A stretch of DNA of 64,000 bases from an uncultured virus (IMG/VR IMGVR_UViG_3300028840_008158) (lineage: Duplodnaviria; Heunggongvirae; Uroviricota; Caudoviricetes), in the IMG/VR virus record IMGVR_UViG_3300028840_008158. One strand, 5' to 3'. Below the pieces are notes generated by a model, which was not told the DNA's origin, did not search any database, and saw only the letters and a program-made list of their open reading frames with translations. Positions within the stretch are counted from its first letter, which is position 1. Every line of letters starts with the position of its first letter. Below are positions 1-64,000 of this stretch, in pieces. The position numbers and the translations under genes are program-made.

Positions 1-216
1 TTAGTCGTCGTCCTTGAACGGGACGATCCATTCGTAAATGATCGAGATGGTCACGAGCGGGGCGATCACGACGCATAGGACGGCGAGCGCCCTCGTCGCG
101 TCCTTGCGTCCGCCCATCGCGTCCATGATGATCCTGGCGCGCCTGGGCGGCTCGTAAAAACACAAGACCATCAGGTTCCAGGCCGCGAGCGCGGCCCACG
201 CGATGACGATGTCCAT
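1..216 (-). CDS. small membrane protein (2 hydrophobic segments)
   Basis: ORF MDIVIAWAAL...PFKDDD; start trimmed so it does not overlap tRNA-Pro. Confidence 0.5.
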   Translation of the reverse strand: MDIVIAWAALAAWNLMVLCFYEPPRRARIIMDAMGGRKDATRALAVLCVVIAPLVTISIIYEWIVPFKDDD

Positions 217-293
217 GCACGGATCATACATGACGGGACCGAGGGGATCGCTCCCCGGAAGAAAATCTTCCCTGTCATCAGTCCCGTCGAATT

Positions 294-369
294 TGGTCGG
301 AGGCCCCGGTATCGCGCCGAGCCATGCGTGGTCCCAAACCACGTGGGTTCACTTGCTCCCTCGCCTCCG
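294..369 (-). tRNA. tRNA-Pro(UGG), atypical T-loop
   Basis: acceptor CGGAGGC/GCCTCCG-A-CCA; anticodon arm CGTGG-TTTGGGA-CCACG; T-loop CGCGATA. Confidence 0.85.
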
Positions 370-371
370 AA

Positions 372-448
372 TGGCAGTGGCGGCGGGAATCGAACCCGCT
401 AAGCGCTGGTTTTGGAGGCCAGCCGAGGTACCCACCCTCTGCGCCACT
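372..448 (-). tRNA. tRNA-Trp(CCA)
   Basis: acceptor AGTGGCG/CGCCACT-G-CCA; loop CTCCAAA; T arm GCGGG-TTCGATT-CCCGC. Confidence 0.85.
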
Positions 449-458
449 GTGAACGAAG

Positions 459-576
459 TGGACCGGACGGGAATCGAACCCGTATCGCGGAGCGACCGCA
501 TTTGCCGATGGTTCCCGGTCTGGCCCGGGGACTCTCGTCTAAACGGTTTTCCCTCGACCTCGCGGGTTTCCGGCCC
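459..576 (-). ncRNA. 118-nt RNA resembling the tRNA-like domain of tmRNA (Ala-type acceptor, no anticodon arm)
   Basis: GGGCCGG/CCGGTCC acceptor with G3.U70 and discriminator A; T arm ACGGG-TTCGATT-CCCGT; UCGA motif after an unpaired D region; no CCA encoded. Confidence 0.65.
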
Positions 577-583
577 GTGAAAC

Positions 584-661
584 TGGTCGGGGCGGTGGGA
601 CTTGAACCCACGATCTCCGGTCCCCCAGACCGGCGGACACTCCAAGCTGTCCCGCGCCCCG
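584..661 (-). tRNA. tRNA-Pro(GGG)
   Basis: CGGGGCG/CGCCCCG-A-CCA; CCGGT-CTGGGGG-ACCGG. Confidence 0.92.
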
Positions 662-666
662 TAAAT

Positions 667-1045
667 TGATGACCCTGACGGGAGTCGAACCCGCATTCCG
701 ACCCAAAAAAGGCTTTTCAGGAAACCCGATTCCCTGCCACGGCGATGTCTGCTGGGCCCGACGCGGTTACCCGCGCCGGCGTGGACCCGGTTCACGAAAC
801 CTATGCGCCTTCCGCCGATTTCGCCCCTCCAACCCACGGCTGGAACTCGGGGCTAGTCGACCAAGGGTCGCCCGCCTCTGACGGCGGGACCGTCCTTTCC
901 AAGGTTTTTGACGGCGTGGACCCATGGATCGCTCTTCGGGCGACGCCCGACGGGGAAGGATGACCAGCCCCTCGTTGCGATCTAAAGGACCGGGTTCCTT
1001 CGACCCCCGCTGATGGGAGATCGATCCTCTTCCACTAACAGGGCC
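667..1045 (-). ncRNA. about 379-nt structured RNA closed by a tRNA-like acceptor stem and T arm (tmRNA-sized, identity unresolved)
   Basis: 5' GGCCCTG pairs with 3' CAGGGTC-A-TCA; T arm GCGGG-TTCGACT-CCCGT; long-range helices 962-971/849-858 and 989-995/785-791; several hairpins. Confidence 0.65.
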
Positions 1046-1104
1046 ATATGTTTGTTGTCCCCGCTACCACCCGCGTTTTTGATGAGGTTCGCGAGAAACC
1101 GAAT

Positions 1105-1182
1105 TGGTCGGGGAGGCGGGATTTGAACCCGCGATCTCCTGGATCCGAACCAGGCGGACACTCCAAGCTGTCCCGCTCCCCG
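1105..1182 (-). tRNA. tRNA-Pro(CGG)
   Basis: CGGGGAG/CTCCCCG-A-CCA; CCTGG-TTCGGAT-CCAGG. Confidence 0.92.
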
Positions 1183-1184
1183 TC

Positions 1185-1259
1185 TGGAGCCCCACCCAGG
1201 ACTTGCGCCTGGCTCTCAAGTTTACGAAACTTGCGCGTCGCTATCTACGCATGTGGGGC
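1185..1259 (-). tRNA. tRNA-Thr(CGU), atypical T-loop
   Basis: GCCCCAC/GTGGGGC-T-CCA; CAAGT-TTCGTAA-ACTTG; T-loop CGCAAGT. Confidence 0.85.
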
Positions 1260-1261
1260 GT

Positions 1262-1337
1262 TGGTCGGCGCCGGAGGAATCGAACCTGCCATCTCGACCT
1301 TATCAGGATCGCGTTATCACCATTCTACTAGGCGCCG
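1262..1337 (-). tRNA. tRNA-Ile(GAU)
   Basis: CGGCGCC/GGCGCCG-A-CCA; CGATC-CTGATAA-GGTCG. Confidence 0.85.
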
Positions 1338-1349
1338 AAAGAAGACGTT

Positions 1350-1435
1350 TGGTAGTGAACGTGAGGACTCGAACCTCTTAGCCGATCGGCAGCGACTTTA
1401 CAGGCCGCTTGGTTTCCCCCAACGATAGCGCTCCC
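1350..1435 (-). tRNA. tRNA-Tyr(GUA), imperfect acceptor and D arm
   Basis: GCGGC-CTGTAAA-GTCGC; long variable arm GCCGATCGGC; T-loop TTCGAGT; ends in ACCA. Confidence 0.7.
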
Positions 1436-1439
1436 ACGT

Positions 1440-1515
1440 TGATGGCCATAGCAGGGCTCGAACCTGCGTCCAGTCGGATTCAGAGCCGACCGCTCTACCG
1501 CTGAGCTACATGGCC
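1440..1515 (-). tRNA. tRNA with 8-nt anticodon loop CUCUGAAU (possibly Gln-CUG)
   Basis: GGCCATG/TATGGCC-A-TCA; D arm GCTC-AGCGGTA-GAGC; GTCGG-CTCTGAAT-CCGAC. Confidence 0.75.
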
Positions 1516-1525
1516 ATCCTTGAAC

Positions 1526-1612
1526 TGGTGGGCCGGGAGGGACTCGAACCCCCGTATTCCGTACGGAAACGTGGTCTACAGCCACGCGCAATTGCCGCTC
1601 TGCCACCGACCC
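1526..1612 (-). tRNA. tRNA-Tyr(GUA)
   Basis: GGGTCGG/CCGGCCC-A-CCA; CGTGG-CTGTAGA-CCACG; long variable arm. Confidence 0.9.
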
Positions 1613-1617
1613 TAAGT

Positions 1618-1695
1618 TGGTATCCCCACGGGGATTCGAACCCCGGTCTCGAGGCTGAGAACCTCGGATCCTGAGCCAGGCTAGAAGATGGGGAC
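1618..1695 (-). tRNA. tRNA-Glu(CUC)
   Basis: GTCCCCA/TGGGGAT-A-CCA; CGAGG-TTCTCAG-CCTCG; T-loop TTCGAAT. Confidence 0.92.
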
Positions 1696-1700
1696 GCCTA

Positions 1701-1775
1701 TGAAGACCCCTGGAGGAATCGAACCATCCGTATCCGAGCTATCTGCCCGGCGTCCTGCCACTAGACGAAGGGGTC
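1701..1775 (-). tRNA. tRNA-like gene with Glu-type body and non-canonical loop CAGAUAG (possible pseudo-tRNA)
   Basis: GACCCCT/AGGGGTC; D arm TCGTCTAGTGGCAGGAC; A at position 33; bulged T stem. Confidence 0.55.
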
Positions 1776-1794
1776 GTCTTCGTTCGCCTATTCC

Positions 1795-1807
1795 GTTGTC
1801 AAACAGC
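1795..1807 (-). promoter_or_regulatory. boxA-like Nus antitermination element
   Basis: GCTGTTTGACAAC, resembling rrn boxA TGCTCTTTAACA, about 20 nt before the first tRNA. Confidence 0.5.
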
Positions 1808-1871
1808 GGCGAGGGCGCGCACATCCGAGGCTTCCGGCTGCCTCCCCCGCTTCCTTCTTTGCGGCTCCGCC

Positions 1872-1911
1872 AAATGAAAAACCCCCGGGGTTTTTCGGCC
1901 CCGGGGGTTTC
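1872..1911 (-). terminator. intrinsic terminator acting as attenuator in the tRNA-operon leader
   Basis: GAAACCCCCGGGG-CCGAAAAA-CCCCGGGGGTTTTTCATTT, located between promoter and tRNAs. Confidence 0.85.
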
Positions 1912-1928
1912 GGCGGAAAACTTCTGGC

Positions 1929-2027
1929 TCAGCCCCCGAGGCTCGTGGGTGTATACCACGGCTGCTCGGTCCGTTCTTGGACCGCCGTGGTAATCACCTG
2001 AGTCGTCGTAGGGCTAAAGCTCAACAT
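1929..2027 (-). CDS. 32-aa leader peptide MLSFSPTTTQVITTAVQERTEQPWYTPTSLGG
   Basis: ATG at 2027 with GAGGA upstream; TGA 17 nt before the terminator; 3' end complementary to the terminator 5' arm. Confidence 0.8.
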   Translation of the reverse strand: MLSFSPTTTQVITTAVQERTEQPWYTPTSLGG

Positions 2028-2069
2028 TTCTCTCGTTCCTCAGGACCGGACCGCCCGGCCCTCGTAAGT

Positions 2070-2098
2070 AAGATACGCCAGAGGCGCCGTCCTGTCAA
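2070..2098 (-). promoter_or_regulatory. sigma70-type promoter of the tRNA operon
   Basis: TTGACA (2093-2098), 17 bp spacer, TATCTT (2070-2075); A-tracts upstream like an UP element. Confidence 0.85.
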
Positions 2099-2274
2099 AT
2101 CTTTTCTGAGTTTTTTTTCGACTTCCTTCTTTTGGGCATCGGATTTCCCTCACCGACCTGCCTCATGATCCTGCCGACGACCTTGCTCGAGATGGGCTTC
2201 GCTCGGATCCTGGGCGTCATGATGTTTCCCTCCGATCCTACTGGTTCGTTCCGGGAAAGGCCGTTCGATCCCTC

Positions 2275-2302
2275 TTGACGTCACCATAGGAGGGTGTATC
2301 AT
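2275..2302 (+). promoter_or_regulatory. sigma70-type promoter
   Basis: TTGACG, 16 bp spacer, TATCAT. Confidence 0.55.
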
Positions 2303-2325
2303 TTAATCGTGCGAGGGAGACGAGC

Positions 2326-2472
2326 GTGCCGAACCTGATCGCCAAATGTCGTTGCGGGGAGATTTACGTCCCCGTGAGGCAATGGGAGCCATGCGGCGCC
2401 TGCCGGGCCAAGGAGCGTCTCGACTGGCTGGCCCGGCACCCCAAGAGAAGGAAGAAGGTCAAGAGGAAATGA
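2326..2472 (+). CDS. 48-aa basic zinc-finger-like protein
   Basis: GTG start after GGGAG; CRCG...CGAC; Lys/Arg tail; missing from the ORF track. Confidence 0.5.
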   Translation: MPNLIAKCRCGEIYVPVRQWEPCGACRAKERLDWLARHPKRRKKVKRK

Positions 2473-2473
2473 A

Positions 2474-2956
2474 ATGTTCCTGAAGGTTTGGAACGGGACC
2501 AAAGTCGCGTCCCTGCGCAAGGTCGTCGGTCGCGCCGTAGTCTTCTCTTCCATGATGCTCTGGATGAACCTGACCCTGGTCTACGCGCATCTGGGATTCT
2601 GGCTCAGCGGAATCACCGGGACGGCGTCCGTATTCTTCGCCCTCCTCTCCGTGGGGGCATCGTACCTCATGTACGTCGTCCTCGTCATGACCTACTTCAG
2701 ATGGAGGATCCTCGGGCTGACGGATACCCTGAAGGACGACCTCCGCGAGGACCTCGTCGACAAGTGCCCGACGCGGGAGGCGTCCGTCTACGTCGCCCTG
2801 TTCTCGTTGTTCCAGTTCTCGAGGACGAACGAGCTGCGATGGGACGAGTTCGACGCGGTCTTCTTCGGCATATTCCCTGGTGCCAGGATAACCGTCACCC
2901 AAAGGAAGGTCATGAATGAGCTCTGCGGATTGGCCCCCGCCGAGGGAACCTGGTAA
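2474..2956 (+). CDS. hypothetical membrane protein
   Basis: RBS GAGG; two hydrophobic segments. Confidence 0.65.
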   Translation: MFLKVWNGTKVASLRKVVGRAVVFSSMMLWMNLTLVYAHLGFWLSGITGTASVFFALLSVGASYLMYVVLVMTYFRWRILGLTDTLKDDLREDLVDKCPTREASVYVALFSLFQFSRTNELRWDEFDAVFFGIFPGARITVTQRKVMNELCGLAPAEGTW

Positions 2957-3632
2957 AAAACCCCTCTTCCATCATTGCGCGTCGATCGAGGTCGTCCTCC
3001 GTGACGAGATCGTCCCGTCGCCCCATTGGACGAGGAGCCAGTCCCTCCTCGTGTCCGAGGAGATGAGGGAGGTTCGAGGACGACCCGAGGACAAGGACGT
3101 CGACGAGCATTTCGCCGATGACGAGGTCAAGCCCAACGCGTGGCTGCGCGACCAAGTCGGCTTCTACCCCCTATTTCTTGGGGTCGGGGACTCGCTCGAC
3201 GCCGTCCAGATGACGAACTACCCCGGCCAATGGCGCGACGTCATCGGGGGGGAGTCCTTCGACGGGAAATGGAAGAACACCCGGCGTCGGAAGGGAAAGT
3301 TCCCGAACTACGTCCTCCTCTCCTACGAGGACCTTCCTGGCGTCGTCTTCCTCGACTACGACGACTGGTTCCTGATCCTGAACTCGAGCCACAACGACTA
3401 CAAGATCACGGACCGGGAACGACGCATGGTCCTGAAGCCGTCCTGGAGGAGGAGCGACTGGCTAAGGAAGGTTCGTCGGCAGCCCGGGTCCGTCATGGCC
3501 GTCATCCCGAGGCTCCGGCCCCGAGACGCGCTCCAGGCTTGCGTCCGAAACGAGGCCTCCGCGAGGCTTCTGCGCGATTCTGGGTTCGCAAACGTAGCCC
3601 GGTGGAGGGTCAGGCTCGGGGATTGGGCCTAA
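2916..3632 (+). CDS. hypothetical protein
   Basis: 238-aa ORF with phage-like codon usage. Confidence 0.65.
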   Translation: MSSADWPPPREPGKKPLFHHCASIEVVLRDEIVPSPHWTRSQSLLVSEEMREVRGRPEDKDVDEHFADDEVKPNAWLRDQVGFYPLFLGVGDSLDAVQMTNYPGQWRDVIGGESFDGKWKNTRRRKGKFPNYVLLSYEDLPGVVFLDYDDWFLILNSSHNDYKITDRERRMVLKPSWRRSDWLRKVRRQPGSVMAVIPRLRPRDALQACVRNEASARLLRDSGFANVARWRVRLGDWA

Positions 3633-3755
3633 GGAGGAAGAATGAGCCGCCGCCATGTCGAAGTCGAAATGACGGCCTACGCCGACAGCAGGACGATGCG
3701 CCTACGCGGGCGCCTTCCATGGCGACCCAATGGGTCCTGAAGGAGACGTGGCTCG

Positions 3756-3983
3756 TCATCGGACGCCGATCCTGCCCCTGAACGAGCCGCTCCAGTTCCC
3801 CCGGAAGGAGCCCGCGGGGACGTTGATCTGGAAGTGATAGGTTGTCCCGGAGTTGGTCGTGTACGTCCCCGTTTGGTTCCCCAAATATCCACCCGTCGAG
3901 GTCGGCCCCGGAGGCCAGGACGTCGACCTCCCCACGGGAGTCACCTTCTTGGGCACGAAACGCTTCGCCTTAATCGGCTTCAT
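3756..3983 (-). CDS. hypothetical protein
   Basis: overlaps the stop of the upstream ARH-like gene; GAGGGG RBS. Confidence 0.45.
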   Translation of the reverse strand: MKPIKAKRFVPKKVTPVGRSTSWPPGPTSTGGYLGNQTGTYTTNSGTTYHFQINVPAGSFRGNWSGSFRGRIGVR

Positions 3984-4917
3984 CGGTCAACCCCCTCGCC
4001 ATGGCCAACACCCTGTTCGATCCCTCCACGTCGCGAACGAGCGCGGGGGGTATCTCCCTGACGCCAGCGAACGCCCCGATCATGGCCCCCAGGACCGCGC
4101 CGCGGATCGAGGCCGCCCCGCCTAGGCCGATCGCCTCCGTCACCGCCCCGAAGTCCTCGGGCCGGTTCATGAAGCAGAACACGCAGAAAGACACGAGCTC
4201 GACGACGTCACGCGAATGGCCGTTGAGGGCGGCGAACTCGGTGACGCGGCATTTGCCCTGCAACCTGGCCCTCGCGTACGCCAGGCGTTCCGACATCGGG
4301 TCGTCGGTTCGTTCCGGTATCTTCTCCTCGACCTCCCGGCAAAAGCCTATCAACTGGTGCAGCAACGAGCCCTCCTTGTCGTAGAGGTCCGAGGGCCGCG
4401 AGTACGCGTCGTGGTTGCGGACCGTCTCCTTGACGACCTTGGCCGCGACCCACGCGGAGAGGATCGCCGGCCTGAAGGCGTGCGTCGGCAACGCCGCGAC
4501 CTTGCAAGCCACGAGGAGCTCCTTGTCGGTCTTGTCCGTCGCCGCCGCCCACGCGCCAAGCGGGCAGAGCTTCGCGGCCAGCTCCGCCCCGAGGCTCTCC
4601 GGGCTCCCGCGCTCCATCATCGGGTCGTCCGAGTCGAGCGTCTTCGTCCATCGTTCCGGGACGTTCCTGGCCTGGAGCTTCTCGTGCGCCCGGACGGACG
4701 ATTCCTCCGTCGGGCCTCCGGAATGGAAGGCCGAAAGGATCATGAACCCGGCCCTCGTCGCGGACGAGAACGACCCCGTTTTCCCGAAGTAGTCGTCTAT
4801 CTTCTGGAACCTGCGCGTCACGTCATAAGCCGACAGGCCGTTCGCGGGAGCCCCGAGGGCGTCCCCAACGGCTTGCCCTGCCAGGGCGCCTGCGACCCTC
4901 GCGGATATGATGCCCAA
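3970..4917 (-). CDS. ADP-ribosylglycohydrolase (DraG/ARH) fold protein, catalytic acids missing
   Basis: GALAGQAVGDALGAP, ALPTH, GAVLGAMIGAFAG..IP; TDD and DxD motifs replaced. Confidence 0.8.
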   Translation of the reverse strand: MGIISARVAGALAGQAVGDALGAPANGLSAYDVTRRFQKIDDYFGKTGSFSSATRAGFMILSAFHSGGPTEESSVRAHEKLQARNVPERWTKTLDSDDPMMERGSPESLGAELAAKLCPLGAWAAATDKTDKELLVACKVAALPTHAFRPAILSAWVAAKVVKETVRNHDAYSRPSDLYDKEGSLLHQLIGFCREVEEKIPERTDDPMSERLAYARARLQGKCRVTEFAALNGHSRDVVELVSFCVFCFMNRPEDFGAVTEAIGLGGAASIRGAVLGAMIGAFAGVREIPPALVRDVEGSNRVLAMARGLTDEAD

Positions 4918-4920
4918 GGC

Positions 4921-5127
4921 TCAGTCCTTCTTTTCCGTCTCCTCGAAAGCGAACGGGAACTTGTCCTCGAACGCCTGGATCAATTCCCTAGCATGCCGGG
5001 CCGGGTAGGTCAAGTCCTCGACCCTTATGCGGCAGTTCCCCGCGTCTTCCGGATCGAACTCTATCGACCAGTTGTCGATCCCTTCGACCCTGAAAACGGA
5101 CGTAACCCATGACTTCTTGTCGGACAT
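4921..5127 (-). CDS. hypothetical protein
   Basis: MSDKKSW..., tightly packed in the operon. Confidence 0.55.
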   Translation of the reverse strand: MSDKKSWVTSVFRVEGIDNWSIEFDPEDAGNCRIRVEDLTYPARHARELIQAFEDKFPFAFEETEKKD

Positions 5128-5129
5128 TT

Positions 5130-5492
5130 TCACCACCTCGTCTCCAAGTCCCTTAGCTCGACGACGAACGGCTCGCCGATCCCCTTGTCGTACCCTTCCA
5201 CGGAAGGGAAGGAATCCTCGACGAGAATCAGCGGCTCGTCGCCCCCCATGTCGACGCGGCAACGGCAGTACAGGGCGACGTCGGCGCGGCGATTGGCGGA
5301 GAGCCGGAACATGACCGCGAAGGGCTCTCCGGTCGTCTCCTTCCCCTCCAGCCAGTCATACAGCGCGGCCTGGCGCTCGACGCGCAACAACTCCATGAGG
5401 CGCCCGTCGGACAACAGCCGCGACATGCGCTCCACGAACTCGCGCTCGGTCATCCCGGCCATCGCGGCCAGGTGGCCGAGCCCCGCCGTCAT
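5130..5492 (-). CDS. hypothetical protein
   Basis: MTAGLGH..., ATGA overlap with the upstream gene. Confidence 0.6.
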   Translation of the reverse strand: MTAGLGHLAAMAGMTEREFVERMSRLLSDGRLMELLRVERQAALYDWLEGKETTGEPFAVMFRLSANRRADVALYCRCRVDMGGDEPLILVEDSFPSVEGYDKGIGEPFVVELRDLETRW

Positions 5493-5728
5493 TCCTTCGA
5501 GGCGAGGACGACGCCTTCCGCGTCGGTCGCGATCCCGATGCACTTGGCCGACACGAGATGGCCATCGGTCCAGACGTACCCCTCCGAGTCGGACTCCGAG
5601 TTGGCGACCTGCCTCGCCGAATCCTCGTTGCGCCCCGCGACGATCATCTTGGAGATCTCGCCCGCCATGGGCGTGTCGCTCCTCTCCAACAGGTACAGCT
5701 TGATCTGGATGCTCTTCCCGTCTTCCAT
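5489..5728 (-). CDS. hypothetical phage protein
   Basis: MEDGKSIQ..., AAGGAG RBS. Confidence 0.6.
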   Translation of the reverse strand: MEDGKSIQIKLYLLERSDTPMAGEISKMIVAGRNEDSARQVANSESDSEGYVWTDGHLVSAKCIGIATDAEGVVLASKE

Positions 5729-5811
5729 CTGGCTCTCTCCTTGACATGTTTCGTCCCCGGTTCGCGGACTCTTGGTGACATCATACGGCGTTGGGGGGGC
5801 GAGCGTTGGAT

Positions 5812-6414
5812 TTACGAGCGAGAAACTTTGCGCTTTTGGATGAGCCATGCGGGGTCGGTGGGGCGCCACCTCCTGGTGACGGCGTAAAGCGGGTTCGAAT
5901 GTTCAAGCTTTCCGTTGTCCAGCCGGCTTCTTTCGAGCCACCTGATCTCGTCGACGATGTCATTATGGAACAAGTCCGACAAGTCCCTCAGCCTCCGGGC
6001 CGATCGCTCGTCGAGGGCGAACCCGATGATCCACCCCATCCTCCTGAGTGACACGGGGAACTCGTCGATTCCGTTCGTCGAGTGCGCGAAGCCAAGGCCC
6101 TGACGGGCCATTTTCCTGCTTGGCGAAGCCCCCTTGAACCTGGCGATCGACTTGGCCCTGAACTTGTAAGGGCGATCATTTTGGTCCCTGGTCTTGTAGG
6201 TTTCGCCAATGACGACCGCGTACCCCTTGGGAACCCTGTTGGTCCGACGGATGTCGGCCCCCCAGATGTCGGCGGTGACGGGCTCCGTCCTGTTCTCGGA
6301 AGCCATCTGGGACATTCTCTGCGAATGGTTGACACGAACTTCGTCGACCTGGAAGTCAAATTTCTCGATCTCGGCGAAGGCTTCCCCGAGTTCGCTGACG
6401 TCGTCCCTGTCCAT
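5812..6414 (-). CDS. hypothetical protein; N-terminus resembles an HK97 major-capsid A-domain fragment
   Basis: AFAEIEKFDFQV...ADIWGADIRRTNRVPKGYAVV; AAGGAG RBS. Confidence 0.55.
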   Translation of the reverse strand: MDRDDVSELGEAFAEIEKFDFQVDEVRVNHSQRMSQMASENRTEPVTADIWGADIRRTNRVPKGYAVVIGETYKTRDQNDRPYKFRAKSIARFKGASPSRKMARQGLGFAHSTNGIDEFPVSLRRMGWIIGFALDERSARRLRDLSDLFHNDIVDEIRWLERSRLDNGKLEHSNPLYAVTRRWRPTDPAWLIQKRKVSRS

Positions 6415-6432
6415 GCTGTCTCCTTGCGCTAA

Positions 6433-6461
6433 ATGATACGTTCCATCCAAATTTTAATCAA
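6433..6461 (-). promoter_or_regulatory. sigma70-type promoter (divergent pair, leftward)
   Basis: TTGATT, 17 bp spacer, TATCAT. Confidence 0.6.
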
Positions 6462-6481
6462 GTTTTTTTGTCCCGGATGGC

Positions 6482-6509
6482 TTGACATCCGTGTAGGACC
6501 GGGTATCCT
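6482..6509 (+). promoter_or_regulatory. sigma70-type promoter (divergent pair, rightward)
   Basis: TTGACA, 16 bp spacer, TATCCT, 9 nt before ATG 6519. Confidence 0.6.
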
Positions 6510-6518
6510 GTACTTCGG

Positions 6519-8096
6519 ATGGCCAAGAAATGGTCTTGGCTTTTGGTTGCAGGACTTCGGACGAAAGCGGGGCTTGATCTCATGATCAACCCAGTCGAAT
6601 TCCCCGGACTAACCCCGTCAGGAACAGCGAGGATGGCCTCGTCGAAGCCCGTCCCTTCCTACGTCTTGGACTGGACGGCCTTCCCTCCTGAGGCGGGACC
6701 AGCGGGGTGTTCGACGCAGCGCTTCGCCCTCGGCAACGTCGTCCAGCAAAAACTCCGCGATTTGTCCCTTTCCGCCGTTTTGGCGTCCAATGATCGCCTC
6801 AACGGCCGAGCGGCGACCCCATGCGTCCTGGCGTTGGCGGGATGCATCCGGGGGTTCGCGGACTTGCTGGCCGATTGCGCCGTCGACCCGAAGACGTCCT
6901 CCTGGGCAAGCCGCGAGAGAAAGGAAGAGCTGGCGCGCTGGATCGCGCTGCGGATTTGGAGGAAGGTCGACCCGAGGAAGCGCATGGGCTTCGATCCAGA
7001 GTCCCTTGTTTTGGTCGGGATCACCGACGAGAAAGGGAAAGTCATGGATACGGCGCAGAAGGTCAAGGTTGTATCGGAGAAGTTCCAGAAGTTCGACGGG
7101 CCCCCCTTCGACTACAAGGCGATTGTCGTCAAGGACGGCAAGCTGTATCGGCTTCATTTGTGCCTCGACTCGGGCGACAACGCGGACCTGGCGGACGCCA
7201 GGCGCGTCGAGGGAGGCAAGACGCTGACCGGTTCCGTCGCGATGGACGTCTCGAGCAAGACCGGAAAATGCATCGTGTTGGTCATCGACGACGAAGGGGA
7301 CCGTGAATACGACGACGTCGAGGAGTTCCTGTCGGAATGGGTCCTCAACGGGCATCCGCAACGCCCGGGCGTCGTCGAGGAAGTCGGCGCGGTCCCTCCG
7401 CTCGACGGAAGTCGCGAGTTCGAGTACGAGAAAGAGGGCGACGGCGACCTGGCGCGATCCGTCTGGATCAGGCCCGCTCCGGCGGCCTTGTTCGGTCCCG
7501 GCGCGGAGGACAAGATCGAATGCGGCGACGCGTTCATCAACGAGGAGGGCGTCTGGTTCTCCATGGTCGCCATCCATGAGACGGACGACGGGCCGAGGTT
7601 CGACTTGTTCAGCATGTCCCCCCCCGCCGAAAACCTCTACTCGACGGAGTTCTACCCGTTCGAGAACGAGGACCGGGAAGACCTGCTCGTCGACTTGGAC
7701 GACCTGCTCAACAATTACGTCATCGTATCCAAGATGGACGAGCGGTCGGTTCCTTTCCAGACGGAAGCAGAGGTCACGACCTTCAAGGGCGAAGCCCGCT
7801 GCGTCGTCTTGCGCAAGGGATACAAGGCCATGCGTTTCAGGATCGGCGACAAGGTTCCTGGCGCGGGGAAGCTCGCCGCGATCATGGACGCCGATCCAGG
7901 CGAGGACTCGATGTTCGCGTACATCCTCGACGGGGACATCAAGCTTCCGGCGTTCGAGAGGTTCGACGAGGTCATGTCTCGGGCAAGCTATTGGGAAGAC
8001 TGGGCCCCGTACCGAACCCCTAACGAGAGGGACCCCAAGCTGGCCCAGGCGCTCGCCAAGGCTCATTTTGGAGAGGACGAGGACGAGGACGAATGA
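6519..8096 (+). CDS. hypothetical acidic protein
   Basis: 525-aa ORF, no recognised motif. Confidence 0.75.
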   Translation: MAKKWSWLLVAGLRTKAGLDLMINPVEFPGLTPSGTARMASSKPVPSYVLDWTAFPPEAGPAGCSTQRFALGNVVQQKLRDLSLSAVLASNDRLNGRAATPCVLALAGCIRGFADLLADCAVDPKTSSWASRERKEELARWIALRIWRKVDPRKRMGFDPESLVLVGITDEKGKVMDTAQKVKVVSEKFQKFDGPPFDYKAIVVKDGKLYRLHLCLDSGDNADLADARRVEGGKTLTGSVAMDVSSKTGKCIVLVIDDEGDREYDDVEEFLSEWVLNGHPQRPGVVEEVGAVPPLDGSREFEYEKEGDGDLARSVWIRPAPAALFGPGAEDKIECGDAFINEEGVWFSMVAIHETDDGPRFDLFSMSPPAENLYSTEFYPFENEDREDLLVDLDDLLNNYVIVSKMDERSVPFQTEAEVTTFKGEARCVVLRKGYKAMRFRIGDKVPGAGKLAAIMDADPGEDSMFAYILDGDIKLPAFERFDEVMSRASYWEDWAPYRTPNERDPKLAQALAKAHFGEDEDEDE

Positions 8097-8122
8097 TCCT
8101 CGGACGTTAGGCGATTGGCTAG

Positions 8123-8156
8123 GCGGCCCGGGCGAATGCCCGGGCCGCTTCTTATT
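8123..8156 (+). terminator. intrinsic terminator between convergent genes
   Basis: GCGGCCCGGGC-GAAT-GCCCGGGCCGC followed by TTCTTATT. Confidence 0.75.
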
Positions 8157-8424
8157 CGACCAAGACCATCGATACCCGAGGGGCTCGTCCGAGCGCGTCG
8201 TTGGCCCACGAGAAGACGATGTGCTCGCACGCGTTGGAGGATGACATTGTCCCCCCGTAAAAACGGTTATAAACGTTGGTACTAATCCGGGCAGCGTCGG
8301 GTTCCAGTAGCCGGATCATCTTGCAGGCGACGCCGCCCCTCGATGACGAGCGGTCGGCGCGGACTCTGCCGGCGGCGATGTCGGCGAGCTGCATCGTCAT
8401 GGGGACGGGCTTTATGTAGGTCAT
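8152..8424 (-). CDS. hypothetical protein
   Basis: MTYIKPVP..., TGATG coupling to the upstream gene. Confidence 0.5.
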   Translation of the reverse strand: MTYIKPVPMTMQLADIAAGRVRADRSSSRGGVACKMIRLLEPDAARISTNVYNRFYGGTMSSSNACEHIVFSWANDALGRAPRVSMVLVE

Positions 8425-8861
8425 CAAGCCTTCCATTTCGATTGCTTGTAAATGCCGCCCAGCTCGTCGGCCAAATCCGGGGCGTCTTTCTCGGGGTCCG
8501 CCGTCGACGGTATTATGAATGGCTTGTGCCCCTCCTGAAGAATGACGTCGGGACCCGCGCCCGAGCGCATCGCGTCCGCCGCGTAGCCCAACCGCGAGCA
8601 TTCGGACATCACCATGTCCATCTCGTCGCGGGAAACCATGTACACGGCCCACTTCTTGCCGGACCGGCAAACGCACATGGCGACGGCGACCTTGGGCATC
8701 CCGGCGGCGCAACGCTCGCATGGGGTCCCAACATCCGACGGGCAGAGCAACGAGAAGGACGAGCCCCATTGTCGGCCATCCTCGTGCAGGTAGCCCTCGA
8801 AGACGTCCCCGTAGAGCCTGATCTGGGCGCTTCCGGACGCGTCGTAGGAGAGTGGATTCAT
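8424..8861 (-). CDS. hypothetical Cys-rich protein
   Basis: MNPLSYD..., CERC and CVC motifs. Confidence 0.55.
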   Translation of the reverse strand: MNPLSYDASGSAQIRLYGDVFEGYLHEDGRQWGSSFSLLCPSDVGTPCERCAAGMPKVAVAMCVCRSGKKWAVYMVSRDEMDMVMSECSRLGYAADAMRSGAGPDVILQEGHKPFIIPSTADPEKDAPDLADELGGIYKQSKWKA

Positions 8862-9118
8862 GGGAAAGAGCGCCTGGGGCCGCGGGCGACGGGCGCATGA
8901 TCTGACCAGCCGCAGTCCACCCATATTTGCATTGCCATATCCCGCATGTAGACTTGCATGTTCCTGATGCGCCGCCACGACGGCGCGCCGGCGAGTCGCA
9001 TGAAAACGATCTCGTTACCGCTGGCGACGGGGCCGTAGAATAGCAGCGCGAGGCGCTTGGTGTCGCGAAACGCCCACGGCTTCAATTCGGGCCTCTCGAG
9101 GTCGGAATCTACGTACAT
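8858..9118 (-). CDS. hypothetical protein
   Basis: coupled ORF, GAGG RBS. Confidence 0.45.
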   Translation of the reverse strand: MYVDSDLERPELKPWAFRDTKRLALLFYGPVASGNEIVFMRLAGAPSWRRIRNMQVYMRDMAMQIWVDCGWSDHAPVARGPRRSFP

Positions 9119-9348
9119 GTTGCCTCGCAGACGTATTGGTTGATGATCAGGCGCCTCCTCAATGATCGTTGCCGGTCAATCCTGTGCCAGCGACGGAATA
9201 TTCTCGGGGCGGCGTAGCTTTCGACGCAGCCCCTCCAGGCCTCCTGGAACGACGCCGTGAGGACGCCTGCGCAGGGCCCGATGTCGGCGCTCATCCTGAA
9301 AAGCCGTAGTTCCTTGGTCACGGGCTGGACTCGTTTCGACCGTCTCAT
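9109..9348 (-). CDS. hypothetical basic protein
   Basis: MRRSKRVQ..., ATGA overlap with the UDG stop. Confidence 0.4.
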   Translation of the reverse strand: MRRSKRVQPVTKELRLFRMSADIGPCAGVLTASFQEAWRGCVESYAAPRIFRRWHRIDRQRSLRRRLIINQYVCEATCT

Positions 9349-9911
9349 CCGATCTCCTCTGCCACCTCGGCGATGTCCCCCTCGAACTCCTCCCTGGGCT
9401 GGATCCACCCCTGACAGTCGCTCCGCATCACGTAACTGGGATGATACGTCGGGAGCGTCCTCACCCCCTTGCAGGTCACCCAGTTGCCGCGCATCGAGGT
9501 GATTCCGGTAAGGCCGGCGACGTGCCTGAGCGGGGAGTTCCCGAGCAGGAGTATCCGCTCGGGCCTCGTGATCTCTATGGCCCTGTCGAGCCACAGGGAG
9601 ACGCAGATCGAAGGGCATTCGTCCGTCGGGAACTTGTTCCTGGGGGGACGGCACCCGAGGACGTTGGTTATCAACGTCGTCTTGCGGTTGATCGTCTTGT
9701 GATGCCGCCGCAGGACGTCTCGCAGGACCATCCCTGCCTTCCCGACGAAGGGCTCGCCCTCGCGGTCCTCGTCCGCGCCGGGAGCCTCGCCGATGATCAT
9801 GAGGCGCGGGGTCATCGATCCGGTCCCGACGACGACCTGGGAGCAGGATTCGCGAAGGCGGCAGGACTTGCATTCTTTCATCTCGTCGTAAAGGGCCGAG
9901 AGGTCTTCCAT
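9345..9911 (-). CDS. uracil-DNA glycosylase family 4 (Fe-S type)
   Basis: CKSC, IGEAPG..ED..GEPFVG, NVLGCRPPRN, TYHPS. Confidence 0.93.
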   Translation of the reverse strand: MEDLSALYDEMKECKSCRLRESCSQVVVGTGSMTPRLMIIGEAPGADEDREGEPFVGKAGMVLRDVLRRHHKTINRKTTLITNVLGCRPPRNKFPTDECPSICVSLWLDRAIEITRPERILLLGNSPLRHVAGLTGITSMRGNWVTCKGVRTLPTYHPSYVMRSDCQGWIQPREEFEGDIAEVAEEIG

Positions 9912-9928
9912 CGTCGTATCATCCCTTC

Positions 9929-10969
9929 ATGAACGCTTACGAGTACCGCGACGCCCAGAAGGACGTCCTATACCTGAAGCTGCTAAAAAGCAAGCGCTCT
10001 TGGGGTTTCTTGGCCCCTCCGGGGTCATGGACCGAGTTCGAGGACGACGTCGAGGCGTATTTCTTCGATTGGATGAGCGGGGCCGAGAGGCGCGGATTCG
10101 AGGCCCTGAAGATGGTGTTTCGTAATGACGCGAGCGTCCCCGAGGCGGCCCGGCTCCTGAAGATCGACGAGGAGATTTGCCGCGACGAGATCGGCCGTTT
10201 CTGCAACATCGTCGCGTGGATGATGCCGCCTTCCGCCATGGGAGACATGAACCCGAGCTTGTCGGCGGCGCTTAGGTGCGAGATCAGGAGGGAGGAGCGC
10301 ATAGACGAAATCCCGGACAGGAAGCATCGGGCCCCCTGCACGTACGTCGACAACCGTCTTGCCCGCGCCCCCGAGGGCTCGGCGGCGGTCGTTATGGCCG
10401 CCATGGACGACTGCGTCATCCGGATGCTCGTCGGAAAAGCCTCCAAGCGCGTCGGGATGGACGAGGCGAGACAAGAGGCGCTCATCGTCATGGTGGGAGC
10501 CATGTCGACGTATGACCCGGACAAGGGGCCGCTGATGCCATACCTAAGGACGTGCGTCAAATTGCGCCTATATACGCTGCTCGGAGACCCCCGAAGACAA
10601 CGCCTGAAATGCAAGTCGATCGACGATACGGCCCCTCATCGAACGTATCCGGTCCCGTTGAAATATTACCTTCCCGCGAGAAATACCGCCGTCAAGACCA
10701 CGAAGGGAAGCGGCGTCGACGTCAAGATGGCCTCGGGCGTCATGAATCGGCTCACCAAGCTGGAGATGGCCGTCCTCAGGGGGAAGGTCGTCGGCCTGGA
10801 GTACAGGGACATCGCGAGGAGGTTGTGTATTGACGAGAAGTCGGTCGACAACGCCATGTCCAGGATTTGTCAAAAATTCAAGACGAACGCCAGGACGAAC
10901 ACGGCTAGGAAGAACGGTCTCGCGGGGAGGCCGGGGCTGCTGGGCCGCGCCAAGGAGAAGAGAAGGTAA
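9929..10969 (+). CDS. RNA polymerase sigma factor, SigH/ECF-like, with N-terminal extension
   Basis: region 2 DEARQEALI...YDPDKG...YLRTCVK; region 4 YRDIARRLCIDEKSVDNAMSRICQK. Confidence 0.8.
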   Translation: MNAYEYRDAQKDVLYLKLLKSKRSWGFLAPPGSWTEFEDDVEAYFFDWMSGAERRGFEALKMVFRNDASVPEAARLLKIDEEICRDEIGRFCNIVAWMMPPSAMGDMNPSLSAALRCEIRREERIDEIPDRKHRAPCTYVDNRLARAPEGSAAVVMAAMDDCVIRMLVGKASKRVGMDEARQEALIVMVGAMSTYDPDKGPLMPYLRTCVKLRLYTLLGDPRRQRLKCKSIDDTAPHRTYPVPLKYYLPARNTAVKTTKGSGVDVKMASGVMNRLTKLEMAVLRGKVVGLEYRDIARRLCIDEKSVDNAMSRICQKFKTNARTNTARKNGLAGRPGLLGRAKEKRR

Positions 10970-10976
10970 AGGAAAA

Positions 10977-11534
10977 TCATAGCTCCTCGATCCGATAGGC
11001 GTCCTGGACGTCCCTCATCAAGCCCCTGATCCCATCGACGTCGTCCTCGCCAACCATCCGGTCATACGCCGCGTACGCCTTGGACGCCTTGTCGATGGCG
11101 TCGTCACAGAACTCCCTCGCCTGTAGGTACATCCAGAGCATCCTCGACAGGGCGACGCCGTAATGATCCTCCGGGGACAGGTTCCTCAGGATGTCCTTCA
11201 GGGGCGTTTCGACTCGGATCGCGGGCTCGCCCTTCCCGTCCGTCAGCTTGATCCCCACCCGGAATGCCAGCCTCTTCATCGCCTCCACGAAGCCGACCCC
11301 CTCCAGCTTCTGGACCAGCGTGATGACGTCCCCGTGCTCGTTGCAGCCGAAACACTTGAAGACTTCGGTCCCGTCGGCCTTGGTCCCCACGTAGAAGCTG
11401 GGATCCGTCTCCTTGTGGAGCGGGCAAGCGCACTTGACCCGACGGCCGGCCTTGATCATGTCGACGCCGCGTTCCGTCAGGTAATCCGTTATCTTCGCCT
11501 GCCGGGCCACGGCCTTTATTTCCTCGCCCGTCAT
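10977..11534 (-). CDS. DnaG-type CHC2 zinc-binding domain protein without TOPRIM domain
   Basis: CPLHKETDPSF...FKCFGC...GDVITLVQKLEGVGFVEAMKRLA. Confidence 0.88.
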   Translation of the reverse strand: MTGEEIKAVARQAKITDYLTERGVDMIKAGRRVKCACPLHKETDPSFYVGTKADGTEVFKCFGCNEHGDVITLVQKLEGVGFVEAMKRLAFRVGIKLTDGKGEPAIRVETPLKDILRNLSPEDHYGVALSRMLWMYLQAREFCDDAIDKASKAYAAYDRMVGEDDVDGIRGLMRDVQDAYRIEEL

Positions 11535-11543
11535 GATGTTCTC

Positions 11544-13250
11544 CTAGAACTCGTCCTGACCGACGTCCTTGATGCCGACGTCCGAGTCGCTCCGCGGACC
11601 CAGCTCCTCCTCGTCGGCCGGTATCTGGAGGTCGCCGATCTTGGTATCGTACGGCGCGCCCGTCGCGACGTGGAGCGTGTTGGTGTCTCCGATCATGCAA
11701 TAATCATGGTCCACGAAAAGTTCTACCCCTTCCGCGTCGAGCTGGCTATGCCGGGCCTTGACGCACATGAGCTTCAGCTTCTCGCCCGGCATCGGCCAGA
11801 GGACGAAGACCGTGTCCGCCGTCGCCGGAATCTGGTTGGAGTCGGAGATGTCGTCGGTACTGAGGCCGGCCTTCTCGGGAGTCTCGTCCCCGTACTTGCG
11901 GATGCGCTCGATGGCCGCCCTGCGTAGCTGTGCGGCGGTGATGACGTGAAGCCCCATCTGCTCGCCCATCGACCTCATGTACTCGCAAATCTCGCCCAGC
12001 TCGAGGTCGCGGCGATCCATCCTCGGGGTCTCGGCGCCGACCATCGTCAGGTAGTCGATGATGACGATCTGCGGCTTGAACTCGTGTTGGTTTTCCTCGA
12101 TGTACCGCTCGAGCTGGCTGAGCTTGATCTTCTTGCTCTGGCCCACGTTCACGATGCGCAGCTTGTTCTTGCGGCCCTCGAGCATCTTCTTCCCGGAGGC
12201 CAGCCTGCTGACGTCGTCCCATTCCTCCTCCGTCGTGTCGACGCCCCGCAACGACTCGGCGATGCGATCCCTGAGCCCGCGCAGGCTCCGGAATCGCCCG
12301 TCGGCCTCCGCGTCGTCCCCGAGCCGCGACTGGATGTCGTCCATCTCCTTGTTCAGCTTTTCGATGCGCTCCGGGTCGTCCTTCTCCCTGATCTGTCCCT
12401 GGAAGGCGCGGGAGTACGACACCGGCTTCCCGAGGGCCGCCGACGCCCTGCAAAGCAACATCCCCTCCAGGAGCTTCGGCTCCATCTCCAGGCTCGCGTA
12501 CAGGACGTCGAAGCCGGCGCTCCAGAGGCCGTAGGCGATGTTGACGAGCGTCCTGGACTTGTATCCGCCGGGCTTCCCGACGAAGACCGTCAGGTGTCCC
12601 GGGCGGAACCCCCCGTTGGTCCTCTTGTCGATGGCCCGGATTCCGCACTCGTACCCCCGATACTTCTCGGGGTGGTGTTTCATGTCGATCATCCACGCCA
12701 CGACCTCCGAGTACTCGTCCATCAGGTCGTGCTCTCGTATCACGCCATGACCCGGGTCCGCCAGATCGCGCATGACGGCGTTGCGGAACCCCTCGATCGC
12801 GTCCTCCGCGACGCCCTTCTGGCAGTCGTTCAGGAACGACTCGTACAGCTTGGCGGCGAGCCTCTTCCGGTGCCTGTTCTTCACCTCCCGTATGAGCAGG
12901 TCGATGTTCAGGCGCCTCATCTCCTGCGCGGCCTTGCATCCCACCAGGAAGTGCTCGTAGTTGGCCGCGTCGTTCGGGTCGTTGCCCTCCTGAACCTTGA
13001 TCCGGGCCGCCTCCTCTGGCGTCGGGCGGTCCCGCGTCCTCTTGAAATGCATCATGAGATCGTCGAACGCGGTCCCGTAGGAGGCGTCGTCGAACCAGTC
13101 TCCCTTGACCCCGGCCTCCGCGACCTTCTCCGCCAGGGCGTGGTCGTCTGGGCGGTCATCCCCGTACGGGCTCTTCACCATGCAGCCTATGAGGATCGTC
13201 TCCGCGATCCTGTGGCCCTGGTCATGCTTGTCGACCTTGTTCGGAACCAT
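11544..13250 (-). CDS. dnaB: replicative DnaB-like helicase
   Basis: Walker A GKPGGYKS, SLEM, IIDYL, AAQL, VKARH; start MVPNK. Confidence 0.9.
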   Translation of the reverse strand: MVPNKVDKHDQGHRIAETILIGCMVKSPYGDDRPDDHALAEKVAEAGVKGDWFDDASYGTAFDDLMMHFKRTRDRPTPEEAARIKVQEGNDPNDAANYEHFLVGCKAAQEMRRLNIDLLIREVKNRHRKRLAAKLYESFLNDCQKGVAEDAIEGFRNAVMRDLADPGHGVIREHDLMDEYSEVVAWMIDMKHHPEKYRGYECGIRAIDKRTNGGFRPGHLTVFVGKPGGYKSRTLVNIAYGLWSAGFDVLYASLEMEPKLLEGMLLCRASAALGKPVSYSRAFQGQIREKDDPERIEKLNKEMDDIQSRLGDDAEADGRFRSLRGLRDRIAESLRGVDTTEEEWDDVSRLASGKKMLEGRKNKLRIVNVGQSKKIKLSQLERYIEENQHEFKPQIVIIDYLTMVGAETPRMDRRDLELGEICEYMRSMGEQMGLHVITAAQLRRAAIERIRKYGDETPEKAGLSTDDISDSNQIPATADTVFVLWPMPGEKLKLMCVKARHSQLDAEGVELFVDHDYCMIGDTNTLHVATGAPYDTKIGDLQIPADEEELGPRSDSDVGIKDVGQDEF

Positions 13251-14551
13251 CAAACCCCCGCCATCTCCTTGATCATCTCCTCCGCCGTCGCCTCGACCGA
13301 CTCCAGCCTGCCGGGCGTTATGGCCATCCGGACGATGTTTACGATTTCCAGGGCTTCCTTCTCCGTGATGGCGTCCTGGAGCCCAGGACAGGTCGAGAAC
13401 GCCCTTACGAGGGCCGTCCTGCGCTCGTCGTCGAACAGTCGGCCCCCGGCGTCCTCCTCCTTGACGAACTCGCGGAACCTCTCGACCGACTCCTTGCCTA
13501 GCTCGTCGTTCTCCACGAGCTGCCGGGCGACGTCCATGATCGTCGGTCCCGGAGGGCTCCACGAACCCATCGCGGCCCCGAACAGGAGCGCCCCGCGCAT
13601 GACGGCGCCGTCCTCGGCCGAGGCGGTCCGGTCAGTGAGCCGCTTGCGGTCCTCGGCGGCCTCCTTGTGGCGAAGCTTGTTGACGGCGTTGCGGTGTTCC
13701 TCGTACGTCTTGGACAGGTGCCCGTGTAGCACGTCCGACTCCTCCGGCGACAGGAGCAGCGCCACGCACGTCCTCTGGGAACACATCTCGTCCAGGAACG
13801 CGTCCCCCAGGGTTTCCCTGATCTGTCCGAGGAAGTCGTGCGAGGTGATCACCATGGATCCGCCCCGGCTCCGGTTCGCCCGTTGCGCCATCAGGCGATC
13901 GATGGATTGCGCGCCCATCGACTTGTGGCGGACGGAGTCTCCTCGGATGTCGAGCCTCGTGTCGGTCCGGACGCCCTCGACGACCATGACGTCGACGTTC
14001 TCGTAGTTCCAGTAGAGGCCTGACCTGGCCTCCTCCCCCGTCTGTCCCAAGGCCGTGGCCTTGTTGGCCGCCTCCTTGAAAACCTCGAACCTGGCCCACG
14101 CGGCGTCCTTGTCCCTCGGCGTGACCGAAAGGTCGCCCAGCGCCGCCATGATCTTCACGTTGGCCGCGATCAGTCCCCGGCCCGCGCCCTGCGGCCCCCT
14201 CAGGAACAGGTTGAGCCTGGCGTTGACCGACCTCGACATGGCCTTCCCGTACTCCTCGCTAGGGCGGAACGCGAACTCGTAGAGCTTCGAGATGAGGATC
14301 GCACGCTGCGCGCGCATGAGTTCCGGGAACGGCGTCTGTCGCTCGAACAGGGGAGGTTTCCACGAGTCCATCAGCTTGAGCCTGCGGTCAGGACCGAAGA
14401 ACTCCGGGTCGATCGTCTTCTTGACCCGATCCACGCGCTCGGACTCGCGCTTGCAGCGACACGGGGACATTTGGACGACGCCGCCGTCATAGAAGCTGAC
14501 CTGCTGCCCACAACGCTTGCAGACGATGGGTTTGGGCTTGATGAACGTCAT
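13250..14551 (-). CDS. DnaC/IstB-like helicase loader with degenerate P-loop
   Basis: N-terminal CKRC...CRC; LFLRGPQGAGRG; VMVVEG; directly upstream of dnaB. Confidence 0.6.
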   Translation of the reverse strand: MTFIKPKPIVCKRCGQQVSFYDGGVVQMSPCRCKRESERVDRVKKTIDPEFFGPDRRLKLMDSWKPPLFERQTPFPELMRAQRAILISKLYEFAFRPSEEYGKAMSRSVNARLNLFLRGPQGAGRGLIAANVKIMAALGDLSVTPRDKDAAWARFEVFKEAANKATALGQTGEEARSGLYWNYENVDVMVVEGVRTDTRLDIRGDSVRHKSMGAQSIDRLMAQRANRSRGGSMVITSHDFLGQIRETLGDAFLDEMCSQRTCVALLLSPEESDVLHGHLSKTYEEHRNAVNKLRHKEAAEDRKRLTDRTASAEDGAVMRGALLFGAAMGSWSPPGPTIMDVARQLVENDELGKESVERFREFVKEEDAGGRLFDDERRTALVRAFSTCPGLQDAITEKEALEIVNIVRMAITPGRLESVEATAEEMIKEMAGV

Positions 14552-14892
14552 CTGGAGGAGAGCTCCTTCGAGAGAAAATGGTTGTACCTCCTGACGTACT
14601 TGTGGGCCGCGTCGTAGAGCGGCTGTTGCTTGGCGGTCCGGATACAACCCGTCCCCACGACGCCCTTCTTCCCGTACTTGTCCACGAGTTTCGTCGGGAC
14701 GCCGGGGACCACGAGCGAGAAGCTCCATATGCCGGCGAATCGGTAGTCCCCGGACTCGATGGACCTCCTGGCGTCCTCCTCGGGATCGGCCCTATCTACG
14801 TCCTCGAGGGCCGGGAGCGGGACGAAGTTCCCGGTTTTCCTCTTGGGCTCGTGGGTCACCCTGGGCTTTCCGGCTGGCTTTATCGGTTCCAT
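14548..14892 (-). CDS. hypothetical protein
   Basis: GGAGGG RBS; coupled to the next gene. Confidence 0.6.
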   Translation of the reverse strand: MEPIKPAGKPRVTHEPKRKTGNFVPLPALEDVDRADPEEDARRSIESGDYRFAGIWSFSLVVPGVPTKLVDKYGKKGVVGTGCIRTAKQQPLYDAAHKYVRRYNHFLSKELSSR

Positions 14893-14910
14893 GATCTCTC
14901 CCCTCCGATA

Positions 14911-16545
14911 CTACAGCTTCTTGAACCGCGATTCGGGCACGGCGTTCGCCGCCTCGGGCTTGTGCCTCAACGGGAGGTGGGCCATGCGCATGCGCCCCTT
15001 CTCGGCGCGAAGCTTCTCTATCTCGTCCTGCATCGTCACGAACAGCGGGACGCAAACCCCGCATTCATCCAACAAGTCCCTCGTCGTGAACTCCCGCTTC
15101 TCGTCGGCGAAGGCCCAGTTCATGGCGTCCTCCACGACGCCCTCAATCTCGGCCCCGGAGAAGTACTGGCTCGCCGCCACGAGCGCGTCGAGATCGAACT
15201 TCGACGATTCCCGCTGGCGTTTCCTCAAGTGGATCGAGAAGATGCTCTTCCTCGCCTCCTCGTCGGGGAGGTCGACGAAGAACCGCTCGTTGAAGCGCCC
15301 CTTCCTGACCACGGCCGGCGGGATTCCCTCCATGGAGTTCGAGGCGGCGACGACGAACACCGGGGCGGTCTTCTCCTGCATCCAGTCTAGGATCGACCCG
15401 ATGACGCGCCTCGTCACGCCGCCGTCGCCCTGGGATCCCGTGGCCCCGGAGAACGCCTTGTCGAGCTCGTCGATGAACAGTACGCACGGCGCGATGCCCT
15501 CGGCGATCTTCAGGGCGCGCCGCATGTTGTTCTCCGACTCGCCGACGTAGCTCGAGAAGAGCCTGCCCATGTCGAGCTTCAGGAGCGGTACCTGGAACTC
15601 GTTGGCCACGACCTTGGCGCAGAGGCTCTTCCCGCAGCCTTGCACCCCCAACAGGAAGATGCCCTTCGGCGGCTTGATCCCGTAAGCCTTGGCCTCGTCC
15701 CCGAAGGCCAGCTTGCGGAGCCTTATGTACTCCTTGACGCCGTCCATGCCGCCGATGTCGTCCATGGTCTCCTCGGAGAATATCTGGTCGAGGAGCTCGC
15801 CCTTGCGGACGACCTGGCGCTTCAGGTCGTTCAGGACGCCCACGTCGAAGCGGTCCTTCATGACGATGGACTTGGCGAGCGCGTCCTCCGCCTCCTGGAG
15901 GGTCAGGCCCATGAGGGCGCGCACGACGGGTTCCGGATCCTCCTCGTACGCCTCCTTGCTGATGCGCTTGCGCTCCTTGAGGACCTTCCGGATCGCCATG
16001 ACGCAAGCCTGGAGCTGGGGCTCCCCGGGAAGCGGGTAGTCCACGACGGCGACGCTCTTCTCGATCCCGGCGGGGAGGCGCAACTGGGGCGACGTGATGA
16101 CGACGAACTTGCTCGTGTACTTGAGCGCCGAGGCGAGGTTGCGGAGCTTGCGCTCGACCTCCGGGAACGATTCCTCGTTCTCTCCCAGGTAGCGGAACAT
16201 GTCGCAGAGAACGTACATGGGTCCCGGCTGGGCTTGCGTCCGCGCCTTCTTGCCCATCGCCATCTCTTCCTCGATCTGCTCGGTAATGTGATCGAGAACC
16301 TGTTCCGGGTTGACGAGGGGCTCCTTGGACGGGACGGGGGTTCCGTCGGCCGTCGTGAGGCCCCGGCCCGAGTCCCAGACGTGGATTTCGGGTATACCGA
16401 TGGCCTCCTTGTCGCAGACTCGCTGGAGGGAGTCTATGACGCGCTGTTCCTCCCACGTGACGACGTAGATCATCGCGTAGCGGGAGCGGATCAGGTACTC
16501 GATCTCCTGGTCGGCGTCGCAATCGGGGTATTCGTAGTCACTCAT
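14911..16545 (-). CDS. AAA+ ATPase, Ycf46-like
   Basis: GVQGCGKS, LFIDELDK, SRH VRKGRF, inactive N-terminal AAA-like domain. Confidence 0.92.
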   Translation of the reverse strand: MSDYEYPDCDADQEIEYLIRSRYAMIYVVTWEEQRVIDSLQRVCDKEAIGIPEIHVWDSGRGLTTADGTPVPSKEPLVNPEQVLDHITEQIEEEMAMGKKARTQAQPGPMYVLCDMFRYLGENEESFPEVERKLRNLASALKYTSKFVVITSPQLRLPAGIEKSVAVVDYPLPGEPQLQACVMAIRKVLKERKRISKEAYEEDPEPVVRALMGLTLQEAEDALAKSIVMKDRFDVGVLNDLKRQVVRKGELLDQIFSEETMDDIGGMDGVKEYIRLRKLAFGDEAKAYGIKPPKGIFLLGVQGCGKSLCAKVVANEFQVPLLKLDMGRLFSSYVGESENNMRRALKIAEGIAPCVLFIDELDKAFSGATGSQGDGGVTRRVIGSILDWMQEKTAPVFVVAASNSMEGIPPAVVRKGRFNERFFVDLPDEEARKSIFSIHLRKRQRESSKFDLDALVAASQYFSGAEIEGVVEDAMNWAFADEKREFTTRDLLDECGVCVPLFVTMQDEIEKLRAEKGRMRMAHLPLRHKPEAANAVPESRFKKL

Positions 16546-18100
16546 GGCTTATCCCTTCCGGGGGTTGCATGGACAGGTCGCAGGCGATCTTGACGGCGTC
16601 CTTCAGCTCCGTCCTCCAATCGCCCCACAGGCTCGAGTCCTGGACGGGCAGGCGCTCCGTCGTGTCATGGGTTCGCTCGAGGTATCTCTTGGCGGAGGCC
16701 TTGTCCTTGGCCTTCGCCATGTACCTCGCCATCAGGTTGATCATGTACCGCTTGGCGTTGGACGGGTTCAGGCTGCGCTCGTCGCGCAGGTACTCGGAGA
16801 AGATGACGAACCCGTACGTGACCAGGCAGAGCACCTGGTCGAAGTCCTTGTCCCCGGCGTTCCTGAGTTCCACGTAGGCTTGCTCGACAAGCTTGCGCGT
16901 CTTCCTAGCCTCGATCTCGCCCCGCGACATCAGTTCCGGGGGGCGCGGGTTCTTGTCCGACAGGTGCCTGTCGAAGAACATCCGTACGTAGTAGCGGCCG
17001 AGCAATTGGTTCGGATGCGGGACGCCGGGGTGTTCCGGGATTCGATTGCTGACCTTCCGGATGCTCGCGAGCATGGCCGGGTCATGGAACCACTTGATGT
17101 ACTCGGCGATCTCTCGGTTGGTCGGCCCGTACCCGCAAACGTCGTAGAACACCTGCTTGATGCGCCCGACGAACGTCTCCATGTACTCCCGCGTGGCGGG
17201 GATCGTGTCCTGCAAAAGCCCGGGGACGCCGAACGCCTGGTCGTAAACCTCGACGTATGCTCGGAACAGTTGCGCTATCGTTACGCCTGACTTCGAGTTC
17301 GGGTCGATGGGCCGGGCCGCGGAGGGCTTCAGTCGCCTGCCGCGATTGTTCGGTTTTCCAAGGGGGTTAGCCACGTGGCCGCGTTTTATCAGTCGGTTGG
17401 CTTCGGCGGCCCGCTGCGCTTGCGTCTGGGAACCTGACTCCTTTCCCCTCGGAAGGGGCTCGGAGTCGTTTCCTTTGGATGGAGTATGAATCCCCCCCTC
17501 CGAAACGCGGCGGGAGCCGCGTTTGTGCGGCGGCCCTTGGGCCGCCGCATTATGGGCCGAAGGCCCACCTTTCGAGTCTTCAACGAGGGGGTATATTTGG
17601 GGGTAGTCGTTATCTATACTGCTTTTTCCATACTCATCCTTATATATGGGGGAAAAATTTTCCCCCGGCTTGTGGAAAAATTTTCTCGGGCCCGGCAAAA
17701 AAGAAGAATCCATGTTTTTCCTCCTCGGAGCCTTGTTGCGGTAGGCGTAGGAGTTGACTCCCTTCCTCGCCCTGTACGCCGCCAAGGACTCCACCATGAG
17801 AGTTTGCGGTACCGACAGGCGCCTGACACGCCTGCCTTCGTTCCACGTTATCGAGACGATTCCCTGGTCCTCCATGTACGCGAGATGATGACGGAACGTC
17901 TTCAACGTCGGCTTCCTGCCATCATAGAGATCGAGCATGTTCTTCGGGAGCATGTAGTTGCCGTTCTTCCTGGGGAAGCGGCCGATGATCTCGATGATCC
18001 GGCATTGGACGTGGTTCAGGGCTTGCTTGCCCCTTTCGTCCTGGAGCTTCATGAGGACGTTGATGATCTTCTTGTTGCTGTCATGGACGAACATGGTCAC
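16538..18100 (-). CDS. putative replication initiator (N-terminal winged HTH, disordered linker)
   Basis: TLKTFRHHLAYMEDQGIVS wHTH-like segment; first gene of the loader/dnaB/primase operon; internal AT-rich repeats. Confidence 0.55.
   Translation of the reverse strand: MTMFVHDSNKKIINVLMKLQDERGKQALNHVQCRIIEIIGRFPRKNGNYMLPKNMLDLYDGRKPTLKTFRHHLAYMEDQGIVSITWNEGRRVRRLSVPQTLMVESLAAYRARKGVNSYAYRNKAPRRKNMDSSFLPGPRKFFHKPGENFSPIYKDEYGKSSIDNDYPQIYPLVEDSKGGPSAHNAAAQGPPHKRGSRRVSEGGIHTPSKGNDSEPLPRGKESGSQTQAQRAAEANRLIKRGHVANPLGKPNNRGRRLKPSAARPIDPNSKSGVTIAQLFRAYVEVYDQAFGVPGLLQDTIPATREYMETFVGRIKQVFYDVCGYGPTNREIAEYIKWFHDPAMLASIRKVSNRIPEHPGVPHPNQLLGRYYVRMFFDRHLSDKNPRPPELMSRGEIEARKTRKLVEQAYVELRNAGDKDFDQVLCLVTYGFVIFSEYLRDERSLNPSNAKRYMINLMARYMAKAKDKASAKRYLERTHDTTERLPVQDSSLWGDWRTELKDAVKIACDLSMQPPEGISHE
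17590..17712. other. putative replication origin inside the initiator gene
   Basis: GGAAAAATTTTC at 17651 and 17674; near-palindrome GGGGGAAAAATTTTCCCCC at 17648-17666; adjacent AT-rich tract. Confidence 0.45.
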
Positions 18101-18214
18101 CTCGTATGGATACTACGGCGAGGGAAGGGGCTTGACGGACCACGACGGAAGATTAGGATCCATAATGAGCGTCATGCGACGAAACGGAGGAATACCCCGG
18201 CCAGAGGGAACGCC

Positions 18215-18793
18215 ATGAACTACGAGCCCCTGTTTACGGGTCGTCGGGGGTGGTGGACGGTCCCCCTGACCGACCCTAGAATCTTGCCCCTCATCAAGAG
18301 GTTTTCGGTGAACTTAGGGGACGGAGGACTCGCGGCGGGCGGTTGGTTCGTCGAGGTCGACGTCATACCGGCGACCATCGAGGGCGAGTACTCTCCGCGC
18401 GGGTTCCTTCGCAGGATGAGAGACGAGGAGGCGGCGACGTTCATAGTTCCTTATTCCAATCCGGGACGAGAAGCCAGCTTTACCGCGGTCATCGACGCCG
18501 TCCTCAAGACGGCGCAACTTCGCGGAGAGAGTTTTGGCCCCCCGGAGATCGAAATGTCGTTCGAAGCGAGGCTTTGCCGCAGTTGGACGGTTCATGACTC
18601 CCCGATGACGAGGCTTTTGCGGAGGGCCGTAACGGGAATCGAGGAAACCGACCCGTGGGTCGGGGTTTGGCGCGACATCAAGGTAACCCGGGATTACAGG
18701 TACGCCAACGCGATGTTGGGAAACCCCAAATGGGCCTTCGGCGACGGGCTTAGTTCCGTCTATGACCTGATGGAATCCCTTCCGAGGATTTAG
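18215..18793 (+). CDS. hypothetical protein
   Basis: MNYEPLF..., GAGGG RBS; upstream TTGACG-16-TAGGAT at 18132-18159. Confidence 0.6.
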   Translation: MNYEPLFTGRRGWWTVPLTDPRILPLIKRFSVNLGDGGLAAGGWFVEVDVIPATIEGEYSPRGFLRRMRDEEAATFIVPYSNPGREASFTAVIDAVLKTAQLRGESFGPPEIEMSFEARLCRSWTVHDSPMTRLLRRAVTGIEETDPWVGVWRDIKVTRDYRYANAMLGNPKWAFGDGLSSVYDLMESLPRI

Positions 18794-19503
18794 GGTTGCA
18801 GCCCCTCCGAGAACTTCTTCTGGAGCTCCCGGTCCTCGTCGGTCCTCGGGTAACGATCCTCGAGTATCTTCGTGTTGCGCGTCGACGTCTCGTTCCAGCC
18901 CTCAACGCCCCCGCAGGTCATGTGCCCGACGTGCCACATGGGGAACTCGGTCTTCCAGCAGTCGAAATCCTTGGGTACCTGGCGGTACTTGTATCCCTTG
19001 GCGAGGCACTTGAGGCTGAAGTCGCAGTCCTCCCCGGCGCCGGGGTTGAAGACCTCGTCAAGCAACCCAAACTCGTAGAGCGTCTTTCGACGGATCATGA
19101 CCATGCTGAACACCAGGAAGGGCTTGTCCTTGGCCCAGACGTCCTTGGAGCTTCCCGTCATGACCGTCTGGGGGTCTTGGTCGATGGGCTCCTCGAGGAT
19201 GCTGAGCCAGTTCTTTCCCCAGTCCAGCAGCACGATGTCGTCATTGGTCAGGACGACCTTGTCCCCGCTACTTCTGACGATCCCGACGTTGATGGCCTTC
19301 GTGTAACCCAGCGCGTCGGGCGTCGAGACGAGCTTGAACCGGTCGTCGTTCAGCGACTTGATGTATTCCTCGCTGCCGTCCTTGCAGCCGTTGCACACGA
19401 CGACGACCTCCGAGTCGCGGAGGTCGCTCTTCAGCATGCTCTCGACGCATGGCTTGAGGCATTGCTCGAGGTGGTTGTACGTCGGGATGACGATGGATAT
19501 CAT
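18790..19503 (-). CDS. glycosyltransferase family 2
   Basis: ISIVIPTYN, LTNDD, GEDCDF. Confidence 0.9.
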   Translation of the reverse strand: MISIVIPTYNHLEQCLKPCVESMLKSDLRDSEVVVVCNGCKDGSEEYIKSLNDDRFKLVSTPDALGYTKAINVGIVRSSGDKVVLTNDDIVLLDWGKNWLSILEEPIDQDPQTVMTGSSKDVWAKDKPFLVFSMVMIRRKTLYEFGLLDEVFNPGAGEDCDFSLKCLAKGYKYRQVPKDFDCWKTEFPMWHVGHMTCGGVEGWNETSTRNTKILEDRYPRTDEDRELQKKFSEGLQP

Positions 19504-19513
19504 GGATGCCTTC

Positions 19514-19891
19514 CTACGTGCTGGCGTGGTTGACCTTGCCCTCGGGTATGAACCCGAACATGTCGTCGATATTCTTCTTGGCCTTGACGCGAAGCTTGTT
19601 TATGTCCCTGATCTCTATGGCGCGCCTCCCGTACTCGGCGAGGTCGAGCTCCTGTTGCGCCATCGGGTCTTCCTTGTACTCCTGGCGCATGGACGCCTCC
19701 AGCATCCAGATCTTCGAGTTGGCCTCTTGCAGGTCGAGGAGATGAACCGCGAACGCCATTTTGCCCTCCAGCAGGAGGCGCTCCACCTCGCTCGCGTACG
19801 CGCCCAGCTTCAACGCGGCGTCCTTGTCGAACGTGGCCTTCATGCGCAGTATCGTGTATCGGTCGGCGATCTCGCCCGGGGGCATTTCCAT
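19514..19891 (-). CDS. helical hypothetical protein (DUF6165-like)
   Basis: GEIADRYTILRMK...NSKIWMLE...INKLR..AK..ID. Confidence 0.6.
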   Translation of the reverse strand: MEMPPGEIADRYTILRMKATFDKDAALKLGAYASEVERLLLEGKMAFAVHLLDLQEANSKIWMLEASMRQEYKEDPMAQQELDLAEYGRRAIEIRDINKLRVKAKKNIDDMFGFIPEGKVNHAST

Positions 19892-19893
19892 GG

Positions 19894-20043
19894 TCAAACC
19901 CCGTATTCGCTGGAAAGGTAATCGATCAGGTGTTGCGCGGTCTGCTTGAACACGGCGGCCTCTTTCCTCTTGAGGGCGTGCGTCCGGCGGCGCTTGCCGT
20001 TCTTGAAGCAACGAATGGCGTACACGGCGGTCTTCTTCGGCAT
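19894..20043 (-). CDS. small basic protein
   Basis: MPKKTAVY..., GGAGG RBS; missing from the ORF track. Confidence 0.5.
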   Translation of the reverse strand: MPKKTAVYAIRCFKNGKRRRTHALKRKEAAVFKQTAQHLIDYLSSEYGV

Positions 20044-20061
20044 GGTTCCTCCGTCGTCATT

Positions 20062-21591
20062 CTACAGCGCGAGCGACGCCCGGCTGTCGTCGATCACGAA
20101 CTCGGGCTCCGTCTCGAGTATCTTGCGCCTCAGCTTGGCGTGGTTCCTGAGCCATTTCGTGTGGTCGTAGAACTCCTCGATGTAGGCGATCTTCTTCTCC
20201 GGGTCATTCGGGTCGGGCCGGATGAAGCGCCCCACCCGTTGCAGCTCTCGCGTGGAGCTCTTGCCGCCCCCGGCGAAGAGGCCCGCGCCGGCCGCCGGGA
20301 CGTCGACGCCCTCGTCCAGGAGGCTCGTCCCGATGATGCACATGAGCTCGCGCCTGCGCATCGCGTCGAGCAACTCCTTGCGTCTCTTGGGGGCTTTCTT
20401 GGCCTTCCCCGAAGAACACAATATCTCCGACCCGTCGATCAGCGCGGCGAGCTTCTCGGCGTGCTTGACCCACTTGACGAGGACGATGGTTGGGCGCTCC
20501 TTTGACACATGGAAGTTGGCTCGATCGGCGATCCATTGGTTCCTGGCGACGTTGTCCACGACGAAGGCCTCGTAATGGGCGTTGAACGCGCCGTGATCGC
20601 CGAGCGACTGGTTGAAGTGGTTGAACGTGATGACCGGCTTGAGCAGGTAGCCCTCCTGGATCAGGAAGGAGGCCGTGATGTCGCAAAGCCTGCGCCCGAA
20701 GCAGGCCTCGATGAGGATGTCGAGCCCGTCGTCGCGCCACGGAGACGCCGATCCGCCCAGGCGGAACCGGGCCGAGTGGCTGTTGTTCAGTATGGACTGG
20801 ATCGTGTTACACGAACAATGTTGGCATTCGTCCGTGTAGACGAACTGGGCCGACTTGACCATCTCGCGGATGTCGGCCTTCTGGGCCTCCGAGAACTCGG
20901 TCTTGTCGTCCGACGAGTAATCGTCAAACGAGTATTTCGTGTATTTGCCCGTCAGGACGCGCTCGCAGCTCTGGACCGTGGCGATCGTTATCGGTTGGAT
21001 GTCGCATTGCCCGGCGCCGACCTGGCCGATCTTCGCTGGCTTGCCGTCCTTCGTGACGTACTTCTGGAACCGCTCCTTGGCCTGCAAGAGCAGATCGCAG
21101 GACGTCACGTAGAAGACGGCGGGGAAACACGATGCTCGAACGACGATCTCCACGACGACCTCGGTCTTGCCCGAACCCGTACTTGCTTTTATTACGCCTC
21201 GCTCGCGCTTCAGCGCCTCCTGGACGATTGGTTCCTGGTAGTCGCGCATCGTGAGCCCCTGCGTCGCCCATCCGGGCTCCGGGACCGTGACGAGGCGCTG
21301 GTCGTCCTTGGACCACTCGACGCCCCTGGCGTTGAGGATCTCGGCGGCGTAGGAGGCGAGCCCCGTCGGGAACGACAGCCCCGGGATGCCCCCCCTGTTG
21401 ACCATGGCGACGGTCTTGGTCCCGTCCCACTTGCGTCCCGCCTGGAGGGCGTACTTGTAGGTCGACATGAACTTGAAGTTGGGGACGACGTAGGAGAGGG
21501 TTTTGCGAATCTCGTTGCGTACTTCTATGGGCAGGTCACCCTCGATGAGGCTATTTACGTTCCGGATTCGAAGGACGACGGGTCCGGGCAT
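20062..21591 (-). CDS. superfamily 2 helicase (UvsW/Rad25-like)
   Basis: MRDYQ, STGSGKT, DECQH, SAS, EGVDVP, QRVGR. Confidence 0.92.
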   Translation of the reverse strand: MPGPVVLRIRNVNSLIEGDLPIEVRNEIRKTLSYVVPNFKFMSTYKYALQAGRKWDGTKTVAMVNRGGIPGLSFPTGLASYAAEILNARGVEWSKDDQRLVTVPEPGWATQGLTMRDYQEPIVQEALKRERGVIKASTGSGKTEVVVEIVVRASCFPAVFYVTSCDLLLQAKERFQKYVTKDGKPAKIGQVGAGQCDIQPITIATVQSCERVLTGKYTKYSFDDYSSDDKTEFSEAQKADIREMVKSAQFVYTDECQHCSCNTIQSILNNSHSARFRLGGSASPWRDDGLDILIEACFGRRLCDITASFLIQEGYLLKPVITFNHFNQSLGDHGAFNAHYEAFVVDNVARNQWIADRANFHVSKERPTIVLVKWVKHAEKLAALIDGSEILCSSGKAKKAPKRRKELLDAMRRRELMCIIGTSLLDEGVDVPAAGAGLFAGGGKSSTRELQRVGRFIRPDPNDPEKKIAYIEEFYDHTKWLRNHAKLRRKILETEPEFVIDDSRASLAL

Positions 21592-22054
21592 GAGGGTTCC
21601 TCCGCCTCCTCTTCTTGGGCAAGAGGATTTCGGGTTGGTCCTTGACGCCGCTATGGTCGGCTGGAGTCCCCAGCCCAGGCTGCGTTACGACGTCGCCAAG
21701 GTTTCCGATCTTGATGATGATCACCGACTTCCCCCTTCAAGGGGGACTTCCACGACGATCCTTCTTGATCCTTGCTTGTGGCTGCGCAGCCACGATGACC
21801 TGAAAAACGACAACCGCGAACAAACGGCCCACTTCAACCTTCAACGTCAAACCCGGGTCTTTCTTCCCGCCCGTACGTGGCGGTCCTTCTCCGTTGGGGG
21901 GTTTGGGGGTCGCGCTCGTCCAGCTCCATGTCCTTGCATGCCAAGCTCTCGCCCGCAGAGGCAGGTACCTTGTCGCCGGACACTTATGGGGTTTTGGTCC
22001 TCCGATGCCCCGCGTGCTGGCCCATCGTTGGCGGCCACGCGGTTACCGCCAGAT

Positions 22055-22402
22055 TCACACGTTGGCCACGAAGCCTGGTTGCCCGATTTGCGTCTTGAAC
22101 GCCATGCAGAGCGGGGGCTTGGGGGGTTCCTTCTCGCCGACCTCGACCCTCGAGAAATGGAGTGGTTCGGACGTCCCGCACTTGCCCCGGTTCGTCGCCT
22201 CGTCGAGCTCCCACTGGTCGCATTTTTGGCACGCGCAGCAGTCGATCTCGACGTAATTGTCCGTCTGGGACTTCTCACCATCCTTGGAAAAGGACAGACA
22301 CTCGCCACCCGACCCGGCCTCCAAGTTCTTTGCCCGGCAAGTCTTGAAGCTGTTCATCGGGCACGATGTTTCCGAGCAAGTGACGAAGGTGGTCGTGTTC
22401 AT
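22055..22402 (-). CDS. Cys-rich protein with two DUF1540-like repeats
   Basis: VTCSETSCPMN..TCRA...CLSF and IDCCACQKC...C...CMAF. Confidence 0.65.
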   Translation of the reverse strand: MNTTTFVTCSETSCPMNSFKTCRAKNLEAGSGGECLSFSKDGEKSQTDNYVEIDCCACQKCDQWELDEATNRGKCGTSEPLHFSRVEVGEKEPPKPPLCMAFKTQIGQPGFVANV

Positions 22403-22716
22403 TTCCCGTCCCCCTCCCCGTCCTCCTCCTTCGCGGGTTCTTCCCTGTCGGGCGTCGGGAGCATCGTCGCGACCTCGCGGATGAGCGATAGCGCGGCGTC
22501 CCTGTTCCCGGCCACGACGTAGGTTCGGGTCATGTGAACCTTCTTGAACAGGATGAAGGACTCGTGCTTCTCGGCCTCGACCTCGTTGGAGGTCATGAAA
22601 TCGGCCTGGAGGGCCGACTCGAGCCTTTGACAGATGGCGTTCGCCTGGACCAACTGGTTGTTGACCAGAAAGTTGTTGATCCGGCAAACGTTGACTGCTA
22701 GTTCCTCGTATTCCAT
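22399..22716 (-). CDS. hypothetical protein
   Basis: GGAGG RBS; coupled to the next gene. Confidence 0.65.
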   Translation of the reverse strand: MEYEELAVNVCRINNFLVNNQLVQANAICQRLESALQADFMTSNEVEAEKHESFILFKKVHMTRTYVVAGNRDAALSLIREVATMLPTPDREEPAKEEDGEGDGK

Positions 22717-22810
22717 TATTGGACCCTCCGGTTCCGGAGGGATGATACGGCGTTCAATCTCGATTTCAGATATTTTTCAGCCACGCCCCGTAGAGCGACC
22801 TAACTTCTCT

Positions 22811-24832
22811 TCATACCGAGGTCGTCCCCCTCCACGCCTCCTTCAGCCAACGATCGACGGCCCCGAACGCCTCGCCGCCGTAGGGGTCCCAGCGGGAACG
22901 GAGCTTTTCCAGGACGTCCCCCTGGGGCTGGCCTCGCGTCGCGATCTCGTCCTCGAGCTGCCCGACGTTGTCGTATATCTTGCTCTTGTACCCCTTTTGC
23001 CCCAGAACGCCCTCGTCGATGCCTATTTTCAAGTCTGGCAGCGCGCGCATGGCCCTTGCGACTCTGTCCTTGTCGACCTCGCCCTCCGACTCGAAGGTTG
23101 CGCCTTCGGGCTCGAAGTGGATTCGATAGTAGCCGTGCTGGTACATCGCGACGTACGGCCCCTCGTCGAGGCTCCACCCGTTCTTCCGGGCTATCTGTTC
23201 GGCGACATAACCGTGTTCCCAGAAATCGACGATCCAATACGTCCCGTCGGGGCCAAGCCACGCCCCGTAGGATTCCGTGTCTTCTTTCGTGAACGGGCCC
23301 TTCTTCTCGACGAAGGCGACGCGCACGCGGCGAGCGGTTCTTTTATAGGGGTCCCAGCGCTCGCGCAGGCGTTCCATGACGGTCGGCTCGTCGCGCGTCT
23401 TCTCCAGGAAGTCGTACAGGTTCTCGTATATGTTGTAGTCCGGGGATTCCACGACGATCCTCGACTCGGGCCATTCCTTGACGGCCTCGGCGATCATCTC
23501 GTTCGGGATGGGTTTGGTCCCGTCGAACACGATGCGCCTGCGATCAAGGTAGAGGTCGAAGATGATGCGGTAGTAGCCCTTTCCCCACAACACGTCGTAC
23601 GGGTTCGAGTACGGGTCCCAGCCATTTTGCTCCACTATCTCGGCGGCCGCGTCCTCGTGTCCGGCGTCGTATATGACGGGGTAATACGTCCCGTCGGGCG
23701 CGAGCCACGCCCCGTACATGTTTTTAGCGTCCCTACCGAAGGGGATGCGCCTGGGGCTTAGGTTCCAGTCCCAGGCTTGCTTGAGCCAGCGATTCGTAGC
23801 GGCCCACGCGGAGCCACTGTAGGGGTCGTAACGGGAGGTTCCGAGGGGTGACACGTCCTGCTCGGGGGACCCCATGCCCTTCTGAACCTTGTACTCGGCC
23901 ACGTTCGCGTAGTGCTGCCACCCGGCCGCGTCGCTTACGCCGATCCTTACGGCCGGCATCCTCTCCATCGCCTCGGCAACGAGACCGGGCTTCATCACGT
24001 GTCCTTCCCCCGTTGCGAACGATATCATGTCCCCCTGCGAGATGTCGCCCGTGGGCTCCTTGAAGAGGGAAAAGATGATCCTGACGTATCCCTTGTCGTA
24101 AAGGGTTTCGTAGGCTTCCTCGTTGTTGAAGGGGATGTCCCAACCTTTTTCCTTTATGATCGAGTCGGCCATGGCATCGTGGCGGTATTCGTCTACCGGG
24201 TAGTAGGATCCGTCGGGAGCGAGCCACGCCCCGTAGGTTCCCCTGTCCGCGTCCGTGAACGGGATATTCTTTGTTTCGGGGCTGACGACGTTCCATGCCT
24301 TCCTGACCCAGCGGCTCGTGGCCGCCCACGCCGCGCCCCCGTAGGGGTCGTAGCGGCTGCTCGGCGCGTCGAGGACCGACGACGGGCTCGTCGCGAGGTT
24401 CTTTTCCTTATATTCTTCCAGGTTCTCGTATTTTGCGTACCCCCCTTTCCAGCCTATCTCGAGCCCGGCGTGGGGCAGATTCCGCATGGCCGCGATGACC
24501 AGTTCGGGATCGGGGGGCGTTGGTTCTTCACAATCGATGCCTACGACGTTTTTTCTCCCCGTAGACCCCGACCACGTCTCGAACGTCACGCGATGGTACC
24601 CGTGATCGAAAAGGACTTGGTAGATGAAAACGGGATCGTCGTGTTTGTACGGATCATCCGGGTCGTCTTTTGGCTCCCATCCGTTTTTTCTGGCGATTTG
24701 CCACGCCACCGGGGCGTGCTCCTCCCAGCCGACCTCGACGTACGTACCGTCGGGAGCGAGCCACGCTCCGTACGCGTTCTTCATGCTCTCGGGGAACGGG
24801 ATGGAGCTCGTCTTGAAGGCCCTCTTGATCAT
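22811..24832 (-). CDS. protein with four tandem domains of about 160-175 aa (possible internal head polyprotein)
   Basis: four copies of PF...YGAWL(A/G)PDG(T/S)Y...H...A..I....GW...GY.RI.F...(Y/W)DPY. Confidence 0.85.
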   Translation of the reverse strand: MIKRAFKTSSIPFPESMKNAYGAWLAPDGTYVEVGWEEHAPVAWQIARKNGWEPKDDPDDPYKHDDPVFIYQVLFDHGYHRVTFETWSGSTGRKNVVGIDCEEPTPPDPELVIAAMRNLPHAGLEIGWKGGYAKYENLEEYKEKNLATSPSSVLDAPSSRYDPYGGAAWAATSRWVRKAWNVVSPETKNIPFTDADRGTYGAWLAPDGSYYPVDEYRHDAMADSIIKEKGWDIPFNNEEAYETLYDKGYVRIIFSLFKEPTGDISQGDMISFATGEGHVMKPGLVAEAMERMPAVRIGVSDAAGWQHYANVAEYKVQKGMGSPEQDVSPLGTSRYDPYSGSAWAATNRWLKQAWDWNLSPRRIPFGRDAKNMYGAWLAPDGTYYPVIYDAGHEDAAAEIVEQNGWDPYSNPYDVLWGKGYYRIIFDLYLDRRRIVFDGTKPIPNEMIAEAVKEWPESRIVVESPDYNIYENLYDFLEKTRDEPTVMERLRERWDPYKRTARRVRVAFVEKKGPFTKEDTESYGAWLGPDGTYWIVDFWEHGYVAEQIARKNGWSLDEGPYVAMYQHGYYRIHFEPEGATFESEGEVDKDRVARAMRALPDLKIGIDEGVLGQKGYKSKIYDNVGQLEDEIATRGQPQGDVLEKLRSRWDPYGGEAFGAVDRWLKEAWRGTTSV

Positions 24833-25638
24833 GACGACGGGTTCCTCTCCGCGGAGGATTCCTCGACGACGTCCTTGAACTCGGACAGCTCGAACTCAGA
24901 CTCGACGCCCATGATCAGGCAGTCGACGCAGCCGGCCGACAGGGCGAAGCGGACCGACTCGGAGCGACGTCGCTTGTCGAACGCCCCTCCCCCGTTGAGC
25001 TTCATCGCCATGACGCCCTTGCCGTTCTCCTTGGCCCTCGCCAGGAGGGGCATGACTTTCTCGGGCTCCGCGTCCATCCTGACCCCGTAGGGGTTTAGCC
25101 GCGCGTGGACGACGTCGACCCAGTCGCTTTCCACGGCCGTCTCGAGGGCCCCCAGGGAGTGGCAGGAGACGCCGTGGGCGCCGATGACGCCCTCGTCCTT
25201 CATCCGGGACAGGTCGTCCATGTATTTGCGGTACTTGGATGGCCATTTCGGGTCGACCATGCAATGAATCTGGACCAGGTCGACGCGGTCGACGCCGATC
25301 TCCCCAAGGAACCTGTCCATGAGTTTCTTGGCGGGCGGCCTGTCCGTCTCCGGGAGGTTCCCCGGCCTGACCCATATCTTCGTGCAGAGCCGGTAGGAAT
25401 CCCTGGGCTTGCCCTTGAGCGCCCTCCCGACGGCGGCGTGCGTCCCGTACATGTCGGCCATGTCGAAGAAGCGAACGCCCTCGTCGTAGGCGCGCCCGAC
25501 GACGTCCTCGAGCCCTTTTCCGAGGCGGGACTGGTTCCCTCGCCTCATGGAGGCGTCGGACCCGGTGCCCATGACGAGCCTGGAGGTCCTGAGGGGACCC
25601 AGGTCGACCTTTCTCGCGGCCGTCTTGTACCATTCCAT
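24829..25638 (-). CDS. aldo/keto reductase with MEWYKTA N-terminus
   Basis: FFDMADMYG, LCTKI, DLVQIHC, IGAHGVSCH, AMK. Confidence 0.9.
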   Translation of the reverse strand: MEWYKTAARKVDLGPLRTSRLVMGTGSDASMRRGNQSRLGKGLEDVVGRAYDEGVRFFDMADMYGTHAAVGRALKGKPRDSYRLCTKIWVRPGNLPETDRPPAKKLMDRFLGEIGVDRVDLVQIHCMVDPKWPSKYRKYMDDLSRMKDEGVIGAHGVSCHSLGALETAVESDWVDVVHARLNPYGVRMDAEPEKVMPLLARAKENGKGVMAMKLNGGGAFDKRRRSESVRFALSAGCVDCLIMGVESEFELSEFKDVVEESSAERNPSS

Positions 25639-25641
25639 CGG

Positions 25642-26172
25642 CTAGTCCCCCGGCCTCACGAGGCTCCTGAGGTAGAGCCTCCTCTGGGCGGTGTCCTCGG
25701 GTTCCAGCGTGTGGAACGCGTCGCGAAGGTTTTTCGTGGCCTCGTCGGGCGTCGCGCCCAGCCCCCCGATGACCATGTGGCCCGTCCAGTGGGCGTCATG
25801 GTAGCTGGAGTCCCACCCGTCGTGGAAGAACATCCTGGACTCGTCGAAAACATCGAAATCCACCTTCTCGGAGGCGTTCCCGATGGCGTAGGCGATGTAT
25901 CCGTCGTAGTTCCAGAGCTTCCTCCTATCTTCCGGCCCGATCCATTGGTGCTTGGAGGCGAAGTCCCTGGTTTCCACGACCCCGGAATCCGACGGCGTGA
26001 ACGGTGCCTCGTCGTAGATGGCGAACCCATGTGGCCGGTGGTCGTCGCGGTCATACCCCTCCCGCATCTTTAGCGGCGTGTATCCGGGGAGCTTGTCCAC
26101 GTCGTAGATCTCGACGACCTCGTCGTCGTCCTCTTCGTCAGACGCCAGCCTGTATCGCCGGTACCAACGCAC
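25642..26172 (-). CDS. hypothetical protein with MRWYRR N-terminus
   Basis: GTG start right after the upstream stop. Confidence 0.7.
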   Translation of the reverse strand: MRWYRRYRLASDEEDDDEVVEIYDVDKLPGYTPLKMREGYDRDDHRPHGFAIYDEAPFTPSDSGVVETRDFASKHQWIGPEDRRKLWNYDGYIAYAIGNASEKVDFDVFDESRMFFHDGWDSSYHDAHWTGHMVIGGLGATPDEATKNLRDAFHTLEPEDTAQRRLYLRSLVRPGD

Positions 26173-26173
26173 G

Positions 26174-26500
26174 CTAGTCTCCTGGCCTTAGGCTCAGTTT
26201 TGCCATCTCGTAGTCGGATTGGATGTCGTCGAGCTCCTCTTGCATCATCTCGCTTAACACGTGTTCCGTGGCCTCCTCGGGCGTTATCTTTTCTCCTTCT
26301 TCGGCGCATTCCATGATGTATTTCTCAATCCGCGGCCGCGCCATCGCGAGGGCCTTCGGGCCGGGCTTCTTCCACCATTGCATGACCTCCAGGCTGTTGG
26401 CGTGGAATTGCGTTTCCAGGTTCGCGAGCTCCTCCTGGCGCTCCGTTTCGCTCATGGCGTCGATTTTCCCCACGAGGCGAGACTTCTTGTACCACCTCAT
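26174..26500 (-). CDS. hypothetical protein with MRWYKK N-terminus
   Basis: AGGGG RBS; helical acidic ORF. Confidence 0.7.
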   Translation of the reverse strand: MRWYKKSRLVGKIDAMSETERQEELANLETQFHANSLEVMQWWKKPGPKALAMARPRIEKYIMECAEEGEKITPEEATEHVLSEMMQEELDDIQSDYEMAKLSLRPGD

Positions 26501-26545
26501 TTGGTTTCCCCTATTTGGTTTTCCTACGCCACGCGGAGGTTTTCC

Positions 26546-28159
26546 TCATATCTGGCTCTCCCTCAGGAGCTCCTCGGTGATCTTCTGGGCCGTCATCTCC
26601 TTGTCGTGACGGAAGCGCAGCATCTCCTCGATCGTCGCCGGCAAAGCCCTGACGCGCTTGAGGTTATAGGGCCTCTTCTTGGGCGTCTCGTCCTTGTGTT
26701 GGGCCCTGTTGAGGGTTTCCTGTAGCCCGAGGTGCCACCAGTCGTTGATGCCGAGCTCCGGACCGAAATCCGCGACCTTGGCGGCCGTCGCGATCCGGGG
26801 GGCGCCCATGATCTCCCTGATCTCCGCTCGCCTAACGAGGTCTGCGCCGGTCATCAGGTCGAGGACGGACCGGTTGTCGAGCCCCATCTCGCTCAGGTAA
26901 TCGACGCGCGCCCGGATGGCCTCTCGGAGCGGCCCCCGCGCCAGCCTGGTGAACTGCTCCTCGTCCAGCTTGGACAACGGGTCGTGCGACGGGCAAAGGG
27001 CGTCCAGGATGGCCCTGAGCTTCTTCCCCTTGCTCCTTATCCTCGAGTCGACGAGCAGGAAGGGATAACGGACGTCTATTCCGTTGACCGCCCTGTATCG
27101 CTTGGACGTCGGGGCGCGGTTATCCTCCTCCTCGGGCGACGGGATGACCGTCGCGTCCCCGACCACGTCGACGGGGGCTTCCACGACGCGGATGTCCTGC
27201 CCGATCCACTTGGCCTCGTCCAGGACGTCCCTCGCGATGACGTACGAAGACAACCTCGTGACGAAGGGCTTGCTGAGGGCCGGGTCGAACGTCAGGACCA
27301 TCTCCTGGGGGGACAACTTCGAGGACTTGGCGACCCTCTCGATCAACCCCCTCAGGAGCTCCTCGTCGGCATGGGCGGGGAGCATGTTGAGGAGCGCGAC
27401 GTTCCTCGAGTCCGGCTCGTGGACGAAGATCACGTAGGGGGCGTCCCCGACGGACTTCTCGATCTCCTCTTGCCCGGTCGGGGCGCCCCCTTCGTCCATG
27501 GGCATCCGGAATAGCCGGACGCCGTCGGACGATTTCACGGCGAAGAAGGCTTCTTGTAACGTCTTCCCCCTCCACCTGTCGTAGCGGGGGCCGAAGCGCT
27601 CCCATTCGGCCGGGAAGGCCGTCATGATCTCCCTGAGGTTGCGCAGGTAGTAGCGGAAAAGGGCGTCCGACATGGCGTTGAAGGACTGGTCGCCGCCGGG
27701 GCAGAGGAAGGCGTTTCGATTGGCGAGGATGACGGGGTCGTCGCCGGGGATGAAGGCCATGTCAGGCTTGGACGGGTCGCAATGCTCGACGACGGAGACG
27801 TCCACGGGGACGGAGTTGAACTCCTCCCCCATGAACCTGACGAGTCGGGACCACGACGGGTACCGACTGAGCCGGCGACGGACGTTCATCCCCTCCGGGT
27901 CGCCGTACGAGCGATCAAGGAACCTCAGGTCGTGCCTCTGGTCGATCCCAAGGAGGGCTTTGTTGAGGAGCTCCCACGCCTCCTTGGCCCCTTCTCCCAG
28001 CGCCTTGCGGGCGGACTCGTCCTGTATCCAGATCCTCCTGGCGTCGTCGTCGAGGACGACGCGGAGGGCCGACGGGCCGTGGGGGAGGCCGTCCAGGGGG
28101 AGCATCTCGGGGTTCTCGAACGCGCTCCCGTCGGGGGTGAAGACGTAATGGATTCTCAT
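26546..28159 (-). CDS. hypothetical protein
   Basis: MRIHYVF..., AAGGA RBS, 537 aa. Confidence 0.75.
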   Translation of the reverse strand: MRIHYVFTPDGSAFENPEMLPLDGLPHGPSALRVVLDDDARRIWIQDESARKALGEGAKEAWELLNKALLGIDQRHDLRFLDRSYGDPEGMNVRRRLSRYPSWSRLVRFMGEEFNSVPVDVSVVEHCDPSKPDMAFIPGDDPVILANRNAFLCPGGDQSFNAMSDALFRYYLRNLREIMTAFPAEWERFGPRYDRWRGKTLQEAFFAVKSSDGVRLFRMPMDEGGAPTGQEEIEKSVGDAPYVIFVHEPDSRNVALLNMLPAHADEELLRGLIERVAKSSKLSPQEMVLTFDPALSKPFVTRLSSYVIARDVLDEAKWIGQDIRVVEAPVDVVGDATVIPSPEEEDNRAPTSKRYRAVNGIDVRYPFLLVDSRIRSKGKKLRAILDALCPSHDPLSKLDEEQFTRLARGPLREAIRARVDYLSEMGLDNRSVLDLMTGADLVRRAEIREIMGAPRIATAAKVADFGPELGINDWWHLGLQETLNRAQHKDETPKKRPYNLKRVRALPATIEEMLRFRHDKEMTAQKITEELLRESQI

Positions 28160-28246
28160 GGTCGTCCTTTTCCGCCGTATATGTCGCATGGAGGTCATCG
28201 CTCGTGCGGTGATACCATGGACGGCCCCACATACGTATTCGGTAGG

Positions 28247-28510
28247 CTAGGAGGGTTGTCCTGTTTGGCGGCGGGGCTTCTTCTCGCGGCGAAGCTGCCG
28301 TACGATGATAAGGTGCGAGGCGCGCCAGTCTCCCGTGTTTGGAGGACGACGACGAACTCTCTCTATTCTAATGGAATGCCACCCCGAGTCTCTAAAAATC
28401 GTGTTGCGTATGAATTGAGAGGCAAAATGGGAGCCGATCAGGTCGAACGTCTCGATTCCGAGCTCCAAACGAACCTTCTTCGTGATTTCGTGCTCGATGA
28501 TTTTCCTCAC
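28247..28510 (-). CDS. small basic hypothetical protein
   Basis: GTG start; visibly more AT-rich than its flanks. Confidence 0.35.
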   Translation of the reverse strand: MRKIIEHEITKKVRLELGIETFDLIGSHFASQFIRNTIFRDSGWHSIRIERVRRRPPNTGDWRASHLIIVRQLRREKKPRRQTGQPS

Positions 28511-28533
28511 GGGCAGTCCCAGCCGCGTTTTGC

Positions 28534-29433
28534 CTATTTCGTGAACCCGAACTTGTCCTTGAGGTATTGCTCCTTGGCCGTCAAGTCGAACTCGTCGACG
28601 ATCCAGGCGACGTCGTCTTGAACGCCGATCACCAGGGGGTCCGGGTTTGGGACGGGCAACGCCTTGCGATCCGCTTGCCAGGTAGCGTCGAAGAGCAGGA
28701 ACATGTGGCGGAACCGGTGCTTGTTCTTGAGTATCATCTCTCGCGTTCGTTGCGGGACGACCCCCGGCGGGGTTGCCGTCAGCGTGACGGACTCGCCCCC
28801 TCCCCATTCGACGCTCTTGTAGACGCCTAGGGCCCCCGGAAGGACCGTCAGGATGAGCCCCATGAAGCACCACGCCGACAAGACGAAGCCCAGGACGATG
28901 ACGCCGATGGAGGCGAGGATGGCCATGAGGGTCACGATCCCCCATGTTTTTTCCTTCTTCCGTCGATACGAGACGACGCCCTCCTCGATGTCCTTGTAGA
29001 CGTCCTGCGGCCAGCATTTGATCGCGTTGAACTTCTCCTCGTTGAGGCTTAACTGCGTGCTGTGGTCGACGGCCTCGACGGTTTTCCACTCGTCGTAGCC
29101 GGTACGCTGGCGAACCCGTCCGTCCTCGACGGTGATGACGGCCTCCTTGTCCCGAAAGACGTCGATCAAGCCCATCCTGGGAACGGAAAAGGGGATTTCT
29201 CGCTGCGTCTTCCTCATCCTCAACGCGGCTTCCATGTCGATCCTCTCGAATTCCGCGTCGAGCTCCTTGTTTCCCTTGCGGGTCACCACCTCGATCTGCT
29301 TCATGAGGGGATCTAGGCCCGGGCGCTCGAAGGGGAAGCTTTCCTCCTTCAACGTCCGCAGCATGACGTCCTTTTCCTCCTCGTATCTCAGGGTCCGGAT
29401 CACGTCGCGAAGCCTGCTTTTTTGCCCGCTCAT
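28534..29433 (-). CDS. hypothetical membrane protein (2 TM)
   Basis: MSGQKSR...; hydrophobic hairpin; C-terminal PDPLVIG...VDEFDLT..E. Confidence 0.75.
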   Translation of the reverse strand: MSGQKSRLRDVIRTLRYEEEKDVMLRTLKEESFPFERPGLDPLMKQIEVVTRKGNKELDAEFERIDMEAALRMRKTQREIPFSVPRMGLIDVFRDKEAVITVEDGRVRQRTGYDEWKTVEAVDHSTQLSLNEEKFNAIKCWPQDVYKDIEEGVVSYRRKKEKTWGIVTLMAILASIGVIVLGFVLSAWCFMGLILTVLPGALGVYKSVEWGGGESVTLTATPPGVVPQRTREMILKNKHRFRHMFLLFDATWQADRKALPVPNPDPLVIGVQDDVAWIVDEFDLTAKEQYLKDKFGFTK

Positions 29434-29444
29434 GGCGCTCTCCT

Positions 29445-29669
29445 TCAGATTACGCGCGAAAACTTGATGAGTTGCCTTACTTCCTCGCGCCTGCCCGTCC
29501 CCACGTTGTTCTGCCCGTCGAACACCTCGATGTATACCCGGATGGTCGTCGAGGGCCATTTTGCCTTTATGGCCTTGAGGATTTCGACGGACTCCCTCTC
29601 CATCCAGCAGTACATCTTCTCGTTCGGCCTCTCGTGGCCCCAGGGGGTTCCGGGTCGTCGAGGACTCAT
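29445..29669 (-). CDS. hypothetical protein
   Basis: tight operon packing. Confidence 0.55.
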   Translation of the reverse strand: MSPRRPGTPWGHERPNEKMYCWMERESVEILKAIKAKWPSTTIRVYIEVFDGQNNVGTGRREEVRQLIKFSRVI

Positions 29670-29670
29670 G

Positions 29671-30087
29671 TTACGTGACGCCGTACTTGAGGAAGTAATT
29701 CATCTTCACGACGGCGTCGGAGGTCATGTCGTATCGTTCCCAGACGTTCTTGGACGAGCAAGGCAACAGGGACGGTGACCAGTCCCCGTTCTCGAACTCG
29801 AAACACAGGTCGCAGGCCGTTCTGCCCCCTCCGGGGTCGTCCGTCTTGCCCTTGAAGACCACCGGTCGAGGGGCTTTCCTCGCGGCCATCGCCGGGGCGT
29901 TCTTCCAGAACACGTCCCAGAGGTCGAGGAACCGGTCTATCCCCTCGAAACGGAAATAGAGCTTCCCGTCGTGGACGTGAACCTCGTTCTTGTCGTGGTC
30001 CTTCTGGACCCTGAGGTTGCCAAGCTTGATCTTGTCCGACGGCGTCCCCGCCGATCGTTTCTCGACCTGCATCTCGTCCTTGCCCAT
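29671..30087 (-). CDS. hypothetical protein
   Basis: GGAGGA RBS. Confidence 0.7.
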   Translation of the reverse strand: MGKDEMQVEKRSAGTPSDKIKLGNLRVQKDHDKNEVHVHDGKLYFRFEGIDRFLDLWDVFWKNAPAMAARKAPRPVVFKGKTDDPGGGRTACDLCFEFENGDWSPSLLPCSSKNVWERYDMTSDAVVKMNYFLKYGVT

Positions 30088-30088
30088 T

Positions 30089-30433
30089 TTATCCTCCGTT
30101 CGCGGCCAGCCTCGACCAAGCCCTGGCGAAGAAGCCTTGATTGGCGTGTTCTATGGCCTTGAGCTGGCTCTTCTTCGAGTAGCAGCTCTTCGGGACCATG
30201 ATCTTCTCGGCCCCCTCCCGTCCTCCGCGCCTGATCCTCGCCCCCTCGCCGCCCTCGTAGATGCGGGCGTCGACGTCCGTCCTCATGGCCAGGTCGCCCT
30301 TCGTGACGGTTCGGGGATGCTCTCGCCCGCATTGCGGGCATACGAACAGGAAATCCCCGTCGATCTCCAGGTTCAGGTTGACCCTGAAGTAGCCGTCGCA
30401 GTCGTTGCAGTAGAACTCGATCAGCTCCCTCAT
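30089..30433 (-). CDS. zinc-ribbon protein
   Basis: CNDC...CPQCGREH; GAGGAGG RBS. Confidence 0.75.
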   Translation of the reverse strand: MRELIEFYCNDCDGYFRVNLNLEIDGDFLFVCPQCGREHPRTVTKGDLAMRTDVDARIYEGGEGARIRRGGREGAEKIMVPKSCYSKKSQLKAIEHANQGFFARAWSRLAANGG

Positions 30434-30443
30434 GCCATCCTCC

Positions 30444-31427
30444 TCAGGCCACGATCAGGTCGCCGGCGCGTATCTCCGTCGTCACGTTAACGCACAGGTC
30501 GCCCCCGGCGACGTAGAGGGCCCCGTCGCCCTCCCGCTCGGGCTTGACGACGTCCCTGACCTTGGGATCGACGTCCTTGACGTCGGCCACGTAGGAGCAC
30601 CTGTTGCCGATCGTCCGCATCCCGAACTCGTCGGCCTCGATCATGAGCTTCCTCATGATGACGTGGTCGGTCGGCGGCAGGCTGGCGTGGTTCTTGAAGA
30701 CGAGGCAGATCGACTCGACCTTCTTCATGCTCCCGTCCGTCTTCCTGGCGTAGACGTGTATCGTGTCCCCGTATACCTCGTAGCGGAGGCCCGTCTTGCC
30801 GACGACGGTCACGCAGCCGCGCCGCAGGTAGCGATGGAACTCGCGATCCCCGACCATCTCGCGCAGGAGGGCCCGGGCGCGGCCCTCCGGGGTGTCCTCG
30901 GATGCCCCGAGGAGGCTCCTTGACTTTCGCGTGATGATCATCTGGCTCCGGAGCCGCGCCCTGAACTCGTCGGCCTTGAGCTTCTTCAGTTCCTCTTGGG
31001 ATAGGGGTCCCGACGGAATGGCGTAAGACCCGGCGGGGTTGACCTCGTACGAGGATGAGCTGGTCGTGAGGTAGTTATCGATGGTATTGACGGCGAAGGA
31101 GGTCGAAGAGCCTGACCCGATCAAGGTGTCGGCCGCCGACACGAGCTTGACGTATTTCGTCTCGGTCGAGGTGGCGTCCGTGGTTTCCCCGGCCTCCCCG
31201 ATCAGGGCGTATGGCCGCATCCTGTTGTCCGTCAGGTTCCGGACGGCGGTATCGAGGCACCTCTCCTGCATGTTGCCGTGGAAATACCTGTCCTCAATGT
31301 TGCTGTACTGGATGGACTGGTATTTGCCCCCGATCGCGACCTTCATCGTCGTCGACGTCGCGTCGCTGCTTATCTTGATCGTGGCGACGTCGGCGGTCGT
31401 CGTCGCGCAGTTGGTGGCGAAAACCAT
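30444..31427 (-). CDS. hypothetical protein: Thr/Ser-rich N-half and Cys-containing alpha/beta C-terminal domain
   Basis: RARALL...VVGKTGLRYEV...ICLVF...LPPTDHVIMRKLMIEADE. Confidence 0.75.
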   Translation of the reverse strand: MVFATNCATTTADVATIKISSDATSTTMKVAIGGKYQSIQYSNIEDRYFHGNMQERCLDTAVRNLTDNRMRPYALIGEAGETTDATSTETKYVKLVSAADTLIGSGSSTSFAVNTIDNYLTTSSSSYEVNPAGSYAIPSGPLSQEELKKLKADEFRARLRSQMIITRKSRSLLGASEDTPEGRARALLREMVGDREFHRYLRRGCVTVVGKTGLRYEVYGDTIHVYARKTDGSMKKVESICLVFKNHASLPPTDHVIMRKLMIEADEFGMRTIGNRCSYVADVKDVDPKVRDVVKPEREGDGALYVAGGDLCVNVTTEIRAGDLIVA

Positions 31428-31429
31428 GC

Positions 31430-31684
31430 TTAGCCCCCCTGGACGGCGCCGACGAAGATGACCTCCTCGGCGTCGGGGTCGAACTCGGTGATGAGCTGGC
31501 CGCGTCCGCCCCCGCTGCCGGGCAGGTAGGCGGCGTAGCCCTGCTTGCGCATGTCGTAGAACTTCGCCCTGGCCTCGTGAACCTGGTCCAGGAAGCGCTT
31601 GTCCCAGGAGAATCGGTCGTCGCCGTTAAGGCTCAGGACCCGGAAGACGATCTGTTGGGGTTCTTTGGTCGCGGTCGCGCTCAT
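31430..31684 (-). CDS. 84-aa protein ending in Gly-Gly; ubiquitin-like beta-grasp candidate
   Basis: MSATATK...FDPDAEEVIFVGAVQGG; AAGGAGG RBS. Confidence 0.75.
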   Translation of the reverse strand: MSATATKEPQQIVFRVLSLNGDDRFSWDKRFLDQVHEARAKFYDMRKQGYAAYLPGSGGGRGQLITEFDPDAEEVIFVGAVQGG

Positions 31685-31685
31685 T

Positions 31686-31738
31686 GGCTGCCTCCTTTTT
31701 ACCCATGCGGATATAAGGAGGCAGCCGTCGGCTGTCAA
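31686..31738 (-). promoter_or_regulatory. sigma70 promoter with a 12-bp inverted repeat covering the RBS
   Basis: TTGACA (31733-31738), 17 bp spacer, TATATC; arms GGCTGCCTCCTT 31686-31697 and AAGGAGGCAGCC 31715-31726. Confidence 0.7.
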
Positions 31739-31742
31739 GTGT

Positions 31743-33041
31743 TTATCGCGGGCTTTCCATGTCGAGCTGGTACTTCCAGGTGACGCCGCGTTCCGGGTGG
31801 ACGCCCATGAACACCTGCGTCGGCCTCGACATCATGTGGAGCTTGTGGAGGGAGTAGATGTCGCCCCCGACGAACGACCCGTTGACGATGACCGACCCGC
31901 GGGCCGTCTCCACCTCGACGAAGGTATGGAAGTGCCCCAGCAGGAGGACGTCGAACGGATGCCCGTGGGCGGCCTGGACCATGGACTGCAACTTCTGCTC
32001 CTCCTGGCGCAGCGAGTTGACGTTCATGGACCTCACGGAGTCGCCGTGGATGGACATGAAGCGCGTCCCGTTGACGTCGACGAGCTTGTACCAGCTCTTG
32101 GAGAAGTCCACGGAGACGTTCTTTTGGTCCTTCATCTGTCCCTGGACGAGCCCGTAGACGGTGTTGTCGAAGTTGGCCGCGATCTTGTCCGAGTTCTTGC
32201 TGGCCCCGGCCCTCCCGTGGTTCCCCATGATCCCATGGAAGTGAACCTTCTCGAAGTGCTGGGCCCATGACGAGAGGAGCTCGGATATGGTCTTGGCCGC
32301 CTGCTCGGTCTGGGTGATGACGTCCATGGCGATGTACGCCGGCCCCCACTCCCCGCCCAGGTTGGTTCCCTGGACGATGTCGCCAAGCGCCATGACGTGG
32401 AGCTCGGGGATTGGGTACATCTTGGAGTGGAGGTTGCAGGCGATCTCGACGACGCCCTTCCGCAGGTTGTCGGCCCGCTTGATGAACGTTTCGGTCCCGT
32501 ACTCGTTGATGCCGCCCGTCTCCTCCCGGGAGAACGCCTGGCCGACGTGGGAATCGGACAGGACCAGGACGGCGTGTTCTGGGGTCGCGTCCGGCTTGGA
32601 CTTCCGGAACGGGGGGAGCTCGACCATCGGCCGCGTCTTGACGGTCCTGACCATCATGTCCTGGATGTGCCGCGCCCAGGACATGCTGCTCAGCTTCTTC
32701 CGATGATCGCGGCGGAGCTGGCGCTCCACCATCTTCATGCGCGTCTCGTTGACGGCGTCCTCCATGGACTCCCCCTCGTCCTGCGAGCACATCTTCTCGA
32801 GGGACTTCCTGAAGGCTCCCCAGTCCACCGACGAGACCTTCCTGGTCACCGTGCTTCTCTCGACGCCGAGGACCTGGGACATCCTCTCCTGCGTCGGGCG
32901 CGTGGCGTCGTTCATCATCGCGTACAGGGCGACCAGCTTGTTGGGGGTCCACGTCTGCGTCACCCCCGGCAGGTCGTCGAACAGGAACGGATTGTCCACG
33001 AACCTCTTCTGGAACGTCCTGATGACCTCGTTGGTATTCAC
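31743..33041 (-). CDS. calcineurin-like metallophosphoesterase with N-terminal HTH
   Basis: SDSH, GD, GNHG, HGD, GHFH motifs; TQERMSQVLGVERSTVTRK. Confidence 0.88.
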   Translation of the reverse strand: MNTNEVIRTFQKRFVDNPFLFDDLPGVTQTWTPNKLVALYAMMNDATRPTQERMSQVLGVERSTVTRKVSSVDWGAFRKSLEKMCSQDEGESMEDAVNETRMKMVERQLRRDHRKKLSSMSWARHIQDMMVRTVKTRPMVELPPFRKSKPDATPEHAVLVLSDSHVGQAFSREETGGINEYGTETFIKRADNLRKGVVEIACNLHSKMYPIPELHVMALGDIVQGTNLGGEWGPAYIAMDVITQTEQAAKTISELLSSWAQHFEKVHFHGIMGNHGRAGASKNSDKIAANFDNTVYGLVQGQMKDQKNVSVDFSKSWYKLVDVNGTRFMSIHGDSVRSMNVNSLRQEEQKLQSMVQAAHGHPFDVLLLGHFHTFVEVETARGSVIVNGSFVGGDIYSLHKLHMMSRPTQVFMGVHPERGVTWKYQLDMESPR

Positions 33042-33072
33042 GCGGTTCCTTTCCGCGCCCTTCGGCGCTTCC

Positions 33073-33576
33073 TTATGCCTTGCTACCGCACGAGCAGCGT
33101 CGCTCGAGTTCCCTGGTCCTGTTGATCATGCGCCTAGCCAGGAAGGCGACGTCGCGATCCTTCGCGTTCAGCGCGTCGTTGTTGAGGTCCATGACGGCCT
33201 GGTTCTTCGTAACCGCGATCTCCCCGTTGATCTCGGAGATGCGCTCGTCGATCTCCCTGACGCGTTGCGGGCATTCGAACTTGACGTTGAGCCTCATGAT
33301 GAGCTTTCCGGAGCCCGATCCTTCCAGGGAGTCCTCGTGGATGTCGAACTTCTCGATCTGGTCCTCGGTCATGCTCGCCACGCGCTCGAAGGCCGCGCTG
33401 ACGAGGAGCTTGTCCTTCTCGTCCTCGAGGGTTCCCTTCTTGTCGAAGAGCTCCCCTAGCTTGATCTCGGCGTCCCGGCGACATTCCTCGCGTTCCTGCG
33501 CGAGTTTGTCGGCGACTACCTCGCACATCTCGTCCAGGGACAGTCCTTTGAAGCGCTCCTTGCTTTCCATTTTCAT
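33073..33576 (-). CDS. coiled-coil hypothetical protein
   Basis: AAGGAG RBS; Glu/Lys-rich. Confidence 0.7.
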   Translation of the reverse strand: MKMESKERFKGLSLDEMCEVVADKLAQEREECRRDAEIKLGELFDKKGTLEDEKDKLLVSAAFERVASMTEDQIEKFDIHEDSLEGSGSGKLIMRLNVKFECPQRVREIDERISEINGEIAVTKNQAVMDLNNDALNAKDRDVAFLARRMINRTRELERRCSCGSKA

Positions 33577-33595
33577 TTCTCCTTTTTCCCTCTGA

Positions 33596-35041
33596 TCATA
33601 CGCCGTTGGCGTAAGCCTTTCTCAAGCCTTCGGTATTGACTGATTGCACGTCCTTCAGGACTTCCCCGACCTGCCTGGGATGCGTCCTGTGCCATAACAA
33701 CACGTCGGGCACGTTCGCTATCCTCACCCCCTTCCGTATCGCCCGGGTCCACAACTCGTAGTCTTCCACGGCCTTGTAGCGGTCCGACTCGTCGTACGCG
33801 CCGACCATCTCCACGACGCGGCGACGCATCATGACGGTCGGGTGGCCGACGCAGCATTTCTCCTTCATGCCCTCCTCGACGTCCTCCGGGTACGTCGGCA
33901 GGTCCCGGTTGTCCCACACGATGGTCGACATGTTTGAGTTCATCGACAGGAACCCGGTCCCTAGGACGCCGATGTCGCGGTTTTGGTCGAGGAACTCGAC
34001 CTGCCTGGAGAAGCGCCCCGGCAGGCATTTGTCGTCCGCGTCCATCCTCGCCACGTACTCGCATCGGCAGAACAGCAGTCCCCGGTTGAGGGCTCGCGTC
34101 ACGCCGTTCCCTCCCCCGTCGACGATCCTGATCCTCTTTCCACAGGCTTCCTCGGCGATCCTCCTGGAATCGTCCGTCGAGCCGTCGTCGACGGCGATGA
34201 TCTCGAAGTCCTGGAAGTCCTGGCCCATGACGCTTTCGAGCGCCTCGCGGATATGTTCGCTCTCGTCGCGGAAGGGCAACAACACGGCGACCCTCGGGAC
34301 GTGGAGGTATTGCCGGTCATCCTCGGTCAGCTTGCATCTCTGGTTGGCGGCGAGGTACTTGAGCCTTTTCTCCACGACGTCCCGCCACATGCAGGCCATG
34401 GAGTACGCGTACTGGTTGCAATCGGTGAGGTTGACGGGCGAGTCGCGGTAGATGACGTTGGTCACGGCGTCCACCTTCGGGGGCGGACCGTAGGCCAGGA
34501 ACATCCTCCCCCAGAAGTCCCAGTCCTCGATGCGCAGCACCGACTCGTCCCAGCCGCCGACCACGTCGGCGCAACGACGCCAGTGCATGAAGCTGGAGAC
34601 CGGCGCGATGTTCTGCCTCAGGAGGGCCGTCCCGTCGTAGTAAGCCTTGTTCGGGTCCTTGTTGGAGGGCTCCGGGTCCTCCGTCTCGCTGCCGTCGCGG
34701 TGCTTGTAGAGGGCGCGGGAGAAGGCGAAGGGGAAGCCGTTAAGCAGCTTTTGAGACAGGAGCTCGACGTGGTTGGGAAGCAGCTCGTCGTCGTCGTCGA
34801 GGTAGCAGACGGCGTCGACGTACGACGGAAGGGCCTTGAGGCCGACGTTACGGGCCGCCGGCAGGCCGATCCTTCCCTTGGTCTTGGAGAGGACGACTCG
34901 AGAGCCCCACTTGTTATTGATCGGGTTCAGGCCGTCGTCGACGAGCGATATCAGGGCGTCCTGGCGCAACGCGCTCTCGACGGCCCGGGACAATATCTCC
35001 GGGGGCCGGTCACAGGTGGTAATTATGATGCCGCATTTCAT
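33596..35041 (-). CDS. tandem GT2-GT2 glycosyltransferase
   Basis: two GT-A domains: VDDG/YLDDDD/EDWDF and VDDGSTD/RMDADD/EDYEL. Confidence 0.92.
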   Translation of the reverse strand: MKCGIIITTCDRPPEILSRAVESALRQDALISLVDDGLNPINNKWGSRVVLSKTKGRIGLPAARNVGLKALPSYVDAVCYLDDDDELLPNHVELLSQKLLNGFPFAFSRALYKHRDGSETEDPEPSNKDPNKAYYDGTALLRQNIAPVSSFMHWRRCADVVGGWDESVLRIEDWDFWGRMFLAYGPPPKVDAVTNVIYRDSPVNLTDCNQYAYSMACMWRDVVEKRLKYLAANQRCKLTEDDRQYLHVPRVAVLLPFRDESEHIREALESVMGQDFQDFEIIAVDDGSTDDSRRIAEEACGKRIRIVDGGGNGVTRALNRGLLFCRCEYVARMDADDKCLPGRFSRQVEFLDQNRDIGVLGTGFLSMNSNMSTIVWDNRDLPTYPEDVEEGMKEKCCVGHPTVMMRRRVVEMVGAYDESDRYKAVEDYELWTRAIRKGVRIANVPDVLLWHRTHPRQVGEVLKDVQSVNTEGLRKAYANGV

Positions 35042-35112
35042 TGGTAAAGCCCGTTCACGCTCATAGAATTCTTTTGCGAGTTCGGGCCCTTAATTCCTTC
35101 AAGGCTGCTTTC

Positions 35113-36174
35113 TCATTTCTCCTCCGGGAACTTGATCGTAAGGCCATCTTTTGGATGGACGTATCCCGTCGAGGTGGCGGAATACATGCATCCGCAGGGT
35201 TTGATCTTCCCGAATCCGGTGCATCCGCCCGGCATGACCTCGGCCGAGTTGCCGTGCTCGCAGGTCACGACGGTCGGCCTCCCGACGTACCACCTGTAGG
35301 TCGTGGCGAGGGCGTCCCGGAACGGCGTCTTGGCCTCCCAGCCGATGGCCTTCTTGGCCTTGGAGACGTCGAGGCACCTGCGGGGCTGGCCGTTCGGCCT
35401 GGTGTCGTCCCAGACGATCTTTCCCTCGTATCCGACGAGCGCCTTGATCTCCATCGCCAGGTCGCGCATGGAAATCTCCTTGCCGGAGCCGATGTTGATG
35501 GGCTCCGGTGACTCGTACTTCTCCGTGGCGATGGCGATGGCCTCGGCGGCGTCCTCCACGTAGAGGAATTCCCGCGTGGGCGTCCCGTCCCCCCAGAGGA
35601 CGACCTCCGGGTCCTCGTTGTTCTTGGCCTCGTGGAACTTTCGCATCATCGCGGGGATGACGTGGCTGTTCTCGAGATCGAAGTGGTCATGCGGACCGAA
35701 CAGGTTGACGATCATGAGCGTTACGGCGTTCAGCCCGTATTGCTCGCGGTAACCCTGGCCGAGGACCATGATGAGCTTCTTGGCCAGCCCGTACGGGGCG
35801 TTGGTCTCCTCGGGGTAGCCGTCCCAGAGGTTCTCCTCCTTGAAGGGGACGGGCGTGAACTTCGGGTAGGAGCAGATCGTCGAGGCTATGACGACCTTCT
35901 TGACGCTTTGCTTGCGGCAACACTCGACGACGTTGGCTCCCATCATGAGGTTGTCATAGCAGAACTTCCCGGGGTTCTTCCGGTTGGCCCCGATGCCTCC
36001 CACCTGGGCGGCGAGATGGATCACGACGTCGGGGTTGTAGGTCCAGAACATCTTCTCGCAGTCTTGCTGGCTGACGAGGTCGAAGTCCGAGGAACCGGGG
36101 CAGATGGCTTTCGGGAATCGCTCCCGCAGGGCTTTACCTAGGAATCCGTTTCCGCCGGTTATCAGCACGTTCAT
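35113..36174 (-). CDS. fcl: GDP-L-fucose synthase
   Basis: ITGGNGFLG, AAQVGGIGAN, YGLAK, SHVIPAM, WGDGTPTREFLYV. Confidence 0.93.
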   Translation of the reverse strand: MNVLITGGNGFLGKALRERFPKAICPGSSDFDLVSQQDCEKMFWTYNPDVVIHLAAQVGGIGANRKNPGKFCYDNLMMGANVVECCRKQSVKKVVIASTICSYPKFTPVPFKEENLWDGYPEETNAPYGLAKKLIMVLGQGYREQYGLNAVTLMIVNLFGPHDHFDLENSHVIPAMMRKFHEAKNNEDPEVVLWGDGTPTREFLYVEDAAEAIAIATEKYESPEPINIGSGKEISMRDLAMEIKALVGYEGKIVWDDTRPNGQPRRCLDVSKAKKAIGWEAKTPFRDALATTYRWYVGRPTVVTCEHGNSAEVMPGGCTGFGKIKPCGCMYSATSTGYVHPKDGLTIKFPEEK

Positions 36175-36365
36175 GTCCGGTTCTCCCGCCCGCTCGTGTT
36201 TTTGACGGGCTTCTCGTATTCTGCCGTCTCGTATCCCGCGGTGAGGACGCGTTCTTTTTCCCATTGGTTGTCGAACGCTTGTATGGTCGCCATGGGGACG
36301 CAGCCGCATTTGAGAGCGCCGTTGATTTTGAGGCTAAGCGTATGGTACAGTTCGACATGTCGCAT
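36171..36365 (-). CDS. small hypothetical protein
   Basis: fills the gap; ATGA overlap with fcl. Confidence 0.35.
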   Translation of the reverse strand: MRHVELYHTLSLKINGALKCGCVPMATIQAFDNQWEKERVLTAGYETAEYEKPVKNTSGRENRT

Positions 36366-36387
36366 TTAAGACGATCCTCCCAGCGGA

Positions 36388-37170
36388 TCATACGGGGAGC
36401 GCGAGGTAGTCGTTGCCCAGGTGAACCTTGAAAATACGAGCAACGTCCTTCATGGCCGGCAATTCCCTCAGGGACGTTCTCCCCCATGGCATTTCGCCTG
36501 ACAGGAATCGGACGCCACCGTAGGAGGAATGAATCCCCATTTGGAGGGTCGCCCCGAGGTAGAACAACTCCTGAAGCCGCCTAGGGGTTATGCCCTCGAG
36601 GGGAAACAAGTCCTCCTTGACGAAGAAGCAATTGATGACGTTGAAACAAACGAGCTTGTAGCCCTTTTCCTTGGCCAGCAACGACAGGCTGAGGGCGCTG
36701 TTGCCGATGTCGAGTCCCTTTTTCTGGACGAACTCGACGTTGGGAGGGAAGGTATAATTACTCTCCACGACGACAAGCCTGGGCTCGTACCGCTTCATCC
36801 CTTCCCAGATGGCGTGTTCGTCGCCGTCAACGTCGAGGGAGAATAAGTCCAGGTCGACTGGAGCCCCTGCATGTTCTAGGACGTCGTCCATCTCGCCAGG
36901 CTTGACCCTCTGGTTGATCGTGACGGTTCTCGGGAAGGGCGTACAGTTCTTCCTGAGCTCGGCCAGCTTCTCCTTGTCGGCCTCTATCAACGCGGCGTTC
37001 CATCCTTGCTTTATGAGCCTTCTCGTGTTGCTGAGCCAAACCCCGTCCCACGCCCCGATCTCGCAGCACCAACGGTTCTTCGCGCCGACGATTTCGAGGA
37101 GTTTCTCGATGATGCCGTCCTCTCCGAACTGGCTGTGTACGTCTTTCCTGAAGTCGATTAGGTCGTTCAT
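36388..37170 (-). CDS. FkbM-like SAM methyltransferase
   Basis: SQFGEDG, EIGAWDG..LSNT, SLDVDG. Confidence 0.85.
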   Translation of the reverse strand: MNDLIDFRKDVHSQFGEDGIIEKLLEIVGAKNRWCCEIGAWDGVWLSNTRRLIKQGWNAALIEADKEKLAELRKNCTPFPRTVTINQRVKPGEMDDVLEHAGAPVDLDLFSLDVDGDEHAIWEGMKRYEPRLVVVESNYTFPPNVEFVQKKGLDIGNSALSLSLLAKEKGYKLVCFNVINCFFVKEDLFPLEGITPRRLQELFYLGATLQMGIHSSYGGVRFLSGEMPWGRTSLRELPAMKDVARIFKVHLGNDYLALPV

Positions 37171-37228
37171 GTCGTGTTCTCCGAGGAATCAGGACGCCGC
37201 TGTTGAATCAATGTTATAGGAGAGGAAC

Positions 37229-37768
37229 ATGATCAACGTCATGGTTCTTGGCGCCGAACATTCCTGTACTCGGATTATATGCGGGTTCCTTCATCGTCAC
37301 CCCGACGCGGGCAAGATCGCCCACGTCTCGATGCCTTCGTCCAAGGGATCGTTCGGAGACTTGGAGGAAATCTGGAAGAAGTATTCCATTGAAAAGGTAG
37401 TGCTGGTCACCCGGGACCGGTCGGCCAACGGGTTGTCGATGATGCGCTTCTCCAGCATGAAGGAATCCAAGGGCAAGGAGCTAGCTGGAAAACCGGCGGC
37501 AGCAGCCACCGACTTTGCCATATCCAAGATGAAGCCGTTCCTGGACAACCACCAGAAGGACGTCGTCGTCGTCAACATCGAGTCCCTCTTTCAACACAAG
37601 AAGCTGGTTCTCAGGCAGACATTCTCCCTGCTGGGATTGAACCCCAATGTCTACCCATATGACAAGGAGGGCAAGGTCACGGTCGGCTGGTTTACGGTTG
37701 ATCTCAAGGTTTACGATCCCAACGAAAAGTACTTCGAGGGCAAGAAGTGGCCAGAGGCGATGGGGTAA
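37229..37768 (+). CDS. sulfotransferase-like P-loop protein
   Basis: VLGAEHSCT...LHRHP, LVTRD...S; paralog of 38274-38801. Confidence 0.55.
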   Translation: MINVMVLGAEHSCTRIICGFLHRHPDAGKIAHVSMPSSKGSFGDLEEIWKKYSIEKVVLVTRDRSANGLSMMRFSSMKESKGKELAGKPAAAATDFAISKMKPFLDNHQKDVVVVNIESLFQHKKLVLRQTFSLLGLNPNVYPYDKEGKVTVGWFTVDLKVYDPNEKYFEGKKWPEAMG

Positions 37769-38289
37769 CAGTTTGGATGACCGGCCTGAGCGGGTCCGGC
37801 AAGTCCACCATATCGGACAAGGCTACGAGCCTTTCCCGGCAGCGGGGCATGCCCTGCGTCCAGCTAGACGGAGACATAATCCGAAAGGGGCTCTGCGGGG
37901 ACTTGGGGTTCTCCCCCGAGGACAGAAAAGAAAACATCCGCCGGGTGGCCGAGGTCGCCAAGCTCTTCAACCAAGAAGGCTATTGCGTCATCGTCTCGCT
38001 CATCTCCCCCATGAAGGAAGACAGGGAGAACGCGAGGAGGATCATCGGGAAAGGCTCGTTCTTGGAGGTGTACATCAGTACGCCATTGGATATTTGCGAA
38101 AGCCGGGACGTCAAGGGCCTTTACAAGAAGGCAAGGAGCGGCATTATCCCTCAGTTCACGGGGCTTACCGCCCCATACGAGCCCCCGGACTGTCCCGACC
38201 TTAAATTGGACACGAGCAAGATGAGCCTCCAAGAGGAGGCCGAGAGGGTCGTCATGTCCATCTCGGAGCACCAATGCAAATTAGGCTAA
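37747..38289 (+). CDS. cysC: adenylyl-sulfate (APS) kinase
   Basis: TGLSGSGKST, LDGD.IR, DLGFS.EDR.ENIRR, RDVKGLY, FTG..APYE.P. Confidence 0.95.
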   Translation: MARGDGVTVWMTGLSGSGKSTISDKATSLSRQRGMPCVQLDGDIIRKGLCGDLGFSPEDRKENIRRVAEVAKLFNQEGYCVIVSLISPMKEDRENARRIIGKGSFLEVYISTPLDICESRDVKGLYKKARSGIIPQFTGLTAPYEPPDCPDLKLDTSKMSLQEEAERVVMSISEHQCKLG

Positions 38290-38801
38290 TGGTAGTCGGC
38301 GTAGAGCATTCCTGTACGAGGCTTGTTACGGGGCTGATGAAGGTTCATCCCCAAGTCTCGCTCATCATCCACAAGTCCGTACCCGCACAAACATCATGGC
38401 CCCATCTGGATAAGATATGGCAAGAAAATCAAATAGGCAAGATTGTCCTCGTAACCAGGGACAGATGTTCAAACGACATGTCCTACCTGCGAAGCTCCAG
38501 TGTTGCGCTCATGTGCGGCAAACAGCTTGCTGGGAAGCCTCTTGGAACTGGTTCGGACATCGCCCGGTCCCACCTCGCCCCATTCATCAACTCGCACGAG
38601 GAGGACGTCATCGTCGTAAGTATGGAAAGCCTCGTCCAACACAAGGAGCTGACATTACGCCAGGCGTTCAGGCTTTTGGGGATGGACGAGGATGGATACG
38701 ACTACGACAGGTCAGACTCCGTATGGCACGACTGGTTCGCCGTCAACTTGGCCATAAAGGACCCGAACCTGAAGTACTACGACCAGCATTGGCCTCAGTG
38801 A
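38274..38801 (+). CDS. sulfotransferase-like P-loop protein
   Basis: VVGVEHSCT...HP, LVTRD...S; paralog of 37229-37768. Confidence 0.55.
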   Translation: MQIRLMVVGVEHSCTRLVTGLMKVHPQVSLIIHKSVPAQTSWPHLDKIWQENQIGKIVLVTRDRCSNDMSYLRSSSVALMCGKQLAGKPLGTGSDIARSHLAPFINSHEEDVIVVSMESLVQHKELTLRQAFRLLGMDEDGYDYDRSDSVWHDWFAVNLAIKDPNLKYYDQHWPQ

Positions 38802-39346
38802 TAACCATGTTCCTCCTGCCAAACCGAGAACCGGTTTTGTATCTCTAGGGATTCTTGCTCGGTAAGGGGAGCCAAGCACATCGGGTCGTTGCTCGTTATG
38901 TGGTTCCAGTGCATCAGGGTCGTCGGGTCGTATCCCTGCGCCGGAAGCCTAATCTTTTCCAGCTCCGCTAACACTTCTTGGGGATCGTTGTTGCCGGATA
39001 GGGAATCGTCCAACTTTTTGATCATGGCCTTTGGGCTTGCCACCATATCCTCGTATTTCATGTCCATGACTAACTTCTCGTGCTTGCACCACCAAGGATG
39101 CCATTGGACTACCTCGTCTAAGCCCTTCCATACTTCGGGCCACCCGTAATCAGGCAGGTTCCCCCACTTCCTCCACAGGGAGGCGGCTATCCTTCTTAAA
39201 TCCCGATGGGAAGTAAGTACCGCGTCAAACTCGTCGGGCATCGGAGGATGTGTTTTGATGACCTTGGCTTTGGGAAACATGATCCGCAGGGCATTGAACA
39301 TCCAAGTGGAACCCGACCTGTAGGATCCGGCGCAGCATATCTTCAT
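38795..39346 (-). CDS. sulfotransferase family protein
   Basis: GSYRSGSTW (5'-PSB loop), KTH, HRD....AS, KYED. Confidence 0.75.
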   Translation of the reverse strand: MKICCAGSYRSGSTWMFNALRIMFPKAKVIKTHPPMPDEFDAVLTSHRDLRRIAASLWRKWGNLPDYGWPEVWKGLDEVVQWHPWWCKHEKLVMDMKYEDMVASPKAMIKKLDDSLSGNNDPQEVLAELEKIRLPAQGYDPTTLMHWNHITSNDPMCLAPLTEQESLEIQNRFSVWQEEHGYH

Positions 39347-40041
39347 CGTCGTTCCCTGTCCGCTACGACCCCTAGCTGGTCGCCGCACACGTAGCCCGGA
39401 CCTCCCACCGCCTCGAAGGTTCTGACGACGTTCCAGCCAAGCCTCTCGATCATCTCCTTGGTCTGGGACGAGGACAACGGCACGTCATGATGACCGTCGT
39501 CCCGGTGGTGGGCATGACTGAGCTCGGACCAGAAATAGAGCCTCGATCCCGGCTTGCCCATGCGCAGCACGGCGTCCAGCAGGGCAATCGGCTCCGGATC
39601 GTGGTCCAAGGCGTTCCTGAAGACGATGACGTCAGCTTGAAGGTCGACCTCCGTGGCTTTCTTGGCCATCATCTCGCATCCATCGAACCAGCTAAACCCA
39701 GGATGTCCCTTCTTCTCGGAGGTCTCGAGGATGAGTTTCTGGTACTCCTCGACGAGCGGGTCCAGCAGGATTCTTCTGGATGCGGACCTCCAGAACGGGA
39801 CGGTCCCGTCACAGCCGCATCCGATGTCGACGCACGTCTTGCCCACGACCTTCCTCGACCAAGATTCGAGCCAGTCGAGGGACTCCGCATGGAATTCGGT
39901 TACCTCCACCCTTCGGGACGATATCTCCGGTATAGATGTTGATACCCACGCCTTGTGGCAGGTTTCCCATGATCCGAGCCATGGGTACGGCCCTTCTATC
40001 CAGCCCTTCCAAAACTTCAGCTCGTCGTCAAGCCCGCTCAT
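39343..40041 (-). CDS. class I SAM methyltransferase
   Basis: VDIGCG, LDPL..Y, NALDH, KPG. Confidence 0.85.
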   Translation of the reverse strand: MSGLDDELKFWKGWIEGPYPWLGSWETCHKAWVSTSIPEISSRRVEVTEFHAESLDWLESWSRKVVGKTCVDIGCGCDGTVPFWRSASRRILLDPLVEEYQKLILETSEKKGHPGFSWFDGCEMMAKKATEVDLQADVIVFRNALDHDPEPIALLDAVLRMGKPGSRLYFWSELSHAHHRDDGHHDVPLSSSQTKEMIERLGWNVVRTFEAVGGPGYVCGDQLGVVADRERR

Positions 40042-40054
40042 TCTTGCTTTCTTT

Positions 40055-40795
40055 CTATTTCAAAAGGCGCTTTATGTCCGCGGGCCAGAAGGCGCCCCAG
40101 TCGCCTTCTTCGTTTCCCAAGGTGCTGCCAAAGTCCTTGGCTAGCATCTTTTCGAGCTCATCCCGATTCTCGATCCCGGCGTATACGTCCCCCTTGTTCG
40201 GCCCTGGGCCGCAAGCATTCCCGTGCGGACGTAAACCTAAAAGCGAGAATATCCTTCGCTCCGCCTCCCGAGTAGGAAGCATGTCGTAGGTAGTTACGGA
40301 CCAGTTTTGGCCAGAGGACGACATGAAGCGGCAAACCTCGACGACCCTGTTTCCGATAGCGACGCAACGCTCGTGGAAATAATTCAAGTCGGCCTTGTCG
40401 AGCTTGCCTTTATTTCTCATATATTCCAAGCTGATGAGGCTGCGGACCAGATTCTTCCTGAAGTGGATGGCTTTCAGGATGTCCCCGTCTGCGAGCAGCT
40501 CGTCCATGGGCTTTCCTACGGCGGCGTTGCCCGCGCTGTGGTTCATGCAGATGGACTTATTACCGAGCCAAGGTATGTCAGGATATTTTTTTCTCATGGC
40601 GTCCAGCAAGTCCCTCGTAAACTGGTGTAGGTTGTTGAACGGGTTCTGGTATTCTACTAACAGCTCCTCCCCTTTACGGGACGCAGGATGTTCGGCTTCG
40701 AGTATACATTTTACTTTCGAATGTTGGTCCAGTCGCCTCGCCAGCTCCATACCGCCACAGCGCATGACACAAGCAACTACGAAGCCCTTTTTCAT
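40055..40795 (-). CDS. Stf0-like sulfotransferase candidate
   Basis: MRCGG..L...LDQH..V.C..E, RKNLVRSLIS. Confidence 0.5.
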   Translation of the reverse strand: MKKGFVVACVMRCGGMELARRLDQHSKVKCILEAEHPASRKGEELLVEYQNPFNNLHQFTRDLLDAMRKKYPDIPWLGNKSICMNHSAGNAAVGKPMDELLADGDILKAIHFRKNLVRSLISLEYMRNKGKLDKADLNYFHERCVAIGNRVVEVCRFMSSSGQNWSVTTYDMLPTREAERRIFSLLGLRPHGNACGPGPNKGDVYAGIENRDELEKMLAKDFGSTLGNEEGDWGAFWPADIKRLLK

Positions 40796-40844
40796 GGGTT
40801 TCCTCCACAGTTTTCCTCTACTTAATTCTACATGATCTCCTTGT

Positions 40845-41534
40845 ATGATGTGGACAAAGGAGGCTGCCAAGATGAGCGGATTGAAGTTTTTGAGGTCAAG
40901 GGCAGAGTACGAGGCGTGCGCCTCCGAGATTTCGAAGAGAGGGCTTATACCCCATTACCAGCCAGTCAAAAACTGGGACTTGATGATGGTGATACCATGC
41001 CTTGGCGACGGAAACATCCTAGACATGGGGAGTACGGACTCCTATGTCCTCCACAACGCGGCCAAGATGAACCTGAAGGGCCAGAGGCACGGCATAGACC
41101 TGCGTCCGGCCTCAAACAAAGCCCCGGGGGCGCAGTACGCCGTCGGGGACATTACCGGCAAGACGCCCTATCCGGGCTCGTTCTTCAACATCATTACGTG
41201 CCTCTCGGTGATCGAGCACGGCGTCGACGTCCCCAAGTGGGCCAAGGAATGCGCTCGCATAGCCGCCCCGAACGCCCTTTTGCTCGTCACCTTCGACTAC
41301 TGGACGCCCAAGATAACTTGGGTTACCGAGCTCAATGGCTTCCCTTGGAATATATTTGACGAGAAGGACGTCCGGGATACCATCCAGGCCATGAGCAAAG
41401 AAGGCTTCGAGATTGAAGGTCCTCAGGACTGGAGCAGCCCGGTTCCGGTAATAGACGCCTCCAATGGGGCACCTCCGCACCTTCCCAATCTGGCGGCGAC
41501 GTTTGGGTTCATGAAGTTCAGGAAGGCAAGATGA
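40845..41534 (+). CDS. class I SAM methyltransferase
   Basis: ILDMGS, GIDL, CLSVIEHG. Confidence 0.85.
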   Translation: MMWTKEAAKMSGLKFLRSRAEYEACASEISKRGLIPHYQPVKNWDLMMVIPCLGDGNILDMGSTDSYVLHNAAKMNLKGQRHGIDLRPASNKAPGAQYAVGDITGKTPYPGSFFNIITCLSVIEHGVDVPKWAKECARIAAPNALLLVTFDYWTPKITWVTELNGFPWNIFDEKDVRDTIQAMSKEGFEIEGPQDWSSPVPVIDASNGAPPHLPNLAATFGFMKFRKAR

Positions 41535-42073
41535 CAGAGGAAACTATTTGCAGAACCCGGCACCTTGAGCTCGTGCGCTCGGAGGAGGGCTGGGAGTTCG
41601 TCCGTCGTCGGAAGGGAGAGTCGGCGGTCGCCGTCGTGGCCGTCACCAACAACGACGAGATCGTCCTCGTGGAGCAGTACCGTCCTCCCGTCAAGAAGAA
41701 CATGATCGAACTGCCGGCTGGCATCATCGGGGATACATGTCCGGGCGAAGAGCCGCTGGACGCAGCAGAGCGAGAGCTAATGGAGGAAACGGGATACGGT
41801 GCTTCTGGTTTCATCGTCCTGAAAAAGACCGGGGAGGCAGCGGGGCTCATCAACGAACCCGTATGGCTCGTCCTTGCGACGGGGCTGACGAAAAAAGGGG
41901 CCGGAGGAGGAACTGACGACGAGAACATCAAGGTGCATACGGTCCCCTTGAAGTCCATGACCTCGTGGCTGGCCTCGAAGTCCAACGAGGGTATGCTCGT
42001 CGACATCAAGATTTATGCCGGGCTCTGGCTAGCGATGCCGTGGCTGCCGGCAACTGGGACAAGAAATGCCTAG
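41531..42073 (+). CDS. NUDIX hydrolase (ADP-ribose pyrophosphatase-like)
   Basis: VEQYRPP, ELPAG...E...AAERELMEETG. Confidence 0.92.
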   Translation: MTEETICRTRHLELVRSEEGWEFVRRRKGESAVAVVAVTNNDEIVLVEQYRPPVKKNMIELPAGIIGDTCPGEEPLDAAERELMEETGYGASGFIVLKKTGEAAGLINEPVWLVLATGLTKKGAGGGTDDENIKVHTVPLKSMTSWLASKSNEGMLVDIKIYAGLWLAMPWLPATGTRNA

Positions 42074-42977
42074 AATTGGCATCTACGCCCCGTGGGCCTC
42101 TGGGGATGCCATCCTGTCTACGATGGCCCTCAAGTACAAGGGTCATTTTTGGCCCGGACATTGCCATTTGGTATGGTTCGTGCTGCCGGAGAAAAGGCAT
42201 TCCCACGCCGCGAGCGCCGACATCGTCGCCCACCAGCCCCTCGTCGACGAGGTTAGGATCGCCTCGGAACCCAGTTCCGAGGTAATCAAGCTCCGGGTCG
42301 GGCACAGGACAAACTCCCAAGGGCACCCTCTCTCGGTTAAGAAGCCCGCTGGCTTGATGGCAGAGACACACAAGCGCATGAAGTCCTTTGCGGACCTGCA
42401 CTACTGCTATTTCCCGGCACCATGGGCCAACTGCGACCGGCTCCAAGGGTTGTTCGCGCTGGCCAGCAATGCCGTGTTCGACTACCCGGAGCCGCCCCAC
42501 CCGTGCCTTGAGTACAGCCCCGAAGAGGACGAGTCTGCCTCTCGCTTCGTCGCCAGCCTGCCCCATGCTCGCAGCGTCATGCTGGAAACCAGATGCGGGT
42601 CGAACCAGAGCAACTGGACGAACGAGACGACGAAGGTTGTCATGGACGCCTGCCGCCGGGAGCTGGGGCCATGCAACTTCATCTTTGCCAGCCCCGGAAG
42701 CAGCCAGGGGCACCAAGCTGATTGCGTGGCGGAATGCGGGGGATTTACCATCCGTCAATGCATCCCCATATACAACAGGTGCGACCTGTTCGTCTCGACC
42801 TCCTCTGCCGTGGCGATAGCGACCTGCTCCTGGTCGGCGAGCCCGGGCGTCAAGCGAGTAGACTATACCAACAATCCGCTCATCACTACGAGGCCCATCG
42901 CCAGGGGACAGACTCGCTGGACGAACGACCAGAACGCAATCCCATCGCTGATCAAGGAGGTCCTTGCTACTTCCTGA
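42066..42977 (+). CDS. GT9-like (GT-B) glycosyltransferase candidate
   Basis: GDAILST, HQPLVDEV, CDLFVSTSSA. Confidence 0.6.
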   Translation: MPRIGIYAPWASGDAILSTMALKYKGHFWPGHCHLVWFVLPEKRHSHAASADIVAHQPLVDEVRIASEPSSEVIKLRVGHRTNSQGHPLSVKKPAGLMAETHKRMKSFADLHYCYFPAPWANCDRLQGLFALASNAVFDYPEPPHPCLEYSPEEDESASRFVASLPHARSVMLETRCGSNQSNWTNETTKVVMDACRRELGPCNFIFASPGSSQGHQADCVAECGGFTIRQCIPIYNRCDLFVSTSSAVAIATCSWSASPGVKRVDYTNNPLITTRPIARGQTRWTNDQNAIPSLIKEVLATS

Positions 42978-43761
42978 CGAGCCTGTACCCCTGAATCGGC
43001 GAGTAGTTGCCTATGTCGGGCCGAACCGCCTGGGCGAAGAACTTGACAAACTCCGAGTTCCTGACTTTCGAGTTGGGGTCGATGGCCGCGTGCAGTACTC
43101 GGGCGCAGAAGTAGTGGGAGCTGAGGAAGTTTGGCGGGTACTTGATCGGGTTATTGTGCTTCTCGAACCACCTTGACAGCTCCTTCATCATGTCGTCCTT
43201 GTCGAAGAACCTGTTTACCTTGGGTAGTGGTATCTCGTCGAGGCCCATCTCCATCCTGGCCCTGTTGTAGTTCTCGTGCCCGTCGGTAAAGCATTCCAGC
43301 ATCACGTAGTGGCCGCCCTGCTTCAATACCCGGGCGACCTCGGCGACGGCCTGCTTTTGCTCCTCCCAGTCCCTGATGTTGATCAGGCACCTCTCGGTAA
43401 CGACGCAGTCGAAGGACTGGTCCTCGAACGGCATGTTCCTGGCGTCTACCTTCTCGAACCGGCAGTTCTCGGACTCGTGCTTCTTCGCGATGGAGAGCAG
43501 CTCGTCGCAGAAGTCGCCACCCGTAATTTTCATGGTTGGGAACTTCGCCGCCGTAGCCCTCGTTACGCACCCATTGCCGCATCCCAGGTCGAGAACCTTC
43601 GTCTTTTCCCCTCCCCCCCTCATCTCCGCCAAGGACGCGTGTATGAAGTCTTGTTCCCTCTGCCGGACAATCCCGTCGAGCATCGTGGAGGAGATGGCGT
43701 CCCCATGCAGCTTGGCCTGGTGGGCGTAGTAGTCCAGCGTGAACTCGTCGTTGCTCGGCAT
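42967..43761 (-). CDS. class I SAM methyltransferase
   Basis: VLDLGCGNG, GGDF, SFDCVVTERCLIN, RVLK.GG. Confidence 0.9.
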   Translation of the reverse strand: MPSNDEFTLDYYAHQAKLHGDAISSTMLDGIVRQREQDFIHASLAEMRGGGEKTKVLDLGCGNGCVTRATAAKFPTMKITGGDFCDELLSIAKKHESENCRFEKVDARNMPFEDQSFDCVVTERCLINIRDWEEQKQAVAEVARVLKQGGHYVMLECFTDGHENYNRARMEMGLDEIPLPKVNRFFDKDDMMKELSRWFEKHNNPIKYPPNFLSSHYFCARVLHAAIDPNSKVRNSEFVKFFAQAVRPDIGNYSPIQGYRLVRK

Positions 43762-43772
43762 GCGTCTCTCCT

Positions 43773-44960
43773 TTACATGATCGCAAACTTCGGCAGCGGG
43801 ACGACGATCTTCGTCCCGGACGCCCTGATCGATCTCTCCCTTTTGAGGAACTCGTCGATGAAGTACCACGGGAAGACTAGCAAGAAGTCCGGCTGAGCGG
43901 CCCGCATCTCCTGCTCGGAGCATATGCGAACGTTCGTGCCGGGCGTGTGCAGCCCGTACTTCGCCTCGTTCCTCTCGGCGATGGCCACCATCAGGTTGGA
44001 CAGATCACAATATTGCATGATGACCTGCCCTTTCGTCGAGGCTCCGTAGCCATATACCCTGGCTCCATGATCTACACATTCCTCGGCGAAGGCGCAAAGC
44101 CTTGCCCGGCTTTCCACAACCCGGCCACGGAAGGCGACGAAGGGTTTTTCCGTGAGGTAGCCCATGTCGGACTCCCGGCCCATGATCTCGGACACGTGAG
44201 GGCATTCCTCTCCCTTGGGGGATAGCATCATGCGGAACGAGCCGCCGTTCATGTCGTTGAAATCCAGGCTGACGACCTTGAAGTCCGTCTGGTCCACGAG
44301 CCTCATGAAGCAGGTCAGTGAGTAATAGGCCACGTGCTCGTGGCAGATCGAGTCATAGGCCGTATTCTCGACCATCCTCGGAAGATAGCTCAGTTCGAGT
44401 AGCCAGACGCCGTCATCACGGAGGGCCTTGCGTACGTCCTGGACGAAGTCCAGCGGTCGGCTGAGGTCGTAGAACATGGCGATGGAGGATATTACCTTGG
44501 CCTTGCGCCCCCGTAGGGCTTCCCTTACCGCGTCGTAGGTAAAGTAGTCATGTATGTACTCGCAGCCTTGTGGCTGGATGTTGGACGGGTCCACGCCTAT
44601 CTTCTGGGATTGGGGAAGGCACGAGAGGAACGTCCCGTCATTGCAGCCGATGTCAATGACGACGTCCCGCACGGAGACCGAGCATTTCGACATGAGGAGG
44701 CGGGCGTCGTCCAGGAGGTGCTGTCTCATCGTGTCGTTCATGGACGAGGTATACCAGTAGCGCCGGTACATCAGGTCGGTATTCACGGACTGCGTCAACT
44801 GGGCCATTCCGCAGGCCGGGCACCTGGCGAAGACGAGAGGGGCTTCGGGGAGTTCCTCCCCCTTGTTGTCATGGAAGTAGTTGGCAATCTTCTGGTTGCC
44901 GAGGTCAAGCACGGCATCCAGCTTCTCGTTCCCACAAACCCGGCACTCGTGGTTGTTCAT
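43773..44960 (-). CDS. NDP-sugar C-methyltransferase (NovU/TylCIII-like)
   Basis: CRVCG zinc site, DIGCNDG, YDSICHEH, YGASTKG, FPWYF. Confidence 0.9.
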   Translation of the reverse strand: MNNHECRVCGNEKLDAVLDLGNQKIANYFHDNKGEELPEAPLVFARCPACGMAQLTQSVNTDLMYRRYWYTSSMNDTMRQHLLDDARLLMSKCSVSVRDVVIDIGCNDGTFLSCLPQSQKIGVDPSNIQPQGCEYIHDYFTYDAVREALRGRKAKVISSIAMFYDLSRPLDFVQDVRKALRDDGVWLLELSYLPRMVENTAYDSICHEHVAYYSLTCFMRLVDQTDFKVVSLDFNDMNGGSFRMMLSPKGEECPHVSEIMGRESDMGYLTEKPFVAFRGRVVESRARLCAFAEECVDHGARVYGYGASTKGQVIMQYCDLSNLMVAIAERNEAKYGLHTPGTNVRICSEQEMRAAQPDFLLVFPWYFIDEFLKRERSIRASGTKIVVPLPKFAIM

Positions 44961-46045
44961 CTTCGTTCTCCCGCTGACAGCAACGCGTCGCATATCGCCT
45001 CCACGTCGAGGTCCTTGGACGGGGGCGACGCGGGCAGCGAGATCATGCGGGAGGCGACCCTCTCGCACGTAGGGATCGAACGCTCCACGCTGTACATGGG
45101 CTGGACGCTAGGAGGATAGAACCCCGGCCTCGTCTCCACGCCGCTGTCGGACATTTTTCGTATCACGTCGTCTCGCTCCCCGAAGGAGTCCCCCAAGAGG
45201 CACGGGAAAGACCAGGGGACCGGGTTGGTTTCGGGCAGGAACGTCTGGAGCCTCATGTCCTCCTTGGAGAGGATTTTGACGTACCTCCGGTGTATCTCGT
45301 ATCGCTCGCTGAAGATGACGTCCCTTTTCTCGAACTGGGCGCACGCCATGGCGGCCTGCATGTTCGTCAGCCTGAAATTGTGCCCATGAAGGAAATGCCG
45401 GTAGTACTTCGGCCTCTTCATCCCGTGGCTGCGGAAAAGGGCCATCGTGTTCTTCATCTTGGGGTCGTTCGTGACGACCATTCCTCCCTCGCCGCAGGTT
45501 ATGGTCTTTGTGGCTTGGAAGCTGAAGCATCCGACGTGTCCGATGGTACCCGTCCACTTGCGCTGCCAGGTCGTTCCCAGCGACTCGGCGGCGTCCTCGA
45601 TGACGGTTATCCCGTGCCGCCCGGCAATCTCCATGATCGCCGTCATGTCGCAGGCGTTGCCGTAGGTATGGACAGGCACGATGGCCTTGGTCCTGTCCGT
45701 GACGAGGGACTCGACCGACTCGGCGTCAAGGCACCAAGTATCGGGGTTTACCTCGGCGAAGACAGGCTTGGCTCCCAGATGCATCGAGATGTTGGCGGCT
45801 GCCAAGAAACCGAAGCCGGGCACAATAACCTCGTCTCCGGGGGCGACTTCGGCTGCCAGGAGGGCCAGATGAAGGGCGGCCGTACCATTGGCGACCGAAA
45901 GGCAGAACTGCGAGCCGCATGCCTTGGAGAAATCCTGTTCGAGAAGGTCAACGAATCTTCCACCTGATATCCAAGTGGAGACGACTGCCTCCTCCACGTA
46001 CTTTTGCTCGTTGCCCCAGTAATAGGGCTGTGCCCAGGGTATCAT
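44957..46045 (-). CDS. DegT/DnrJ PLP sugar aminotransferase (perosamine synthase-like)
   Basis: NGTAALHLAL, EDAAE, SFQATKTITCGEGG, NFRLTNMQAA. Confidence 0.93.
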   Translation of the reverse strand: MIPWAQPYYWGNEQKYVEEAVVSTWISGGRFVDLLEQDFSKACGSQFCLSVANGTAALHLALLAAEVAPGDEVIVPGFGFLAAANISMHLGAKPVFAEVNPDTWCLDAESVESLVTDRTKAIVPVHTYGNACDMTAIMEIAGRHGITVIEDAAESLGTTWQRKWTGTIGHVGCFSFQATKTITCGEGGMVVTNDPKMKNTMALFRSHGMKRPKYYRHFLHGHNFRLTNMQAAMACAQFEKRDVIFSERYEIHRRYVKILSKEDMRLQTFLPETNPVPWSFPCLLGDSFGERDDVIRKMSDSGVETRPGFYPPSVQPMYSVERSIPTCERVASRMISLPASPPSKDLDVEAICDALLSAGERR

Positions 46046-46056
46046 CCATCGGTTCC

Positions 46057-46443
46057 TCAGTAGATTTTGTGTTGTTCCCTTACTACGTCGGCCCCCGTGG
46101 CCCGGGAAAGGAACTTGTCGATCTCGTCCATTAAATTGGCTCTTTGAACGTTCAGGTCGCAGCACCTTGCCAACAACCGGTGCAGTCCGGCGAGGTCGCT
46201 GCCATGAACCTTCTCGAACTCCTCCGGCGTCATTTTCCTGATCTTGTACAACTCTTCTTGGTTGTGCCAGAGCTTAGCGTTGACGGTCGTCAGCTTGTCG
46301 ACGAGGCAACCAAGCGTATCCATTCGTTCTCCTTCCTCGACTTCCATCATACTATTGTCCGCTACGTGTTTTTGGACAATAGTGATCGCTTCCTCGGGGG
46401 AGCTTGCCTCCCCCAGTCGGTTCAAAAACTCCGGCTCGAACAT
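46057..46443 (-). CDS. helical hypothetical protein (DUF4254-like)
   Basis: LVDKLTTVNAKLWHNQE...LNVQRANLMDEID. Confidence 0.6.
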   Translation of the reverse strand: MFEPEFLNRLGEASSPEEAITIVQKHVADNSMMEVEEGERMDTLGCLVDKLTTVNAKLWHNQEELYKIRKMTPEEFEKVHGSDLAGLHRLLARCCDLNVQRANLMDEIDKFLSRATGADVVREQHKIY

Positions 46444-46453
46444 GACTCCCCCT

Positions 46454-47413
46454 TTAGGTTTGCTTCTCGGTTTCGATGAAGGAGTTGATCTCATCCGTGG
46501 GCCACGCGAACTCGACTTTACCGTCCTTGATCTTCGTCATCGCCCTGGCGTTGCTATGCTCCTTGCAGCTATCAACCAAGGACTTGATTACCGGGATCGT
46601 TGGCCCCTCGTTTACGATCTTCTTGACCTTGAGGAAGTTCTCTCCGAGCTTCTTCATCTGGTCTTGCCCCATGTAGTCTTCGGAATAGCCGAGAACCAAG
46701 TGGAATACGAGGTCGTCCAGTACCATCCCGTAGGCGCCCCCGTACTCGTTGCAGACGCCGAGTAGCTTGTTCAGGCAGAGGGACAACTTGCTGCCCATCC
46801 GCTTGCGGTCGTAGTACCAGTTGGCGACCACTCCCGTGTCGGCGTAGTTGCCCAGGTTATGCTTGTCGTGGCCCTCGTTGCAGGCTTCGTACTCCAGGTT
46901 CTTGGGCTTGAACCCGGCCCTTTCCCTAGCAGCCGGCCTCATGATCCCTACTTGCTCACAGAGCTCCCTGAGCTGGGCCGTCTTGCTGACCCGGAAGTAG
47001 TTGTTCAGCTCGAAGAAGACGCCCTTGTGCGAGTACGCCATGTCGAGGCCCGTCCTATGTCCGACCATCCCTATGCCGAAGTCCCTGATAAGCCTGATCG
47101 GGATGTAGAGCCACTTCGGATGGACCGGGAAGGCGTCGATGTCCAGCGTGCAACAATACTCTCCCTTGGCCTCGTGGACCGCCCTGTCGATGGGATAGCC
47201 CGCGTCGATCTTCGGGTACCTTAGTATCCTGATCTCCGGGTCGCCCTTGTATTTCTCCACGATGTCCCGGTAAATCACGTCGTTGCTCTGGTCGGCTACG
47301 AGCAGGTCGGCCTTGACCTCTGGATGGCGATGAGCCTTGAAGTGGTCGACTACGCCGTCGAGCATGGCGGGGCAGTTCACGTGCGTTACGATGACGCTGC
47401 ATGTTTCTGGCAT
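46454..47413 (-). CDS. GT-A fold glycosyltransferase (GT2-like)
   Basis: SVIVTH, LLVADQS, TLDIDAFP. Confidence 0.75.
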   Translation of the reverse strand: MPETCSVIVTHVNCPAMLDGVVDHFKAHRHPEVKADLLVADQSNDVIYRDIVEKYKGDPEIRILRYPKIDAGYPIDRAVHEAKGEYCCTLDIDAFPVHPKWLYIPIRLIRDFGIGMVGHRTGLDMAYSHKGVFFELNNYFRVSKTAQLRELCEQVGIMRPAARERAGFKPKNLEYEACNEGHDKHNLGNYADTGVVANWYYDRKRMGSKLSLCLNKLLGVCNEYGGAYGMVLDDLVFHLVLGYSEDYMGQDQMKKLGENFLKVKKIVNEGPTIPVIKSLVDSCKEHSNARAMTKIKDGKVEFAWPTDEINSFIETEKQT

Positions 47414-47414
47414 T

Positions 47415-48503
47415 TTATGAACCCTCGTGATGTCCGAGAACGATCTTGGCTACGGTCGTCGAAACGCATCTTCTCCGGTACTCTTCGGGAACGCTCCAGA
47501 GCGGGTCGGTCGTCGTCCTGGCGGAGTCAGCCAGGCGGATGCCGACGACGAGCTTCTCCTTGTCGTCGGACGACAGGAAGTTGCTCCCTACTTCCATGGT
47601 CTCTGGCCTCTCCGTGTTGTCCCTCAGGGTAACGTTCGGGACGCCAAGCAGGCAACATTCTTCCTGTACCGTCCCGCTGTCCGTCAGGACGCAGAATGCG
47701 TCCCTTTCAAGGCGCACGAAGTCAAAGAAACCAAGGGGATCAACCAGCTTGATTGAGTCGGCCATCTTGAACCCAAGGTTCTTCAGCTTGTCCTTGGTTC
47801 GTGGGTGAACGGGCCAGATGACGGGCATCTTGGTTTTTTGGGAGGCGTTTTCAATGGCTCCAACGAGCCTTGAGAGTCTGGGGGTCGAGTCTACGTTCTC
47901 CGCCCGGTGCAGAGTCAGGAGCATGTACTTCTGGAATCCCCAGGGCTTGGAGGACTTGCTCTCCATGATCAGTTCGTTGAAACGGGCCAGTACCTCCCCG
48001 ATGGGGTTGCCCGTGACGAAGATTCGTCTTGAAGGAACTCCCTCGTCCAAGAGGTTCTGCCTCGACCTTTCCGTGTACGGCATCAGGATGTCGCTGGAAT
48101 GGTCTATGACTCGCCTGTTGACCTCCTCCGGAACCCGGTCGTCGAAGCACCTGTTACCCGCCTCCATGTGAAAAACCCGGATGCCCCTGCGCTTCGCCAT
48201 GATGGCGGACAGCCCAGAGTTGGTGTCCCCCAAGATCAATACTGCGTCGGGCTTTTCCGTTGCCATTATTTGGTCGCAGCGGGAAATGATTTGCCCGACC
48301 TGCTTGGCGGCCGTGGCGGCCTTGACCCTCAAGAAGACATCAGGTTCTCGGGCAAGCTGCTCAAAGAAGATGCTGCTCAGCTTCGGGTCGTAGTTCTGCC
48401 CCGTGTGGACGAGGACGTGGTCGCAGTTCTCGTCAAGTATGGGTATGATCATCGAGAGCCGGATGATCTCAGGCCTCGTCCCGAGGATCGTCATGAGCCT
48501 CAT
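47415..48503 (-). CDS. wecB: UDP-N-acetylhexosamine 2-epimerase (WecB family, FnlC/QnlB type)
   Basis: GTRPEIIRLS, HTGQNYD, HMEAGNRC, TDSGTVQEE. Confidence 0.93.
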   Translation of the reverse strand: MRLMTILGTRPEIIRLSMIIPILDENCDHVLVHTGQNYDPKLSSIFFEQLAREPDVFLRVKAATAAKQVGQIISRCDQIMATEKPDAVLILGDTNSGLSAIMAKRRGIRVFHMEAGNRCFDDRVPEEVNRRVIDHSSDILMPYTERSRQNLLDEGVPSRRIFVTGNPIGEVLARFNELIMESKSSKPWGFQKYMLLTLHRAENVDSTPRLSRLVGAIENASQKTKMPVIWPVHPRTKDKLKNLGFKMADSIKLVDPLGFFDFVRLERDAFCVLTDSGTVQEECCLLGVPNVTLRDNTERPETMEVGSNFLSSDDKEKLVVGIRLADSARTTTDPLWSVPEEYRRRCVSTTVAKIVLGHHEGS

Positions 48504-49588
48504 TTCAGCATTTCCCCTTCATGGTCTACGATCTTCAACAGGTCGTTCCTCTCCAGCATCTCCGTCGTCTCCTCGAACGACATGGGGAGGCTGGCGGACG
48601 AGTACTCGCCGGGCAGGTCGTAGTCCAGCAACATCGGGACGCTGCAATGGAGCTCCGGCAGGGACGGGTCGATGACGTAGTACCGGTCATCGCGTTTCTC
48701 GGTCTTCAAGAGCTTGGCTCGCGGGACTTCCTCCTCGGAGACGAGGATCTCGTCGACCTTCTCGCCCGGCCTGATGCCGACGTCCTTGACCTCGATCTTC
48801 CGGGGGCCGATGAGGGCCATCGCGATGTCCAGGACCCTGGCCGACGGGACTATGGGCACGAAGATCGTTCCAGGACGCCCGTACGACACGGCAGCCACGA
48901 TGGTATCGACCGCCCTTTCCAGCGGCAGGAGGAAGCGAGTCATCTCCCTCGACGTAATCGTGATGGGGCCGCCCTTCCTGATCTGCTCGTGGAAGAGCGG
49001 GATGACGGAGCCCCTCGACGCCAGGACGTTCCCGTACCGGACGCAGGAGAAGTTGCATCCGTCGATGTCCTTGCCGATGTTCGCCGAGATGAACGCCTTC
49101 TCCTGGACCGCCTTGGTCATCCCCATGGCGTTGACCGGCTTGCAGGCCTTGTCCGTCGACACGCCGACCACCTTCTTGACCATTGACCCCTCGACGGCCC
49201 GCACGATGTTGCAGGGCCCGAGGATATTCGTCTGCACGGCCTGCTCGACGAAATACTCGCAGGAGGGGACTTGCTTCAGGGCGGCGGCGTTGATGACCAT
49301 GGTCGCGTCCTTGACGGCGGCGTCGACGCTGTTCTGGTCCCGGACGTCGCCGATCCGGAACTCGACGGTCCTCTTGAAGTTGTTGTAGATCACCTCGTCG
49401 GTCGCGGCTGCGGCCTTGAGGTATTCGACGCGCATGAAGTGCTGCTTGGCCTCGTCCCTGGAGAAGATGATGATCTTCTCGGGCGATCCGTTCTCCCCGG
49501 AGAGGAGCCTCTTGACCAGGGTTTTTCCCAGTGACCCGGTCCCGCCTGTTATCAATACTTGTTCCCCGTCGAAGGCGTTCGTTAGCAT
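48500..49588 (-). CDS. fnlA: UDP-GlcNAc 4,6-dehydratase/epimerase (FnlA/CapE type)
   Basis: TGGTGSLG, SRDEAKQ, AALKQVPSCE, STDKA..PVNAMG, RYGNVLASRGSVIP. Confidence 0.88.
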   Translation of the reverse strand: MLTNAFDGEQVLITGGTGSLGKTLVKRLLSGENGSPEKIIIFSRDEAKQHFMRVEYLKAAAATDEVIYNNFKRTVEFRIGDVRDQNSVDAAVKDATMVINAAALKQVPSCEYFVEQAVQTNILGPCNIVRAVEGSMVKKVVGVSTDKACKPVNAMGMTKAVQEKAFISANIGKDIDGCNFSCVRYGNVLASRGSVIPLFHEQIRKGGPITITSREMTRFLLPLERAVDTIVAAVSYGRPGTIFVPIVPSARVLDIAMALIGPRKIEVKDVGIRPGEKVDEILVSEEEVPRAKLLKTEKRDDRYYVIDPSLPELHCSVPMLLDYDLPGEYSSASLPMSFEETTEMLERNDLLKIVDHEGEMLK

Positions 49589-50454
49589 GATTTTCTCCAT
49601 TTTTCGTAAGGCGTCGGGTCCGCGGCCATCTCCGCGATCATTTCTTCCCACGTGGGGGGCTGGTAAGTCGTCAGCATCCGGAACCGGCAGGAGTCGAGCC
49701 TTCGGTCACAATGGAACTCCTCGTCCTTCTGGAGGGTGATCGACAGCCCGAACTCGTCTCGGACCATGCGCAACAAATCGAACTTCGAGATGGCGTCCGA
49801 GGAGGCGTGGTAGACGCCCGGCTCGAGGGGAACGTCGAGGGCCGCGCGGATGACCCTGGCGAACTCGATGGTCGTGAACCCCGTATACAAGGCGTTGGCG
49901 AACCCCTTGACGTTCTTGCGACGCCGGGACAGGAACCACTCTATCAAGCCCGTCGTCGCCGAGATCTCGCGTCCGATGATCGACGTCCGCAGGGTTACCC
50001 CCGGAGCGTCCGATACCTCTCCGAGCAGCTTGGACCTGCCGTACAAGTCCGTCGGGCGCGGGGGCGATTCCTCGTTGTACGGGCCCTCGTCGCCGTCGAA
50101 GACGCAATCCGTGCTGACGTGGATCAACCTGGCCCCCCTGAGGCCGCAAGCCTGGTTCAGCTTGTGGGGAAAGAGGGAGTTGACCGTGACGCAGGCGAGC
50201 GGGTCGCTGGCCTCCTTGACTTGCTTGACGACGCCGATGCAGTTGATGACGACATCGGGGCTACAGCTCAGCGCCTCCATGACGTCGTAATGCATCGAGA
50301 AGCTCACGAGCCTGGCCGGGTCGATGATCCCCGTTTCCTCGAGCTTGCCGAACTTGGACATCCTGGCCGCGGCGTATACCTCGTCCGTCTTCGAGAACTC
50401 CTGGACGAGCTTGTGCCCGAGCATCCCGGTGGCGCCAAATATCATGATCCTCAC
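49582..50454 (-). CDS. RmlD-like 4-reductase (QnlA/WbvR type)
   Basis: GATGMLG, NCIGVVKQ, NSLFPH, STDCVF, YGRSK. Confidence 0.88.
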   Translation of the reverse strand: MRIMIFGATGMLGHKLVQEFSKTDEVYAAARMSKFGKLEETGIIDPARLVSFSMHYDVMEALSCSPDVVINCIGVVKQVKEASDPLACVTVNSLFPHKLNQACGLRGARLIHVSTDCVFDGDEGPYNEESPPRPTDLYGRSKLLGEVSDAPGVTLRTSIIGREISATTGLIEWFLSRRRKNVKGFANALYTGFTTIEFARVIRAALDVPLEPGVYHASSDAISKFDLLRMVRDEFGLSITLQKDEEFHCDRRLDSCRFRMLTTYQPPTWEEMIAEMAADPTPYEKWRKSC

Positions 50455-50455
50455 G

Positions 50456-51148
50456 TCAAGTCCTCCATTCCTCGGGTTTTTTCTTGTATAGCGCCACGAG
50501 CTTCCTCGGGAAGGGGAGGCTCATTTCCTCCTGGTAGCAATAAGCCGGGGAGAGCTCGACGGTCGGCGGGTTGCCCGCCATGTACTTGTTCATGTAAGAC
50601 TCGTCGTGCCATTCGGCGATGATGTCCTTCGACAAGTCCTTGTCTATCCAGCCCTTGATCTCCTTGGCCATGGACAGGAATCGCCCGGCCCGGCCACCGT
50701 TGAATCCGCCTGCGTAATACGCCTTCCCGTAACCCGGCGGCATGTACGCCATGCTCTGGGGGCGTCGTTCGTAGCTTTGCTCGAAAAATGACCTTGGCTT
50801 GTCCCAGAACCCCGGGTGCCGCGTCGCGACGAGCTCTCCGATCACCTCCTCGCCGACGGAGGCTTCGAAACGCATGTCCGCGTCGCAATAGTAGAGGTAG
50901 TCCATCGCGCCCAGGAGCGTCGCGTTCTTGTCGAAGACGTGATATCGCTTCAGGGTCGGGTTCGGCCACGGCTCGTGCTCGTGCTGGACGCGGATCGTCT
51001 CTTCTGGGACCGCGGGCATGTTCGTGAAGACGAACATCGAGACCTCGTGAGGCGTTCCGGTCATGAAGAACTTCTTGGCGGACTCCCATAAGGGTCCGAC
51101 GAACTCTATGTACTTGTTCGTCGCGATGACGAGCATTCCGATCTTCAT
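50456..51148 (-). CDS. glycosyltransferase family 6 (ABO/alpha-1,3-Gal(NAc)T-like)
   Basis: IATNKY, VFT, DAD, HPG, YYAGGFNGG, WHDESYMNKY. Confidence 0.9.
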   Translation of the reverse strand: MKIGMLVIATNKYIEFVGPLWESAKKFFMTGTPHEVSMFVFTNMPAVPEETIRVQHEHEPWPNPTLKRYHVFDKNATLLGAMDYLYYCDADMRFEASVGEEVIGELVATRHPGFWDKPRSFFEQSYERRPQSMAYMPPGYGKAYYAGGFNGGRAGRFLSMAKEIKGWIDKDLSKDIIAEWHDESYMNKYMAGNPPTVELSPAYCYQEEMSLPFPRKLVALYKKKPEEWRT

Positions 51149-51477
51149 TTGATCTTCTCCTCGCGCTCGCGTTTCTCTACCCGATAGGATCCCCCCTCCG
51201 TGTTGACCCTGAAGTCCCAGTCGTACTTCATCCTGACGCCAGGTTTGTTGCCGCCGAGGGCACGCCTGGCCTCCATCGTCATCAGCCGCAGGAATTCGTC
51301 GTCGTTGGCTTTCTCGAGTTCGTTCGAGGGCTCGAAGACGGCCCGGAAGGGAAGGATTTTGCCCTTCCAGGTGAGCAGGACGCTGGCCTCCGACTTGCTC
51401 CTCTGCCCGACGACATGATTGATTGCCTTTTTCCTGATGACCCGGGGCTGTTTCCTTTTGCGACGCCTTTTATTCAT
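51145..51477 (-). CDS. basic hypothetical protein
   Basis: MNKRRRKRK..., GGAGGGAG RBS. Confidence 0.55.
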   Translation of the reverse strand: MNKRRRKRKQPRVIRKKAINHVVGQRSKSEASVLLTWKGKILPFRAVFEPSNELEKANDDEFLRLMTMEARRALGGNKPGVRMKYDWDFRVNTEGGSYRVEKREREEKIK

Positions 51478-52129
51478 CGAAAACTCCCTCCGTGGCGATC
51501 CTGACAAACTTCTCTCGTTCCGGGTGCAGGACGCGGAGCATGGAGTCTGGTCGAGTAGTGTGGTTGTAGATCGTTATTGGCAGGTACTTGAAACGCCCTC
51601 CGGCCGCGAAGCAGCGCGCCCAAAAATTCCAATCCTCGTAATGCGGACCCTTCCGGACCATGTATCCGCCTACCTTGGACCAGATCGACTTGTTGAAAAG
51701 CGACGAGCACACGCAGGGGTTCTCGCGCTTGAAGAGGGCCGCGCTAAGGGGCTCCCGCGAGATCGCCGGGGCGTACAGGCCGTTGTCCGTACAGTTCCCC
51801 GTGACGACGTCAGCCCCTTCCCTCGCGGCGTACAACTGCTCCAGCGTGTGGGGGTGGAACCAGTCGTCGGCGTCGAGCGGGACGACCCAGTCGTGCTTCG
51901 CCGCGGCGATGCCCGTGTTGCGGGAGGCGCTCAGCCCCCTGTTTTGGTCGTGCCGGAGGAGCTTGATCCCGTGCGTCTGGATCATGTTCATGACGTCGGG
52001 CTCGATGGGCTTGGACGAGCAGTCGTCGACGAGGATGATCTCCTTCTCGACGTCGTGCGGGAGGCAACTGGGTATCGCCTTCTTCAGGAAAGGGCTGTCG
52101 TTGTAGGTACACATGATGATCGAGATCAT
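51470..52129 (-). CDS. glycosyltransferase family 2
   Basis: ISIIMCTYN, VDDCS, SRNTG, LDADD, EDWNF. Confidence 0.92.
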   Translation of the reverse strand: MISIIMCTYNDSPFLKKAIPSCLPHDVEKEIILVDDCSSKPIEPDVMNMIQTHGIKLLRHDQNRGLSASRNTGIAAAKHDWVVPLDADDWFHPHTLEQLYAAREGADVVTGNCTDNGLYAPAISREPLSAALFKRENPCVCSSLFNKSIWSKVGGYMVRKGPHYEDWNFWARCFAAGGRFKYLPITIYNHTTRPDSMLRVLHPEREKFVRIATEGVFDE

Positions 52130-52857
52130 GACTTCTTCTCCTCGTCCTCGGCCGACGCCATGACGTCGGCGCGCTTGGCCTCCTCCGCGCGATCCCTCTC
52201 TTCCAGTCGGAATCGCATGGCCCTGACGATCCTCTTCTCGATGGCCTTCTTCTCCTCGAGCGTGGCTATGGTCCAGGCATGCTCCGCCGTGCAAGGGACG
52301 CGACCGGCCCTTTCGGCGTGTTCGTCGACCGCCCTCTTGACGCCCTCCCACTTGCCCCCGTAGTCGTCCCCGGCGAGGCGAACGTCCGGATACAGGCTCC
52401 ATATCTCCCGCAAGTCCGCCGCCGCGTCGTCGTACTGGTGGGACGCGTCGAGGTAGATGAAGTCCGGCCTGATGCCCAGCTCGTGGATTTCGCGAAGGCC
52501 CTCGACCGTCGTGGTCCTCATGGGAACCAGCCTGTCTCGGTAGTCCCAGCAATTGGACAGGAACGTCTCGTGGAGGATCGGGAGCTTCTGTTTCGTCCCC
52601 TCATCCGCCTCCTGTAGTATGGAGTCGTCTCCTTTCCAGTGATCGATCGCGAGGATCGTCGCTAGCGGGACTTGCGATAGCAGGAACCGGGTCGACAACC
52701 CGAGCCACGACCCCATCTCTATGATGACCTGGCCGTCCTGCGGGAGGACGACGTCCAAAAGCGCCTTGTGGCACCACCCGAACCACCCGTGGTTGTCGAA
52801 CGGGAGATCGGGCTTTTTATCCGGCCAGGGGTATTTCTTCCTGAGGTCGTCAATCAT
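52126..52857 (-). CDS. SAM methyltransferase (Methyltransf_24-like)
   Basis: EMGSWLGLST, AIDHW, YLDASHQY, GDDY. Confidence 0.88.
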   Translation of the reverse strand: MIDDLRKKYPWPDKKPDLPFDNHGWFGWCHKALLDVVLPQDGQVIIEMGSWLGLSTRFLLSQVPLATILAIDHWKGDDSILQEADEGTKQKLPILHETFLSNCWDYRDRLVPMRTTTVEGLREIHELGIRPDFIYLDASHQYDDAAADLREIWSLYPDVRLAGDDYGGKWEGVKRAVDEHAERAGRVPCTAEHAWTIATLEEKKAIEKRIVRAMRFRLEERDRAEEAKRADVMASAEDEEKKS

Positions 52858-52867
52858 CCGTTCTTCC

Positions 52868-55800
52868 TTACAAGAGTGCGGCCTCGGAGAATATGGCGTT
52901 GAGCCGGTGCTCGGACGTATGCTCCTTCATGGTTCGCTCGTAACCCGCGAGCGCCACGCGTTCCCGTTCCGCCTCGTTCTTCAGGTAGTACCTGACCTTC
53001 TCGATCATGTCGGTCACGTCCCCGAAGACGGCGACCTCCATCCCGGGCTCGTAATACTCGGGCAGGTTCTCGGGCGCCCCCGTGAGCAGGAAGCCGCCGC
53101 AGGCCGGTACCTCGAAGTTCCTTCCTTTGATCTGCTTGAACCGGGCGTCGGCCGCGTTGTTGAGGTTCAGGTTGACCTTCGTCCGGTTGAACATCATGAT
53201 CATCTCCTCGAAGCTCAACCGGCGACCCCACCCCGTCCCGTATACCTCGACCTTGATGCCGGCGGCGCGCAACCGGTCGATGACCGCGCGCCGGTCACCG
53301 TGGGGTTGCCCTATGAAGCTGACCGGGACGTCCTTCTCGACGCCCTCGATCCTCCGGTAGTTCGGGCTCGCGAACCACTGGCTCTTGATGACCTTCCCGC
53401 CGAAGCCGTCGCGCGCGAACTTCTTCTGGGCGCTCGACGCCGTCGTGATGCAGAAGTCCAGGTACGGGGCCCACTTGGAGTCGAAGCTCTCGTACCGGAA
53501 GTGGGAGTCGCAGAACCAGTTCATGGTCACGGCGGGGCAGACGCGCTTGAGGCTCGTCAGCGCCTCCTTTCGGGGATCGTGATGATCGTCGAAGAAGACG
53601 CAAAAGACGGCGTCGGGTTGGAACGCCTCGGCCTCCTGGATCAGCATGTCGGACATCTTTGGGATGCCATGGACCTTGCCCATCTCGACGAAGTCGAAAT
53701 GGCGTAGCTCCTGCGTCCGCTCCCATTGCTCGAGGGAGGGCTTGAAGTTGCTTTCCTCGTAGCTCAAGCCGCGTTCCCTGATCCCGTAGTCCCACCTCAT
53801 GCCGAGGTAGAGTATCCTCAGCTTCTTCTTCGCGGGCGGCAGCTTCTCGTATTTCACTTCCAGTTCTCCTCGCATGCGCCTGGCGAACCTGTCGTAGGAG
53901 GCGGACAACGCGCTCTGGTAGCCGAACGTCTTCTGTCCATGGACTAGCGTCGCGTGCTGCTTGTGCAAAACGGCGTTCGTCGGGTTGAACGCCAGCCTGA
54001 ACCCGTTCTCCTTGGCGCGGATGCTCATCTCGACGTCCTCGTAGTACGCCGGCGAGTACCCCTCGTCGAGCAACCCCGCGACCTCGAAGACCCTCCTGTC
54101 GTACAGGACGCACGCGCCGCCCAGGTAGTCGAACGTCTGGTTCGCGCTCGTGCATTTGGCGCAAGAGCCCCAATTCCTGTCGAGCCTCCAGCCCTCGATG
54201 CCCACCATGGACGCGCCGTTCCTGATGTCGGAGAACAACTCCCCGACCCAGTCCCCCTTGATCTCGATGTCGTTGTCCATGAGGATCACGTAGGGGGCCG
54301 TGGAGGCGCGGATGCCCTGGTTCCGTCCCATCGGGATGCCGACGTTTCTGTCGTTGCGTATCAGGACCGAGTTGGGGACGCCTTGCAGGTACTCGACGGT
54401 CCCGTCCGTCGAGGCGTTGTCCACGAATATCAGGCGGTAGTTGATCGTGTGACGCATGATGCTCTCGACGCAGGGCTTCGTCATGTCCAGCCGGTTGTGG
54501 GTCAGGATGACGATGTCGACGCGGGGACGAGGCTTCGTGGAGATTGTCGGGACGATCTCCGAGCGAGGGGCGTAGGTAGGCGCCTTCCGGACGTTCTCCC
54601 TGGCCTTGATCATGTAGGGGGGCAAATTCGCGCGCGCCTTCTCGCGCTCGACGCGCCTGGCCTTGTTCTCCTCCCGCTCGATGTTCCACTTGGTCCGGAA
54701 CCGGATGGCGGCCGTCTGGCCCATGGAGTACCAGTCCAGGTTGGGATGGGCCAGCATGGTCGTCCGGCCGCGATGGAAGACGTAGGCGCGATTGGCCACG
54801 GCCATCCTGAGACCCGCGCCCTTGACGCGGGCGCTCATGTCCTCGGCCTCCATGCCGCCGAGCGACTCGTCGAAGTGCCCCACGCGACGGAGCGCGTCGG
54901 ACCTGAAGAGCATGCAGAAGCGAGCCAACTGGGTGACCTCGACATGATCGGGCTCGCGCGTCAGGACTTCCTGGGGGACTTCCTCCATGAAGGGCTTCTC
55001 GACGCGCCCGTACGATTGCGCCCCCGGGGCCGTGTTGGAGATCGGACCGACGGCGGCGATCCCCTCGTCCGACTCGAGGACCCGGATCATCTCCTCCATC
55101 GCCCCCCGCGACGGGATGCAGTCGTTGTCCATGAAGCAGATCATCTTGACGGAGGGGTCCAGGGAGACGCGCTGGAGGGCCGCGTTCCTCGCCTTGGCGA
55201 CGCCCTGGTTGGTCCGGAGCTGGATGGCGTTGTCCGGCTCCTCCTGCGTCATGAAGGACCACGTGTCGTCCGAGCTCCCGTTGTCGACGAGGATGAGCCG
55301 GTACGGGACGGACAGGACGCGTCGCATGGCCCCGACGCATTGGCGCGTGTGGGAGGAGCAATCGAACCCGACGACGATGATGGCCAGCGCGGGCTTGGGT
55401 GGGGGCGGCGCGAGCATGGACGCGTCCTCGGCCGGTTGGGGGCCGACGTCGGGATCGGGGATGAGCGCCCCGAGCTTGCGGTAGTATTTAACGCGCAAGG
55501 CCGCGAACTGCTTCCCCTTACCGCGCCATATCCAATGCTGGATCACGCCCGGCAGCAGGTCGATGCCCCCGTGCCTCTCGGCGATGGACGCCTCCACCGA
55601 CTCCGCGACGATGCCCCTGAACCTCACGTCGGGGTGGTTCCTGAATATCCTGACCTGGGGGCTCCGGAAGAACGGCTCCTTCGGGTCGGCGCCGAACCCC
55701 TCGGGGAAGTCCATGACCTTCAGGGAGAAGCCCCAGACGTTGGGCTTGGACGAGAGGATCGCCTTCCTGATGACGTTGACCGTCTTGTGGTCGACGACCT

Positions 55801-56056
55801 CGTCAGCGTCGAGGTAGAAGACCCAGTCCTCGGAGCAATGGTCGAGGCCGTGGTTCCTGGCCTTGGAATAGTCGTGCGTCCACGGGTAGGAGGTCACCTT
55901 GACCTTCCTGGAGGAGGCGCGGGCCGCTCGGACGGTACCGTCCGCCGACCCGGTGTCGACGACGACGATCTGGTCGGCCAGCTCCTTGATCGAGTCGATG
56001 GACTTCGGTAGGAGCTTCTCCTCGTTACGGACGACGTACAATACGGAAATTCCCAT
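52868..56056 (-). CDS. four-domain glycosyltransferase: three GT2 domains plus a CgeB-like GT-B domain
   Basis: VDTGS.DGT/LDADE; VDNGSSD/MDND; VDNASTDGT/MDND/EDVE; C-terminal KGRNFEVPACGGFLL. Confidence 0.9.
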   Translation of the reverse strand: MGISVLYVVRNEEKLLPKSIDSIKELADQIVVVDTGSADGTVRAARASSRKVKVTSYPWTHDYSKARNHGLDHCSEDWVFYLDADEVVDHKTVNVIRKAILSSKPNVWGFSLKVMDFPEGFGADPKEPFFRSPQVRIFRNHPDVRFRGIVAESVEASIAERHGGIDLLPGVIQHWIWRGKGKQFAALRVKYYRKLGALIPDPDVGPQPAEDASMLAPPPPKPALAIIVVGFDCSSHTRQCVGAMRRVLSVPYRLILVDNGSSDDTWSFMTQEEPDNAIQLRTNQGVAKARNAALQRVSLDPSVKMICFMDNDCIPSRGAMEEMIRVLESDEGIAAVGPISNTAPGAQSYGRVEKPFMEEVPQEVLTREPDHVEVTQLARFCMLFRSDALRRVGHFDESLGGMEAEDMSARVKGAGLRMAVANRAYVFHRGRTTMLAHPNLDWYSMGQTAAIRFRTKWNIEREENKARRVEREKARANLPPYMIKARENVRKAPTYAPRSEIVPTISTKPRPRVDIVILTHNRLDMTKPCVESIMRHTINYRLIFVDNASTDGTVEYLQGVPNSVLIRNDRNVGIPMGRNQGIRASTAPYVILMDNDIEIKGDWVGELFSDIRNGASMVGIEGWRLDRNWGSCAKCTSANQTFDYLGGACVLYDRRVFEVAGLLDEGYSPAYYEDVEMSIRAKENGFRLAFNPTNAVLHKQHATLVHGQKTFGYQSALSASYDRFARRMRGELEVKYEKLPPAKKKLRILYLGMRWDYGIRERGLSYEESNFKPSLEQWERTQELRHFDFVEMGKVHGIPKMSDMLIQEAEAFQPDAVFCVFFDDHHDPRKEALTSLKRVCPAVTMNWFCDSHFRYESFDSKWAPYLDFCITTASSAQKKFARDGFGGKVIKSQWFASPNYRRIEGVEKDVPVSFIGQPHGDRRAVIDRLRAAGIKVEVYGTGWGRRLSFEEMIMMFNRTKVNLNLNNAADARFKQIKGRNFEVPACGGFLLTGAPENLPEYYEPGMEVAVFGDVTDMIEKVRYYLKNEAERERVALAGYERTMKEHTSEHRLNAIFSEAALL

Positions 56057-56058
56057 GT

Positions 56059-57396
56059 TCAACTCCCGGGGAATAGCTCGGCCACGACCCTTTCCGCGCA
56101 ACGATCCCAGGTATATTCCCTCAAAACCTTGTCCCGGAAGGCGTCGACCTTGGAGCTCGCCGCGTCCCGGTCCTCCAGGGCCGCCCTCATGTGGGCGCCG
56201 AACTTCTCGATGGAGTCCTCCCCGTAGACGGCGAAGTCCTGGCCCCTGTAGTACTCGGATATCCAGGTCAGCTTGTCGTCCGCCGGCCCCACCGACTCCG
56301 GCTCGACGAGCCACGCCACCGACTCGTCGAGATAGTCCGTCATCGCGGTATTATACGCGGACACGACTGGAATCCCGCACGCGGCGGCCTCGATGACCGG
56401 CAACGCGAAGCCCTCGCCCCGCGAGCAGAAGACGAAGCCGTCGGCCGACGCGTAGATTCCGGGCATCTTGTTGATGGGGACGCAGTCGCCGCAATAGTAG
56501 ATCGGCGGGGGGTCGTCCTTCTTCTCCTGCTCGTAGTAGGTCTTGATCTCGTCCCGGACGTGCTTCTTGTGTGCCTCGGCCGATGACCCGACGTAGCGCG
56601 AGTAGACGACGAGGCAGGCGTCGTCCTTGGAGGAGAACTCGCGGACGAAGGACCGGCACAGGATGTCCGGCCCCTTCCTGTACGACCACCCGAAGACGCT
56701 CATCAGGCGCCTCCTGGGGGGCAGCTCCCTCAGCCTGACGCCCGAGATGATCTCGTCGTATGACAGCTCGGGCTCCTGGGCCCCGGGCTTGTAGATGCGA
56801 TGGTTGACGCCCAGCGGAAGGACCTTGATCGGCTTCTGGATGCCCGACTTGCGAAAGACGTCCTCGTAGAACCGGCACGGGACCCATACCTCGGACGCGC
56901 ATTGGTTGCATCGCTTGGCGAACTCGCCATGGACCTTGTTGCTGCTCTCCATCATGGTGTAGAAGATGACGCGTCGCCCGCGCCCCTGGACCGGCATCGG
57001 GGTGAACCCCACGACGAGGGGGCACGCGCCCTCGTCGGGGAGCCGGTTGCCCTCCATCGCGCGGATCATGGCCATGGTGAGGGGGTCGACCTGCATGGCC
57101 GTCCGGAGGACGTCGGCCTTGACGTTGACGCCGTGATGGACCAGGCGCAGGCATATCTCGCGGTTCATGTTCGCGTAGCCGCCCGCGTCGGAGAAGCTCC
57201 CTCGCCAGACGACGGACTTGTCCGTGGATTTTCGGGGGGAGTCGACGCGTCGTTCTTTCCCCTGCGAGTGGACGACGACCTTGTCGTCTGGGCCGGTCAT
57301 CCCCGAGACGGTCTTCTGGAACGATTTCTCGTCGAGGTTTCCCGTGTTCTGGATGATGACGGAGCCGGTCTTCTTGTTGACGGCGGTCAGTTTCAT
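56059..57396 (-). CDS. glycosyltransferase family 4 (GT-B)
   Basis: GGYAN, PLGV, RKG.D.L, SRGEGFALPVIEAAACGIP. Confidence 0.9.
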   Translation of the reverse strand: MKLTAVNKKTGSVIIQNTGNLDEKSFQKTVSGMTGPDDKVVVHSQGKERRVDSPRKSTDKSVVWRGSFSDAGGYANMNREICLRLVHHGVNVKADVLRTAMQVDPLTMAMIRAMEGNRLPDEGACPLVVGFTPMPVQGRGRRVIFYTMMESSNKVHGEFAKRCNQCASEVWVPCRFYEDVFRKSGIQKPIKVLPLGVNHRIYKPGAQEPELSYDEIISGVRLRELPPRRRLMSVFGWSYRKGPDILCRSFVREFSSKDDACLVVYSRYVGSSAEAHKKHVRDEIKTYYEQEKKDDPPPIYYCGDCVPINKMPGIYASADGFVFCSRGEGFALPVIEAAACGIPVVSAYNTAMTDYLDESVAWLVEPESVGPADDKLTWISEYYRGQDFAVYGEDSIEKFGAHMRAALEDRDAASSKVDAFRDKVLREYTWDRCAERVVAELFPGS

Positions 57397-57441
57397 GCTC
57401 AAGCCCCGGGGGCTTTATACGGCATCCTTGATCTCGTCGCC

Positions 57442-58167
57442 TTACGTTTCTTGGCCGGTCGAGATTCTGATGTTGCCCCCCAGGTTCTTGGCGTGGGTAC
57501 CGCCGTACGTCCCCTCGTAGCATACGGTCCCCGAGGAGGAAATGACCTCGTAGTGGGGGCTGGGAGGGCTCGCGCCCGCCTCGTCGTTGTCATATGAAAA
57601 TATGTGGCCGCCTTGGCTGAAAATCCCGCAGTAGGCGCTCTGTAAGTAGTTGTTTCTGGTATAGACGCAAGCCCCGTAGGTCGAGACAATACCGTAGAAT
57701 ACCTTCGCGTCTCCGCTCACATAGCCCCCTATGATGTATCCATACTGGACGTAAGCGCTCCGGCAGGAATCGAACCGAAGGCCATAGCCCTCGTCCCTGT
57801 CGTACGTGACCTTGAGGTAATTGAATTGTAGCTCGCAACTGATCCTGCGAAACTCTATGGCTACTGCTGGGTCCTCCACCCCAGAGAAGTCCAAGTGAAC
57901 GGCCTGGTCGGTATGCAGACCCGCCGTCTCCGTGGTGTTTCCCTGGAGGACGATCTTCCCGGCCCCTATGAATCCGCCCAAGTCCATCGTCGCAGATAGC
58001 GGGTACTCCCCGTCCGCGAACTGGATGGTGAGGGTCTTGCCATAAGGGATGTACTTTGGCTGCGACTGTATGGCCGCCACGATCTCGGCGGCGGACATCG
58101 TGTTGTCCACGTTCACCGTGGTATCGGATTGCAGGATGTCTACCGTATCCTTGAACGTGGTCATCAT
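57442..58167 (-). CDS. beta-helix-like fibre/adhesin protein, paralog 3
   Basis: DNTMSAAEI...PKYIP...IQFADGEY...GFIG. Confidence 0.6.
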   Translation of the reverse strand: MMTTFKDTVDILQSDTTVNVDNTMSAAEIVAAIQSQPKYIPYGKTLTIQFADGEYPLSATMDLGGFIGAGKIVLQGNTTETAGLHTDQAVHLDFSGVEDPAVAIEFRRISCELQFNYLKVTYDRDEGYGLRFDSCRSAYVQYGYIIGGYVSGDAKVFYGIVSTYGACVYTRNNYLQSAYCGIFSQGGHIFSYDNDEAGASPPSPHYEVISSSGTVCYEGTYGGTHAKNLGGNIRISTGQET

Positions 58168-58853
58168 CAGAAGTACGCCCTCGACCCGGCCCCGACTACT
58201 CTCGCCGTGGTAAAATTGCTGTAGTGGTGTACCTGGGAACCGGCGTCCGCGTAGGTTATGTTGACCGGGTAGCTCCCGGACCTTGCCTGCTCCCGCAGGA
58301 AGCTCATACCGGCCGAGCTCGTCGTCACGGCGTGGTAGTTCTCCGAGTACGTGTTCCGTAGCGCATACAGGTAGCCACGGGAGTTGTAGATGGCTTGGTA
58401 GCTCCACGAGTTCACGTGGGCGTCCCCGGCGATGTAGTTGTAGTACAGGTCGGCCCGGACGTTGCCAACTAGATAGATGGCCCTCTCCCCGGAAACGTGG
58501 GAAACCTTGATGTTCCTGAATATGCAATGGCAAGAGTTCCCTTGGAGCCGGATCGGAATCGAGACGGATTGGGTTTGCGCGTCCAGGACCACGGACTGGG
58601 TCGTGTAGGGCGAGCCAGTGGTTTCCCCCGTGTTTCCGTAGATGCGAACGCTGCCATACCCCATGAACCCATTCCACACAAGATAGGAATCCAACTCGTA
58701 CGTCCCGTCCGCGAACTGGAACTGTACGTACCTATCGTACGGGATGTACTTTGGGGCGCTGTCGATGAGCGACTGCATCTCGGCCGCCGACATGGAGTTG
58801 TCGAAGTTGATCGTCGTCGTGAGGCCCGCTTTGAGGGGCAGTTCGAAGCTCAT
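58167..58853 (-). CDS. beta-helix-like fibre/adhesin protein, paralog 2
   Basis: DNSMSAAEM...PKYIP...FQFADGTY...GFMG. Confidence 0.6.
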   Translation of the reverse strand: MSFELPLKAGLTTTINFDNSMSAAEMQSLIDSAPKYIPYDRYVQFQFADGTYELDSYLVWNGFMGYGSVRIYGNTGETTGSPYTTQSVVLDAQTQSVSIPIRLQGNSCHCIFRNIKVSHVSGERAIYLVGNVRADLYYNYIAGDAHVNSWSYQAIYNSRGYLYALRNTYSENYHAVTTSSAGMSFLREQARSGSYPVNITYADAGSQVHHYSNFTTARVVGAGSRAYF

Positions 58854-59581
58854 AGGCTCTGGCGGCTCCCATTGGCGTCAACGACTCCGCAGGTGGACTG
58901 GAATGTCGCCGCGGTACCGTAGTCGGGGTAGGCGGCCAACGACGTACAGTATCCCGCCGTGTTCGCATGGAGGGAGTAGGCCGGGAGGTTGCCCGCTCCG
59001 GCCTCCGCGTAGTCGTCGTTCGACCCGTTGAATCCCATCTTCTGGGCGACGAGCGCCGCCCATAGCTTTCCAAACACGTTCCGGTACGAGTAGGTCTTGC
59101 CCCAGTCCGTCACGAGCCCATAGCTACCCGAGGTCGTGTTGTTCTGGCCCTCGAAAAAATTGAGGAGCACATAGGAACCGGTGACGTTGTCGATTGCGAG
59201 GGCGTAGGTCCCCGACACGCTTTTGATCTTGATCCTGAGCCACCTTACGATGCTCTGACCGCTGCATCCCTTCAGGAGGATTCCGCCGTCGTCCTGCCCC
59301 TGGAAGTCAAGCACCACGCTTTGCGTCTTGTAGGCCGAGGAGCCGTCGTTGACGCCCCGAATCTCGACTAGGTGACCACAGAACCCCGCGAAGACGAGCC
59401 GCCTGTCCAGGGTATACGTCCCGGCGGCGAACCTGAATTGTATACTATAGGCATAGCGCGGCGTGTTGTCTATGATGGACTGGATCGTGGACGCCGTCAT
59501 CGAGTTGTCGAAATCGACGTACGTAATCGATGTTACTGGCAATTCCGGCGTATGCGTAAGTACCTGTCCGTTGAAGCTCAT
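58850..59581 (-). CDS. beta-helix-like fibre/adhesin protein, paralog 1
   Basis: DNSMTASTI...PRY...FRFAAGTY...GFCG. Confidence 0.6.
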   Translation of the reverse strand: MSFNGQVLTHTPELPVTSITYVDFDNSMTASTIQSIIDNTPRYAYSIQFRFAAGTYTLDRRLVFAGFCGHLVEIRGVNDGSSAYKTQSVVLDFQGQDDGGILLKGCSGQSIVRWLRIKIKSVSGTYALAIDNVTGSYVLLNFFEGQNNTTSGSYGLVTDWGKTYSYRNVFGKLWAALVAQKMGFNGSNDDYAEAGAGNLPAYSLHANTAGYCTSLAAYPDYGTAATFQSTCGVVDANGSRQSL

Positions 59582-59595
59582 GTCATGTTACCCCG

Positions 59596-59922
59596 TTACG
59601 CGTCGTCCTCGGTCCCGAACAGGTTCCATGACGTGTCCGCCGTGCTGGCGTATATCTGGACCTCGTCGGCGGCGTCGAGCGTCATACCGATGGTCAAGAA
59701 GCGGCTGTCGTTGGCGCCGATCGGGTAGTCGTACATGAGGTATTGCTTGTTGGCCGTCGCCGCCCCGTCCTCCGCGACGTATAGGCGCACGGTGGCCGAA
59801 CTGCTGCCCCGGTTGCAGATGACCACCGTGGATACGACGGTCACCTTGCTGGCCGGGACGGTATAAAGGGTGGTCTCGGTCGTCGCGCTGGGGGCCGACT
59901 GGCCCAGGATCTTAGCTCCCAT
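59596..59922 (-). CDS. small beta-rich putative virion protein
   Basis: TTLYTVPAS..TVVSTVVICNR...TL.A.D...Y; sits among fibre genes. Confidence 0.65.
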   Translation of the reverse strand: MGAKILGQSAPSATTETTLYTVPASKVTVVSTVVICNRGSSSATVRLYVAEDGAATANKQYLMYDYPIGANDSRFLTIGMTLDAADEVQIYASTADTSWNLFGTEDDA

Positions 59923-59923
59923 T

Positions 59924-61438
59924 TTATGCTCCCATCATCATGAAAACCCGGTTCCAGTCGGCGGTTCCGCCTCCGCCGCCGCCCCCGGAGAAACCGGAAA
60001 ACCCGGAAAATCCTTCCGCGTCCACTCCCGAAAACCCGGACGTCCCGGAATATCCTGAATAGGTTCCGGAGAAACCGGACGTTCCCGAGGTTCCGGCCTG
60101 CCCCGAGAAACCGCTGGTCCCGGAGGATCCGCTGTACGCGCTGAAACCGCTCGTCCCCGAATGAGCGGACGTTCCGGAGTAACCGGACGCGCCGGAGTAA
60201 CCGGACGTGCCGGATTGTCCGCTCGTCCCTGATGTTCCAGAGAACGCGCTCGTTCCCGAATAAGCGGACGTTCCAGAGGTACCGGAAAGTCCGCTGGAGC
60301 CCGAATAGGCGCTGAACCCGGAAGTTCCTGACGTCCCGCTGGCTCCTGACTCCCCGCTAGCTCCTGACTCCCCGCTAGCTCCTGACTCCCCGCTCTCTCC
60401 GGAGAACCCCGAGACGCCGCTCGTCCCGGAGAACCCGGAATAGGTTCCTGAAAATCCAGACGTTCCTGACTGGCCCGAACTTCCGGCCGTGCCGCTCGTC
60501 CCGCTTATCCCGCTGTAGCCGAGCCCGGAATAACCGCTGACTCCGGAATAACCGCTTGTCCCGCTGGCTCCGGATTGGCCCGATATTCCCGAGGTTCCGC
60601 TCAATGAGCTAAAGCCGCTGGCCCCGCTTGTCCCCGACGTTCCCGACGCCCCGCTCTCGCCGCTGTGGCCGAGCCCGGAATAGCCGCTGACGCCCGAGAA
60701 CCCGCTCGTCCCACTGAACGCCGATTGCCCGGACGAGCCGGAGGTTCCGCTCAACGAGCTGAACCCGCTGCTCCCGCTGGAACCCGAAGTCCCCGACGCC
60801 CCGCTCTCGCCGCTGTGGCCGAGCCCGGAGTAGCCGCTGACGCCCGAGAACCCACTCGTCCCGCTCGTTCCGGACGTCCCGGAGTACGCGCTAGTCCCTG
60901 ATGTCCCTGATGTCCCGGATGTTCCCGACGTGCCCGACGTCCCGCTTTCCCCAGACGCGCCGGTGAACCCGCTGGTCCCGCTTTGACCGGAAAACGCGCC
61001 GCTGAACCCGGAAGCGCCCGACGAGCCGGATGATCCGGAGGGGCCGCTCGGTCCCGATACCCCTTCTTCCCCCGAAAAGCCCGACGTCCCGCTCATCCCG
61101 CTCATCCCGGAATGACCGCTCCTGCCGCTGTACCCGACTGGACCAGGATAACCGGACGTCCCGGAGAAACCGCTGTACGTGCCGGAGAAGCCGCTCGTCC
61201 CGGATTGGCCGCTGGCCCCGGACTCGCCCGAGTAGTTCCCGGAGAAGCCGCTGGTTCCGGATATCCCGGAACCCACGGCCCCCGAGGCTCCGCTGAGGCC
61301 GCTTGATCCGCTGACGCCAGACCTTCCGGAATGGCCCGACCTGCCTGACATCCCGGACTTGCCGGAGCACCCGTCGAGGCCGCTCTTGCCGGACCACCCC
61401 GAGCTTCCGGAGGCACCAGAATAACCGGATGAAGCCAT
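59924..61438 (-). CDS. Gly-X-Ser triplet repeat (collagen-like) fibre protein
   Basis: about 480 aa of (S-G-X)n such as SGTSGFSG; short tail WNRVFMMMGA; GGGAGAGG RBS. Confidence 0.85.
   Translation of the reverse strand: MASSGYSGASGSSGWSGKSGLDGCSGKSGMSGRSGHSGRSGVSGSSGLSGASGAVGSGISGTSGFSGNYSGESGASGQSGTSGFSGTYSGFSGTSGYPGPVGYSGRSGHSGMSGMSGTSGFSGEEGVSGPSGPSGSSGSSGASGFSGAFSGQSGTSGFTGASGESGTSGTSGTSGTSGTSGTSAYSGTSGTSGTSGFSGVSGYSGLGHSGESGASGTSGSSGSSGFSSLSGTSGSSGQSAFSGTSGFSGVSGYSGLGHSGESGASGTSGTSGASGFSSLSGTSGISGQSGASGTSGYSGVSGYSGLGYSGISGTSGTAGSSGQSGTSGFSGTYSGFSGTSGVSGFSGESGESGASGESGASGESGASGTSGTSGFSAYSGSSGLSGTSGTSAYSGTSAFSGTSGTSGQSGTSGYSGASGYSGTSAHSGTSGFSAYSGSSGTSGFSGQAGTSGTSGFSGTYSGYSGTSGFSGVDAEGFSGFSGFSGGGGGGGTADWNRVFMMMGA
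60342..60853. repeat. internal DNA repeats of the Gly-X-Ser gene
   Basis: 18-bp unit GCTCCTGACTCCCCGCTA x3 (60342-60394); near-identical 62-bp blocks at 60642 and 60792 (150-bp period). Confidence 0.85.
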
Positions 61439-61532
61439 GTTCGTCCCTCTCCCATCTGTTTTAGGCGCGGTGGAGCCCATAACCTTCTTGTAGCGGCCAG
61501 GGATGGGGATATAATCAATCGGGAGGAAGAAG

Positions 61533-62255
61533 ATGATCGACATACACGATGACAAGGCGTTGGCCAGCGCCGCCGTGTCCCTCGCGACGGGCGGCGAGGA
61601 CCCGGGCTTCCAGGCCATGTTGTCCGGCCCCGACTCTTCCAGGGAGATGGCCGAGCGCGCCTTGGTGTCGTGCATCGCCATGGCGCTCAGCGGCGCGCTG
61701 GACGGGTCGGCGGGGGCGGCCATCATCACGGCCACCCGCCTGCTCCACGAGGCGGACAGCCGGGCGGCCCTACAGTTGTGGGAGCGCATCGCCGACGACT
61801 TCGTCTGTTCCAGGAGATGGGACGAGAAGGTGATGATCGTCGTGGGTCGCGCCCTGGCCGAGAAGTCGACGTGGTCCGGTTGGGGGAGCCTGTTGTCGAT
61901 CTCCGAGGGCGACGAATGCAAGCAGATGGCACGCGACGCCCTCATGGAATCGCCCCCGCGCCTCATCGGCGCCCTGCTCTACGCCGCCATAAAGAAGGAC
62001 AGCTTGGACCAGAAGCTCGTCGAGATGAGCAAGGAGAAGTTCGGGATTCGCGCGATCGGGTCCTCCGTCTCGGGGATGTCCCCGCTGGCGCGCAAGGACG
62101 TCAAGGCCGCGCTACGGATGAGCAAGGAGGAGGAGGCCGAGTTCGAGGAGGGGATGGCGGCGGACTTGTTCGGCAACGACGAGGAGGAAAAGTGGAAGCC
62201 ATTGAGCATTTTGGCAAACCCCAGAGAGAATGCGAGGTCTGCAAGAAGCGGATAA
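61533..62255 (+). CDS. alpha-helical hypothetical protein
   Basis: GGAGGA RBS; Ala/Leu-rich helical repeats. Confidence 0.7.
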   Translation: MIDIHDDKALASAAVSLATGGEDPGFQAMLSGPDSSREMAERALVSCIAMALSGALDGSAGAAIITATRLLHEADSRAALQLWERIADDFVCSRRWDEKVMIVVGRALAEKSTWSGWGSLLSISEGDECKQMARDALMESPPRLIGALLYAAIKKDSLDQKLVEMSKEKFGIRAIGSSVSGMSPLARKDVKAALRMSKEEEAEFEEGMAADLFGNDEEEKWKPLSILANPRENARSARSG

Positions 62256-62440
62256 CGGAGTTCCGCATCCTGAGGATCAAGGTCTCGGCCAAGTCCGGCG
62301 AGAAGCTCGCCGATCTGCGATACGAGGTTCCGCTCTGCGAGAAGCATCGCGGGGACGAATCGGCGGCCGTCAACGTCGGGGTTTCCTGGGAGAAGGAGCT
62401 ATACAAGGATGACGGCAAGGAAGCTCTCGTGGCCAAGTAA
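62192..62440 (+). CDS. small zinc-binding protein
   Basis: GTG after GAGGAGG; CEVC...CEKH. Confidence 0.55.
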   Translation: MEAIEHFGKPQRECEVCKKRITEFRILRIKVSAKSGEKLADLRYEVPLCEKHRGDESAAVNVGVSWEKELYKDDGKEALVAK

Positions 62441-62705
62441 GCCGGGCGCGAACTGGAAGGTGCTCCGGGGAAGGAGGGGGATTCATTTCCCCGACTTGTT
62501 CAACGTTCTTGATCAACGGGTATACGAGGGCGTGAAGGGCCGGTTCGGGTTCTGGGGGATGGAGGTCGTTAATAAGATCGCCGACGAGATGCGCGCCTTC
62601 GTAGTTACGGGGCCGTTCGGGTACGTTCTAGATCGTCGCGTCGTGTGGGATTTTGACGTGCGTTGGGGACGTTTTCCCCAAGGACCAAAGGAGAACGAAA
62701 AATGA
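62409..62705 (+). CDS. hypothetical protein
   Basis: fills the operon gap; ATGA overlap with the caspase gene. Confidence 0.45.
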   Translation: MTARKLSWPSKPGANWKVLRGRRGIHFPDLFNVLDQRVYEGVKGRFGFWGMEVVNKIADEMRAFVVTGPFGYVLDRRVVWDFDVRWGRFPQGPKENEK

Positions 62706-63580
62706 GGCGACGTAAATTCCTGGCCGTGACAATGCTGGCCCTCCTGGCGGCTTGCAGCAAACCAACGACCCCGGATCCCGTCCTGACCCACGGAGATGAC
62801 CGGGCTCTCCTGGTGGGGATCAACGAGTATCCAGGAGCGCCGCTGAGGGGATGCGTGAACGACGTCAACAACGTGAAGGAATACCTGATCAAGGAACAAG
62901 CGTTCCCCGCCGACAGGATCATCGTCCTGACCGACAAGGACGCCACGCGAAACGCCATATGGAAGAAGCTGGAGTGGCTCGTCGCCGACGCCAAGGCCGG
63001 GGACCGCCGCTACTTCCATTTCTCTGGGCATGGTACGGAGTTCGCCGGTCGCGAGACCGAAACGCAGCCCGGGGGCATGAACCAGGTCATCTGTCCATAC
63101 GACTTCGACTGGACCGAGAAGACGATGGTCATGGACGTCGAGTTCAGGGACCTCTTCAAGAAGATGCCCGAGGGCGTCGTGTTCAACTGGGCCAGCGACT
63201 CGTGTCATTCCGGCGACCTGACTAGGGACCTCGGGCGCCCCGAGGCCAAGCCGAGGCGCTACCCCACGACTCCGGACGACGTCAAGGCCCGGATCAAGAA
63301 GGCGAAGGAGCTCGGGCTGAAGGGGAAGGGATTCATCGGCGGCCTCCTGGACGTGGGATACGTCTCCGGATGCAAGTACGACCAGACGTCGGCCGACGCC
63401 TACGAGGATGGCGAGTATTGCGGGGCGATGACCCATTTCCTCCTGAAGACGCTACGGGAGATGCCTGACAAGCCCCTCGTGGAGGTCGTCAAGGAGCTCA
63501 ACGTCAAGCTGGCCTACAAGTTCTATACCCAAAGGCCGCAATGCGAGGGGGCACGGTTCAACAAGCCCTTCCTGAAATGA
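62702..63580 (+). CDS. metacaspase/orthocaspase (peptidase C14) lipoprotein
   Basis: signal MRRRKFLAVTMLALLAA-C; ALLVGINEY, LRGCVNDV, HFSGHG, DSCHSG, GAMT. Confidence 0.92.
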   Translation: MRRRKFLAVTMLALLAACSKPTTPDPVLTHGDDRALLVGINEYPGAPLRGCVNDVNNVKEYLIKEQAFPADRIIVLTDKDATRNAIWKKLEWLVADAKAGDRRYFHFSGHGTEFAGRETETQPGGMNQVICPYDFDWTEKTMVMDVEFRDLFKKMPEGVVFNWASDSCHSGDLTRDLGRPEAKPRRYPTTPDDVKARIKKAKELGLKGKGFIGGLLDVGYVSGCKYDQTSADAYEDGEYCGAMTHFLLKTLREMPDKPLVEVVKELNVKLAYKFYTQRPQCEGARFNKPFLK

Positions 63581-63590
63581 CGGGGGCCGC

Positions 63591-63755
63591 ATGGACAGGA
63601 AAGCATACGAGGACAAGATAAGGAAGGGATACGAGGAACTGCGCGGCTATCCCCCGACCAAGGAATCCATCGACTTGATAATGGGAATCTGCTGCGACTT
63701 GGCGAAGCTCAGGATGAGGTCTCTCGAGGCCCAAGCCAATGTCCGCCGATCATAA
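63591..63755 (+). CDS. small hypothetical protein
   Basis: MDRKAYEDKIRKG..., follows the caspase gene. Confidence 0.4.
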   Translation: MDRKAYEDKIRKGYEELRGYPPTKESIDLIMGICCDLAKLRMRSLEAQANVRRS

Positions 63756-63929
63756 CGTCTTGAGCCACCAGACGTAGAACGCCCACGGGACGAGCAGCAG
63801 GAGCGGGGACAACGCCCAGCCCCACGAGATCGCGAACCAAACCTTCAGGAGGACCAGGGCTCCGGTCCCGCCGATGGCGATGACGGGGGGAAGAACGAGG
63901 GCGAGCGCCATCAAAGGGAAAATCCACAT
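63750..63929 (-). CDS. 59-aa membrane protein
   Basis: MWIFPLMALAL...LKVWFAISWGWALSPLL; missing from the ORF track. Confidence 0.55.
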   Translation of the reverse strand: MWIFPLMALALVLPPVIAIGGTGALVLLKVWFAISWGWALSPLLLLVPWAFYVWWLKTL

Positions 63930-64000
63930 CTCATTCTTCCTTTAGGATCAAGCCCAGGCTCTTCGCGTCCAGCTCGCCCTTCAGCTTCAGGTATTTCGTT

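Follow-up and report, generated by a model that had tools for sequence, protein, structure and literature searches.

A cluster of tRNA genes and a PTH2 peptidyl-tRNA hydrolase gene in a large uncultured phage is probably headed by a leader-peptide transcription attenuator, in which the progress of a ribosome along a short ORF would decide whether RNA polymerase enters the operon. The features of this leader are real and non-random, and they are arranged as in an attenuator: a promoter is followed by a short ORF written largely in the codons that the downstream tRNAs read, by a strong intrinsic terminator, and by the tRNA genes. The arrangement suggests in turn that the ORF is translated, that a kinetic competition sets the outcome, and that a physiological trigger operates the switch. 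The preliminary description of this DNA had proposed an attenuator whose codons mirror the array; in silico this holds for the codon match, the three-state pairing and the analogues found in phiCbK-like phages, but the sensor zone is shifted, the array is larger and the switch is kinetic. Phage tRNA genes are usually seen as helpers whose expression is passive and whose role is to match codon usage or to stand in for host tRNAs that have been damaged.

The window (the whole stretch of 64 kb that was analyzed) has a G+C content of 56–66% across its length and contains genes for a phage-type primase, a DnaB-like helicase, an exonuclease, many glycosyltransferases, and a collagen-like tail fibre. 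A 546,851-bp contig is the recorded source of one window protein, and window positions 1–6173 are 100% identical to part of the 440,765-bp metagenome contig L002; the uncultured phage must therefore be very large. IMG/VR scans with the terminator, two neighbouring proteins, and two tRNA segments yielded no relatives of this phage; the sole match, contig L001, was rejected as a chance 19-mer with no tRNA present. A metagenome scan for relatives recovered the same phage alone, a scan of genome contigs gave 10 chance matches and zero arrays, and tblastn with the leader peptide gave zero matches. In a blastn comparison of window positions 1–2400 with 50,697 phage records, the tRNAs were the only matches. 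A neighbour protein has four relatives with identity of no more than 48%, every one of them on contigs of 1–3 kb. Four DNA runs compared with the locus yielded chiefly tRNA fragments from other organisms. One of these (X3) contributed identical pieces at low depth, with an insertion at 2079 in one contig only, and another (X6) contributed one contig that is 94% alike over 2093–2280 and stops at the −35 hexamer; the four runs therefore show no variant of the leader.

The leader and the array occupy the minus strand, with the following features (window coordinates):

2098–2070, minus strand: sigma-70-like promoter TTGACA-17 nt-TATCTT, 10 of 12 consensus matches
2042–2062, minus strand: 5′-terminal hairpin of the leader transcript, −14.9 kcal/mol
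2037–2041, minus strand: Shine-Dalgarno-like GAGGA, 9–10 nt 5′ of the ATG
2027–1929, minus strand: leader ORF of 32 codons and TGA, MLSFSPTTTQVITTAVQERTEQPWYTPTSLGG; the array-matched stretch is codons 6–28
2008–2022, minus strand: region 1, the protector strand; in the long hairpin of the untranslated ORF its partner is region 2
1933–1942, minus strand: region 2, GCCUCGGGGG, in the last ORF codons; its partner is either region 1 or the terminator 5′ arm (antiterminator)
1898–1907, minus strand: region 3, the terminator 5′ arm CCCCCGGGG(C)
1877–1890, minus strand: region 4, the terminator 3′ arm CCCCGGGGG (1890–1882) and the U-run (1881–1877)
1868–1916, minus strand: full terminator including the outer stem CCGCCGAAA/UUUGGCGG (1916–1908 with 1875–1868), −30.9 kcal/mol
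1796–1807, minus strand: boxA-like GCTGTTTGACAA, assigned by sequence only
294–1775, minus strand: the part of the tRNA array within the window

The promoter is preceded by an A-rich stretch, and the transcript probably starts near 2063. Sites of the form TTGACA-N16–18-TANNNT number two in the 64 kb, against 0.28 expected, and the leader promoter is one of them. Just 3′ of it lies the short ORF, with its ATG at 2027 and the GAGGA element, as at the head of an attenuated operon. The spacing from GAGGA to ATG is inside the range of other window genes, but at the long end. Both the promoter and the 32-codon ORF had been described before and are present as described.

The array begins, in order, with an Ile-GAU-like tRNA, Glu-CUC, Tyr-GUA, a CUG-containing tRNA with an 8-nt anticodon loop, and a weak second Tyr-GUA. 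These are followed by Ile-GAU, a weak Thr-CGU, Pro-CGG, a 440-nt gap, Pro-GGG, a tRNA-like element, Trp-CCA, and a weak Pro-UGG. The tRNA genes expected downstream of the leader are in place, but the array is larger than the preliminary description could show, runs beyond the window, and carries a PTH2 gene. It extends to the left past window position 1 (L002 2681–4368), where a 113-codon ORF is followed by Ile-GAU, an odd tRNA whose anticodon loop is short, and Gln-CUG. After Gln-CUG come a 71-codon ORF and the gene for the PTH2 peptidyl-tRNA hydrolase (Pfam E = 1.6e-33), and the array ends with Thr-UGU, Glu-UUC, Gln-UUG, Val-CAC, and Thr-GGU. The full array contains about 19 tRNAs for eight amino acids only (Ile, Glu, Tyr, Gln, Thr, Pro, Trp, and Val), and four of its tRNA-like elements have unreadable anticodons. 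A consensus scan of the same strand from the leader promoter to the last tRNA found no further promoter-like or terminator-like site; the next promoter-like site on that strand is past the last array tRNA. A candidate second leader within the array, a Pro/Trp-rich ORF at 902–801 ahead of Pro-GGG, Trp, and Pro-UGG, was rejected: only 7 of its 32 codons match (P = 0.08), and a strong terminator is missing.

The full array reads 20 of the 31 leader codons, against a background of 0.28–0.29 (P = 2.7e-5 to 4.7e-5, with a codon set and wobble rules fixed after the array was known), which represents an enrichment in codons tied to the regulated product, here the tRNAs themselves. By this measure the leader ranks second among the 389 window ORFs of 20–60 codons, and the one ranked above it is a low-complexity antisense ORF in the collagen-like repeat. 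In particular, codons 6–28 match at 20 of 23 positions, a score that no other of 127,864 six-frame windows attains (17 is the highest elsewhere). The other two frames of the same leader DNA match at only 3/31 and 11/31 codons. The codon signal is strong only with the full array, past window position 1, and this part of the array provides an out-of-sample comparison: 18 leader codons have no match among the in-window tRNAs, and 7 of these can be read by the five tRNAs further on (P = 1.2e-4 to 6.1e-4).

The leader also samples the array completely. Each of the 12 confidently called anticodons has a strict cognate codon in the leader (P for all 12 = 1.5e-5), whereas random 31-codon ORFs cover 5.25 of the 12 on average. 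Among 74,296 stop-free 31-codon windows, 12/12 coverage is restricted to the leader's own six, and one other locus reaches 11. Codons 21–28, to which attention had previously been drawn, read as stated, and seven of the eight do match array tRNAs, but Thr-CGU is called only at a relaxed ARAGORN threshold. The 7/8 match itself turns out to be ordinary when taken alone, given that 15 of 127,954 eight-codon windows score at least 7.

The terminator is composed of CCCCCGGGG, 8 nt, CCCCGGGGG, and TTTTT (1907–1877) and lies between the leader ORF and the tRNA genes, as required of an attenuator. It has 9 G-C pairs and is the strongest of eight terminator-like hairpins in a scan of the whole 64 kb, which bears out the strong intrinsic terminator previously placed 3′ of the ORF. 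Its core folds with −21.1 kcal/mol, and with −30.9 kcal/mol when the outer stem is included. The hairpin at 1907–1877 is absent from the list of a consensus terminator scan, probably on account of the A-run that precedes the stem and is able to pair with the T-run.

The terminator 5′ arm has an alternative partner. The last ORF codons (CCUCGGGGG, 1941–1933) had been said to pair with this arm, and this is confirmed; the best antiterminator duplex is 10 bp (1942–1933 with 1907–1898) and has −23.9 kcal/mol. The local fold of the antiterminator (−23.3 kcal/mol) thus compares with −21.1 kcal/mol for the terminator core. When the upstream leader is shuffled with its dinucleotides preserved, 9 of 1000 shuffles equal or surpass this complementarity between regions 2 and 3 (P ~0.009). 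The 204-nt leader is much more structured than its shuffles (z = −6.0), and the whole ORF forms one long hairpin of −52.1 kcal/mol. A hairpin had already been noted inside the ORF; it is present, but as a segment of this longer structure. A search of 1860–2100 against 4227 Rfam families with E up to 1 gave no match (no leader family and no T-box). The boxA-like label of GCTGTTTGACAA (1807–1796) presumes the rrn boxA consensus.

In equilibrium folding with all four strands present, the terminator forms with P = 1.0 in all 33 ribosome states, which indicates that the switch must be kinetic. A nascent-RNA model was then considered in which the RNA ends at 1897, just before the terminator 3′ arm. 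Without a ribosome, regions 1 and 2 pair with each other, which leaves the terminator 5′ arm free. When the A site is at codons 2–11, the 10-bp helix of regions 2 and 3 (antiterminator) forms, and this range widens to codons 2–25 if base pairs spanning the ribosome are disallowed; without that assumption, 9 of the 14 stall states at codons 12–25 retain the pairing of regions 1 and 2. When the A site is at codons 27–33, region 2 is masked and the helix of regions 2 and 3 is not formed, in agreement with the proposal that a ribosome at the stop codon masks the antiterminator. At the kinetic stage only, then, the leader in silico has an exclusive antiterminator that is masked near the stop and is replaced by a protector helix when the ORF is untranslated. 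Folding with and without a ribosome, as had been suggested, thus gives three states in the nascent-RNA model but the terminator in all 33 states at equilibrium. The sensor zone proposed at codons 21–28 is not sustained, as the model gives codons 6–25 and an A site at codon 27 or beyond masks the antiterminator. The same script applied to Escherichia coli thrL (b0001) gives 0 paired bases in the 5′ arm without a ribosome, 6–9 with the ribosome at codons 2–16, and 0 at codons 20–22. This is the off/on/off pattern expected of thrL, and the nascent-RNA model therefore reproduces a known attenuator.

These elements can be combined in a mechanism as follows. Transcription from the promoter at 2098–2070 would start a leader of about 190 nt, and a ribosome would be on the 32-codon ORF while RNA polymerase nears 1907–1877. 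If no ribosome is present, the long hairpin (region 1 with region 2) would form, followed by the terminator. A fast ribosome that has reached the stop codon would cover region 2 (1942–1933), so that the terminator forms and the tRNA genes stay off. A ribosome that lingers in codons 2–25 would leave region 2 free, with region 1 covered or held apart, and the free region 2 could capture the terminator 5′ arm before the 3′ arm is made, allowing polymerase to enter the operon. The slow-decoding zone would include codons 6–25, which sample every confidently called array anticodon, and the operon under control would comprise about 19 tRNAs, small ORFs, and the PTH2 peptidyl-tRNA hydrolase. The net effect would be negative feedback on the supply of exactly the array tRNAs: the operon would be on when these are scarce, uncharged, or damaged, and off once phage tRNAs speed decoding. 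Such simple feedback on tRNA supply would account for the layout as well as an anticodon-nuclease trigger would.

Through the tRNA matches of the window in blastn, the Caulobacter phage phiCbK was reached. In phiCbK, annotated terminators stand directly before tRNA blocks (NC_019405.1 49745–49769 and 51465–51502). One block (Pro, Pro, Lys, Lys, Leu x3, Ala, Ser, Ser) follows gp335, a “hypothetical protein” of 45 codons in which Ser, Leu, Ala, Pro, and Lys are abundant; 23 of 44 codons match this block, and 10/10 anticodons are sampled. A second block (Phe, Val, Ile, Ile, Val, Gln, Gln) is preceded by an unannotated TTGACA-17-TAGGGT, a 32-codon ORF (MSKTYRQFVRQIQVV...), and a terminator.

NC_019405.1, about 51341–51439: unannotated phiCbK leader ORF

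Homologous leaders are present in phages Rogue, Colossus, Papperlapapp, and Bajun. Leaders of the Pro/Lys/Leu/Ala/Ser block match at 22–25 of 38–44 codons in 5/5 phages examined (P = 6e-4 to 6e-6) and sample 10/10 anticodons in 3/3 phages counted; those of the Phe/Val/Ile/Gln block match at 10–15 of 30–31 codons in 3/3 phages. When blocks are swapped among the leaders of three phiCbK-like phages, 116 of 278 codons match the own block as against 41 of 556 for the other blocks, a comparison whose P-value overstates independence because the three phages are related. Not all of these leaders behave alike: those of the Glu/Asp block match at only 3 of 19–20 codons with no block specificity.

In the alignment of Phe/Val/Ile/Gln leaders, Bajun carries a C-to-T change in the terminator 5′ arm together with a G-to-A change in its partner inside the ORF, so that the antiterminator pair is kept as A-U; this compensatory double change alters the encoded residue from Ala to Thr. 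In the nascent-RNA model, the antiterminator of the phiCbK and Bajun Phe/Val/Ile/Gln leaders forms even without a ribosome, and the phiCbK-type leaders lack a protector helix. The fold of gp335 is uninformative, because the terminator finder picked a poor hairpin there. The tRNA island of an unrelated 595-kb phage (LR756511.1), which has a tRNA-Trp similar to that of the window and HNH-like and other ORFs between its tRNAs, showed no array-matched leaders on inspection by eye.

Three other explanations have to be set against attenuation. Coincidence, that is, a short open frame in GC-rich intergenic DNA that happens to be rich in codons of the downstream tRNAs, is very improbable. The eight-codon statistic is indeed weak (15/127,954 windows at 7/8), and the antisense ORF in the collagen-like repeat scores slightly above the leader, but P is ~3e-5 for the pre-specified ORF and 1e-4 to 6e-4 out-of-sample, the 12/12 coverage is unique in the window, and the signal is specific to one frame. 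Moreover, the placement of promoter and terminator and the antiterminator complementarity (P ~0.009) are independent of the codon statistic. It is also unlikely, if less so than coincidence, that the region is a stand-alone transcript, one that ends at 1877 and serves as a small RNA or encodes a 32-residue peptide, with the array transcribed separately and a codon match that regulates nothing. Such a transcript would fit the very stable RNA (z = −6.0) flanked by the best promoter and best terminator of the window, and the thermodynamic preference for the terminator in every state, and a bare TTGACA stands at 1802–1797, ahead of the first tRNA. This hexamer, however, is without a matching −10, the interval from terminator to array is without a promoter-like site, and 1860–2100 is without an Rfam match at E up to 1. 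In addition, a stand-alone transcript would leave unexplained the frame-specific match, the 12/12 coverage, and the antiterminator strand under the last ORF codons, and the same layout precedes tRNA blocks of unrelated phages.

The remaining explanation accepts a translated, array-matched ORF and changes only how it would act: through translation-dependent protection from Rho, through an effect of the long hairpin on how the RNA is processed or how stable it is, or through processive antitermination seeded at the boxA-like site. The codon match is strong while the folding gives no thermodynamic demonstration of a switch, a long hairpin covers the whole ORF, a boxA-like GCTGTTTGACAA is found at 1807–1796, and the geometry in phiCbK and Bajun departs from the classical three-state form, all of which would suit such a route. 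On the other hand, the 10-bp complementarity of regions 2 and 3 beats 991 of 1000 shuffles, region 2 is placed exactly where a terminating ribosome masks it, and the compensatory change keeps an equivalent pair in a phiCbK-like phage. This route is judged about as unlikely as the stand-alone transcript, and attenuation by alternative hairpins is the reading preferred here.

If leader-peptide attenuation is correct, tRNA genes would here be under attenuation control for the first time as far as the literature searched shows, through a ribosome-read gauge of decoding speed at exactly the codons that the array serves. The switch would explain phage tRNA islands that are split into blocks by terminators and tiny “hypothetical” ORFs, and it would provide a direct read-out of how a phage senses the host translation machinery. 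It is possible, and is suggested here tentatively, that unrelated phages have repeatedly evolved sampler leaders that poll the downstream anticodons, and that in the present phage the sampler is a translation-stress sensor for a repair kit of tRNAs and PTH2. Depletion of host tRNAs, loss of their charging, or their cleavage by anticodon nucleases would turn such a sensor on, and it would turn off when the phage tRNAs have restored decoding speed. The idea is open to bench experiments, since phiCbK, which has the same layout, is in culture and infects the model bacterium Caulobacter.

In the trp, his, leu, ilvGMEDA, pheA, and pheST leaders, ribosome position selects the antiterminator or the terminator, and pheST provides a case in which a gene of the translation apparatus is under leader-peptide attenuation. 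We know of no enterobacterial leader-peptide attenuator that controls tRNA genes. The preliminary description knew of no multi-tRNA damage sensor for a phage tRNA array, and the full-text literature searched, largely without subscription journals, contains no published leader-peptide attenuation of tRNA genes. Whereas those enterobacterial leaders contain runs of one or a few codons, the window leader samples a whole array.

The closest of the classical systems for comparison is E. coli thrL. Like thrL, the window leader has a promoter-proximal short ORF with codons of more than one amino acid and a peptide of the same style, with runs of Thr and Ile; both have mutually exclusive protector, antiterminator, and terminator structures, and both give off/on/off in the same nascent-RNA model. 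Unlike in the thr operon, the regulated genes are tRNAs and a peptidyl-tRNA hydrolase rather than amino-acid synthesis enzymes. The window leader differs further in sampling eight amino acids and at least 12 anticodons, mostly one or two times each and with both or all synonymous codons included, and it shares no kinship with thrL in sequence or Rfam family. T-box riboswitches similarly couple the state of a tRNA to terminator read-through before translation-related genes; a T-box, however, binds uncharged tRNA directly and needs no ORF, and the leader has no T-box match in Rfam.

The phiCbK-like units (gp335 and its counterparts in Rogue, Colossus, Bajun, and Papperlapapp) are the most similar in organization: a promoter, an ORF in array codons (30–45 codons in these phages), an intrinsic terminator, and tRNAs, with every anticodon sampled. 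In the GenBank records, gp335 is annotated as hypothetical and the terminators are marked; a term search of the text of the phiCbK genome paper found neither “attenuat” nor “leader”. The window leader is not similar in sequence to those of the phiCbK-like phages, and whereas the latter have several blocks, each with its own leader, the window phage has a single leader for the whole operon. The proposed mechanism is of a known kind; what is new is the tRNA target and the design of the leader as a sampler with one codon per anticodon.

The minus-strand tRNA encoded at 1441-1516 of the window scores 60 bits in Rfam and has an anticodon loop of 8 nt (CUCUGAAU), in which ARAGORN calls a four-base anticodon, CUGA; CCA is not encoded. 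This molecule is possibly a quadruplet reader or an expanded-loop tRNA of the Gln type. Atypical anticodon loops are also seen in several other tRNAs of the array, at 1704-1775 in the window and at 4293-4368 and 4221-4291 in L002, the 440,765-bp metagenome contig into which the array extends. In these tRNAs, the usual U before the anticodon is replaced by A or C, or the loop is only about 5 nt long, and the T-stem of one of them is bulged. Long gaps in the array contain tRNA-like pieces (window 662-1104 and 460-576; L002 4100-4218) with good T-arms and acceptor ends and with middles that are over-long or unreadable; against tRNA-Sec, these pieces score 18-27 bits. Either insertions in tRNAs or gene decay could account for them.

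The two Pro tRNAs of the phage have an unusual D-arm 18-mer in common, and two MAGs of DPANN archaea (Nanoarchaeota and Woesearchaeota) carry it as well, each in a tRNA-Met gene:

L017 934-1009, tRNA-Met gene with the D-arm 18-mer
L018 2952-3028, tRNA-Met gene with the D-arm 18-mer

Enzyme genes lie within and around the array. Beyond the left edge of the window, the array includes a gene (L002 3189-3581, minus strand) for a peptidyl-tRNA hydrolase of the PTH2 type (Pfam PF01981, E = 1.6e-33), flanked by Gln-CUG and Thr-UGU, and NADAR and ClpS genes are located farther downstream of it. Near the array, the window encodes an ADP-ribosylglycohydrolase (3970-4917, minus strand; Pfam E = 1.9e-22). 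This gene and the NADAR gene of L002 suggest that enzymes for the reversal of ADP-ribosylation are encoded by the phage.

Two further small minus-strand ORFs are present near the proposed leader and within the array. The 41-codon, Lys/Arg-rich ORF at 2095-2220 has a strong GGAGGG ribosome site, and its stop codon falls within the leader promoter's -35 hexamer; transcription from farther upstream may therefore also enter the leader. The TTG-start ORF at 801-902 (33 codons; MERTVPPSEAGDPWSTSPEFQPWVGG...) is rich in Pro and Trp and precedes the Pro-GGG/Trp-CCA/Pro-UGG sub-block. Its codon match is 7/32 (P = 0.08), and no strong terminator was found for it.

In the Caulobacter phage phiCbK, an unannotated ORF of 32 codons (L004 10503-10601; NC_019405.1 about 51341-51439) has a TTGACA-17-TAGGGT promoter on its upstream side and an annotated terminator on its downstream side, and the Phe/Val/Ile/Gln tRNA block follows this unit directly. 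Because the start codon is only about 6 nt past the -10 hexamer, the phiCbK transcript is probably leaderless.
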